Below, one piece after another: positions 1 to 64,000 of a stretch of DNA of 64,000 bases; within the stretch, counting starts at the first letter, position 1, and each line of letters opens with the position of its first letter. Source of the DNA: Octopus vulgaris (lineage: Eukaryota); NCBI GenBank assembly GCA_951406725.2, contig OX597830.1:4216001-4280000 (forward strand), written 5' to 3'. The notes below the pieces were generated by a model. The model was not told the DNA's origin and made no database searches. It was given only the letters and a program-made list of their open reading frames with translations. The position numbers and the translations under genes are program-made.

Positions 1-480
1 TCCTTTAATAGTCATGAAATAACGAGTAATTCTTATAACTAGGTCACCACAAATTGTGACATTCATTCACAGACTTTATACACAGAAAATGGTAATTGCC
101 TTGAAAAATTAGTCATCAAACATCAATCAGATGTCATCTAATATTAATCAGAATAAATTAGATCACATAGAAATAACAACAAATCAATTTAAGAACAGAC
201 ATAACCAGAATATATACACATTTAGAATACTCTAACTCTTCAAAAAAAAACATTGGTATGAGTTTAGTCAAAAATACATAGTTTTAGAAACATAACAAGT
301 TCACCTACATTATTAATTGGCACCGTTTAGACAAAGCAATATTCTATAAGCAGTCCTATTCATCGTGCAGTTTATATATGCTAAGGAAAAATTTTGATTT
401 TAAAACACAATGACACTCAATAAACAAATATACTAAATTTATTCTTGCCAACATCGTCTTTGATTCTATATCGGTTTTGT
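1..480 (+). pseudogene. Decayed Penelope-like element (PLE) GIY-YIG endonuclease C-terminus
   Basis: Frameshifted translation gives ...ENGNCLEKLVI...HIEITTNQFKNRHNQNIYTFR...YIINWHRLDKAIFY...CSLY...EK..IL...NK...SCQHR. This matches the motif order recalled for PLE endonucleases (GNCL.K.VIY / YIG.T...FK.R..NH..SFR / I.W.IL.KA..Y / C.LC..EK..IL / LNK..E...C.H). Confidence 0.7.
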
Positions 481-619
481 GAAATAACCAGGAACTACTG
501 CGATTATAGTGATATATAATGTTTTTGTTGTTTTGTTTTATGCCTTAAAGATTACAATAGTGCTAAAGTCATTTCTTTTTAAATTAAGTTTTCTAGTCTT
601 TCCATAATAACTACATGCA

Positions 620-800
620 ATATATATATATATATATGTATCTATGTGTGTGTGTATATGTTTGTGTGTATGTATGTATGTGTGTGTGTATATGTTTGTG
701 TGTATGTATGTGTGTGTGTATGTTTGTGTGTATGTATGTGTGTGTATGTATGTATGTGTGTGTATGTATGTATGTATGTATGTATGAATATATGTATGTA
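620..800. repeat. Compound (TA)n/(TG)n/(TATG)n microsatellite
   Basis: Directly visible; source of the spurious ORFs 615-833 and 642-854. Confidence 0.95.
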
Positions 801-952
801 TTTAAAGTAGATCTTATTTTCTTTGTACATTAGCTTCTTTACAGAAAACAACAAACTCTTTTCAAAACTGAAACACTACTTACTAGTCAGGTAGGGTTTT
901 AGTAATTAATTATACTTTCATAATATACGAGTAAAAACAAAACTTACCCCGC

Positions 953-996
953 ATTTGCTGATGAGCCATATGATGGTGAAACTTGATGTTGCAAAT
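953..996 (+). ncRNA. Minimal type I hammerhead ribozyme motif in the PLE 3' region
   Basis: ATTTG-CTGATGA(958-964)-GCCA tatga TGGT (stem II)-GAAA(978-981)-C ttgat GT-T-GCAAAT. Stem I is ATTTG/CAAAT with a 1-nt register slip. Confidence 0.7.
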
Positions 997-1252
997 ATAA
1001 AATAACTACACAGCACTTGAAAGACAGGGCATTTTTGTTTTTCTTTATTCTTGCTTCCACTCACACATACACACACAAACTCTATGTTTATGTATGTGTG
1101 TGTGCATGTGTTTGTGTGTGCTGGAGAAAACCATTCCTGTCTATGCAATCAGAGGATGTAACATGATAGTGATGATGGTAAACAAGATATCAAAGATGAA
1201 ACATAGATACATGTGAAGATAGCTTTAATTAAAAATTGTGTGTGTATGTGTC

Positions 1253-1294
<42 letters not shown>

Positions 1295-2172
1295 ACACAG
1301 AGTTTGTCTGTATACTTACATATATTCCAGATTCTAGTTCAATAATTACTGTTGACAGATAACCTCATTATCTTTAATTAGGTTTGTCAACTGTAGCTTA
1401 ATCAGTGCTTCAAGAGCAGGACAGTTATTTTTCACCACACAACACAGTTTTCATTCTTATTCAACAATGACCCATTTTCTTGCATTTAGATTCAGTGTTT
1501 GATTGTTACCTTATCATGAATTCTGAGTTGGGAGTTTCCTTGGGAGTGAGTTGCGTGTTTCCTTTAGTTCCGATATGGTAATATTGGAACTAAAATGTAT
1601 TGACAAAAAAAGGTGTGAATATTGATAGATACTGAAGTCTCTGCGAATTTGCAGATTTCAAACCATAAAATGTAAGAATCTGCTGCCATAGTAACAAAAG
1701 AAACTAAGAGCCAAGATCTTGAGGTCATTTCTAATATGTTTGATGCAGTAATAGTCATAAAATTTCCATTTTCCACTTTTTGGGGTAACAAGATATGGGA
1801 AGGGAAAGCCATCGGTATCTATCAGCAGTCATTAATCAAATAAGGGCTAATGATTATATTTAATCCTTTTTTCACTGTATTGTGTATTTCGTCCTTTTCC
1901 ATCTCATTTTTATTGAACTTCTATAATAATGAGGCTGTATCCTTTAATTTGTTGCTTTCGTATACAAATACTGAGAAGAAAACTTGCATAACAGACATTA
2001 TTTTAATGAGATACATCTCATAATCACCTGAAGAGACACATCTGCACTGACAGATACTCTAAAACTAAATGTTTGGTATCCCACCTGTAAGGGATTGATG
2101 CTAGATGGGCCGAAACAATTGTAGCAATCAACAAACATTCTCGTGTCTTCCATCTTCCATCTTTCTCATTAA

Positions 2173-2213
<41 letters not shown>

Positions 2214-2264
2214 AGTATATATTTATATATACATATATTTATATATATACATATATTTATGTAT

Positions 2265-3125
2265 ACTGTGCAGTGAATAAACTGTTGTCTAAATTACGCA
2301 AAAATGAACATAACACTGACATCTCATTTTAACATATATTTACCAAAATTACATAAAAATATCTTGAAATACTAAAGAGTAAATTTATGCAATAAAATCG
2401 CCCTTGGCTTCAACCACAGCCTCCAGGCGACTTCAGAATCTCCTGCAACTCTTCTGGACAGTCTCCTAGTTTAATTTGGTGAATGCTGCCATAATCCTTG
2501 CCTTCACTCATCTTTGGTATTACAAGTAGTTTTGTTGGTCTCTCACTCAACTGTGCCCCACACATAACAATCAAGGGGGTTGCAGTCTGAGGAGTTGGGT
2601 GACCAGATGTTAGGGTGGGATGTGGTCGCAGAAATTGTCTGACAGCCATGACTGGGATCTCCTACTTGTGTGGTATGGTGCAGAGTCCTGTTGCCAGACA
2701 TAGGGACTTCCAGTAGCCACCCTCTTCACCTAGGACAGCACTACCTCCTCCAGGCACGATGTAGGCCTCTGTGTTGAGGGTGAGGCTATGTGGAAAGATG
2801 AATGGAGGCATAACGTTGCCAACACTGCTGATCACTCCAAACACCATGATGTTGACTGGATGTTTGATTTTTATCACTCTTGATACGTGTCCTCAGATTG
2901 ACACCCTGAAATGTTGGTATTGGAGCTTCCAGCATGAATTCCAAGCAGTACAGAATGTTGTTTCCAAATTTCTGATAGAGTAAATCATGTAGTGGTACTG
3001 CTTTTCTCACAGACAGTACCCAACTGACCCTACTATGCTGTATAGTCGACAAAATCAAAAACAAGCAATGCACATGTGCAAAATGAAAATTATAAAACGG
3101 TTGCAATTTAACCAACCCACGCTGT
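2265..3125 (-). mobile_element. Internally deleted Tc1/mariner DD37D (maT-type) transposon relic
   Basis: Minus strand gives KHPVNIMVFGVISSVGNVMPPFIF...PYVWQQDSAPYHTSRRSQSWLSDNFCDHI/(fs)PNIWSPNSSDCNPLDCYVWGTVE...RLEAVVEAKGDFI*. There are 37 residues between the 2nd and 3rd Asp after correcting one frameshift. The right end is ...GCTG|TA; the TIRs are degenerate. Confidence 0.85.
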
Positions 3126-4995
3126 ATATATTCTACCTACAAACATTCTTATATACATATGAGTATGGGGTGCTCACAAAGAAATAGAAAATACCTTATT
3201 TGAAAAATAAGTAAAGTTTAGCAACAGGGAGAGCATCCAGCTGTAAAACATTCCCTTGATAAAAGGCATTCGTCCAACTCAAGCTAGAATGGAAAAATGA
3301 ATGGAAAATGAACAGTCATGGGTGTGTGTTTGTGTGTGTGTGTATATACGTGTGTCTGTATGTCTATGAAATCTAATTTACTATACACTGAGAGGTTATA
3401 GATACACTGAAATATTAATACACACACACACACACACACACAAACCTAACGCAGAACCACATTTCACGTGTGTGATCATATTTCTGTCAAAGGGAAATGT
3501 TACATTAGAAAATCTTCAAGTCTAAAATCTTCATAGTCTATTAAATGCTTAAACTACTTAGTATTGTGGCAGCCTTTACTTACAATTCCATATTCTGATT
3601 GTTCTGTAGTAAGTTTACAACCTCTACATCAAGAAGTGCAGCAGTGAATGTAGTTCAGTGTAATTTACTTGTGCAAGAAAGACAAACAAATTAAATAACA
3701 AAACTATCACTTTTAAACAACCTGAAGGGAAATCTTCAAGTTCATTGATTTCATTCTGAACTGCTGCTGCTGCTGCTACTACTACTACTACTGAGTGATG
3801 CTATCAGCAGAGTTAAAAGTACGGTGTATAGTTGTGTGATAAGTGGATATTTAAATGAAGATATTCACAACTGTATGTCTATATAACAGAGTGACTAGAT
3901 TTTGTATTACACCTTTGCATTTCATTGTTGAATTCATGTCAGTTGATCTATGATGATATAATCAATGCTTGTGTGTGGTATGGATACACAATAGAAGTAA
4001 GTTCTAATTTTTACCATCGTAGACAATGTTAGCTCTTTTGCTATCAATCTACCTGCAACCACCTTTGGTTTTATAGGACAAAGCCATCCATTTGAAAACG
4101 TGTGTATTTAAATGAAAACCTTCCATTGTATGAACGTTTCTTGAAGTTATTTTTCAAACACCACTATATTAAGAAAAATGGTGATTATTCTTCCAAAGGC
4201 TTCTAAATACTCAACATTTTTTTCAAAATTAATTGAAACAAAGTCAACGTATTTTATGTTGAAAACAAGATTAAACAAAGATAAGTGAAGAATATGCAAA
4301 GCCATTTAATTGTTGGATTCTTCACACATTTGCTTGCCTTGAGAATATCTTGAGTTTATAGTAAGAAGGAAAATTGACAATGAAGATCCGTTTAAAATGG
4401 AATAAACACAGGCAGAGGAGTAAAGCAGCTGTGTTTATGTGTGAACAGGAATGTGACTGTGTATGTTAGCACTTTATAATATCAGTGGATGGCATGGAAG
4501 GTATTCTTTGGTTGTAGGATTATGGTTTCTCTCCTTTGTTTCAAAAGTATGTGTCAATAATGGAGGGAAAATTCATGAATAACGCAATCTAAGCACTTTT
4601 TGAAGGGTTAAACATATGAATTGAAATGGATTTTGCATGATAAATTATGGGGGACAAAAATACATATACACTTCGCCATCATTCCCATTGTTTTAATGTC
4701 TGCTTTTCCATGCTTAGGTAGATGAGAGTGTTTTGGGGGAAGAGCTTTTCTTTTGGCTAGCTGTCCTTCCTGTGGCCCAACCCTTATTTGCTTCCAAGTG
4801 AGGTAATAATCTCCTAGACAGCAGCTTGGACCTGCATATGCAGAGAATTGAAGACAAAAGACATCAAAATGAGACTTTTGTTTACAAAGATATTCACATA
4901 CATATATATAATATTACAACATATATGTATATGTATAATAAATAATATATATATATATATGTATATATATATATGTGTGTGTGTATATATATATA

Positions 4996-5255
4996 TCATC
5001 ATCATCATCAACGTTTAACGTCCGTTTTCCATGCTAGCATGGGTTGGACGATTTGACTGAGGGCTGGTGAACCAGATGGCTGCACCAGGCTCCAATCTGA
5101 TCTGGCAGAGTTTCTACAGCTGGATGGCCTTCCTAATGCCTACCACTCCGAGAGTGTAGTGGGTGCTTTTATGTGCCACTGGTACGAGGGCCAGTCAGGC
5201 AGTACTAGTAATGGCTACGCTCAAATAGTGCATTTTATGTGCCACCTGCACAGGA

Positions 5256-5258
<3 letters not shown>
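4996..5258 (-). mobile_element. SINE family C (RTE-type 3' tail, (GAT)n end)
   Basis: (CAT)n-aacgtttaacgtccgttttccatgctagcatgggttggacg...tttctacagctggatg..cttcctaa.gcc; the same sequence recurs at 51322, 51652-52062 and 56055-56326. Confidence 0.85.
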
Positions 5259-5293
<35 letters not shown>

Positions 5294-5856
5294 TGGGTCC
5301 AGGACGTCACCAATGGTGCAAACAATATGAAATACATAAACCAATGAGTTAAATATGGAAAACAGGACAGGTAAACACAGAGGAAGGACCCTTCATCAGT
5401 TGTCAGCTGTCTATCTACTCCTCATTTTGAGCATTATATATATATACTATATATATATATATATATATATATACTCTTTTACTTGTTTTGACATGACTGT
5501 TGTGAACAAGCATCACTGTCGTACAAGTGATATTGCTCATTTCCAGTTCCCTATGTAAAATATGTATCATCCAAGGGAAATCTTGCTTGGAAACAGGTGA
5601 GGGTTGGTGACAGGAAGGGCATCCAGCTGTGGAAAATCTGCCTCAAAGGATTCAGTCTAACACATACAAGCAGGGAAAAGTGGGATGATGATGTTGACAC
5701 CTACAAATGCACACACACACACACACACACAAAATGAACTTTCACATAATTTCTGTCCCTTAAGTGTCTCTCCCAAGACATTGGTCAGCCCAGTGTTATA
5801 TTAGAAGCACACAATAACACACAGTAGGATATCTGATATCTGTGAGTGTCATACAT

Positions 5857-6200
5857 TCTTTTATCCTTTAACTTGTTTCAGTTATTGGACTACAACCATA
5901 CTAAGCTACCTCCTTGGTTTTGAACCTGGCTCATATTCTACCTGGTTCTTTTGTTAAACTGCTAAGTTACAAGAAGGTAAACAAACCAATAGTGCTTGTC
6001 AAGTGTTGATGGAGACAAACACAAAAGCACTCATACTGACATGTACATAAATGCATAAATACAAACAAATATGTATTCATGAGCTTCCACACAGTTTCTG
6101 CCTACCAAACTCATTCACAAGGCATTGGTTGACTAACCCAGGGTTGTAACAGATCACACTTGTCACACATTGGAACTGAACTTGAAAGCCTAGGTTTGCA
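5857..6200 (-). mobile_element. SINE family A, diverged copy
   Basis: Shares the cttttacttgtttcag tail, ctaagttac..gtaaac..acca block and cagtttctg.ctaccaaa..cattcacaaggc block with 31993-32441. Confidence 0.75.
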
Positions 6201-6343
6201 AATTCATGTGCAAGTTTTGTACTTTATTCATGATAATCCCAACCTCCTCTCAAGGATAGGCACCAATGGTAGTTTTATTTTGAAGTCCTTTCAGTAGATT
6301 AATTTTTTATTTTAAATCTATACTTGGACCCTATTTATTGTGG

Positions 6344-6630
6344 GTGAAGGCACATGGCTTAGTGGTTAGGGTATTTGGCTCATGATCATATAATTGTGAG
6401 TTCAATTCCTGGCAGTGCATTGTGTTCTTGAGTAAGACATTATATTTCATGTTGCCCCAGTCTACTCAGCTGGCAAAAACAAGTAGTCACACTGAGTCTC
6501 CCTGAGAACTACACTAAGGGTCTGCGTATCTGTGGAGTACTCAGCCACTTCCTTATCAATTTCATGAGCAAGCTTGTTCTGTTGATCCAATCAACTGGAA
6601 CCCTCATCGTTGTAACAGACAGACTTCCTG
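6344..6630 (+). mobile_element. tRNA-derived SINE family D with 12-bp target-site duplication
   Basis: A-box TGGCTTAGTGG and B-box GTTCAATTCC, followed by ttgtgttcttgagtaagaca. Flanked by the perfect direct repeat TATTTATTGTGG at 6332-6343 and 6631-6642. Confidence 0.85.
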
Positions 6631-6702
6631 TATTTATTGTGGACCCAGCATTTTGTACTGCCTTCTCATCATTCATACTTCCCACATTATTTAAAATTAT
6701 TC

Positions 6703-6850
6703 AGGCAGTGAACTGACAGAATCATTATCATACTGAAACGGCATTTCTTCCAACTCTACATTCTGAGCTCAAATCCTGCTGAAGTCAACTTCGCCTTTCA
6801 TCATATTGGGATTGATAAATTTAAATATCAGTCAAGCACTGCAGGTCGCT
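6703..6850 (+). mobile_element. SINE family B, 5' part
   Basis: ggcagtgaactgacagaatc...ttctgagctcaaatcctgctgaagtcaacttcgcctttcatc matches the other family B copies. Confidence 0.75.
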
Positions 6851-7489
6851 TTTATTGCAAGGATTTGGATTAAACTGTCATTGAAGCAGTCATATCCTCA
6901 TTGTATTTTTCATGTACAAATAGAGAATAACTCCCCTAACTTGTGGCAGGAAGGAAATTTTACTGTTAAAATAACAAGGAAGAAAGAGTGAAAGTAGGCT
7001 AAACATATTGTTGCAAAACATTTCATAATGTTGCATGGAAGTATTCGACTATCTCCATAGATATCTCCCAGAAATTTATCACTCTCCACTTCAAATGTCT
7101 CTCCATTGTATTATCACGATTTGAAAGCTGAGTAATTTTGATCCTCTTTCAAGAAATTATATTGAAGTTCCTGTCAGGTTTTAGTGGAGCCTTTAAAGAA
7201 ATAATTGAAAGCAACAGGAAAGATAAAGTAATATGGTTGAAAGGTTAAAATATTTGAAATTATTCCACAGCATTCTTAGCAAAGGACGCAAACTTACATC
7301 ATTGATTATGTCTGTAGAGACTAGTATTCTGTCATACTTGTTTTAGTGTGAAATTTTATTTGGACTCCTAAGTATTTCTGACTTAAACAGAGACTTACTC
7401 CAAAATGACATATCTACTTAAGACAATTCATTTCAAACATGAAACTGAAAGTTTTTCATCCATATTCGTTTTTCCATAAGATTGATAGC

Positions 7490-7700
7490 TGCTTGAAGTT
7501 AATGAGTTTGCTTGGCTTCTTGCCTGTTACACTGAATTTCAAATTGTGAATGTCCACTTTATAACGTGGCTGTGTTACGATACATTGAATCGTACTTTCA
7601 AATATGCTGTCTACAACCATGTCAAATGATTGCGCTTTCAAACTTCATTCACAGGAAACCATAATCTTCAAGGAATTTTGTCTTCACAATCTTAGCTCTT
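7490..7700 (-). pseudogene. Possible hAT (Charlie/SPIN-like) transposase C-terminal relic
   Basis: Minus-strand ..MVSCE*SL...D.H/FESTIQCIVT...YKVDIHNL....Q..KQTH* loosely resembles the CE..FS...L.D.HLE...DI..L....Q.SH* end of hAT dimerisation domains. Heavily decayed. Confidence 0.3.
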
Positions 7701-8189
7701 TTTTTTTTTTTTGATTGGCACAAAATTCACAAAAGCCAACTTGATAACAAAAGTAATAAAACATAATACATGTTCTTTGTTCATAATACATACTGTGTAA
7801 AACAGATGGATTTATTTTCGTTACAGAATCACAGCTTAGTGTCTTTCTTTCATGTCTTAACAGAGACAAACGGTATTGGAAAGAAATAGAAAATATACGA
7901 ACGCGTTATATTCTGACTAATCCATGCAGAAAAGAGATTTCTTATAGAAACCATAAAGGTGTTGGTTTTTGTTTTACCAAATTAGATTTTTTCAGATGGC
8001 TTTTAACAAACTGAAATACTATTTGCATTAAAACAATCTCTATGCATCGATTATGTCTCAGGTTTATAACCTGGAGGTTGTGAGTTTGCATCCAAATATA
8101 GTCATATGTATATATAGATGTGGGTGTGTGTGAATGTATGTATGTACATGTGTATGCATATAGGTGTGTATATGCATAGACATGTATGT

Positions 8190-8451
8190 TTTCAGCCATT
8201 TCACTGCAGCCATAGTGCAGCACCACCTTCAGTCAAACAAATAAACTCCAAAACTTACTCTTTGCAAGCCTAGCAGTTATTCTATCGGTCTCTTCTGCCA
8301 GACCACTAAGTTACGGGGACAAAAACATACCAGCATCGGTTGTCAAGCAATGCTGGTGAGGGACAAACAAACACATAAACATATACATACATATATATGT
8401 GTGTGTATGTGCGTGTGTGCATGTATATATATATATACACACATATGTGTA

Positions 8452-8494
<43 letters not shown>

Positions 8495-8962
8495 GTGTGT
8501 ATATATATATATATGTGTGTATATATATGTATATATATATATACATATATATACGTACATATATTTATATATATACATATAGTTAATCCAAACATGAAAG
8601 CATAAAAAAACACAACAACGCGAGGACGTGGAACAAATATAGTATTATTGGACGCTCTTGAAGGAAGGGAAGAAGGAGAGTTTACTGTTTCGAGCGGAGC
8701 TCTTCGTCGGAAACATAGGAGAAGGAAAGATCCAGAGAAGGGAAGACAGAGGAAAAAAATCGACAACGGTACACGCATATATATATGTATATATATATAC
8801 GACAGGCTTCTTTTCAGTTTCCATTTACCAAATCCACTCACAAGGCCTTGGTCAGCCCGAGGCTATAGGAGAAGACACTTGCCAAAGGTGCCACACAGTG
8901 GGACTGAACCCGGAACCATGTGGTTTGTAAGCAAGCTACTTACCACACAGCCACTCCTGCAC
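8190..8962 (-). mobile_element. tRNA-derived SINE family A with expanded internal (TA/TG)n and a nested cassette
   Basis: Head (minus) GGAGTGGCTGTGTGGTAAGTAGCTTGCTTAC...GGGTTCAGTCCCACTG..TGGCACCTT.GGCAAGTGTCTT has A/B boxes and a CORE-like block. The 3' half lies at 8190-8375. Confidence 0.9.
8582..8775 (-). mobile_element. ~190-bp cassette with HHR-like motif inserted in (TA)n
   Basis: Minus 8715-8680 reads TGTTT-CCGACGA-A-GAGC tcc GCTC-GAAAC-AGTA-AAC. Flanked by (TA)n on both sides; a related copy lies at 37045-37118. Confidence 0.6.
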
Positions 8963-9567
8963 CTATGTGTTTGTGTTTGTATGCATAATCAGCTGTTCGT
9001 TTACAGAGAGTATGGATTCTATAAAAGCTACACACTCTCACTGCTTCTCAAAATGGGTGACATTTTTTTATGAAGGAGTGGGGAATATGCATTGCTAGTG
9101 AAGACAAAAGGGTCCTTAGCACTGGGTGTGATAGATGTATCTATACATTGTTTTAACTCTTTGTCTCCTATTTAAATATTAACTTTAAAAGTAAAAAACA
9201 AAATCGTTATTTGCCCCATTTACAATGAGATGTGCAATGGATATTTGTGTATTCAATCTTAACATGTCTAGGCAGGTTCCGATGTGAAATATGCTGAGTG
9301 CTGCTGTATAGTGTATGTTACAGAGATTTCTGCCGTTTATAACACACTCTTGTCATAAAGGGAAGAATTCTCTCAGTTATACACTCCATTGCACAACATA
9401 TTTTGCTTGTGATGTCAACGTGTGGACATGTGAAGAATAAATACATGAATATTCCTTCTAATCTTGAAAGTATTTTTAAATGTTCACCACAATCACAACA
9501 ACAGCATCAGTAATAGTTACTGAGTTTGAAATGTAAATATATAAATAGACAAAACTGGATATTCAAT

Positions 9568-9737
9568 TGTGTCTGGGGAGAGTCATTCTCTTTCAGTGCT
9601 TTATTATTTAACACACTCACTGGTTCGATTTCCACTCATTTACTTATAGGAAACATAAATAAGTAAATGGGTGGAAATCAAACCAGTGAGTGTGTTATAT
9701 GATAAGGCACTAAAAGAGAATGACTTGCCCAGGCACA
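9568..9737. repeat. Imperfect inverted repeat (~80-bp arms), PLE-like fold-back
   Basis: tgtgtctggggagagtcattctctttcagtgc...ttccactcatttacttat / ataagtaaatgggtggaa...gcactaaaagagaatgacttgcccaggcaca. Same family as 35753-36014. Confidence 0.9.
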
Positions 9738-9953
9738 GTAAAATATACTTCAACACACGAATTCACATAAAGAATCTTGTAACCCTAATACAAAAACGAA
9801 ATGAATATTCAATATTTATGTGTCTAATATTTGCTTGTAATACAGAGGTATTAAATCATTTAAATCGTTCTAGTACTTGAAATTAACTAACTCTGGCCTG
9901 ATATTAAGTGTATGCACATAAAAATGGTGGAGTGTGTGTTACGAAAATGTTAG

Positions 9954-10181
9954 TTAATCCTTTCCTTACTGTATTTATTTTGAGATGTTCTGTGTTTCTT
10001 TCAATTACTTGAAATATAACAAAGAATTTAATAAAATAACTTAGTTATCATTAAGCTAGTGTTAGGAACATAAATTGTGACTAAGGTTTGGTGGAAGATT
10101 TTAATTCAAAAATTATGAAAACAAGACATTTGTACTCAGAGCCAGAACCGGTTTCAGCCAGGTTGGTAACGAAAGCGTTAA
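9954..10181. mobile_element. piggyBac-type MITE (TTAA TSD)
   Basis: TTAA(9954-57)-TCCTTTCCTTAC ... GTAACGAAAGCG-TTAA(10178-81). The ends match 9/12 as an inverted repeat (consensus CCCTTTCGTTAC). The element is 220 bp and non-coding. Confidence 0.75.
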
Positions 10182-11107
10182 AGAAACTGTTTGAGAAGCA
10201 CTGTAATATCTAATCGTCAAGCTTGCTGGAATTCGGAATGGTGCCTTCATTTCAGAAGAAGGAGAAAATTCCAAGCCATAATTATCCAATGCAGACTGGA
10301 TGCCAAAGGAAATTAAAAGCATGAAGTTTCTCCATATTATTTAATGAAGTTGTTAACTGTGGTAGAGAAAGAATACTGCATGCTGCGAAAATAGTGCTCT
10401 GTTACAGAAATTGTACCGGGATTGGACATTCTGATACACACTGGCCTTTCAATGAAAGCATGAGTTCATTCAACAGCACAGATATTTGTAAACTCATTGG
10501 ATTATACGTCACAGATTTACTTCCAAAAAGATTCCTATACTATACATATGTGAGCATGTGTGAATGTAAACAGATGCACACACACACACACACACACACA
10601 CTTATGCAGCACAAAAACAAAATTTTATGGCTGGAGATAATTGTAAAGCTGTGAGACATAACAGATCATAAGTTTACCTTTCCTTTTTAATGTGGTGTAT
10701 CAAAATTTTCGTTCTGTTTTATTTCTCACCTGAGACTGATGTTGCAGCTACAAATTATTCATAATTAACTGTAGTTATTCATCTCATCTTTATGAGTTTA
10801 CATTATATTGTGTTGAGTTCACTGGAATCTCATTTGGGTTTGTGTGTTTGTATATATATCATCATTATCGTTTTAACGTCCACTTTTCCATGCTTGCATG
10901 GGTCAGATTGAATTCCTAGAGGCAGGTTTTCTATGGCCAGATTCCCTTCCTTTTGCCAAACTACACCTACTTTCAAGTAAGGTAATATTTACCCATAGCT
11001 GCACATGTTTTCACAGATTGCTTGTATGACAGTGATGTTTATCACATGGCCACTGGTGGCACCTTTGATGTTTTCTACTAGAGCCCCTGTGTGTGTGTGT
11101 GTGTGTT

Positions 11108-11139
<32 letters not shown>

Positions 11140-11536
11140 TTATTGATTTCGGAAATCATCACTTTCAGTATCTCATTCCTGAAGTTTAAGCAATTTCCAA
11201 AATATTTTTTTGAAGTTGTGGATATTTGAGAAACAGTTCTTTCAAAGATCACCCTAATTTCAGTATTGAGTACTACATTCTTTTACTCCTTTGTATATAC
11301 ACTCACACATGCATACACACAAATATTTATTCAAAGCTGGGTTTGCAAGAACTGTTCTTTGAAATTTTTTCATTTCCATTCTCTGGACAAGGATCTAAGA
11401 ATAGTGGCTTCTCCTGCTTTAGCTTTGAATGAATTTTATTCAGCTCATCCTATCAGTATTGGGTACTTTTCCCCGCTTCTTGTTTACTTATTAGCAACTC
11501 ACATCCTTGTGAACACATAAACACACACACACATTA

Positions 11537-11744
11537 ATTTTAAATTTTGGCACAAGGCCAGCAATTTTGTGGGAGCGGTAAGTCAATTACATCAAACCCC
11601 AGTGCTCAGCTGGTGATTCTTTTATCTGCCCCAAACGAATGATAACGTCAACCATGACAGAATTTGAACTGAAAATTTAAGGACAGACAAAATGGTGTTA
11701 AGCATTTTCTCCAAGGTGCCAACATTTCTACCAGCTTGCCACTT
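11537..11744 (-). mobile_element. SINE family B
   Basis: aattttggcacaaggccagcaatttt...ccccagtgctcagctggt...gaatttgaact...gcatttt...ccagcttgcc. Confidence 0.85.
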
Positions 11745-11896
11745 TACACACCTTACACATTCATATTTAAACATGTAAAGCCAAAACGTTATTATATCAG
11801 TCTTGATATTTCCTGAAGTGAAACAAAACCTGGATGAATTTCTTCGTCAGGAGAGAAAGCAAAAATGGTGGTGAAATATAATGCAGGATATTAAAA

Positions 11897-13255
11897 ATAA
11901 TAATAATAATAATTGTGTACAATGCTCAGGTGCACTACAACTCATCTAAAGTGTATATATAATCAGGTGTAGTTTCGACGGATTTCGGGAAGCATGAGGG
12001 CCTTAAAGGATGCAGTGTCATGGCAGTCAACAACTGATGCAGGCAGTTTATTCCACGCTTCAGCAACCCTGAGCGTGAAAAAATGTTTCCAAAAGTCATG
12101 GGAGCTGTGCTGCTTTCTGACTTTGTAGGCATGTCCACGTGTGTTAGACACATGGAGATCAAAAAGGTGTTCAGTGTTGTTGTTGGTGAGGTGGTTGATA
12201 ACCTTGTGGGTGTTTACCAAGTCCGTCGCCAGACGCCGGAGCTTCAGTGAATCCATGCCCAGGGAAACAAGGCGCTCAGAATATGGTAGGTGTCTGATGG
12301 AGGGTATGCGTTTGGTTGCACGTCTCTGGACAGATTCCAGGAGGTCAATGTTCTGAGCAAGATAGGGATTCCAAACTGATGATGCGAATTCCAAGTGTGG
12401 TCGTACCATAGCTGCATACAGTTTTAAATAGATGGCTGGAGAGCGGCTAACAAAAGTCTTGCTGAGTGATGCCAAGACACCCTTGGCCTTCTTGACAATT
12501 TTAGAGATATGCTTTGTCCAACGCAAATCACTGCTGACAGTGATGCCTAGGTCACGCTCGCAAGAGGATTTCTTGATATCAGTGTTGTGGAGGGAGTATG
12601 TGGACGCAGGGTTTTTTCTCCCAAAATGCATGGTGGTACACTTGTCCACAGCCAGTTTCAGTTGCCAGTCTGTGATCCATTGCTGCATTGTGTCTAGGTC
12701 TGATTGTAGGAAAGAGTTGTAGACATCAGGATCAGTCCTCTTGATTTCAAGGTACAGCTTGATGTCGTCTGCATATTTCAATACTGTGGCATTCTTTAAA
12801 TTGGCATCTATGTCATTAATGTATGCCACAAACAGGAGGGGACCAAGGACAGATCCCTGTGGTACACCCGATGACATCTCATATGGTGTAGAGTGCTGTC
12901 CTAGAACTGTGACTACCTCCTTTCGGCTGAGGATGAAGGATTTCAACCAGTTAAAATGGTCATCCCCCACACCCATTGCAGAGAGTTTCACCATAAGCCT
13001 TTTGTGTGGCACAGAGTTGAAAGCCTTAGCAAAGTCAAGGTAGACAACATCCACCCATGAGCCACTGTCAGTGATCTGAGTAATGTCCTCAAGGAACTCG
13101 ACAAGCTGGTCACTGCAGCTGGAGTTAGGGACAAATCCATATTGTGAGGGTCGGATGAGACTGTGAGAGCTCCAGAAGTTCCAGAGTGTTTCTCTGACAC
13201 ACGATTCCATCAGTTTTGCAATACAGCTAGTGAGATTGACTGGGCGATAGTTGTT
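11897..13255 (-). mobile_element. 5'-truncated CR1-group LINE with (ATT)n tail
   Basis: RT ORF, a ~50-nt 3' UTR and a (TAA)n tract at 11897-11913 on +. The sequence becomes abruptly AT-rich beyond ~13255. Confidence 0.95.
11963..13255 (-). CDS. LINE ORF2 reverse transcriptase domain plus C-terminus (truncated, frame intact)
   Basis: Motifs NNYRPVNLTSCIAKLME (extends the track ORF upstream), QYGF, VYLDFAKAFNSVPH, GVPQGSVLGPLLF, YADD, ERDLG, RPHLEFASSVWNPY, LESVQRRATK, TRGH, RVAEAWNKLP. No stop codon in ~430 codons. Confidence 0.95.
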   Translation of the reverse strand, partial: NNYRPVNLTSCIAKLMESCVRETLWNFWSSHSLIRPSQYGFVPNSSCSDQLVEFLEDITQITDSGSWVDVVYLDFAKAFNSVPHKRLMVKLSAMGVGDDHFNWLKSFILSRKEVVTVLGQHSTPYEMSSGVPQGSVLGPLLFVAYINDIDANLKNATVLKYADDIKLYLEIKRTDPDVYNSFLQSDLDTMQQWITDWQLKLAVDKCTTMHFGRKNPASTYSLHNTDIKKSSCERDLGITVSSDLRWTKHISKIVKKAKGVLASLSKTFVSRSPAIYLKLYAAMVRPHLEFASSVWNPYLAQNIDLLESVQRRATKRIPSIRHLPYSERLVSLGMDSLKLRRLATDLVNTHKVINHLTNNNTEHLFDLHVSNTRGHAYKVRKQHSSHDFWKHFFTLRVAEAWNKLPASVVDCHDTASFKALMLPEIRRNYT

Positions 13256-13857
13256 AAAGTTTTAGACAAATTTCATATTTTGCTCTAAGAAGTCTAGATT
13301 GTAAAAGACTTTGCAAAAAGAAATCAACAGATAGAAACTATTAATAAATAATTTTAAAATCAATTTACAATAATATGTTTGATGAAAATATTTCTGAATT
13401 AGAACTTGTTGTTTTTTTTCGTTTTTTGGATGGCAGGAACACTTTCATTGACTATTGGAACGAGCAAAGAAAATTGTTTAACAAAATCATTAAACAAAAT
13501 TTGAGCATATTTATTTATATTTTAATTTAGCATACCAAAATAGGAGCTTAGTCCTATATATTAGACTATAAATATGCTGGCATTATGGAATTAATGTTGA
13601 TATGTCTTTCTGAAAGCACCGTAGTGGCAAGGTCAAAGGTTATGCTGGAATTCTAACTTGGGGTCAGACAAACTGCTTATTGAATTCTTGTTGAATTCTT
13701 ATTCAAATCAATTTCAAAAAGTGCCAAAGGTGAAATAATTTAGGAAACTCTTGTGATCTGCCATATGTAATTTGAGTTGAAATGATTTTACAAAATGAAA
13801 TACTTATTACGAAAATTGACTATTAAAAGTTATCTGAAATCAAATTGCAGTAACGAG

Positions 13858-14243
13858 GAGCAGGCATGGCTACATGGAAAGAAGTTTGCTTCCCAACCAC
13901 AACCACATGGTTTTAGGTTCAGTCCCACTGCGTGGCATCTTGGGCTAGTATCTTCTACTATAGCCAGCCAAAGCCTTATGAGTGGATTTGGTAGATGGAA
14001 ACTGAAAGAAGCCAGCCATATGTGTGTATAAGTGTGTGAGTTCTTGTGTCTGTGTTGGTCCCCCACCATCAATTGACAACCAGTGTTGGTGTATTTCCAT
14101 CACTGTAACTTAGCAGTTTGGCAAAAGAGGCCGATAGAATAAGTAGCAGCCTTAAACTATTAAGTCCGGGGGTTGATTCATTTAACTAAAATTCTTCGTG
14201 CTCCAGCATGACTACAGTCTGATGACTGAAACAAACAGAAAGA
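13858..14243 (+). mobile_element. SINE family A
   Basis: ggcatggct...aagtttgcttcccaaccaca..tggttttaggttcagtcccactgcgtggcatcttgggc...tgactgaaacaa tail. Confidence 0.9.
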
Positions 14244-16749
14244 TACATATATATAAAGATATATATATATATATATATGTGTGTGTATGTGTGTGTGTAT
14301 ATATATACATTTATATATATGTATGCACATGCATTATTTTGATGTATATTTACTTACACACTCATTCACACACACTCACAGGCACACACCTTATTTGCCA
14401 TCTTCTACAATTTCATAGTTATTATCTTACCCACTGGTCATTACATTTCAAGTACATTCAAATCTATGTCGATATTTAACCATACACTCCTCTCATGCTT
14501 CATACTATACAATGTTACTGAATTATCTTGAGATTTCTTCATCTTCATCTAAATGATCTGTATACAGACATCTACATATATCTACTTTATTTTTCTCTTA
14601 CAGTGACAGATATATAAACTATCTATCAAGTTGGACACAATTAAATTCTGTTCTGGAGTTAGAATTCTATTTGTCAAAAGAGATTGCCTTTGGTAAGTTA
14701 ATCTTTGCATTTAATACAATTCTACCAGTTTTGAATATTTTAAAGTTTCATGAGTTATAATATAAACAAATTTCTTCAGATTAACACTCTCAGGAAAAAT
14801 TAACCATGTTTTCTTTTATGGTACCAGAAAAAAATGTTAATATTCTCTTTCATACCTCATGATTTTATAACATATGTAATATGCCTAGGGTGTATCTGAA
14901 GAAAATGATAATTCCGTTGAGAACTCAATATACAATTATGTGGAATGCATAGTTTATTTTGATAAGATTATGGAAAGTTACTCCATTTCATGGATCCAGA
15001 AGATTTGAATATATTTGATAAAAATGTTTTAAAACCCTTTGAGCAATGTAGGTAAGAAGTTAGAGAAAATAGGTAAGACGATGTTAGTAGATGAAAACAA
15101 AGAGAAGATATTGTATTACTTTACCATGATGTTTAATATTTTGGGAAAGATTCCCTCTTTTCAAATATGAGAAAAAATAATCCAAGAGTTTAGAGGATAA
15201 GTGTTGTCATACACACACATACATAATTTTCTTCAGTTTAACACAATCAGGAAGAATTAACTTTTGTGTTTTATGGAACAAAACCAACCATTTACATTCA
15301 TTTTCTTTCTTCATGATTTTAAAATAACAAATCAGTATAAATATTTGTTTTCATAAAAATGATATTTCTATAAATAGTATAGCAATAATATAATAATAAT
15401 TTCTATAAATAATACATCATATTTCTAGTGAAGTTGTTAGTGAAGTAGCCTGTTGGTGAGAAAATCAACAGTTTGTATCCCATATCAAGTACTGATCTGT
15501 AACAGTGGACATAACACTTAATTTTCCTTGGTGTAGTCTATCTAGTTGTAAATAGGTACCATGTAGAATTAATGAATGGATCAGAAATTTCAGTGCTAAA
15601 AGGAAACCGTCACATGTTATGATGTGAATATAAAAAGAGAAAGAAACCTCTTGAACATTCATTGATGGATACATCTAATTAGAATATGTCATCTAATTGA
15701 CTCTAATTGACTTGAATTAGATAAATAAATATTGATTAATTGAAAAAAAAAACATAAAAGGGTTCTTAATGAATGTATGTTGCTTCATTTTTTCTTGTAA
15801 TTTCCATTTTTTTTTAATTACTGAAAGACGAAAGATTAAAGAGTTGTTATTTTGATTTTATTGAAATAATTGTTATTTAAATGTTGTTGTTTTTTAATAT
15901 AAATAATTTCCATGTTCTTGAGTGGTTCATCTTTGTTTTTCAAAATATGTAAAATATCTTGAAGAATCTAGCTCAGTATAAATTGTTAGAACTTTTGGCA
16001 TACATTCCCAGAACAGAGTTTTGTGAAGTTTAGTTTTAACCTTGGTATTTTAAACACTTCAACAATTTTCTTATGATTAACAATAAATATCATGTACAGC
16101 CTAGTTCTGACCTTATTACAAACCATACATACAGTTTAGTTTCTGGTCTTAATACAATATGCATCACCAATAGTTTTGTTTTGGCTTTATTATTGTACAT
16201 ATCATGCAAAATCTAGTCTTGTATTCTAATATAAAACAGTAAAATAAAACTTGAGTGAAATATTGCACATCAAACATTTCTCAGCAATAAAATCCTCATT
16301 TTGTAATTGTAATTAGTATTTTGAATTTCTCTCAGCTTTATTGTTTATCTCAGGAGAGTTTCTCTAAAAGAACATATAAGAAATGGAATGAATTTCTAAA
16401 TGTACTCCTCAAACAAGAAACAACACTCACAATTTTAGGTTACATTCAGTTGATCATTTTTATTCCTATCGACTTCACTGTTTCTAGTTTGTTTATCCTA
16501 CCAAATGCCTTCAGCCTATTCTTCCAGTGTTATTGCTCCCAAAAGAGATTTTATTAGCATTACAATGACAACCAGCATTGTTGCTAACTCTATTACAAAA
16601 TGTACTGAGAAGATAATATTTCTTTGTTGTTATACAAAACAAAAGAAAAAATGTAAACATGGTAAAAAAGACAAATATTCGCATTTATGCTAATGTGGCT
16701 GTGTGTATACAGTCATCTCATTGCCAGAACTGCATTCCTTGTTCTGAAC

Positions 16750-17400
16750 AAAGATCACAATTGGTTAGATGGTGCCTACTGCATGGAATGTTGTCATGAA
16801 CTTGCAGTCTTCCAACATTTGGAGAGACTGACGAGCAGAACTTTCATGTAAGCATTTTATAGAGAAGTAGGGATGAGGAAATACTTTCAGGGTCAAATTT
16901 GCATGCTGACAAGAATGAGCTAAACTGGCTGATTTGTTTTGAAGGATTGTCAGTTCAGGTAGAATGGATAACTTCCAGAAATCCCCGGTTTACCACTGTT
17001 CAGGGAATATTGCTGCTTTGAGATAAATAGACAGATATAGAAGTGCCTGCAACCAGGTCTGAGATATGTACACAGCACCAAAATTCTTCTGCAAGAGGTC
17101 TTTCAGGGTCTGAGCATTGCTGACTCAGGGAATTGTGTTGAATAGATGTTGTTTTGTGAAGGATCAATCAGCTGATTCAATTGGAGGTGGAGGGTCGCTC
17201 TGAAAACTTCCTTTGGATGAGGACAAAACAGTTTTGTTTTGTCTCTGTGGATAAACAAGACTAGAAGGATGGAAGACAGACATTTCCATTTTCAACCCAA
17301 CCCTCTCATTGACTTTTCACTTTTCACTTAAAGAAAAAGGTGAAGGTGGAGAGTGAGTTGTTGACCCTGGCCCAAGTGAATGTGTTCAGAGGCCCAACAT
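16750..17400 (+). pseudogene. Probable decayed L1/Tx1-type LINE ORF2 3' end
   Basis: GC-richer block. Fragments ..DKTVLFCL..TRLEGWKTD...LIDF..FHLKKKVKVESELL resemble recalled Tx1-like C-termini. Many stops and frameshifts. Confidence 0.4.
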
Positions 17401-18189
17401 GGTTTGCTATCCTCCAAAGTAAAGCAACTATTGTTGGATAACTGAGCTTTTTCTTACCATTTTATCATACTTTCTTTTGAAATTTTGCTCTTAGGCAACT
17501 ACGCTTGTGGCTCCAATTGCACGACATTACGAAATGTTCTTGCTCTCAATAGGCACCTGTCACTAATACAGATGGAAGAGACCAATTATCCTTCCTAATC
17601 AGAGTAATCAATACTATACAGGGATTCTTTGATTGGTTCTAGGTGGCACACTTTTTCTTAAGACTTACTCATATATATTTATTGTGTGTACTTTCACTTG
17701 TTTTTATTTCATTTCATTTTTATGAAAAGTTCCCCCCTCCTCCTGTTTTGCAGCCTCTTGCTATTATCTCAGCTCTTTCATTGTTTTTATGGCAATACAT
17801 AAAAAAAAGAAATCATTATCCTTATTATTATTGAACTATGTACTGTTTACTCTCGTATTGTATTAGTCATTAAGGTGCAAGTTGCAAAAAACTGATAAAC
17901 CTACTCTTGTATGGTATCGTGGCTTTGTATGAAAAAATAAAACTGAAGAGAAACTTGTTTTCACAGCTCTGTGGAGGAATATAATTCTGGGTGTTTTTAT
18001 TCAGCACATTATTAATGTTATGACAGAAAAAGATAGTTTTGAAACAAAGTCAACCAAAGAAGGAACAATGAAAGATAAAACAGAGAATGGTACACGAGCA
18101 ATTTCATTATGTTGAAGGATATAAAAGAAACGGAATAAAAGAACAAGGTTTGCACTTTCAGAAACACGAGTGCATGTAATTATGTGTAG

Positions 18190-18238
18190 GCACACACACG
18201 CACATACACACACAGGTGCACACACATGCATACACACG

Positions 18239-18274
<36 letters not shown>

Positions 18275-18355
18275 AACATGCACACACACATACACATGCA
18301 CACACACACACATATGCATGCAAACACACTTGCACACACACATACATACACACAG
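18190..18355. repeat. Degenerate (CA)n microsatellite
   Basis: Directly visible. Confidence 0.95.
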
Positions 18356-18454
18356 AGCCAGTCTCACTGTCTCTCTCCCTCTTAAAAGTCACGTATTTTC
18401 ATGAAGATAATCTCTCTCTATTCTTACACACACACACACACACATACACATATT

Positions 18455-18895
18455 GACTTGATGGAACCACGAACACAAAGTGATTGAAATTACAATTTTA
18501 GCCAAATATTTGGTGATGAAAGTTTCAAAATTGTACTGAATCAAGCTTACAGTCCTGCAGGAAGAAGAAGGGTTTGATGAGGCCCATGAAGTTAAGTGTG
18601 CCAAGTAGGAGCACTTTCTGCAGGATTGCAAGAAGAGATGGCAGTTATGGTTTTTCCAAGTCGACCTCGACTGTAAGGGATTCTCTGCTGAATGGTCATG
18701 GAGGATGATTACAACCACTGCAATGAAGAGTGGTTATGTGCAGAATGGGAGAGGCAGCAGAGAGGTTATAGAGCAAGAGAGAGGAGTTAAAATGGAAGCC
18801 AGGGGGAGATGATTAGCAGGGATTTGGCCATCCTTGCTGACTCACCATCAGGAGGGTGCTGCAGTTGATGATCGCTGGATACTGTCTGATGACAT
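18455..18895 (+). pseudogene. Decayed restriction-like endonuclease end of a HERO/NeSL-type LINE
   Basis: IKLTVLQEEEGFDEAHEVKCAK*EHFLQDCKKRWQLWFFQVDLDCKGFSAEWSWRM aligns by eye to IELTVPWEE..EAHERK..KY..L..C...GW.....VEVGCRGF. Confidence 0.65.
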
Positions 18896-21800
18896 GAATT
18901 CCCCTGCTAAAATTCCATTCACTTTGGTAAATGGAAAAGCAGCACCATTTTCTAGGTGTTATCAATAGCTTAATATTTATGTGTACATGTGTGTGAAGAT
19001 TCATGTTTATAAGCACATTATGTGTGTGTAAATTGTAGCCATGTGTGTGTGTGTTTGTGTGTGTTCATATACAGTTGTATATATTTGTATAAAACAAGAA
19101 AATCATGAAATCATGAGCATTTTGGCTGAGGATACAGAGATGATGCTTATAAACCTTGTAAGATATTATACACTGCATGGACTTGTATGAAATACCATTA
19201 TAGAACATAGAAGCAAGCAGGGAACAATTGTGGAAATAAAAAAGTATGCAGTTTGCTCGTCTTTATATATGAATAAGAAATTGCTTAGAATTACACTATC
19301 AAACTGACGAATGGAATAGATGTTTAGGGAGCTGTTACAGCTGATAGATTGGTCAGTTTACATGTGTCAGAGAAAAGAATAAAAAAACGTAAGATGTGTG
19401 TGTGTGTGTGTGTGTGTGTGTATTGTTGATTGCATGGATTAGTGTTGTGCAACCAGTTGCAGCATTGTGAAGAGAGGAAATTGATACAATACCTTCAGTT
19501 ATCTCTCTTTCTCTTCCACATTTCTCTCCTGAAGGATATCCAAATGATATTCTGAAAGGATACAATCTAGCAGAGAATAAATAACTGAACAATAGAGATG
19601 AAAGCAAACGGAAAAGGAAAAAAGAAGTGAAAAAGTTGTGAAAGCATTCATAGTTGAATGTAACTCCCTCCATCCCCACCCCCCACCAGTCATTACATCT
19701 CTTGTAAGGCAAGGCTCTTCTAAATAAAGTGGGGAATAAATTATTTCATACCTGCTGGTGTTGTCAGGCTAGATTAGCAATGGGTCAAACTGTTATAAAA
19801 CTGTATGTAACCTTGTGAGGAAAAAATAAAATGAGGAACTGCTAAAACATAAATTGCCTCTGATTCCTGAAACATTCCAGAAAACATCAACAATGGAATG
19901 GTGAAATAAAAAGAGACCCTTGAAGTTTGATCCTGTTTTAGTTCCAGAGCAATTCTTAGGAACCTAGATGAATCCATTATTAAAGAAAATTATCCCCGAC
20001 AATTTTTACTGAGAAAAAATTGTATGAGATAAAAAAAGTTGTTCTAATTTGTACCAATTCTTCTTCTAATGTAATCCCAGATTATGAACCTTAGAATGGC
20101 ATTGAAATTTAGGTACCTACTAAAATTTCTTCATGCTGGGCACATGTAAGCATTAGCTTGGAACATGAATTTGTTTCTCTGTAAAGTGTGTGGAGCTGTT
20201 CATAAGGTTAGGTACAATGCTATAATGGAAGTAAAGAATCACAAGAGAAGCTTTGGGAAAGGCCAAGGATGATCTTCAAAAGATCTTTTTGGGAGTGTTT
20301 TGCATCAGGCTTTTAAATTTTCTAGGTATTTCTGATTTGAAAGTGATGCTTGCTTTGGCAAACACAAGGGCAAGTATTTCTGCATAATAGAATAAAAAAA
20401 AAAGAGATTATTGTGGTGTTTTTGAAACAGATCTGAGTTGTAAGGGTCAAAAACTATACTTGATACTTTTCAGTATGATTCATCGATTATAAGATATTGA
20501 GGATGTTCCAACAATTTTAAGTTCATTTCCAAAAATGCAGTAACTTGTCTGTCTACAAACCAAGCATTAAATCCATTGAACCATGCTACTGATGAAAGGA
20601 TGATGTAATATATCCAGAAAGGTTACTTTGGGAGAGCACGTTTGACTGACAGGAGAGCCATTTGATTTTTGGAAACCTGAAAACATTTCATGGATCTTTC
20701 AGCCTACTCTGAGAAGAGCAATTAACAGGAAAAGATAACTTAAGAGATATGTTCACATGCCAGAAGTACATTTTTGCAGAGACTGGGCTAATGATACACA
20801 TCCACAATTTGTATTAAAGAAGTTTATCTTTCTTTAAATTAGACATATAAGTAAATGTCATATTGGTATGACCAACTCGATTCTGATTTATGATGTTTGT
20901 CTTATACATACAGAGTGAATTTTTTTCATGTTTATTAGCCTTTGGCTTCTCTAAAAAGATTCTACTCTCAACTGTGCAAACATTTTTTCTAATGCTATCT
21001 TTTCCTCTTAGCAGTCTTGTATCAAATGATAAAAACTTTACATTTCATTATAAGTCAGGTATTCTTTTTATTGGTGGATAATTGAACAACATCAGTTTCA
21101 TAATCACTTTTAATTATAGTGATTTGATTTCCATTCCAGTCTATAGCAAACATGATATGTTAATTTTAAGGCGATATTACATTTAAGTATGTTGCCAACC
21201 ATCCTGCAACAATTATATCTTTGTTCATCATTTCCAATTTGCCAAAGTATTGAAACCGAATAGCTTTTTGAATGTTTATTCTATAGGCAGTTTTAGTTTG
21301 TAAATATTGTTATTAAAACAGGTATTGATTTAAATCAATGCTCAAAAACATCTACTTAAAAACAATCAAAGAATAACGTTTTAGATCAAACCACAATTCA
21401 TTAATTGCATTATTTAAAATATTCTTGACTATATTTCAACTTATCTTACATAAATGTTTGATTTAAATTGTTAATTGAATTATTCCTTTCTAAGTCTTAC
21501 CAAAATTACATATGAATTATTTAGTTAATTGATTTTGACTTATAGTGATCGTCTTCTGCAATTTATCAAGAACATCTAATTTCAATGAGAAAATTAATGT
21601 TATTCATTAGAAGTAAGAATTACTAAAACATTTTTAATTATTGTAACAACAGTCTTTTAGAAACCTACTCCAGATGTTAAAGCATCTGTTATTAACTGAA
21701 AGAATCTATGAAGGTATTTGAAATCACAAAGTTTATACCTCTAAAAAAAATTATCATTGATTGAGAAAACTTGGGTTGGAGCATTTGACGAGAAGATTAG

Positions 21801-23611
21801 TTATCATTAGCCACAGTGGATGCTGTGTCCTCTTTGTTTTCTTTTTCTTTCTTAATTTGGGCCTCTCAGGAATTCCATAGTTCAAGCAAACATATTTTTT
21901 CTACAGCTAGTCCATTTTCTTTTATGAAAAGTTAATAATAGAGTATATCTTTGACTTGATTCAATATTTTGACAAAATTTTCACCTCTGCCAGACCAATG
22001 AACAATTGACATTGACTTCAGCTAAAATTAAAATAACATCATTTATTAAAAATTTAAGGAATGGAAAAAGCCCTTGCAACTATAAACTCTAGACAAATTC
22101 TTTAAAAATAATGATTATTATGTGACGACTGTAGATGTAAAGTAAAATTCCACAACCTTAATTGCAAAAATAATTAACATTATTTCTATTTTTTTAATGA
22201 ATTTTCCAGTTTTAGTCTATATGGGATTATTTTGCATGCATTAGTACAAAAATTGTTGAAAGCTTGAGTTTTGAATAACTGTAAAATAGATAATATAATA
22301 TTTAGAGAGATATATGTTTTATAAATGAACAAAGTCAAGGACATGAGGGAATTGTAAGATGAACAATGCTATCATTCAACATGGCTTTACTTCTAAAGAG
22401 TGTCAAAACAGCAAAATACTGCAATCAGCTACTTATTTTTCTAAAATCAGCCAAGTATATTGGTGAGACTCAAAACTTGACAACATAATATGATGTATAT
22501 AATACACAGCATTATGTGTGTATGTGTGCAATACTTGTGTATGTATAAAATAATGTTATATTAAATCACTATGTATCTAAGTGCATCAATATTTGGAGAA
22601 CAAAGGAATAAATTACTGCTTTATATTCATTTGAAATTGGAATAAGTAACAAGAAAACATTTAGCAGCAATTATTACATGAAAGCATTGCATTTTGTTTC
22701 TGCAATCTTCAAAGAGAATCACAATTCTCAAAGGCATTTTTATATTGTAATTGAAAATACTCACAAACTTTGTAATTTAATATGGAAAAGTGAGATTGGA
22801 AGATGAAAGTATAAATAGTAATATTTAGTAAGATTCCAATGTTTTGAATAAAAAATAAATTGTTTTAATTTTTCTTCAACATAGCAGAAAATATATAAAA
22901 AAATTATAAAGCAAAGTTAAAAATATCAATTAAAAACATTAATTTCAAAATATTATATTTCTCTTCATCAAATGGACTTTTTCTGTAGAAATGTTACAGA
23001 ATAATGAATTTGACCAGATTTTAAAGAAATATTCGTGAGAAAGAAATTTTCATGTGATGCATGGAATTGGTAATTAGTAATTAAATGTAAATTTCCAGAA
23101 TTCTCCAACTTAAACTTGGCAACTGGTGAGAGACAGGTTTTGATAAAGACATTAATGAATATGTCCTATAACAGGAAAAAAAGGGTGTGGCCTGTGTGTC
23201 AGTTCTGTAATATATTTATATTGATATAAGCACACAAGACATACTCTTTCCTCACCGAAAATCTGATGTCACCATTCTTTTCTGGAAACTCCTATTATTT
23301 CCAATATGTGAAGAAAAAAGGTCTTAAGATTATTTTATTATTTATTCATCCTACTGGGACTAATAAACTAAGTACCAGTAATTCGATGGGGTGTGACTAT
23401 GTAAAAACTCATTGTTTCTGTGAGTAGAAAAATTGCTCACTTGGATTAAGTGTGGTGGTAGGGAGGTTGGGGATAATTGCAGTTCTGCAGAGAAGTGTTC
23501 ATTTCATGATTTCAAACTAAACGAACAAAACTAGTTCACTTGAAATGCAGAATCTAAAAATTTCAAATGGAACATCTTCAAAAGATTTTAGGAAAAAAAA
23601 TTTGAAAAAAT

Positions 23612-23616
<5 letters not shown>

Positions 23617-23648
<32 letters not shown>

Positions 23649-23680
23649 TAATAATGATGATGATGATGATGATGATGATA
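23617..23680. repeat. (AAT)n-(GAT)n microsatellite
   Basis: Directly visible. Confidence 0.95.
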
Positions 23681-24919
23681 ATTTTTTGTCATCATTTATC
23701 TTCATAGTGAACATCATGATATGTATAGCATTAGAACTTCACTGACATTTTTTTCCCCAGATAAGATTCAAGGAGTATTTAAAACAGAAAATATTTACAC
23801 TTTAAGTTTCTACACTTTGTGCCATCATATAAAGGCCCAAGAAAGAAAACAAACTTACTATTTATTTTTAAAATAATTTAAATTAGTATTTTTTTTTAAA
23901 ATTGTACAAAAAACAAAACTAATTTTAAGTGTAACATCTTGAGAGAGTAAAATTAAACATTTTTTCATTTACCTTTTAGCTATTTATTTATTTGTTTATT
24001 ATTATTTTCCCAGTTTTATTCTCTTTCTTTTATTCTTCTCAGAGAAAGTTCCAGCAAGTCTGGGGAATCTAATGATTTTATAAAATCGGAAATACATCAC
24101 AAGATTTTATTTTATTTTTATAGCCATATTTGAAACAATTCATTTTGTACAGTTTAGTTTTATCATTTCTTTTAAAATCAGTATAAAAAAAAAAAGAAGA
24201 GAAAGAAAGAAAAAAACCAAAAATGTTATTTTTAACATTTATTTTCTTTCTGAAGCAAGTTCTGAAGAATGATAATTGGAAACAGTAGATTTTAACAGGA
24301 ATCAATAAAGAAGGCTGGTTAAGTAGACACAGCATAAGTGAGCTCTTAAATACAAGTTTAAATTACTCAAGAGATGAGAGCTCCCATAGAGATATTTGGA
24401 AAAGAAAATAAGACTAAAAAATATCTGGCATTATAAAACATTGAAACACAATGTTCATTTACTACATTCTAAACCTTTTTGCTATGATAACATTTGAAAA
24501 ATTATTACAAATTCTGATGAAGTTTTCAAATTGGATTAATTTTTTCTAAGTGTTTATTTACAAATTGTTTTATGTTGCCATAAAGCATACCCTCATAACA
24601 TTTAAATCCACTCAAATACACAAATCTTATTACTACAAATAGATACTTCTATGGTTTTAACTTCTACTCTAGATTTATTTATGAAGGTTGTGGGCGTGGG
24701 TTATCCTGCCATGAGTCTCTCGCTACATCACTTCTCCACCAAGCATTTATAAGTGTTTGGCAGATTTCCGTTTCCCAACCGAATTTCACTTTACCCGCCC
24801 CCACTGGAAAAGCTAAAGACACATCAATTTCCCTTGTACCCTCCCCCAAAAATCCAACACGTTTTTCCTTTTCTTTATTTTATTCTTATTTTCAGAACCA
24901 CATTCACTTACACACATGC

Positions 24920-24961
<42 letters not shown>

Positions 24962-25108
24962 TATAGGTTTCTTTCAGTTTCCATCTAACATATCACTCCT
25001 CAAGGCTTTGATTAGCCTAGTGTTATAGTAGACTCTTACTCAAGATGCCATGCAAAGCGACTGAAGCCAGATGGTTGGGAAGCAAACTTCTTAACCACAT
25101 AGCCATCC
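24962..25108 (-). mobile_element. SINE family A, 5' half, followed by a ~245-bp (TA/TG)n tract (25109-25350)
   Basis: ttctttcagtttcc.tcta...caaggctttg...atggttgggaagcaaacttcttaaccacatagccat. Confidence 0.8.
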
Positions 25109-25230
25109 TATATATATTTATATATATATATAAATATATATATACATATACACACATTTATATACATGTATATATATGTGTATATATATGTGTGTATATA
25201 TATATGTTTATATATATATATATATGTATG

Positions 25231-25284
<54 letters not shown>

Positions 25285-26634
25285 TGTATGTATATATGTA
25301 TAATATGTATATATAAATATGTATGTATATATGTATGTATGTATGTAACATACTTAATATATATTTATTGTCAAATATAAGAAGATCCCTCATCCATATT
25401 AAAATGCTAATATGATGATATTGCTGAATTAGAAAATGTTTTTAGATTTTCTACCAAGTCATGAATTTTGTTGGATTTTAGCTGTTAACAGCCATTTACA
25501 TCCTGGAAATTTCTCCTACCATCAAATGGATTTGTATTTCTGTGATAATTTTTTATGTATATGGTTATTTTATGTAGTTTATTATCTGTGGTTATTTTGC
25601 ACAGAATCAGTGGTTCGTGATTAATCACCGAAGTTAAGCATCATTCCTAGAAACTGGTCATTACTAAGATGAGAAATGTTTTATGAATATGAAGTATTAG
25701 ATGCAAGTATCTTGTTAATTAAAGGCTGTGCCACATATAAGAGGTTGTCCTTCTCGAAATTCAATGGAGAACTTTATTTCATTGATTTCTATGTTTTTCT
25801 CATCTACACATCAAATGAAAAGAGAAACATAAGTTGAAAAGAAGAGGAAGAGATTTTAATTAATACTAGTGGTGGAAGGTTTATAGAAAGAGTTGTCAAC
25901 TAAATTACGAATGAAAAAGTAGGGTTGCTGTTTGATGTGAGCCTCACTCCTAATTCATTAGATAATTACAGCAAAAACTGTTTGCCACAATATTAGCCAT
26001 CATCATCATCATCCTTGCTATCATCTGGTCAAGCTCACTCAGACATATTAGCCAAGATATTATCGAATAAATACAAAATCAATCTTATTTTTTCTGTTAT
26101 GTATGCAGGAGTCAGTTCAAACATGTCTTGCTTAACAAATAATTATAACCACTAAAGTAAATATATTTTCCACAAGTAAAAAAAAACTGAGAAGATATGA
26201 TGGTTGTGGGGGGGGGGTCTGTGACAGTGGCACAGGGTAGCCAAGCTCAGTTTTTGTATAACTCATTCTTTCCTTTTATTTATGACTTAGTGGAAGGAAG
26301 AAGGGGACAGAGATGGTAAATTTTGGTGTTGGTGGGAGGGGAGAAGAAATCATGTATCTGGTGGCCATACTAAGACCACTGTGACCTGATTCGAAGGATT
26401 TCTGCAGTGTAAACCTGGTTAAAAAGAACCAACGAACAGATGGTCTCCGTGGGCCTCAGACCTTCTTTATTTTCCAAATTTAACGTATATATATGAGTCA
26501 TTGAGCAGTTGAGGATTTCAGATAATCATTGAAGTCATGATTTGTTTAATTTTAGCTGACATTGCTGTGATGGCAAATGCGTGATATGTAGGGATATGTG
26601 TACATGCCCTAGCATTGAAAATGGATGTTAAATG

Positions 26635-26665
<31 letters not shown>

Positions 26666-26789
26666 ACAATTAACATGTAAGCCATGAGTAAATATAAATT
26701 AAGGAAAGAAGTTTGTGACTTATCGCCTCAATGTTCCAAATAAGATTCTTTTCTCCACTAATTAGATCACTAGTTTAATAGAAGTTTTT

Positions 26790-27600
26790 AAAAGCACTTA
26801 ATGAGTAGCATGGGCAACGACAACATTTCACTTCTTGCTGTCAGCTTATCACTTTGGTTTGCCATGATAATCTTCAGGCATTTTGTAAATTCTTCTAAAT
26901 CCAGATTTGAAACTATCACTGATTGACTTCCTGCTCTTCCTACCTTCCTTTTCTCAGACTTATTCCCCATATTGACATGGACTTCTACTTGTCTATTGTA
27001 TCTGAATGTATCACATCCTCCATCTATGGATGCAAACCATAATATCAAAACATATTTCTTTTACTGAAGGAGGAATATGGCGTTAACAACCATCAAAAGG
27101 TTCTGGTTTCTAGTTAGTACAAAACTAGTCTGCATCTTATGCCCATCTGTGTGATGGGTAATTAACTAGATGGCTGTTTCATTCTCTGAAGATTTTGTTG
27201 CAAGTAGAAGAATAATTTATAAAGCATCTCTCCAAGAAATTTCATCCCTCTTTGTTTCTTGTTCCATGGCATAACCTTCATGCACACCGGTGTATTTAGC
27301 CATGTGTTTCTTGATATAATCGCTAAAATCTCCAGCTGTGGTAATGATATTGTTGCTATCAATTCCCAGGTTAGCTTCGTGAAAGAGCGAGCTATCTGGA
27401 TCATCTTCTATGGCATAATCAAAGCTTAAAGATACTATCATAGTCATCTGCGTTTACATATTCTGGTTACCATCTTTAGCTACTGCAGTTACTTCCACCA
27501 CCCACATCTCTGCTAAGATTATACCTACACCACCCTTCCACCCTTATAAAGAATTTGTGCTTCTCACTCATAACTTAGATCTATCATTTTACATTCTAAT
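26790..27600 (-). pseudogene. Decayed RTE-clade LINE apurinic endonuclease region
   Basis: Minus strand gives GVGIILAEMWVVEV...EDDPDS...IITTAGDFSDYIKK...YTGVHEGY...LITHHTDGHKMQTSFVLTR, matching RTE EN motifs GVG.LL / I.AGDFN.H.G / GVHGG.G / LITY.SGG...QID..L.R. Confidence 0.75.
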
Positions 27601-30489
27601 ATCTCTACTATCTGGTCAGATCTATCTTCCATCGTAGCAGTATTAATATTCTCAGACTTGAAATTAAGAACCTATAACGGATGAAAAAAAATAACACTTT
27701 GGGTGGTGAGATTATTCAACGATAACAGAAAAGTGTTCACATCCAAATTACGTCTTTGGTACATAATATTGACTTGATATATGTCAGTCTTGTTAATTTA
27801 TTCAGTGTTACAGTTCCATCATTTGTATTGCATGGTTAATCTTTTACAACTGGATATTCTTTCTGTCTAAAACCATAAGCAAAGTGGACACTAGATATCT
27901 ATAATATGGCACAGCCACTAGCCAGGATGTCTTGCAAGACTAAAAGCCCTCTCTGCTTTGTACCAGTTTTAATTCAAAGTTACTGCCCTCTTAGATAAGG
28001 TGCCTTATTGGAAACCATTTTCCTCCTGTGAATTAGGACAGGGTGCTTAATTTTCTGGATAAATCCCCTGATCACCTTCATTGTGACTAAATTTACAGCA
28101 TCTTGTTTTTGATATTTTGTTTGAGTAAGAGAATGGAATAAGAGGGTAGCAAGGTGTCAAGATCTGATAATAATGCCTCAAATGAAGGGGAAATTGTTGA
28201 GTTACATTGGATTGCCCAGAGGCAACAGCGGAGATGTGGGATATTGGTAACTTAACATCAAGTGAACTAGTAAGAAGTAAGAAGATCATTGAATTTGTAG
28301 AAAATCCTGAAGAATGAAGTGGTGACTAACAGAATTGGTAAACTACCAGATGTACATCCCTTTACATTGTAAGTTTAGATCCTGCCCAGTTTCCATTTGT
28401 CCCTCGCCATTCCAAGGTTTATAAAATATTTGTTGTGAGCTTATTATAATCAGCTATCTCTTGAAGGAGGTGCTCCAGTAGAGCCAATTTGAGGACCGGA
28501 GCACGTTAGAGAATTAAACATTAATTTATTTATAATGTGTTGAAAATATGAAATCACATACAAAACCAGTGGAAGCAATATAGAAATATTTTGATTGCTA
28601 AGAAAGTACAAAAGTGTTTTAAAAGCTGTTGGCTTCATAGAAAAGCCATAGCTATGAGCATTCCTGAATTCTGCAATAGACTTCTCTTTCCATTTCTGAT
28701 TTATTCTCTTCCATTTGGACGACCACAGACCAACTCAAAATGTTTAGGACTGCAAATTCATTAAAAAAATGTTTTATCCTATTATATTTTTCAAGTAGAT
28801 TGTTGCGTAGTATGTATTTTGATTAATATCTATTATATTAACATTTTTCTTTTGTACTTCATGAGTTTCGATTCATGAGGAAAATTCTGTAATATGGATT
28901 TCAGATATTTTGCTTCAGATCCAAGCATGAGCACTGGAAATGATAACAATAAACAGTGGTAAAATTAGATCTATAGCTTTTATTTGCTTCACATGGCTTT
29001 CATTTTAAAAATCAATTGCATATTGTGATTTTAATCTTGTGTATGGAGCCTTGAGCTTTTTGCCAAAAGCATAGAATGCCATTTAGTTCACATTACACAT
29101 CTCTCTCTAATCAAATCAGTTCCAACCATATTCATTGCCTCTTCTTGTTTTGATTATTTTTCACACAAGAGTTTTTTGGCAAAAAAAGAAATTCGAAACA
29201 TTAAACTAGTAAACTTTAATTTTATTCATAAAATTAAAGTTAAGAATATAAAGTTCCTAATAAGACAACCAGTTTTCTTTATAAATTTATTTGAAACAAA
29301 TTTTCTTCATTTAATTGAACAGGTGTAAGTATTTTAATCAGAACTGTCTGATTTAGATTTCTAAATTTAAAATCTTCTCACAGGAAATTTAGCAAAAATC
29401 AATAAAATCCATTTTAAAAAGTTATTTTAATTATAATAATAACATTTACTTTAGGTTTACATTTTGTCTTTATATTTTGTTTATGGGATATCACGAGAAC
29501 GAGTCATGTAACATAAACAAAGATAAAAATATTTGATAAGTATTGTACAAGAGAGAAAAAACAAAAGCAATCAATTCATCACTGATATTGCTTATTTGAT
29601 AAAAATATATTCTCTTCAATACATAACACTTGAAGAGAAGGGTTTTCTTTGATTTTTATTATGTAAAAAATCCCATTATCATCATTGTCATCATCATCAT
29701 CATCATAATTATCATCGTTTTCACATCATCTTCTCCACAGTTTTATGTAATTTCCAACCTGGTAGTACATCTCTGTCTTACTGTGATGTGCACTGCATTG
29801 TCTTTTGGAAGTGAAGAATTGTGTCTGTATCCGATGTCTGTGTTGTGGAATTTGATTTGGTGCTTCTGGTGCAACTTCAGTATTTTGCCTGATTGTTATG
29901 TAGCATACGATGTGCAGTGTGAGTTGTTGTGAGTTTGTTGGGTGATTGTGTGTTGTGAGATATGTTTAGTTTTGGGTGTTGAGTGTACAAAGTAAGTGCT
30001 GTGCAGGTTGGTATATGTTGCAATCCACCTCATGCCAGCCATAGAGAAACATACCAGAAATGATGCTGTAGTGATGATGATGATGACGATGATGATAATT
30101 GTACAGAATATGTTGTGATATTTTATTAGGTGATTATGTATAAAGTGTATTCTGTATGAATTATCCTATTGAATTGAAAGTGTTTAGCAGGAGCTGTTTT
30201 TAGCAGGGGTTGTGTTTAGCAGGCCTGCTTCATGCTGTGTGTAGAGGTGTAAAGAGGGGGAATGGTCCCCCCCCCCCTGTTTGTCTTCATGTAGATCTTT
30301 ATCGTTCAACACTCATTATTATTGATTCACATTTCAATTTCATACCCTGCATCTGATTTCATTCTAGTTCAAGATCCTTGTATTTTTATAGTTTTCTTTC
30401 CTTTTTCTTTTTTAATTCCTTCTGGGGGATCTTTTGGTCAAAATATATCATGAGGTCTTGCAGAGTAAGCGAGAGTTTTGTCCCACCAG

Positions 30490-31010
30490 AACTCTATTGA
30501 GATCCTTTGTTTTGATTTCCTCTCAATCTACGCAATAATACTTCAGATTATTGCAGTTAGATCTTTGTCATGTACCAATGTCTTCTTATACCATGCTTAT
30601 GCCATTTTTTAAATTTCATTTTCCCATCAAAGTTTGGTGTTATTGGCCTAGAGCTATGGCATCCAACTCTGTCTGTAGAAATACCATCTTTTCAAGAACT
30701 GGGCAACCAGTAATGGTGTGATCAATTGTTTCATTAAATTGAGTGCACATTCTACGCTTGATGTCGGCCTCTTCTTTCATTATTTTCTTCTAATAGTTAT
30801 TTGTGATCCCATGTAACTGAAATCAGACCTTTAGTTTTTACATTTAATCCAGAATTATTGTTATCATAAGCACTTTTCTGCTCTACCACTAAATGTCTAT
30901 TGCTAATCTCTATGTTTGTATATGACATCGCTTTTGCTTTCTTTGTGATGCTTCTGTTTTTTGGCTGCAACATGGCTTTCACTCTGTATTACTTTCTCCT
31001 CTCAATCAAC
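30490..31010 (-). pseudogene. R4/Dong-type LINE relic (zinc-knuckle region)
   Basis: SGLNVKTKGLISVTWD..TNNY*KKIMKEEADIKRRMCTQFNETIDHTITGCPVL..DRVG resembles LK.ETEG.I.AAQDQ...CR.C....ET.DH...GC..L...HD.V. Confidence 0.7.
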
Positions 31011-31025
31011 TTTTGTCAGATATTG

Positions 31026-31234
31026 GTTTCAAATTCTGGCATAAAGCCAGCAAATTCAGGGAAAAGGCATAAATCAATTACATCAACCCCAGTATTCAAC
31101 TGGTACTTTTATTTTATCAACCCTGAAAGCAAAGTCGACCTCAGCAAAATTTGAACTTAGAACATAAAAGCAGACAAAATGCCACTGTGCATATTTCCCA
31201 GCATGCTAACAATTCCGCCAGCTTCCTGCCTTAG
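31026..31234 (-). mobile_element. SINE family B with 15-bp TSD
   Basis: Flanked by ttttgtc(a/t)gatattg at 31011-31025 and 31235-31249. Confidence 0.9.
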
Positions 31235-31992
31235 TTTTGTCTGATATTGAACACAGAGGTTCTCTCTGTTTTTTACTTCAATATATTTTTAAAATTTTAT
31301 CTTCATTTCTGCTTTCTCAGACTTTCCCATTGTTTTACTTAAATCTTTTCATTAATGTGTTTAGTTTTCAGTTAAACTCTTGCAAATAGTAGTAGTAGTA
31401 GTAGTAGTAGTAATAACAGTGTTGATGGTGAAGGATTAGCAGAATTGTTTTGAATATTGAACAATGCTTTGTCGCATTCATCCAGTGCAAATCTGGCTAA
31501 GATGAACTTTACTGTTAATCCTTCCAGGATGGATGAAACAAAGTACCAGTCAAGTGCTGTGGCTGATTTAATTAATTAATTATTCCTACCTCACAAATTA
31601 CTAGCCTTCTACCTAAATTAGAAATGATTATTATTGTTTTTGCTGCTTTTCTTCAAATAGACTCCAAATAGATTCACAAACTAAATATTATTTATGAAGG
31701 CCTTAACTCGGTGGTGTTATATCGCTGAGCTAAGGTTCCATTAAGTAGTAATAATACCGTCTCTCCAACTGTGATCATGAGACGTACACAGCTGAGCAGG
31801 GTTTGTTTTCTCTTCACATCTAACTACCATGACTGTACAAACAACTGCTTAACACTGCTTTGAAAGACGATCATTTGCAGAGTTGCTCTAATTTCACCAT
31901 TAATCATTGATGTTGATGTAATAGCATTGTAATCCGGGCCTCTTGCAACTTTCTTCGGTTTACTTCAGCTAAATTTACTCTTTCTTTCTTTT

Positions 31993-32243
31993 CTTTTATT
32001 CTTTTATTTGTTTCAGTCATCTTGACTGAGGCCATGCTGGAGCACTGCTTTTAGTCAAACAAATCGACCCCAGGACTTCTTCTTTTTAAGCCTAGTACTA
32101 CTGATCTCTTTTGCCGAACCGCTGAGTTACGGGAAATGTAAACACACCAACATCGGTTGTCAAGCGATGGTGGGGGGACACAAACACTGACACACAAACA
32201 TACACTCATACACACACACACACACTATATATATATGTATATA

Positions 32244-32286
<43 letters not shown>

Positions 32287-32441
32287 GACGGGCTTCTTTC
32301 AGTTTCTGTCTACCAAATCCATTCACAAGGCTTTGGTCAGCCTGAGGCTATAGTAGAAGACATTTGCCCAAGGTGCCATGCAGTGTGACTGAACCTGGAC
32401 CCATGTGGTTGTGAAACAAGGTACTTACCACACAGCCACTC
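31993..32441 (-). mobile_element. SINE family A, full length
   Basis: Tail cttttattcttttatttgtttcagtcat, internal (CA)/(TA) tract, head ...cttaccacacagccactc. Confidence 0.9.
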
Positions 32442-32797
32442 AGTAACTTCTTTATATTTTATGCATGCCCCACAGTGTAAAACATTTTATGTATACAATG
32501 GGTGTGTGTGTGTGTGTGCGTGTGTGTAATTTACTTCTCATTAAAATGATAATTTTGCTTATAATTAAAAGTATCATTTCATGTCTTGGGTATTTTATTA
32601 ATCTAAATCCTGTGATATATTGAACAAACATATTATAAATAGTATAGCATATAAGTCTATTACATATAACACAATCTATCACAGCTAAATAATGTCTGTT
32701 TTAAATATATTATGTACAATGCATAAGAAATATCTTATCTCTATTTACGTAATAATATAATACATATTATATGTGTGTATGTGTGTTATTGTGTCTA

Positions 32798-32835
<38 letters not shown>

Positions 32836-32889
32836 AATATATTATCTATTATAATATTGTGTACATTATATAGTATTCATAATAATAAT

Positions 32890-33335
32890 GATCATGATAG
32901 AAGTAAGTGTCCCTACTGATGAAAATATATCTGTAAAGGGATTTGACAAGCTTAGTAAATATAAGGACTTGGAAACTGAAATACAAAAGATATGACATCT
33001 TAAAGTGAAAGCTGTTTCTGTTATTGTATGTGCCCCAGGTATGATAAAAAGGAATGCCAGAAACATCTAGACGACATACCAAGAGAAACGTGTCTCAAAG
33101 TATTCCAAAAGATTGGGCTGACAAGTACTGCCCTCATCCTTAGAAAAACCCAATTAACTTAAATATTTGTCTTTTTTTTATCTGAATGTGTTTCTGTACT
33201 GCCCTCTTCTCCACTTTCCTTCCCTAAGCTTTCACTTATATTTCAACATTTCTTAACCTTCATTTATCTCAGGGTGCTGGGTGTGCAAGTGATTGCATGA
33301 AACATGCAGATTACACTAATAATAATAATAATAAT
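32890..33335 (+). mobile_element. R4/Dong-type LINE 3' end (RLE C-terminus, 3' UTR, (TAA)n tail)
   Basis: IEVSVPTDENISVKGFDKLSKYKDLETEIQKI*HLKVKAVSVIVCAPGMIK..QKHLDDIP...QKIGLTSTALILRK; ends in (TAA)n at 33317-33334. Confidence 0.85.
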
Positions 33336-33847
33336 GTAGTACCAGGCAGTGGCTCTCATGGCTTCTGATCTTAACTGATTGGAAGTGTTATCATGTACAT
33401 TGTTTTGTCTTGGTATAAAAGATGGGCTACAGCAAATATTCTGCTCAATACCACAGATTTGCTTGTCAGTTGTTTGACCGTAACCAGTTGAGCATGTCCC
33501 TTAGTGGCTGACGATATGTGCATCTCTGATCACGAACAGAAATAGTGGGGGAGCATCATAGCCATGTATTGAGAGGGATTTTTTGGGGTTTGAATAATTC
33601 ACCTCTGGAAACATGGTTCAACATCCTTAAACAACTCTTATTCAGGGACCTTATTCGACCAGAAGAAAATTCTAACTGGGCCCCACCTGCAAGGTCATGT
33701 GCTGTTTATCTTGATATGAGGTCACCATGCTGCGCACATACAGTTGTGAGGCATGTGCCTGGGGTATCCTTATCAGATGGGTAGTCATGATGGGTATATT
33801 GGGCTTACCCCAGTGTTACTTTGATGGTATGCACTTCTCTCTCACTC

Positions 33848-33891
<44 letters not shown>

Positions 33892-33900
33892 CAATAATAA
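33335..33900 (+). mobile_element. ~510-bp non-coding insertion between (TAA)n tracts, probably the 3' UTR of a TAA-targeting retroelement
   Basis: GC-richer block bounded by (TAA)n at 33317-33334 and a long (AAT)n at 33848-33900. Confidence 0.55.
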
Positions 33901-35340
33901 TAGTGGTTGATACATGTAATTTATTTTAAGGGTTACACAAAGGAAAAAAGTTTGAGAGACACTGGTGTTGGGATTCCTTTTTACATTGAAAGCCTGTCTC
34001 AAGTCAGCTTTATATCTTGTATCATTCCAAAGATGAGTATGAAGAGTGCAGGGCAAGAAATGAGGCAGCAGAAATTGAACTGTGCCTTTCTCTCATGCTT
34101 CAAATCTTTCTTCTATGTCAAAAATCAATGTATTCTAATTCCTTTGGTGAGAAATTTCATGAAAATTTTTGTATGAAAACTCATTTAGAAATAGACTGAT
34201 AAAACATTGAACAATTAAATATTTTTTCAGAATTATTTTAAAACTAAAGCTGATAAATGAAAATATTTTCTGACATTTTGTTTTCATTAAATTAAAAAAT
34301 ATTTTTTTTATATAAAATCTCTCCAGAAGTCTTTAATCCACACAATTTATTCAGTCCTGGTTTGTAAATAGTTACATAAATAAGATAAAGAAACTCAGAG
34401 GAAGAACAACCTCAGAGTACGATTCCGACTTCAGTGTAAGTCATACTTCATTGCTGATGTTACATTGTAAAGCAACATCAGTAGACGGAGGAGAGATATT
34501 GTTACTCGGTTATTACGACACTTTACAGTTGAATAGTTGGGAGTAAAATGTGCATCCATCTCTGAAATTACTTGCTTCAACCATATGTAAATTTTCCAAT
34601 TTGCAAAGACAATTCCATTTAAGCATGGTCAAAAATATAAAACCATATAGCATAAAACAAGTAAACAAAAAACAAATGATATCAAAATGACAAACATGTT
34701 TACTTATTCCTGCTAGCAATGGTGTTTTTTTTTTAATTGTATTTTTCTCTCTGTTCTTATAAAACACATTCTTTCTCTGTCTGTGCAGAATGAAGTTGGA
34801 AGTTACAAGATTTCACTCCAGGTGATTAGTATGTTTTGGTTTCATAAACTTTAAATCCGAAAATTTAAAGCTCATAAACAGAAGCACAACTTGAAATTAA
34901 TGCTACAACAAACAGGAAGGATGATGTTTACTGGCAGAGGCTAAAAGTTCTGGATTCTGGATGAAAATAAGCTGGTATTCATTTAGAGGTGAAGGGCAGT
35001 ATTTGCAAAGCTGTTTCAATCACTCTATTTCCAACTGTGAATCTGAAAGTGTTACTGCTGCGTATTTGAAAGTTGTCAAATGTCAAAGAACAAACAATGT
35101 TATTTAAATTTATAACTCACTGTTGTTTATAGAAGTCCGTAAACATCTAGTCAGGTATTTCAATGTATATTTCTTTTCTTTGTACAATTCTCTTTTACTC
35201 TCTTATGTCTAAAGCTTAATGCTTTTGCAAAAAAAAATGTGGATATTTTTTTAATAAAAAATTCACTGAATTATTTATAGACCAAAAGGATTGTAGATAA
35301 AATAACAATTTATGACAGAACTCTGCAGCGGAAATGTTAT

Positions 35341-35535
35341 TTAATCCTTTACCATTTAAACCAGTTAAATCTCGCCCAAATATTCTACCTGTATTATGTT
35401 CAAGCCAGCCAGATTCAGCCTCTCACACTTACCCTACAATGTCATTCTAAAAAATATACAATCACATTATTGAAATCTTGAAACAATGTGATAAAATAAG
35501 TTTTGCAATTGACAAAATAATCTGAACAATAGAGA
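35341..35535. mobile_element. Second TTAA-type MITE, right end decayed
   Basis: Begins TTAA-TCCTTT like the 9954 MITE; non-coding; ends ...taatctgaac with no clean right TIR. Confidence 0.45.
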
Positions 35536-35752
35536 AGAGAGAAATTACTTCTTTCTCATTCTTCTAATCCTTGTAGACTTAATGCTTTTGAAAGTGATGC
35601 TACCCACTGCAGTGTGTGCCAGGAAATTTCATGAGTTCTAGGGGCAGAGGGGCCATTAGCTGCACAGGATTAGGGTTATCAACAAATATTTTACTTGTCC
35701 TAATTTTCAAAAGTATTTTTAATATTTGTTTTGTGTGGAAAGCTTTATGTAT

Positions 35753-36014
35753 TATTCTGTTGTGTCTGGGGAGAGTCATTTTCTTTTTGTGCCTTATAAT
35801 CTGACACAACCACTGGTAAAAATTTCCACTTATTTCTTATTTTTATTTTCTAAAATTTTCGTTGCGACTTGCAATCTTTTCAATAGTTAAGGTTGTAAGA
35901 CGCAACGAAAATTTTAGGAAAATAAAAATAAGAAAAAAGTGGAAATTTTACTAGTGAGTGTGTTAGATTATAAAGCACAAAAAGGAAATGACTCTCCCCA
36001 GACACAACAGAATA
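35753..36014. repeat. Long inverted repeat (~125-bp arms) with HHR-like motif at its centre
   Basis: tattctgttgtgtctggggagagtcat...ctaaaattttcgttgcgacttgcaa / ttgtaagacgcaacgaaaattttag...atgactctccccagacacaacagaata. Confidence 0.95.
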
Positions 36015-37009
36015 TGCTTCAACACACGAACTCACATAAAGAATCTTGCAAACCAAATCCCAAAACGAAATATTTATGTATTATTAGTATTTTGATATTC
36101 CAAATAGTCTTTTATTGGTGATCACCCTGACAGAAGCAGCATATTCTGGTATATACGGTTATATAAGCATAACACTTCATTTGAACCTTTTTATCTATCT
36201 GTCTGTCTGTCTATCTATCTAATATACCTATGTAAGTGTGTATATTTGTATGTAGTGCAAGATAGACACACACACACACACACACACATTTACTCTAATC
36301 TGCTTTTAACTATTAATCAATCATGAAATCACTAAAACTCATACCATCAATATTTTAAAGTCAATATTTTTCAATGGTTTTCACCTGCTAAACTTGAAAA
36401 TACTACTTCTTACAGTCGCTGAATAATTTATAAGCAATAAACTTAAGATGCAGTTTTAGCAGAAACTTGAAAAATTTCCCTGACTCTATTTTCATTAAAT
36501 GAATAATTTAGTTGTATGATTTTTCTACCGTTTGACATATTGGTCGAAAGAAAAGAAAATTCATTTGTAATAATTTATTTATATTCTTTGAAAGATGTAT
36601 TTGGATATAAATTACTTTGTATGCAAACAATAATTCACTTTTAATTCATGTCTATGCACATCACCCTGTATATGTATACAAAAGTGTGTGTGTGTGTGTG
36701 AATAATTTTGTGTTACACTAAGTGGTGCATGGTAGCAGAATTTTTGACATGAGTCATTTGGAGTCATAATAATGAAGTCCAACCAAATATCGATATTTTA
36801 GAGTCATTTAATATACACACTTCAGGTCTCAGTAATATATAATAGGAAATGAACCCATTACATAAAACCTTCTTTGAAATGTTTCAACTGACGATGTTCT
36901 TATGTAATGGATGAATTTCCTGTAATAAGTATATTACATAAACCTGAAATGTACATATTAAATAATTTCAAAATATCACTATTTAGTCTGACTTCATTAC
37001 CACAACTTG

Positions 37010-37048
<39 letters not shown>

Positions 37049-37120
37049 ATATAACTGTGTGACTTTCTACCTCTGTCTTCCCTTCCTTTGGACTTGCCTC
37101 TGTTTCTGAAGAAGCATTTA

Positions 37121-37741
37121 GAGTCATCCTTTACCTTATTTCTGACCACTGACCAAGTACACGTCTGGAGACAGCCAAATGAAGCATTTGACTCAGACTG
37201 CCTTCTTCCAACTGTTAAACATGGAGGTGGGTCTGTGATGATCTGGGGGTCTATATCTTGGAAATCCGCCAGCCCAATGGTTTCCCTTCATGGCAGACTT
37301 AATAGCCAAGACTATTTAAGCATTTTATCTAGTCAAATTCATCCTTTGGTTGTGGAACTGTTTCTGGTGGGAAACACAATCTTTCAGGATGGTAATGCAC
37401 CAATTCACATAGCTAAAGTCGTTACTGAATGGCACAAGGAACATTCTAGTAAAGTTGAACATCTTATCTGGCCACCACAGTCTCCAGATCTCGATATTAT
37501 TGAATATTTATGGTGCATTTTAGAAAAACAAATAAGGAGTTGATATCCTCCACTATAAGAACTGGAGACTGTTTTAGCTGAAGAATGGACAAATATTCCT
37601 CTTTGGAAACAATTCAAACTTTGTACAAGTCCATAGCTCATAGAATTCAAGCTGTAATTAATGCCAAAGGTGGTCCTACCCTAAATTAAAATAAATTTGT
37701 TCGAAATTTTAAGGTGTTTCCATTATTTTTTCCAACCCCTG
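37121..37741 (+). mobile_element. Tc1-like DD37E transposon, 3' half with right TIR
   Basis: ESSFTLF..VHVWRQPNEAFDSDCLLPTVKHGGGSVMIWG...FQDGNAPIH...WPPQSPDLDIIEYLW...RIQAVINAKGGPT, with 37 residues between D and E. Ends ggtgtttccattattttttccaacccctg next to (TA)n. Stop and frameshifts follow residue ~140. Confidence 0.9.
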
Positions 37742-37780
<39 letters not shown>

Positions 37781-37831
37781 TTCTGTGTGTATGTGTGTGT
37801 AATAGTGTATATGAATCCCTCCTTCTCTGCT

Positions 37832-37876
<45 letters not shown>

Positions 37877-38439
37877 CATATAGATATGTGTGTGTTTATT
37901 CATACACACACACACACACACATACATATATATATATGTTTATGTATAAACAAGATCTTTACTTTTAAAAACACTATTTAGAAGACAAGGTTATGTGTGT
38001 GTTTAATATTTGCTTTAAGGATTTTTCACGCACAAATATTTTGCAGCGATTTCCCCTTACTGCTGCACTATGGGTTAACATTGCAGGCTCTTGTGTTTTC
38101 TAATAACAATGCTTCCCTTTTGAAAGTAGTGTTTTGCAGCTAAATTTTCTTCCTGTCATCAACCCTAGACTTTTATGTTGTCAAACTAACAGTTGTCATG
38201 GAATTTCAGGATGGATGCAAACTGTAATTTTTTCTCTGCTTTTCCACATTATAGCAAAAAACTTAATGGAACTCTGACAAAATGTTTTAACATGTTGAAA
38301 ATTACACATTCTGAGTAATCTCTTGATGCAGACAATGACTTGTTGGGTGATGTTGGGGAGAGGGCACATACTCTACAAGTTTCCTTTTTAGTGAATAATA
38401 TAAAAATATTCTTCAGTATTGCAAATGTGTCCGACATCT

Positions 38440-38700
38440 TTGTATATCTTTCAGCATAGGGCTGTGTTACACATAATGCTTCCCTCATGAGTGAGCTATT
38501 TTTGTGAAGAATTCTATTCAATATGGTTGTCTTACTAATGTTTTCCTATCTAGCTTTGGTTTGATGTTGAATTGCAGACTTCATTGTAAGTACATAGGGA
38601 GTCTTTTTGGAAGTGTTGTACATAAGTATGTGTGCTTATATTGTAGCACCGTGTGTATCTCCTGGTTTTAGAATAGACGGAATTGCAGTGGGTTGTATGA
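38440..38700 (-). pseudogene. Second decayed PLE GIY-YIG C-terminus
   Basis: Frameshifted minus strand TYLCTTLPKRLPMYLQ..SAIQH..LDRKTLV.TTILNR....LMREAL....P resembles YIG.TTTTL.RRL.MH....AI..H....RK.L..NTTIL....L.I.EAL.I....P. Confidence 0.45.
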
Positions 38701-40872
38701 CATGATTAAAAGTGTTGGTGTCAAGAAGGTTAAGAGATAAAATGCAGAGAGAAGCATATTCATAGGCATGTATGTGCACAGACACGCACACACACAAATC
38801 CAGGTTAACAAGTTAAGTTCTTGTAGGTGATCTTATGGTTCTAATTAGAACATTCCTTTACATACAGTCAGCTTTTTAAATACTTTCATTTGGCTATAAG
38901 AAATTACTTTTCAAAATTATTTTGACTCAAATACCATTATCCTGGATTATTCCAAAATAAAATAATCTGATAGTTGCTATATTCAAAGATACCAATTTTG
39001 CCATTACTAATTTATCATTATCATTTTTTGTTTTTTAGATTTATTAGAATTTCCGATAGGAATATCTCATTGAAAAGGAATATTTCTTCTTTTGAAATAG
39101 AATTTTCTAAATTTGTGAAGGCTTTACTTTATCTTCTTAAAGAACAAACATTTCTCCCCATATTTTTAATTATTGATATCTGCAATTTGTCCCTATTTAT
39201 TTCTGCTTTTAATTATGTTTTATTATGTGGACATTTTAATTTTCATTTCTATATGCAGCAAAATTCTCTGGCAACCATATCATATCTCTATTTTAGAATC
39301 AACTCTGCTCATTGTACAGATAGATGCTTTCATGTTTTGGATTATTTTGAAATTAATTACATAGAAACATATATATTCCTGATTAAAATTGGCAGAAAAA
39401 TCTTCTCTACTTCCTGACTTCATTAAACTTATCAAGAAAGCATTACTTCTTTCATTTTTCTTCATTTTGTATTTTTTTTACCCCAAGAGACATAAATCTA
39501 AAATTTCTTACATATGATAAAACATTCCTTGTGAAAGTGTTCTTAAATGAAATAATGATAAATGCTTTAACTTATGTGAAGTAGTGACTTTATTGAGATT
39601 AAAATATTCTTGTCCTGTAATTGTTATTTCTCTGCAAATATGGGCATACAGAGCAGTTGTCCCAGGAGGGGAGACTATGGGTCCAAGGAATCCAATGCTC
39701 TTCACTGTACACTGTGGTTGTGATATGCTTTGCCCTAGGTCCTATAATGCTGCCTGAATATCAGGGGCTAGACCATTCACATTTGATGTGTAGGAATGAT
39801 TATTCATCAATTGATTAAACAGTTAATAAAGCAACGAATGATAAAGAAGTGAAATCAAATCAGTGTGTATGTTTATAATTTCTCTTTTTTCAAATTTTGA
39901 AATTTAGTTTTCGTTTTGTTTCTGGCACATAATTTCATACAGAATGAGGAGATTCAAGAAATTAGTGCAATTAATACACTTTGATTATGATATATTATGA
40001 ATCGCATCAGCATCATCTTCTCCAACACCACCACCATCATCATCATCATCATCATCATCAACACCATCATCATCATTACATCCCCTTTTTCTGTGCTGGC
40101 ATGGATTGGACACTTACAATGTGTGAAAATATGAAGGGATGGTCAAGCTCATTGAGAGCTCACCTCCTTCTAAACAACAGCAACAACAGCATCTATGATT
40201 AAGAGTTGGGGAGTGGGTGAGATTGTGTAGTTTTTGTGTCTTTTCCTGGTTTTCTTGATAAGATTTCCAGGTTTTTACCATTTAAATTCTGTCAGTAGTA
40301 CTTATGGTTTTCATTTTAGCCTCTTCTGTGAATGTAAACCCAAAAAGAGAAGCAAAGATAGTTCCTTGCAGAATAAATAGGTTTGCTGTGAGTGAAAGAA
40401 AAGAATCTCATTTGCTTGTTTGGTGGAGTTTACTGATGGTTCCAAATAAACAGATTAGAAAGAGTCAAAAAAGAGAATGAAACAAGAAATAATGAAGAAT
40501 GATAAAATGAAAAATAAGAAAATGGTGAAGGATAAGAGAGAGGAGTGTATGGCACGAAGTCATTGGACAATAAATCAAAGATGGAAAGATTGTCAACAAG
40601 AATTTTGGTAAATATGAAAAGCAGGAAGGTTAAGACAAAATAAAACAACTAAGGAATAACTATATACACCAAGAAATTTGAGGAAGGGAAGGTGAACTCA
40701 GCCACTCCTATATCTTTCACCATCACTTGCTACAGTCCCCTCTTCTGCATTTCTAAACATCTCTCCTGTCACACTTATGAAACATACCCTTCTATCCCAC
40801 TTATATTATCCCCCACTACCACCACCATCACCACTGTTCTCTGTGATTAGGTCCCAACGCCCTCTATTTCCC

Positions 40873-41071
40873 ATTTCTTTATTGCCCACAAGGGGCTAAA
40901 CATAGAGGGGACAAACAAGGACAGACAAACGGATTAAGTCGATTAGATCGACCTCAGTGCGTAACTGGTACTTAATTCATTGACCCCCGAAAGGATGAAG
41001 GCAAATTGACCTCGGCGGAATTTGAACTCAGAACGTAGCCGCAGACGAAATACCGCTAGGCATTTCGCCAA
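40873..41071 (-). mobile_element. SINE family B, young copy with alternative 3' tail
   Basis: CpG-rich. Minus strand gcgaaatgcctagcggtatttcgtctg..acgttctgagttcaaattccgccgagg (B-box); tail gtcccctctatgtttagccccttgtgggcaataaagaaat. Confidence 0.9.
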
Positions 41072-41239
41072 CACAATCTATTTCTCTCAATATATCTTCT
41101 TCCTCTCCTTGGCCAAGTATGTCCTCTATAGAAAGACATCTATCACTATCCCTCTATTATACTTTAACCTCTTAACTTGTCCAAAGCCACTCCTCCCCTT
41201 TACTATTTCTTCTCGCAGCCAAGAGGGCTTTGTCTTGCA

Positions 41240-41450
41240 AACACTTGGCAACTCCACTGGTGTTGATGCCATGTAATAAGCACTCAGTTCACTCTGTAAA
41301 GCGCTTGGCATAAGGAAGGTCATCCAGCTGTAGAAACCTTGCCAAAACAGACAATTGGGGCCTGATGCAGCTCTCTAGTTTGCAAGCACCTGTCGAACCA
41401 TCCAACCCATGCCAGCATGGAAAATGGATATTAAATGATGATGATGGTGA
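41240..41450 (+). mobile_element. SINE family C
   Basis: ggaagg.catccagctgtagaaac...tccaacccatgccagcatggaaaatggatattaaat(gat)n. Confidence 0.85.
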
Positions 41451-41476
41451 TTTGAAGAAGTTAAAGACAAAAGGAA

Positions 41477-41520
<44 letters not shown>

Positions 41521-42923
41521 CGCTTGCTATGTAATTTTGTGCCAGTGGCATGAAAAAAGCACCCAGTGCACTCCATAAAGTGGTTGGCACAATTTCTTCC
41601 TGCTCTCTACACACTGAGCTTAAATCCTGCCCAGCTCAGCTTTGTCACTTTGTCATTCATCCTTTCAGGTTTGATAAAGTAGTGATTAAATACTGGGATT
41701 AATGTAACCAACTAAACCTGCCTCCCTCTCAAATTTCTGGCCTGGTACCAAAATTTGAAACAATTCTTATTATTGTTTGCAATTCTACAAACCTGTTAAA
41801 AGGAGGGCAGTCAACTAGGAAAACATGAAGTGTTTGTTAATGTTTGTAGTTGAAGGCATTCCTAAAGTAACTGGTTTCTTAATATCCTCTCTAACAATTT
41901 TCACTTAATATCTGCTTCGGTCTCTTTAGTTCCCTATCTTTCACCTAAACATTTTCACTTTTTACACTTTCTTCCTCGCCTCTGTCATCTTAAATATATT
42001 TGAGGAAAGCAAACCAGTTGCTTCTCAGAATTTGATTTGCTCTAAGCTGGTAGGCACCAGTTCTCCAAAGTGTTAATTCTTGCATATCCATACATAACAC
42101 TTGCCTTCCATTTCGGTGACACAGCTTTCTTCATGTTCGGTCTTGTCGTTCTTTTCTCTGTGGCATTCTCAAACTACTTTTACAATGTTGGATTAAAATT
42201 TCCTTCACATTTTATGGAATTAAATGGAAAAACGATATTGTACACATTGAGTAAAACATGGGAAAAAAACACCAAAGGAAAAAATATTTCTTTAATTCTT
42301 GCTGGTTTTAAAAGAAGAGAGGAAAATAAAGCAGCTCTGCCAAAAGTGCCAAGATATAATTAGACAAAAAAAAATGGAGATGATAGATATAAGCAGCAGA
42401 CAATAAAAAATACATTATCACAACATTTTACATCAAAATTGAACTTCCCCCTTCTCCAAGTAAGAAAAATAAATTATAGCTGTCTTCCATTTTTTAAAAA
42501 CTTTTATTTCCAAATATGTTTTATTTTCTTTTATCTCTTTTCCTATGACACGTGCAATAGTTGTGTCATGCAGTGTTTCCATGGATGAAAGACAGAGATC
42601 AAATCACACAAAAGTACAGCTATCATTTCTTATTTTCCCATTAAAATTTCGTTTGTTTATGTCGGGTTTTTTTTTGTTTACTTTCAAATCCTGCATTTGC
42701 ATGCTGATTTATTTTGAGCATTTCTTGCTATCAGCACCACTATCATCCCCATCATTAACATCATTATCTTCTTTTTCTTCATCATCATCATCATCATTAC
42801 CAATTTGAAAGTATAAAGGTTTAAAAGAGAATCAAAGAAGCAAAGTAATGTTTCATCCTTATTTCTAAATGTGTATATTGGTGCATTAAGCAATGTTCTT
42901 TTTACCTTTAATTCTTTTCTTTC

Positions 42924-43000
42924 TGTTGTTGTTGTTGTTGTTGTTGTTCTTCTTCTTCTTCTTCTTCTTCTTCTTCTTCTTCTTCTTCTTCTTCTTCTTC
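42924..43000. repeat. (GTT)n-(CTT)n microsatellite
   Basis: Directly visible. Confidence 0.95.
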
Positions 43001-43711
43001 CAAATATATGTGGATGCTTGTGATTTCATGGTCTCCTGCAGTGCATTCGTTTATATAATAGTCTTAGAGAAGGACAGACTTTGCAAAGCAACTATTAATC
43101 TCGTGTGTCCTTGACTCTAAGCAATCTACACTAAAATGTTCTTTTCAGAAAAATCTTGAATCATTTCCCTCATATAATATATTAAATTGATTTCTCCCAT
43201 TGTTGGTGTTGGATAGAAATCTAGAAAGAACACAAGGGAAAAAAATGTTAAGAAAAAGGGAATATTGGAAGTGAGGTTGAATGAGCATTCACAAAGTAAT
43301 ATTGAACATTCAACTTTTTGTTTTCTATTGATTTCCATACTACATTCAAAATGAAATAATTGATTTTAATTCCTCGTCAAAATGTGTTTGTATTTGTCCA
43401 TGTCAGTATCAATAATATGTGTGTATTTGTATGGAGCTGTATCAGGACTGCTTATAAACGTGTATTCATTTCTGATATTATTTATGTAATTCTAGATTTG
43501 CCAACAGTTAGAGATTGTTTAAATTATCAGAATATAGTATTTGCATCTAAAAGTATTAAAGTTTGAACCAAAAATTTCTTCTTATTTCACAGAGTTCTTA
43601 AACAGTCATTTTTTTCTCAATATGGAAGCACTGTATTGGAAAAACATTTAAACAGGTACTAATAATAATAATTCTAGCCATGCATCCAGAATTTTATGCT
43701 TTCTAAAATCA

Positions 43712-43921
43712 ATTTCAAATTTTGGCACAAGGCCAGTAATTTTAAGGGATAGAACAAGTCAATACCATCACCCCCACAGCTCAACTGTTATTTATTTTAT
43801 TGACTGTGAAAAAATGTAAGGCAGAATCAACCTCAGTAGAATTTGAACTCAGAACACCTATATCGATAAAATGCCACTGAGCCTTTTTCCAGTGTGCTAA
43901 TGATTCTGCCAGCTCACAGCC
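43712..43921 (-). mobile_element. SINE family B with diverged ~18-bp TSD
   Basis: Flanks are ttatgctttctaaaatca and ttatgctttttaatatca. Confidence 0.85.
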
Positions 43922-44009
43922 TTATGCTTTTTAATATCAGTAGTCAGCTGTGTGCACTGGTAAATCTCTCAATCATTGACTCTAAATGCATGGATCAAGG
44001 AATATATTC

Positions 44010-44411
44010 ATTTCTAATCTAGACACAAGGCCTGAAATTTTGGGGAGGAGACCAGTCGATTAGATCAACCTCAGTATGCAACCGGTACCTAATTTGAACT
44101 CAGAGCGTTAAGACAGATGAAGTACCGCTAAGCATTTCACCCATTGTGCTAATGTTTCTGCCAGCTCACCACCATAATATATCTATATATATATATATTC
44201 TTTCTACTCTAGGCACAAGGCTCGAAATTTTGGGGCAGGAGGACAGTTGATTAGATTGACTCCAGTACACAATTAGTACTTAATTTATCGTCCCCGAAAA
44301 GATGAAAAGCAAAGTCGACCTCAGCAGAATTTGAACTCAGAGCGTAAAGACAGATGAAGTACTGCTAAGCATTTCACCTGGTGCACTAATGTTTCTGCCA
44401 GCTCGCTGCTT
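44010..44411 (-). mobile_element. Tandem pair of SINE B copies inside a single 19-bp TSD
   Basis: TGGATCAAGGAATATATTC at 43991-44009 and 44412-44430; copies at 44010-44173 and 44196-44411. Confidence 0.9.
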
Positions 44412-44719
44412 TGGATCAAGGAATATATTCTTCACTTATTTCTCAATAATGCTTCGTTGAGTCAATGCAAGCATTTACAGCTGCAAGTAATAAAGAACTT
44501 CCAACATATTGGCAGTTATATGACTGTGGAGCAATTTCATAATCATTTGGATTGAATAACAAGTAATATTATTGGTAAAATAGTAGACAACATACTCCTG
44601 AGGAAATTCTAATTAATATGAATTATTTAGTCATTATTTGAATTTTTTTCTCTTTTCTTTTTTTTTTTCATTTTGAAGAATAAGTATAAATAATACATTG
44701 ATGCCTGAAGACATCATTA

Positions 44720-44922
44720 GTGTGGTGCCATAATAAAAAAAAACATCCAGTACACAGTGAAATGGTTTGCATTAGGAAGGGTATCCAGCTGCAGAAACCA
44801 TGTCAGAGCAAACACGAGTACAATGCAGTCGTTGCACTCTTTATATCTTGTTAAAATCATCCTACTCATGCCATCATGAAAGATGGACACTAAAAAATGA
44901 AGATGATGATGATGATGATGTT
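44720..44922 (+). mobile_element. SINE family C, diverged
   Basis: attaggaagggtatccagctgcagaaacc...catgccatcatgaaagatggac...(gat)n. Confidence 0.75.
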
Positions 44923-46768
44923 GAAGCAAATAAAAAGAAGCCAATAAATGTTCCACCAACAATTATTTAAGTTAATATAATAACATCAGAGAAATCAATT
45001 ACTTTCATGGAATGACTGCTTATTGCAGAGATTACAGAGTGAGATGGAACTTGTAATTTTAGGTTAGTCTTTGGTGTTTATTTCTTGCATCGGCATCAGT
45101 GGAAACAACAGTTAATGGGCTTACATGCCTTGGCATCACTTGCATTTCGGTCGGTTCACAGAAATGACAAAGTCAGGTTGATTATAATAAGAGTCAGTCT
45201 GGCATAAAGTAGATACAGTTAGGAGAATGGATGGACATCACTTGCATGTATAATGGTAGAACCAAGCTGACAATCATGCAAGCATTTTCGACTGCAATTG
45301 ATCTTCCATATCAGCAAGATGTATAGTGCACTGGAATAGCTTACAACTGACATATTAGAAAGCAGAAATGTTCCCATTTGTAATGAATGATGTAGAGTTC
45401 CACGGTCAATATGAAATGACTAGAATGCATAAAAATTCAAGATGATTTGGCATGCATGTCAGAAGAACTACTTAAATGGAATAAGTTTTATATGGCAAGT
45501 ACATTGAAAACGGAGAAAAGATAAGGTTTAAAAATGCTGCAAAATCTTCTCTGGTAGAGAAAGAATGCAAGAGGCTTTTAATTTTTCTCCCGTTACATTA
45601 ACATGCCTCTCATCTAACTGCTTCTCTTCTTCTACTTTGACTAGTTTTATCAGTCATTGACACTACATCAAAACGAAAACTATTGTGAAGCCAGTAGCAG
45701 CACAGCTACATTATCAACTTTGATAAACTGAAATTACATTCACTTCATGCTTTGTGAGAAGGTAACACGGCAGACAAATTCCCTGTCATCCAAAGCATCA
45801 TTAACATCACGTTTAGGATAACATTCCGTTTCCAAATTGCAGCTCAGTGTTTCCCTTTCCTTTATTATGCAGTATTTAACAATCAAATAGAATTACCTTG
45901 AGCCAAAAAATAAGTTTGTAAAGCAGACGTAAAGTTAATTTTATGTATACTAACTACATTTTGTCGAAGACTAAATTGGATATTTGCTTGACATTTGAAT
46001 TTACAAGATTTAATTAGAATAGTTATCCCTTCCAAAATGTCCCACCTCTAATGATATCATTGGGAATATAGTTTTGTTTCGTAGTATATATGTTGTTTCA
46101 TTTTAACCATACGATAGAGAAACAATTCAAATTAAGCTACCTTTTTACATAATCATACTAATGTTTGATTTACAGTGTGAATTTAGAATAAACATGGTCT
46201 TTCATTGTAGCCTGAATTTAACTTCTTATTTTACACAGCTTTTGAAAAATAAAGCCTGCTTAGAGAATGTAAAGGAAGATGAAAGCTGCTTGTAGAGTTT
46301 TAAAATCTAAGAATAAACAGATAATGCATTTCAAATCTCAATTGCACCTTTTTGGAGTTTTTATTATCTTTCATCTGAAATGGATTTTTTTCCAGATATG
46401 TCTTTTTTTTTAATTATTTTCTCTTTGTGCTTTTGTTTTCTATTCTTTCTTATTTCATTTACATTTGAGTTCTTGACAATTCCAAACAAAACAGAAAAAC
46501 ACATTAAGCAATCTTACCTTAGTCTTCTTCAATAACAACTTTGAAATTCCTTTCTCGTTTTATAATTCTACAAGTCTCTCTCTATTTACATTTCTTTATT
46601 GTATTGTTTAATTTCACTTATTTTTCAAACTCTCATATATTGAATAAGAATCTTGTTAAGAACACTGAATATATAGTGAATCTATGTGTGTGTTCCTATA
46701 AGGCATGCTTAGATCTTTATATGTGAGTAGCAATGTTTCCTGATATATGTGTCTGTGTATGGTAGTTT

Positions 46769-46797
46769 CAAAACAGACTCTATGTAGGAGGGGGTGT

Positions 46798-46837
<40 letters not shown>

Positions 46838-46872
46838 CGCACCCACATGTGTATTGTGAGTGTATGTGTTTG

Positions 46873-46917
<45 letters not shown>

Positions 46918-47150
46918 TAGATGCATCACAGAGCATATATAGGTCTGTGTGTCTTATATATGTGTGGTAGATGCAAAACAGACTATATGTATGAGGGGAT
47001 GTCACTCACATACACGCACACATATATATATATCTACATACATAAATACATACAAACACCCTCACACACGTGTGTATTGTTTGTGTATGCAAATATATAT
47101 ATGGTAGATACATCACAAAGCATATAGGTCTGTGTGTCTTATATATATAT
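46769..47150. repeat. Tandem duplication, ~200-bp unit x2
   Basis: aaaacagact.tatgta.gagggg.tgtcac ... tgcaaatatat..atggtagat.catcaca.agcatat..aggtctgtgtgtcttatatat occurs twice. Confidence 0.85.
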
Positions 47151-47721
47151 ATGTGCATGTGTGTGTGTGTAGTGTAGTATATGTGCGTGCTTGTGTAAGG
47201 AGGATTATTGATTTTTGAGATTATCTTTCCTTTTCATTAGGAGTTAGTCCCAATTGCCACCCAGTGATTATTCTACCATCTCTGAAAACAGAGATGACTT
47301 TTATAAACCAAGAATTCATGTAGTATGGTACTCAATATACACTTATTATTTGTTATTAAAATACATGCTAATGGCCTTTCTGAATTATTTCTCTTTACTC
47401 ATTTTCATTTCATTTTTGCATTATAACTTAACCGAAAAAAATGATGGAGAAATGATGAAGCAAGTGTATTTATATACAACTGAAAACATCTTGTGTTAGG
47501 GTTAGGGTAGTGAAAAGATGGCAGAGTGATCGAGTAGGCAAGATATTAAGTAAGAAAAGTTAAAATACCTCTGGGTGATTTATGTGAAAACTAGGCACAC
47601 ACACACTCTCTCTCTGACATACACTGAAAACCTTCATGAGGCACAGCTTAATTCATTTAATGAAGTCATTTATTATCTGTGAGCTCTCTACAACTAATTG
47701 AAATTCGTTGTGTGTCTGCAT

Positions 47722-47782
<61 letters not shown>

Positions 47783-48183
47783 TACATGCATGCATATACA
47801 TATGCATAAATATATATGTATATATATATGTGTATGTATATGTATGCACAATATCTACCAAACTATGTATCTATCTACATAGTTTTCTCCCTCTTCCCCT
47901 CTCTCTCTGTATACAAACACACACATCCATTCACATATATATATATATATATATTTGTATAGACGCACATAACATATATATTATTGTGTGTATGTATATT
48001 TTGTGTTTGTATGTGTGTGTATAAACATATAAAAATACATGTGTGTGAAGGCTATCTTATCTACCTGACATTTTTAGAGAAACCTATGTGAGACACATGT
48101 ACATATGTATGTGCATCTTCAGTGTGTATGTATATAAATATATATTTATTTGCGTGTGTGTGTGTGTATATATATATATATTG

Positions 48184-48396
48184 ATTTCAAATTTTGGCAC
48201 AAGGCCAGTGGGTTTGGGGAAGAGGCTAAGCTGGTTACATCGACCCCAGTTTTCAACTGGTACTTATTTTATTAACCCTGAAAGGAGGAAAGGTAATGTG
48301 GACCTCGGTAGAATTTGAACTCAGAACACAAAGACAGACGAGATGCTACTAAGCATTCTGTCTGACATGCTAATGATTCTGCCAGCTCACAGCCTT
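48184..48396 (-). mobile_element. SINE family B
   Basis: tttcaaattttggcacaaggccag...caactggtacttatttt...gaatttgaactcagaac...gattctgccagctc. Confidence 0.9.
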
Positions 48397-49854
48397 AATA
48401 TATATATATGTGTGTGTATGTATACACACACACTGATATTGCATATATATTTTTAAACTGGAGTTGATTTATTGTAATTCTGGATGGACCACATAATTCT
48501 TTGTTGCCATCGACCTATAACTGAAACAGATATTCTTTCAAAGCTTCAGGAATTCATGGAAAGTTAAATATTAGATGTAAATTGTTGAGATTTCAAAACA
48601 GAACCATGAAGCATGTAAATTTTAAGCTCTGAGATTCAGCAAAATAATTTGTTTACCTTTTAATAGGGCTTCTGATTTTGTTTCAAGTGAAAATTATGTC
48701 CCAAAGTTATTTTTTTCCCTTAAAGATTAACCACCAAATATATCATGATCCTCGATGTAGTTCCCCAAGGGTTTACCACGGGGTCATCTTGTCTTCAAAA
48801 TAATGCAAATAACATCATTTTATTTTCCTTTTCTCCTCTGATTTATGTGTTTCATTTTCTTTGCGATTATATCTAGCAAAGTTTTTATGATAAATTTCTA
48901 TCTAAAACATAACCTGGGGTTATAGAAGAAGAGACTTACTTAAGGCTGCACAAAGTGGGACCGAATCCCAGACCGCATGGTTGGGAAGTGAATTTTTCAA
49001 CGACATCAGCATGAAGAACTGTCTAGAGGTCAAAATCTTTAGGATAAGAAACAAGAGTTTTGGCTATTAACAAAAGTGTGATATTTCTCTGATTGCTGTC
49101 AAGGATTTCTAAGTAGCTGAGAAAATGTCACACCTCACAGAACAGTAAATGTATGCTGCTAATCTTTTTTATACAAACTATTTTTTTTTTTTTTTTTAGC
49201 CTTTGATGAAACTAGCTCAGATTTCTAATAAATTAACGCTATTGGGACATCAAAACCAATAAATGAAAGATCACGTTATTATTGTTTGGCTACTTTTCTC
49301 TGGCTTGTCTAATAAGTTCCTTTCGTTTTCGATGGTGTAAATGCAAGTGTACATTAACTCGGCAACAGTACATGTTCATGCTTTTGCTCTGTAACCTATT
49401 TCCTTCATTGTATCAAATGAATGATGAGCAGAGGTGAAAGTTTATACAGAAGGAGATTTAAGGCTGTTAAAAGGAAAAACAAAAGGAAAAATAAGACATT
49501 TTGCAAATGATCAACAGAGATGACAGAAAAAAGTGTGAGCAACATCACTCATTCTAACATTTCAGAAAAGTTATTCTCCAAAGTATTGCTTATGATTAGT
49601 CAGGATGCTTTCTTTAATCAATGCAATTCATCAATAATGATATTTTTCTGTTTGTTTCAAGACAGTTTCTATGTTGCTTTGTTAAAACACTGAACTGAAA
49701 TAGCATAAAATTAATACCAATTATCAAAATTACCAATTTCTTGAATGGCTTTCTTTTGTCCAAGAGATTTACTTTTATAATCGAATAGGATTTCTGTGAT
49801 ATTTATTTATTTATTTTCTCATGATTTCCTTGTATTTTTTAATTTATTACTGTT

Positions 49855-50550
49855 GCTGATAGAATCATTAAAGCATCAGACAAAATGCTTAGCAGTCTTT
49901 CATCTTGATCTTCTCATTTTGAGCTCAAATCCTACCAAGGTCAGCTCTATTTTATTGACCCTGAAATGATGAAGTACCTGCCAAGTACTGGGGTCAATGT
50001 AGTCAACTAACCCCTTCCCTTTATTATTATTATTATTATTATCATTATTATCATTATTATTACTATTATTATTATTATTATTATTATTCTTAAGGCAGAA
50101 TTATTTGTGCACCAGACAAAATACTTAGTAGTATTTTGCCCATTGCTATGTTCTGAGGTCAAATTCTGCCAAGGTTCACTTCACCTTTCGTCCTTTCGCA
50201 GTTGATTATTTAAGTACCAGTTGAACACTGAGGTCGATGTAATAGACTAGTCCCTTCCCCCAAAATGACTGCCACTGTGGCAAAATTTTAAGCCATTATT
50301 ATTGTTGTTGTTGTTGTTAGGGTGGAGGATTGATGGAATTGTAAGAGTAGCAGATAAAATGTGTTCTGGTGTTTTTCCTTGCTCTTTACAATTTGCTCTT
50401 GAAATCTTACTGAGATCAACCTTGTGTTTCATCTCCTTCAGGTCAATAGAATAAAGTACAAGTCAATTTCTGGGGTTAATGGTATTGATTAATCCCCTTC
50501 CATCAAAATTTCTGGCCTTGTATCTAAATCAGAAGTTATTATTATTGTTG

Positions 50551-50588
<38 letters not shown>

Positions 50589-50817
50589 GTCATTATTATT
50601 CTGGTTAATTAGCAAGGTGTTAAGAAGGCAGAATCATTAGCAATCCAGGCAAAATACTTCATGGCATTTCACCTGTTTTTACATTCTGAGTTCAAATTCT
50701 GCCAATGTCAACTTTGCCTTTCATCCTTTCATGGGCAAGGTGGTCAGCTAGTCCAAATTTTCTCCCCCCCCACCCCCACCTATAATATTTTAGACCTTGT
50801 GCCTATAGTAGAAAGGG
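49855..50817 (+). mobile_element. Four head-to-tail SINE B copies separated by (ATT)/(GTT)/(CAT) tracts
   Basis: Copies at about 49855-50020, 50091-50295, 50330-50535 and 50625-50817. Confidence 0.8.
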
Positions 50818-51321
50818 TTGTTGTTATTATTATTATCATTACCAGAAATAGGTAAGGGATGGTCCAAGCATCTTCTATTATTTACTTACTCCTTTTATTT
50901 ACTTCTTCCTTTAAACCAGCTGGCTTGTGTATACATTTGTGTTTGGTCTTTGGCTTTAGAAATCAGCCCAAAAAGCCAGGCTACATGCATGCAATGTGGT
51001 TGTCTGATCAATTTAAGCAGGTAATAACTCCAAATAAGAGCTGAACTGGGCTGTCACAACCTGTCTCACTCCTACTGGCATGAATAACCAACATAAAGAT
51101 TACAATGCTACCTTATATCTAGCCAGCTCTTTCTGTCTGTCTATCTGTATGTCTGTCTATGTATTGCATTTATCTGCTTATCAGGTTCACTTTTCTCTCT
51201 TATGATCAGAAACAAACAACTCTGAGTACTAAAAATCAGAGCCTTTCAGTTACAATGTATTAAAGAATATTCTACATTTGTACAAAGCTCTGTATGTATG
51301 TGTGTAGATATATATATATAT

Positions 51322-51640
51322 ATCATCATCATCATCGTTTAACGTCTGTTTTCCATGCTAGCAAGGGTTGGACGGTTCGACTAGGGTCTGGAAAGCCAGG
51401 AGGCTGCACCAGCCATGATCGGTTGGTGCTTTTTACATGCCACTGGCACAGAAGCCAGTCAAGGTGTGGTTGCATTGGCCAAGTTTGGATGGTGCTTTTT
51501 ACGTGCCACCGGCACAGGTATCACAACTACAATTTCAATTTGATATTTATTTTGATGTTGATGCACTTGACTCAGTAGGTCTCCTCAAGCAGAGCAGGTC
51601 ATGTGCCACCACAGAAGCCAGTCAAGGTGGCGCTGGCATC
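51322..51640 (-). mobile_element. SINE family C with modular internal repeats
   Basis: (CAT)n-cgtttaacgtctgttttccatgctagc... plus repeated ggtgctttttac.tgccac.ggcac units. Confidence 0.9.
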
Positions 51641-51651
51641 ATATATATATA

Positions 51652-52062
51652 TACTCTGCTTGCGAAGACCTGTTGGGGCAAGTGAAATCGAAATCGGAAT
51701 AAAAATTGAACCAATCCTATGACTGGCACCCAACAGTTGCCAGGACCGCTGGACTGACTCCTGTGCAGGTGGCAAGTGAAGAAACACCATTTCGACCCTG
51801 TGCTTGAGGAGATCCATTGAGTTAAGTACACTGACATCAAAATCAATGGAAACTGCAGTTGTGATCCCTGAGCCGGTGGCACGTAAAAAGCACCCACTAC
51901 ACTCACGGAGTGGTTGGCGTTAGGAAGAGCATCCAGCTGTAGAAACATTGCCAGATCAGACTGGAGCCTGGTGCAGCCTTCTGGCTTCCCAGATCCCCGG
52001 TCGAACCGTCCAACCCATGCTAGCATGGAGAACGGACGTTAAACGATGATGATGATGATGAT
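51652..52062 (+). mobile_element. SINE family C, inverted relative to 51322-51640
   Basis: gccggtggcacgtaaaaagcacc...gtggttggcgttaggaagagcatccagctgtagaaac...acggacgttaaac(gat)n. Confidence 0.9.
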
Positions 52063-52947
52063 ATATATATATATATACACATATATATATATTGTTATTT
52101 GTAGATGTGTGTGTTGCATGTGTTTATATACTCAGAAATTTATGTGTGTGATTTTCTGTGTGTCAAAATATGTTTGTCTGGTTTGCTTTCCTCAAATGTA
52201 AACTTGCATATTGAATGCGATATCTAAAGCCCCAAAATCCTCTTTACTAATAGTATTACTTTCTCTTCATCATCATTCAGTTTTCCACTTTTATATATAA
52301 AAATATTCATAACCATGAATATTTCTTTTCTTCATTTTGATATTTTGTTTTTATAAAATAAAAATTTTAATAAGCCCTTTCAGGTATTGAACTTACCTCT
52401 GCTGCTTTGTTGTTTGTCCGATTTTGTATAATAGGAAGTGAAATAAAAAAAAGAATTAAGTATGAATGGAAATAGTAAGCATGCAAATAAAGAAAGAATA
52501 ATTTCACTTTGGTTGTTTGCCAAAGTTCAGTGCTGAAGAGTAGCAGAGGTTTGGGTTGGTGGTTTAGGCTGTGATTTATGTTGCTTTAGAAATAACTGGA
52601 TTGACTTGAAAGTTGCCAGTGAAATGGGGCAGTTCTGAGAACTAATCTATTATTTAGTAGAGAAAGAGAGCTGACCAACATAGGTTTATTGGAAGGAAAG
52701 AAATATTTCAATCTCGAATCAATAAAGAATATATTTGAAATGTGTAAAAATATGATAAGAAAAAGTAATAAAAAAACAACGGAGTACCAACTTTCTCTTT
52801 CTTTTGTTCTTTTGCAATCAGTTGGAATACGTCAACACATCAGAAAAAAAATGGATATGTGGAAATTTTGTACGATTTTTGAATAATAAATTTAGTTTTT
52901 CTGTTCCTATATATAATGTTAATGAGGTTTATAATAATAATGATAAT

Positions 52948-53150
52948 TCTTTCTAATTTGGACACAAGATCAGCTATTTTGGGCAGGAAGGAGGCATATC
53001 AATTACATTGACTCCAGTATTCAGCTGGTAGATTGAAATCGATCTGGAAAAGATGACAAGTAAAGTTGATCTTGGTGAGATTTGAACTCAGTGTGAAGAA
53101 TTGAAAGAAATGTTACCAAGCATTTTGTGTGAAATGCTAACAATCCTACC
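52948..53150 (-). mobile_element. SINE family B, diverged
   Basis: gacacaagatcagctatttt...ctccagtattcagctggta...gatttgaactcag...aagcatttt. Confidence 0.75.
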
Positions 53151-53174
53151 ATAATAATAATAATAATAATAATG

Positions 53175-53782
53175 ATTATTATTATTATTCCTTCATAACA
53201 CAGTGTAGGTGATAATGCACTGGAGTCTTTAGTTATCTGTCAAGTCACAACAAGGACCTTAGATAATACACTTTTACATTACCCTCTCGTATTCCATATA
53301 GTCTTGCCATTTCCACATTCAATTTGGAGTACTTCGGGATTTTTTCAACCTCTTTACTCACAATGTTCATGTAATTTTGGTATGGCTACATAATTGATTT
53401 GACAGTATTTGTCTCTCTTATTCAATATGACAATATCTGGCTGACAGTGTTCGATTACACGATCCGTCTGAAAATCATAGTCCCAGAGTATCATTACTTT
53501 TCCATCCTCCAGCATAACTTTATTTGGAACATGCTCATATCAATTCTCTCTTACTTCATATTGGTATTTATGGCATAAGAGCCAAGGAAGATTCACACAA
53601 ACTTTATTATAGCAGCACTTGTATTGTTTTTGTGCAAGGCTCTCACATCCACTTACCAAGTGGGTCGCGTTTTCCACACTCTTTCCACAGAGTCTGCATT
53701 TCTGGGTGTCAGAAGTTTTATAGATGTTATGCTTCACTGAATTGGTAGCAAGAGCCTGGTCTTGTGCAGCAATGATCAAGCT
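53175..53782 (-). mobile_element. R4/Dong-type LINE 3' relic (CCHC knuckle plus restriction-like endonuclease, (TAA)n tail)
   Basis: IIAAQDQALATN...KCRLCGKSVENATHLVSGCESLAQKQY...WLLCHKY...YEHVP...ILWDYDFQTDRVIEHCQPDIVI...EKIPKY; (ATT)n at 53175-53188. Confidence 0.9.
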
Positions 53783-55251
53783 TTTGGGTGATATGCACAG
53801 TTCAAGGGATTCATGAACAGTTTCGATAAGTTTAACTCAAGTCATAAGAATTCCTGTCTAACCCCGTCATTACGATGTCTTAAAAATCCAAGAATTTGAA
53901 CTCTTTCCACATCTGCTAATAAATTATAGTATAATAATATTAATAACATGGGTTTTTTTTAAATATATTGTAATTTGCATATTGATTAATTAGCATATTG
54001 GTTCATTTGCTTATTGGTAATCATGAGAAAGATTATGACTATCACATGAATTAATGCGTGTTTGCTCTGCAAATCACCACCATCACCACTGTTGCTGCCA
54101 CCACTTACCCATCACATCCACCACCACCATCACCATCCTAAAATGTTAGATATTTAGATATAAGAAGTTTCATGTGATGTAAGCTGCTCTACTTTGCTTG
54201 TGAATCTGAAAAGCATTTATGTTTTCAGGTAATTATCATCATCATTATCATCATCATCATCATCAACACCAACATCATCATCATTATCATATTACTACAG
54301 TAAGTTCAAGAGTTTTCTAGAAAAAAACTTGACATACTAGTAATGTGTAAAGAAAATTTTGCCACCAGTATTACATGTGCCAAACCAAAGTTTGGTACCG
54401 AAAAATGGTAGTTGCAAAAGAATGCTATACTAAAAGTTCTCTCCAACAAGTGTCTGAATCAATAGGACTATCGAACTTGCTTTAATGTAGACAAACTACA
54501 ATGAGTGGTCATAAATAAATCAAATTATTATAGATGTTGTCTAAAGATGATAGAATTATATCTGAGAGTAAAAATATAAAGAATTAAGAAAGTCAAAGGA
54601 TTATGTTTTATTCATAGAGCTTGTGAAAAACATATATTGTAGAATATTTACTACATTGGAATAAAATAATGATTGATCAAAAATTACTTAGACACCACTT
54701 CTGCATGGAAAACAAAGTGTTGGCTTGTTACTACCATATCTAATGTAGTTGATTTCCAACATTGAGGAGAAAAAATCCATTTAATGAATAATTTCAATCA
54801 AGGTATGAAGTGACTTAGAAATTCTAATTGCTGAAAAGTAATTAAAAGTTGAATTTGAACATGCAGGCTGTTTTAGCTTTCTCTCTTTTTAACTAATATA
54901 TATATAAATATAACACCCCCACACACATCTCCACCCCCATATAACTACCATTCCTTTCTCTGTTCCCATCACCTTCACCTCCCCACCGAATACACACAGA
55001 AATGCTGACATAACTTGATTGGCCTTCATACTGGTAAAAAGAGAAAAACATCCACCTGTGGTTCATCCACTAATGTTATATTGCCTGATGAAATGAATCC
55101 ATGATTACAGAAAGGTTGGAATATGTGACTTACTATAGAGGAGAGGCAGGGCTAACCGAGTAGGAAAAAAGAGATGAGGGTGGTGATGAGATGTCAGTGC
55201 AAGTCCTCAAGGAACAAGAGGCTGAATATGAAGTGGATGGAGACACACATA

Positions 55252-55575
55252 TATTCTTTTATTCTTTTACTTGTTTTAGTCATCTGACTGTGGCCATGCT
55301 GGAGCACTGTTTTGAAGGATTTTAGTCAAACAAATCAACTCCAGAACTTATTTTTTAAGCCCGGCACCTATTCTATTGGTTGTTTTTGATGAACCACTAA
55401 GTCATGGGGATGTAAACACACCAACACCAGTTGTCAACCAGTGATGAGGGACAAAAACTGACAGAAAGACATGCACATATTTATATACATATATAAATAT
55501 ACGATGGGCTTCTTTCAGTTTCTGTCTACCAAATCCACTCACAAGGCTTGAACCCAGAACCATGTGGCTGGAAGG
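55252..55575 (-). mobile_element. SINE family A (internal deletion near head)
   Basis: attcttttattcttttacttgtt...ggccatgctggagcac...cagtttctgtctaccaaatccactcacaaggct-tgaacccagaaccatgtgg. Confidence 0.9.
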
Positions 55576-55665
55576 CAATTATGTGTATATATATAATTAT
55601 GAATATAAATATATATATATATATATAAACACACACACAGACACGCACACACACACACATATATA

Positions 55666-56030
55666 TAGCTTGCTTACCAACCACATGGTTCTGGGTTCAG
55701 TCCCACTGCATGTCACCTTGGGCAAGTGTCTTCTACTATAGCCTTGGGCTGACCAAGGCCTTGTGGGTGTAGTTGGTTGGCAGAAACTAAAAGAAGCCCA
55801 TCATATATATATATGTATGTTTGTATGTCTGTTTGTCCCCCTACCTTCACTTGACAACCAATGCTGGTGTGTTTGCATCCCTGTAAGTTAGTGGTTCAGC
55901 AAAATGGGGCTGATAGAATACGTACTAGGCTTACAAAGAATAAGTCCTAGGGTCAGTTTGTTTGACTAAAGGTGGTGCTCCAGCATAGCTGCAGCTAAAT
56001 GACTGAAACAAATAAAAGAATAAAAGAATA
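55666..56030 (+). mobile_element. SINE family A, inverted relative to 55252-55575
   Basis: tagcttgcttaccaaccacatggttctgggttcagtcccactg...tgactgaaacaaataaaagaataaaagaat. Confidence 0.9.
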
Positions 56031-56054
56031 TATATATATAATGTATGTGATACA

Positions 56055-56326
56055 GTAGTTGTGATACCAGTGCTGGTGGGCATGTAAAAAGCACCATCCG
56101 AATGTGGCCATTGCCAGCGCCGCCTTGGCTGGCTTCTGTGCCAGTGGCACATAAAAAGCACCCACAACACTCACCGAGTGGTTGGCGTCAGGAAGGGCAT
56201 CCAGCTGTAGAAACACTGCCAGATCAGACTGGAGCTTGGTGCAGCCTCCTGGCTTCCCAGACCCCAGTCAAACCATCCAACCCATGCTAGCATGGAAAAC
56301 GGACGTTAAACGATGATGATGATGAT
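56055..56326 (+). mobile_element. SINE family C
   Basis: Two ggca..taaaaagcacc modules, then ggttggcgtcaggaagggcatccagctgtagaaac...aacggacgttaaac(gat)n. Confidence 0.9.
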
Positions 56327-59300
56327 GTGATAGTTGATAGTGTGCATCATCATCACCCAAATGATGCCTGTATTGTTTTTAGCCTTCTATGAAATCATCT
56401 CCAGTCAAAAGGAAATATTACATTGCTTGGAAACAATTGAAGATTGGCAAATTGAAAGGCAGCCGATCATAGAAAAACTGCCTCAGCAAATTATCTTTGA
56501 TTCATAGAAGCATGGAAAAAAGGATGTTGAAACAATGATGATAATCTTGTTAAGAAATGGGGAAATATATAAACAAATTATGCAAAGTCTACAGAATATC
56601 AGTCTTCTGCCTGCAACATGAATGTGTGTGAGTGTTGTAATAAGCAGAATTCAATGGAAACGGTTGTGGTTTGTGTTGGGAAAAATTAATCCATCAGAAA
56701 GTTCATAGAGAAATTCTTTGGACTGTTGTGTCACGTGGAGTGAAAGGAATTGATGTTTTTGGCACTTGATCTTCTTCTGAGCCAGATATAATATATTAAG
56801 AAAAAATTATGTCAAATACATAAAAATTTGTAAAGATATATAAAAAATACATAAGATGTTGTTGCTTTAGTCACAAAATTAATTGAATAAACGATATGAG
56901 TGATGTGGTGGAAGAATAGGCAATTGAAGTGTTTATGCTGTACAATGGTGGTGGGGGGGGTAATTAGTGGGAGGTGGGGAGTGGGGGTATAGATTGTAAG
57001 AAGATTGAGACTGATTGAAATGGAAGATGGGTGATGATGGCCAGATGATGTGAGGAGCGAGGTAAGTGAAAATGGAGAAGAAAGAGAAAAGATGGAGGGA
57101 AGGACATACATTTACGCACACGCATACATATTCATAAAAGTACATGTAGTATCATACATGATGGAGAGGGCCAAGGAATTTTGATCAGTACAGATAAGCA
57201 GGCTTTATTTTAATAACTAATTCTGGACATGAAAAGCAAAGGAGACAAATTTGGAATTCAAATTAAAATTATATTTAGAATTCAATGGTAAGATGAGTTT
57301 GCTGTTTGACAGTATGGGAGACAATTCAACATCTTTCATTCATATTAGACCTCATCGATAAAACATAGTTTGTTACAAGTCACAATCACTCATATCCTAC
57401 ATTCTGGACATGTCACCTAAATAAGAAGAATTGTTATAAGAACTAAGTTTTACTTTGGCTTCACATTATGCAGCAACAAGCAATGAATAGTAAAAAATAT
57501 ATATATGGAAGCACATAAGTGAACAGCCAACCTATTACCAAACAAGTAAATCTCTGTATTTGACTGGCATCAATGGTATATCTGTAGAATATAATGGCAG
57601 TAGCAGTTCCTGAATGTCTTGAACACAGATCTACTTCAATGGAAAATAACTTGCAGTGAAATATGTTTACGTAGTCAGTATTTTTAATGCAATAAACAAC
57701 AGCGAAAGGAGATTATGTCTCTATTATTAGACATCAACAAATGAAAAAAAAAATCTCCAAGTTTATTTGAGAATATTGAAGGATTTCAAGGAATTTATAA
57801 ATTATAAGAACTAATATGTATTGCTGAGCTGGTGGGGGAAGATGTTTTATTATTATTATTTGTTTGTTTGTTTGTTTTTGGAAGGATTTATAGACAGTAA
57901 TCAAATAATTATCCATTTGGAATTTATATTCCATAAAACTAAAACAACTCTTTATTGTGTAAAGGCATTTCAAAAAAATTATTTTTGATAATACATGTCT
58001 AGTCTAATCCTTTATTGAAAATCCAGACATCTTCAGTCCTTCTTGAATGTACAAAAATAGTTAAACCTGCTCTTCTGAAAATAAAATGTTTGATTGAAAT
58101 CGTTCTCTGGAGAACGTTATCATTTACAAACATTTCTTGCAAACTTCACATTAAAACTCGAAAGTAGTAACAAGGTCAAATTAAATCATTAATATTTGTT
58201 AAATGATAATGAAGATGATAAAGCAGCTCTGCTACATAGCTAGTGATTGGTTTGTTATTCAATCTAGAAAAGATGTCAGATAACTGAAACGGAATTTTAC
58301 TATTGGCTGAAAAATAAATGAATTACATACTGTTGAGCTTTGTTTATCAACAATATACAATTCTGATCTTTGGCAAATCTGTTTCACATCTATGTCAGCT
58401 TGCTTTGCCTTAACAGTCCTAATTTTCTTGTAAGGTAACTACCACGATTCACATGTTTGTTTTATCATTCCCATCTAAAGAGGTGAAAAAAAAACTGTAT
58501 ATATCTAATAGGAAAAAGAGATAATATGAAATAAATTATTTTGCTGAGAAGAAGTCAACATTTCAAGAAGGACCTCTCACTGGAGGAAAATGAAATGTTT
58601 ACTTGTAGCACTGGCTGACTTGATAAGGCATGTGTGTATGTGTGTGTGTGTGGTGTGTGAGAGAGAGAGAGAGAATTGTATTTAGGAAAATAAATTATTT
58701 TGCTTTCAAATTTTGGAATGTCGATTACTTTCCTCTAAGTCTTGGAGGTTTGCAAGGATCTTCCCCTTTCTTACATTATCTCCACCAAAAGTTGCTCCTT
58801 TTATTATTAATTATTTGATTAATTAATTAAATTATTTATATATTAAGATAGTAAAAGATTATATTTAATTTATGTTGCTTTGTGGTTTGAGTTCTAGAAT
58901 TGCCAAAGACAACTTTGCATGGCATTTTTTACAAGACTGAAAAGATAAAGTACCAGTAAAATACTGGGTGGATAATGTAATCTGCAATACCCTTCCTCCA
59001 ATATCTGTGACCTTCTATACATATCAGAAATCAATATTATAGAAACAACAAAGAGCAATTAGAGACAATCACATGGACCCCATGTGTTAACGATGTCTAA
59101 TACTGTTTACTAATTGCAAGTGGAATAATGAATATCATGTGGTGTCGTAAACTATAAAGATACATCATGGCATAAATGGTTAGTTTTAGAACACACTGGT
59201 TCTCTGTGTGTACTCTGTGTGTACTGTTTGTCTTGTAGTAACTCTCCTCAGAACAGCTTATTATTAGAAACTTAGACCCAGCGTGCTGCTTTCACTTAAT

Positions 59301-61709
59301 ACTACGATGATCTTTACATCAAAACTACATTTAACAGCATAAACATTTTGTCAAATAATCATTCTCCTCATCCACCCTTTTCTATCACAGTTTCCATTCT
59401 ACTCCAGGTTATTTAGTTTTGAAAAATCACACAAATATTTCATGTCTAATAGCATTAAAAGTTTTCAGTTCATAGTTTTCTCTAATATAATCTGGTGAAA
59501 TAATATAGAATGGTGTAATATTTTCACCCCAAAAAAAAAGCTGCCATCTTTTCTGCATGTGTATCCCAACAGTTGCTATTTTAGGTTTCAGTTGGTGCCA
59601 TTAGCTAATAGGAATGATAACATTGCAAAGCGCATTTAATTTGTGTACGGCTGATATGTTTATATAATAATTTTAGCCATGTTAATGTGTGTGGGTGCAT
59701 ATGTGTGTGTAATGTATAATTCAGTAGGTATAACTTAATACATCATGGAAATATATTTTATCATCTGTCTGTCTACATTTGCTTTCCAATCCCAACTTTT
59801 TGGTGTATACTCAGTGCCAAGCAGAGTGTTAAATGGCTGCCTTCAAGAAAAACAATTCACAGAGAGCAACCTTTGCTTCCAAACAGAGTCGCTCTGTTTA
59901 TACAATGGCTTCCTTCCTCTTCGAGGTTGGTAAATGGATTTGAATTGTCTTGGCATGCTGCCAATATCTAAGTGATTGGTCTGTACACATTGGATTACAA
60001 GACATTAACTACTTCTAGTAAATTAGATGTTGGCTCACATTTCATGAGACAAATATCTTTCTCTGTGATGTGCACTTCTAGTCGACATAGTCGTAGCCAC
60101 TTATAGGATCCAAAAATGTGGCATCAAAGAAACAGAATGTTAGTAAAGGCAGATGAATTCAATGACTGAATCCTAGAAATGATTAACTTGGTGTAGAAGA
60201 ACCAAAGAGGAAACGCATTCTTTGACTTTGGAAATTATTTCATTCAAATATTTATTATGTTGCTCACAGATTTTCTTTCATTAGCTTCTTTTTTGTAGCT
60301 TTACTCTTAGAAATGTCAGCACTGTGTGAAGCAATACCAGTGGTAACATTGCGGTATTGTTCATTGCGTTACCTAATTTACCAGCATGACGGAATAAAAA
60401 AATTGGTAGAGTGGCAGAGCAGAAGAATTGCTAAAGAAAATGTCTTGCAGTGTATATTTACATTTCTTTTACATTCCAAATTCATATCTTGTTAATCTTG
60501 ATTTTTTTTATTCTTTCAGAACAAACAAAATACAATACCAGTTACATACTGGTGTTGGCTTCACTCTATGACTGTGCTCTTATGTTAGAAATCAATGCTG
60601 TTTAATATAATTATTTCACAATAATTATTCCTATGCATGACTATGCTCTTGTAGCAGCAGTCACTGTTAGAACTCACTGTGCAGTATTCACTGAATTAAA
60701 TTTACAAACATTTCAACATTTGTTTCAAGTTATCTCATCTAAAAGTTAGTCTTAACTATATTCTTTTTTTTTTATTTATTCATTAATATTTACATTGAAT
60801 TAGTGCAGAAGATATGCTCAAATTATTGTTGTTTGGACGTCCATTTTCCCTTGACAGTATGGTTTGGATAACACACCAACAGGATATTAGGTTTTGATGC
60901 AAAGCTGAGGGAATTTCGCTTCCATATGAAAAAGAAACATATCTAACATCTAACTTATTGATGTCTACATTCATTCCAGTTAAAAGGTTTTATAATCAAG
61001 AAAGATCCTTTCCAAACTTTCCATTTCTCTCGACATTTTTGGATTTAATGTTTTTACAACAATTGCCTCTCTTTCTAAGAATATAAAAGAATGAATTTTC
61101 TGCAAATGTTATTAGCTTATTATCTTACCAATTATATTAAAGGTTATTTGTTGTGTTTCTTTGGAACAGATAAATCTATTTCAGCCAGAATAGTTCCTGC
61201 AATGTTACTTTCTTCACCTTGTTCTTCTAGTGAAAGAATAGATTTACTGTAAACATATTAATCAGCTTCAATGATCAGTATTATATTATGGAGTTTAACA
61301 GTTCACGGTGATGCAACTGGGTGCTGTGTGTTTTTATCAGTTTGCATATTTCTGTATAAGATATCAGAAAAACCCTATATAGATGGGTGACTCTGTACAA
61401 ACGGCAGCACTGTATTACTCAGATGCTGTGCAGATGAGAAGTTTGCTGTTAATAAGGTAAAAAATCAACAGAGATCATCTTTCAGTGATCTTTATGCATT
61501 AATGAGATTTTGAATGTTTGTAACGAGTAACTACAGGGAACATTTTCAAAGTTTCTGTGTGAAATACATAAAAGTATATAACACGGAAACTGTATATATA
61601 AAAGAAACCCTTTTTATTATATATACCCCTGCTTCTTGGATTACAGGTTACCAGCAGTGAAAGAGAGTTAAAGATTTTAATATTTGCTTATGAAACTTCT
61701 TTTGCTTCA

Positions 61710-61935
61710 TCTTTTATCTTTCCTTGTTTCAGTCATTAGACTCTGGCCACACTGGGGCACCACCTTGAAGAATTTTAGCTGTAAGAGTCAATCCAGTACT
61801 AATTTCTTTAAGCCTAAAATTTATTTTATTAGTCTCTTTTGCCAAATCACTAAGTTATGGGTATTTGAGTACACCAACTGCAGTTATCAAGTGGTAGTGA
61901 GGGAAAAAACACCCTCACACATGGACACACACACA
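61710..61935 (-). mobile_element. SINE family A, 3' half
   Basis: cttgtttcagtcattagactctggccacactggggcaccaccttgaag...ctaagttatgg. Confidence 0.75.
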
Positions 61936-61940
61936 CAAGA

Positions 61941-62804
61941 ATGCATACAAATATATACACAAAGAGAAGACTTATGGCAGAACCCCTTACATCCTAGAAA
62001 GGGCAGTTAAACCCAACCATGAAAAATAATTCTAAAGGTACACCGATAAAGCACTAGAATGAAAGGAATTATTATTTTTAGTTAATCCCAAACTCGAGTT
62101 TCCCTATAAATTAATTTGTACGTCAGTGGGATCGCTAAAACAATGCATAATTATATAGCAATAATACGTACCAAATAAACATGTGCAAGCTATATCCTTA
62201 TAACATTGTAGATTCAAATCAAGCATGCAGGTGCATTCACATAGCCAGGAGCAAATAATTTTTAAAAACTGCATACTATAAGCCTCAGAATTAGGAAGTT
62301 TTACTGTGTAAATCATAAGGATAAAAAAAATGAGAATAATTTATTACCAGTGATTTGCATGCATAATAAAAGTCATAAGACAACATATTTTCATATATAA
62401 TGGTGCATATAGATATAGTGAAGACCTGCAGCAGGACTCTTTACAGACTAGAAAGGGCAGTTAAACTGAATCATGAACAAATAATTCTAAAGGCACACCA
62501 ATAAAGCACTAGAATGAAAGGAATTATTATTTTAAACTCGAGTTTCCCTATTAATGAGCAAATAAATTAATTTGTCATCTGTAATAATAATTCCTTTCAT
62601 TCTAGTGCTTCGCCTTTAGAATTATGCTTTCGTGGTTGGGTTTAACTGGCCTTTCTAGCATGTAAGGAGTCCTGCCATAGGTCTTCTCATTGTGTATATA
62701 TCTATATGCACTCTTATATATGAGAATATGTTGTCTTATGGCTTTTATTATGCATGCGAACCACTGGTAATAAGTTATTCTAATTTTTCCCCTCATGATT
62801 TACA
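61941..62804. repeat. Composite direct (~450-bp period) plus inverted (~225-bp arms) repeat with two HHR-like motifs on the minus strand
   Basis: 61966-62118 repeats at 62420-62574; 62307-62534 is inverted at 62582-62804; GAAACTCGAGTT motifs lie at 62102-62091 and 62546-62535 (minus). Confidence 0.9.
62085..62132 (-). ncRNA. Hammerhead-like motif (type I, palindromic stem III)
   Basis: ATCCCA-CTGACG(T)A-caaattaatttatagg-GAAA-CTCGAG-T-T|TGGGAT. Stem I is a perfect 6 bp in exact register; stem II is weak. Confidence 0.6.
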
Positions 62805-62805
62805 G

Positions 62806-62881
<76 letters not shown>

Positions 62882-63102
62882 ATGTATAACCATTTTGCAA
62901 TTGGTTATTCTCCTTAATTCTAACCACACTGTTTAAGAAGTAAAATTAGTTAATTTTGGCTACAGAAAACTATTAGTATATACTATTTTATAGAACCATG
63001 CGTATAGGAAATTATATTGAGAAACATTCTGATAGAACCATACATACTATTTGATAGAAACAGCATTGAACGAATCAAAGAAAACTGTATTAAAGAACAT
63101 CT

Positions 63103-63222
63103 TGTCAACTTTGCTTTTCATCCTTTTGGAGTCGATAGAATAAGTACCAGTTGAGTACTGGGGTTGATGTAATCGATTTGGCCCTCCCCAGAATTTGCTG
63201 GCCTTCTGCCAAAATTTGAAAC
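63103..63222 (+). mobile_element. SINE family B, 3' part
   Basis: gtcaactttgcttttcatccttttggagtcgatagaataagtaccagttgagtactggggttgatgtaatcga...gccaaaatttgaaa. Confidence 0.85.
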
Positions 63223-63874
63223 CACTATGAATTCGTGGTCGAAGAGCCACTGGACAAATTCTTTATGCATGCAAGCCACAACATCTCCAGCCTGTGATTG
63301 AAACAGGATTATTGATTTACTCTGAAGAACGAAATTTCCACAAAGCAAATTCTTGAAAAATATTCATGCTAAAATATCTTTGAATCAAAAATATTAATAG
63401 TCAAATATAAAAGCAAATGTGTGCGTGTGGTAGGGTGGTGGCTGTAGGTGTGTGTAAAAACAGAGAATAGCTTTCTTCCTTCTTATAGGAATTTTCTCCC
63501 GATAAACTGTGATATGATAAGTTTTTCTAACATTTTGTGTTTGGAAAGAACTGATAACCAGAATGTTTTAGAAAAACATATTCTTAAACTGATGTGAGGT
63601 AGAATTAATAAAAAACATTTCTGCTCTATCTTGTGTATGTTTCTTTTAGTATATGTTTCTTTTAGTTTATCAATTAATATAACTTACTAAAGAGATAGGC
63701 AGGTTTGAGGAGGTGGGGAGGGAGGTGCCGGTGATGGTACCAATTCTATAAATTGCTTTGAAAAAGATATGCTGCGTAAATCTCTGTAGTAAACTCTATA
63801 GAACATAACTCTGTGGTGCTACTTGCTGTCCCCAAGCTCCCATTTCAATTCTGATACTGTAATAACAACAACTA

Positions 63875-63902
63875 TAATAATAATTATGTTTCTATAATAA
63901 TA

Positions 63903-63941
<39 letters not shown>

Positions 63942-63970
63942 TCACCACCATCGTCATTATCATCATCGTA
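63875..63970. repeat. (AAT)n/(CAT)n microsatellite
   Basis: Directly visible. Confidence 0.9.
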
Positions 63971-64000
63971 ATGTGTTTGTGTATATTTCTATACAGATAC

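Follow-up and report, generated by a model that had tools for sequence, protein, structure and literature searches.

A partly direct and partly inverted repeat near 62 kb of the 64-kb window (the whole stretch of DNA analysed here) is quite probably what is left of an ancient insertion, now dead, of a Penelope-like element (PLE) that was non-autonomous and whose pseudo-LTR carried a minimal type I hammerhead. This reading is based on the three-copy layout of the locus, the presence of a microsatellite at both ends, the absence of a coding frame and the variable position of the inversion breakpoints among its paralogs. The hammerheads at this locus are predicted to be inactive, and the locus itself, a dead repeat of a kind already described, is of little significance. 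The dispersed family to which it belongs is a modest lead, which would extend the PLE minimal hammerheads to a probable cephalopod, in a form with a long helix II.

The layout of the repeat copies (Table 1) agrees with the first-pass annotation in its two main elements. The direct repeat, reported there with a period of about 450 bp, relates 61953-62111 to 62407-62555 (80.6% over 160 columns), with an offset of 454-455 that becomes 444 across the motif; it extends over ~1.35 units, short of two full units, and has no further copies inside the window. The inverted repeat of about 225 bp likewise stands, with arms at 62307-62533 and 62583-62804 that are 87% alike (27 differences over 214 aligned columns, plus indels) and that would form a predicted hairpin of about -257 kcal/mol. 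Read in the hammerhead sense, the locus holds three copies of one segment, A, B and C. Of these, A and B abut head to head with their 5' ends at 62583, and the 3' ends of A and C, which face outwards, enter (TA)20(TG)15 and (CA)n, respectively. The palindrome AAACTCGAGTTT is found at 62090-62101 and again at 62534-62545, and the 444 nt between the predicted cuts have a GC content of 31%.

Table 1. Features of the repeat structure and its flanks, in window coordinates.
Feature	Position	Strand	Remarks
Left half of SINE-like repeat ending in (CA)n	61715..61934		left flank, likely insertion target; right half absent
Copy C, pseudo-LTR-like, +1 to about +154 from predicted cut	61937..62090	-	(GT)n follows the outer 3' end
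Hammerhead copy 1, decayed type I minimal-hammerhead-like motif	62076..62140	-	stem I 6-7 bp, CUGACG, GAAAC-UCGA-GUU
Non-coding spacer separating the direct copies	62141..62306	-	no long open frame in three frames
Copy B, pseudo-LTR-like, 3' of hammerhead 2; left inverted-repeat arm	62307..62534	-
Hammerhead copy 2 remnant at hairpin apex: helix II (inner 10-bp hairpin), GAAAC, palindromic helix III	62535..62583	-
Copy A, inverted, 5'-truncated (about +14 to +245); right inverted-repeat arm	62583..62804	+
(TA)20 (TG)15 microsatellite, right end of structure	62809..62879	.	target-site duplication not discernible

Evidence from outside the window came from public contigs of four runs (X1-X4), aligned to the window at 80% likeness. 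An assembly fold-back artefact was rejected, because the arms have diverged and the left junction between SINE and element is bridged by contigs from three runs (X1, X2 and X3; records 1, 10 and 17); the apex junction is spanned by no contig among the matches listed (32 of about 28,000 pieces). The repeat of the left flank, which we take to be a SINE, has blastn matches to 3 other window copies at 69-72% and a summed contig depth of up to 2.4 million (run X1). An earlier suggestion that the structure starts inside a SINE linker holds on the left side, where the left half of the SINE ends in (CA)n, but not on the right, where blastn found no match to the right half in 62850-63400, beyond the (TA)20(TG)15. 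Another short and abundant repeat, which has about 10 more window copies at 70-82% identity, is represented by a piece at 63102-63228.

Hammerhead copy 1 is more than a chance likeness, but it is a damaged hammerhead. On the minus strand its stem I (ATCCCA/TGGGAT) stands in exact register, with 6 Watson-Crick pairs and one G-U pair, and continues into a TTTTAG/CTAAAA extension, both as originally annotated; the core CTGACG (62126-62121) is followed by GAAAC-TCGA-GTT, and the predicted cut falls between 62091 and 62090. The same letters recur in an independent contig (run X2, record 11, 62046-62363, 0 differences). GAAAN, the palindromic helix III/loop and the NUH triplet are present in both window copies (GAAAC-UCGA-GUU), which upholds the proposed likeness of helix III to that of dimer-type animal hammerheads. 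A descriptor written after the motif had been seen (CTGANG, GAAA, helix III, NUH, stem I of at least 6 and a palindromic helix III/loop) was matched by 0/500 dinucleotide shuffles of the window, which supports the earlier view that the motif is hammerhead-derived; when the palindrome was omitted and stem I kept at >=6, 36/500 shuffles matched. The damage concerns the core and helix II. Position 9 is a U (A9 is lost), and the core reads CUGACG and then U in place of CUGANGA and an extra nucleotide; about 22 nt of the helix II region are lost relative to the paralogs, and the 19 nt from core to GAAA do not fold (0.0 kcal/mol). With a G at position 11.1, neither window copy can form the G10.1-C11.1 pair; G10.1 is left without a partner, and helix II is closed in neither of them.

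This open helix II would suit a non-ribozyme fold-back or MITE-like repeat whose hammerhead likeness arose by chance, as would two further results: Rfam gave no match at gathering score across the window (and, in 61500-63500, 12 matches at E<=10, none from a hammerhead family), and a loose hammerhead core pattern has 4 other matches in the window. We regard such an origin as very improbable, since no shuffle reached the features of copy 1, the paralogs retain CUGA-GA while position 7 varies, copies differ in their inversion breakpoints and the structure as a whole extends beyond the inverted repeat.

Copy 2 had been read as a hammerhead with a mutated core, so that the locus would hold two hammerheads whose cores are mutated at different positions. 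This has to be abandoned, as copy 2 has no core at all and both strands of its stem I are missing. It contains no CUGA (the U4 position is A) and was missed by a hammerhead scan that tolerated a single change in the core. It has just 3 stem I pairs in register, compared to the full stem of copy 1; whatever pairs beyond these belongs to the base of the inverted repeat and is displaced by 2 nt; the original caveat that stem I of copy 2 may simply stem from the inversion was thus justified. The 'CAGATGA' formerly taken as the core forms one side, the 5' strand, of a long helix II and lies 5-6 nt downstream of where the core should be, a reassignment made because paralog junctions put the family core upstream of it; folding pairs its GAUGA within a 10-bp hairpin (z -3.3). 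The inversion breakpoint at 62583 probably took away the core and the 5' strand of stem I, and the 3' strand disappeared from copy B with a deletion of 11 nt.

Excision of a unit-length RNA of about 445 nt, as initially envisaged for this locus, is not supported, because copy 2 is devoid of the core and the stem I strands and in copy 1 A9 is gone and helix II is open. An active locus, at which dimerisation of the motifs through the palindrome would set free a circularising RNA of 444 nt, could rely on two intact GAAAC-UCGA-GUU halves 444 nt apart and on the perfect stem I of copy 1. It is nevertheless scarcely conceivable, given that copy 2 is without CUGA, has its GAUGA paired in helix II and keeps so few stem I pairs in register, that the helix II region of copy 1 is unfolded in addition to the loss of A9, and that half of the unit would be locked in the long hairpin. 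In the anole PLE, moreover, RNA-seq reads neither began nor ended at the hammerhead site, and the hammerhead needs protein and is dispensable for insertion in vitro (PMC11167929), which makes a free unit-length RNA less likely still. A transcript running across the locus would form a long imperfect RNA hairpin rather than yield a unit-length RNA. Contigs of run X2, which we guess to be RNA, cover 61832-62530 with the SINE flank included and therefore show no unit-length RNA. At 62403-62493 the same run has two 91-nt contigs, one identical and one with 6 differences that may reflect an allele, a paralog or editing; a reading of the latter contig, together with the missing X2 cover of arm A, as silence or editing was rejected.

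The claim of a multi-copy family, in turn, is borne out by the public contigs, which show dispersed, diverged relatives. Several contigs that are 80-90% alike cover 62121-62407 and cross the inverted-arm end (records 4-7, 19-23 and 25-32), and paralog contigs also cross the spacer (records 5, 7, 22, 31 and 32); as they run from the downstream segment via the spacer to the next motif, the period and its unit are a feature of the family. Joints from 62573, 62576, 62579 and 62583 back to 62121-62123 yield stem I and core of copy 1 followed by the hairpin of copy 2, as judged from contig fragments whose shorter side measures about 34-39 nt. In 3/4 of the paralog junctions among the matches listed the core is CUGANGA + A + G, with C, C or A at the free position 7, and hence shows the PLE minimal-hammerhead core of CUGANGA, one nucleotide and G10.1; the fourth junction among these matches has changes at G8 and 10.1. 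The span from core to GAAA is about 39 nt in the family, and judging from the indels a complete unit would measure about 480 nt rather than 445. Joints that go back 454-463 were considered as proof of tandem arrays and rejected, since such joints are to be expected when, as in the window, copy 1 alone retains the core and copy 2 alone retains helix II. Paralogs also have head-to-head joints elsewhere (62409 to 62652 in X1 and X4; 62011 to 62645 in X1, X3 and X4), a shorter tandem joint (62154 to 62266) and forms that are without the AT-rich 60-nt segment (62011/62016 to 62536). Both the joint from 62154 to 62266 and record 23 of X3 point to 62266, 41 nt past 62307 (the equivalent of the arm A end), and 62266-62306 may, at best, be an optional PLE 'tail'.

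With intact cores in the paralogs and a period shared across the family, the family could be a true non-LTR retrozyme, in which head-to-tail units of ~480 nt, situated elsewhere and with intact hammerheads, give linear and circular monomer RNAs and of which the present locus is a decayed, rearranged offspring. The unit size and the GC content of 31% fit animal retrozymes, described as 150-450 bp with <50% GC (PMC7229834) or as 51-972 bp (bioRxiv 10.64898/2026.07.22.740005), and the non-coding, low-GC unit of a few hundred bases is a retrozyme trait. We nevertheless consider this unlikely. The listed paralog contigs, 80-90% alike, have a depth about equal to that of the locus's own contigs (39-55 in X1), bearing in mind that depth cannot be equated with copy number, and the matches listed include no array that is young and homogeneous. 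Variant sites of X1 located 3' of the motif occur in 20-53 contigs each, compared to 4-10 for sites in the spacer (among the matches listed), as 5' truncation predicts. The motif belongs to the minimal type known from PLEs, inversions in head-to-head arrangement are characteristic of these elements, and only 1/9 of the predicted retrozyme dimers of Xenopus was cleaved in vitro (10.64898/2026.07.22.740005). The same preprint defines a retrozyme by at least two successive units, each carrying a complete type I hammerhead, and the locus falls outside this definition because neither of its hammerhead copies is complete. What holds of the retrozyme-like interpretation in the first-pass annotation is the hammerhead origin of the motif, the multi-copy family and the palindromic helix III; the tandem-plus-inverted layout is better explained as a PLE insertion.

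For the PLE insertion we propose that a transcript with two pseudo-LTRs would have been reverse-transcribed in trans by the RT/GIY-YIG protein of an autonomous PLE, with integration at a presumably AT-rich or microsatellite site. A second, 5'-truncated cDNA may have been joined in the opposite direction at 62583, severing the core of the upstream hammerhead, and subsequent deletions and point changes would have ruined the remaining hammerhead parts. The ancestral hammerheads, on this proposal, would have been weak processing sites aided by dimer formation or by protein. Jukes-Cantor (JC) distances within the locus are 0.11 for A-C, 0.14-0.16 for A-B and 0.18 for B-C, and copy B holds 12/23 of the private substitutions (p 0.048, post hoc), an indication that B and C were already divergent in the donor and that A was copied from the C-like end. 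On the time scale quoted in PMC13282606 (JC 0.065 = 18 My), the insertion would very roughly date back ~15 My, provided that the host is an octopus, as its SINEs suggest.

A frame for RT plus GIY-YIG, as expected of an autonomous PLE, is absent from the locus: the three frames of the unit are closed, and none of the 39 stop-to-stop frames searched in 58.5-64 kb matches Pfam (39 of 42 frames, the three microsatellite frames being left out). A 37-residue acidic frame at 61147-61257 (-) looked exon-like by eye; compared with 1.84 billion proteins it gave 1 weak match, a bacterial adhesin without tblastn match to the window, and a host gene is not established. The octopus PLE Naiad was considered as a partner and rejected, as the window motifs were not found and the 3' end of Naiad_Obim looks unrelated by eye. 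In the available part of the PLE consensus supplement of PMC8557442 (wrapped lines, one strand), three window motifs were absent or present only in an unrelated GC-rich record.

Other mobile sequences and hammerhead-like motifs were seen further away. The window holds a 432-residue open frame with an RVT_1 domain (E 1e-35) at 11963-13261 (-), LINE-like and apparently little decayed, and a fragment of a DDE_3 (Tc1/mariner-type) transposase at 37055-37543 (+). A second, unrelated decayed type I hammerhead-like motif lies at 950-997 (+), with CTGATGA at 958, a 4-bp helix II and GAAAC; its stem I is slipped by one base, its folding energy is unremarkable and it is not similar to the 62-kb element. 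A metagenome scan with hammerhead patterns gave 0 matches for one pattern and 1 match for another (L001, 4001-4049). The latter is due to chance, being inside a small bacterial gene and having no similarity to the window; that gene sits between two peptidase-like and two ABC-transporter-like frames (labels assigned by eye).

The one unusual trait of the family is its helix II of ~39 nt between core and GAAA, and a hammerhead of this form is missed by Rfam and by descriptors with a 7-17-nt spacer. The family links PLE pseudo-LTRs to retrozyme-sized units outside vertebrates, beyond the scope of the 2026 preprint (10.64898/2026.07.22.740005) as far as its available text goes. A more ambitious scenario would be an undescribed cephalopod retrozyme-like family, moved by PLEs, in which intact members with the long helix II cut tandem transcripts into circles of ~480 nt and in which the head-to-head hairpins left by this movement serve as dsRNA substrates for editing; we rate it as improbable. 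A literature search, with Repbase and Dfam outside its range, found no description of a cephalopod hammerhead family among the papers listed, and the family may already be catalogued in these two databases. For O. vulgaris, a paper on its repeats counts 190 Penelope-like families, which make up 6.83% of the genome; the word 'ribozyme' is absent from the available parts of that paper's main text and supplement.

The closest relatives of the motif are the minimal type I hammerheads of metazoan PLEs described by Cervera and de la Pena (2014), which consist of a U-rich stretch, CUGANGAH, a G...C pair, GAAAN, a palindrome, NUH and an AU-rich stretch, and which are weak and act as dimers (PMC4209133). 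The family has in common with them the U-rich 5' flank, CUGANGA with one further nucleotide, G10.1, GAAAC, the palindromic helix III/loop, the GUU triplet, the AU-rich 3' flank and the occurrence of mostly decayed, dispersed copies; U17 is found in 20 of the 44 rows considered in Fig. S3 of the same paper. It differs in its helix II, with ~39 nt from core to GAAA and a 10-bp inner hairpin compared to 3-8 bp in those rows, in its stem I of 6-7 bp and, for the window copies, in the lack of C11.1, whereas positions 10.1 and 11.1 are paired in all 44 of these rows.

At the level of the insertion, the locus resembles Penelope/Neptune-type elements, for which two direct pseudo-LTRs and an adjacent inverted one, mostly head to head, have been described, together with the movement in trans of sequences bounded by pseudo-LTRs (PMC3846280), and further a partial tandem with an inverted 5'-truncated copy, microsatellite targets without a clear target-site duplication (TSD) and an optional tail of 30-40 bp (PMC8557442). 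The locus shows the same arrangement, namely a partial pseudo-LTR tandem with an adjacent, inverted and 5'-truncated copy in head-to-head orientation; its insert is non-coding and bounded by pseudo-LTRs, with (CA)n on the left, (TA)20(TG)15 on the right and no TSD seen. It differs from autonomous Penelope/Neptune elements in the lack of an RT/GIY-YIG frame, and its two outer ends differ by about 90 nt, compared to the usual 30-40 nt of a PLE tail. With animal non-LTR retrozymes (PMC7229834; 10.64898/2026.07.22.740005) it shares the non-coding, low-GC unit, the type I hammerhead and the palindromic loop III; it departs from them in having only ~1.35 units, no two complete hammerheads and an inverted arm. 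The two ideas are related, because the 2026 preprint proposes that the retrozymes of animals derive from PLE pseudo-LTRs.
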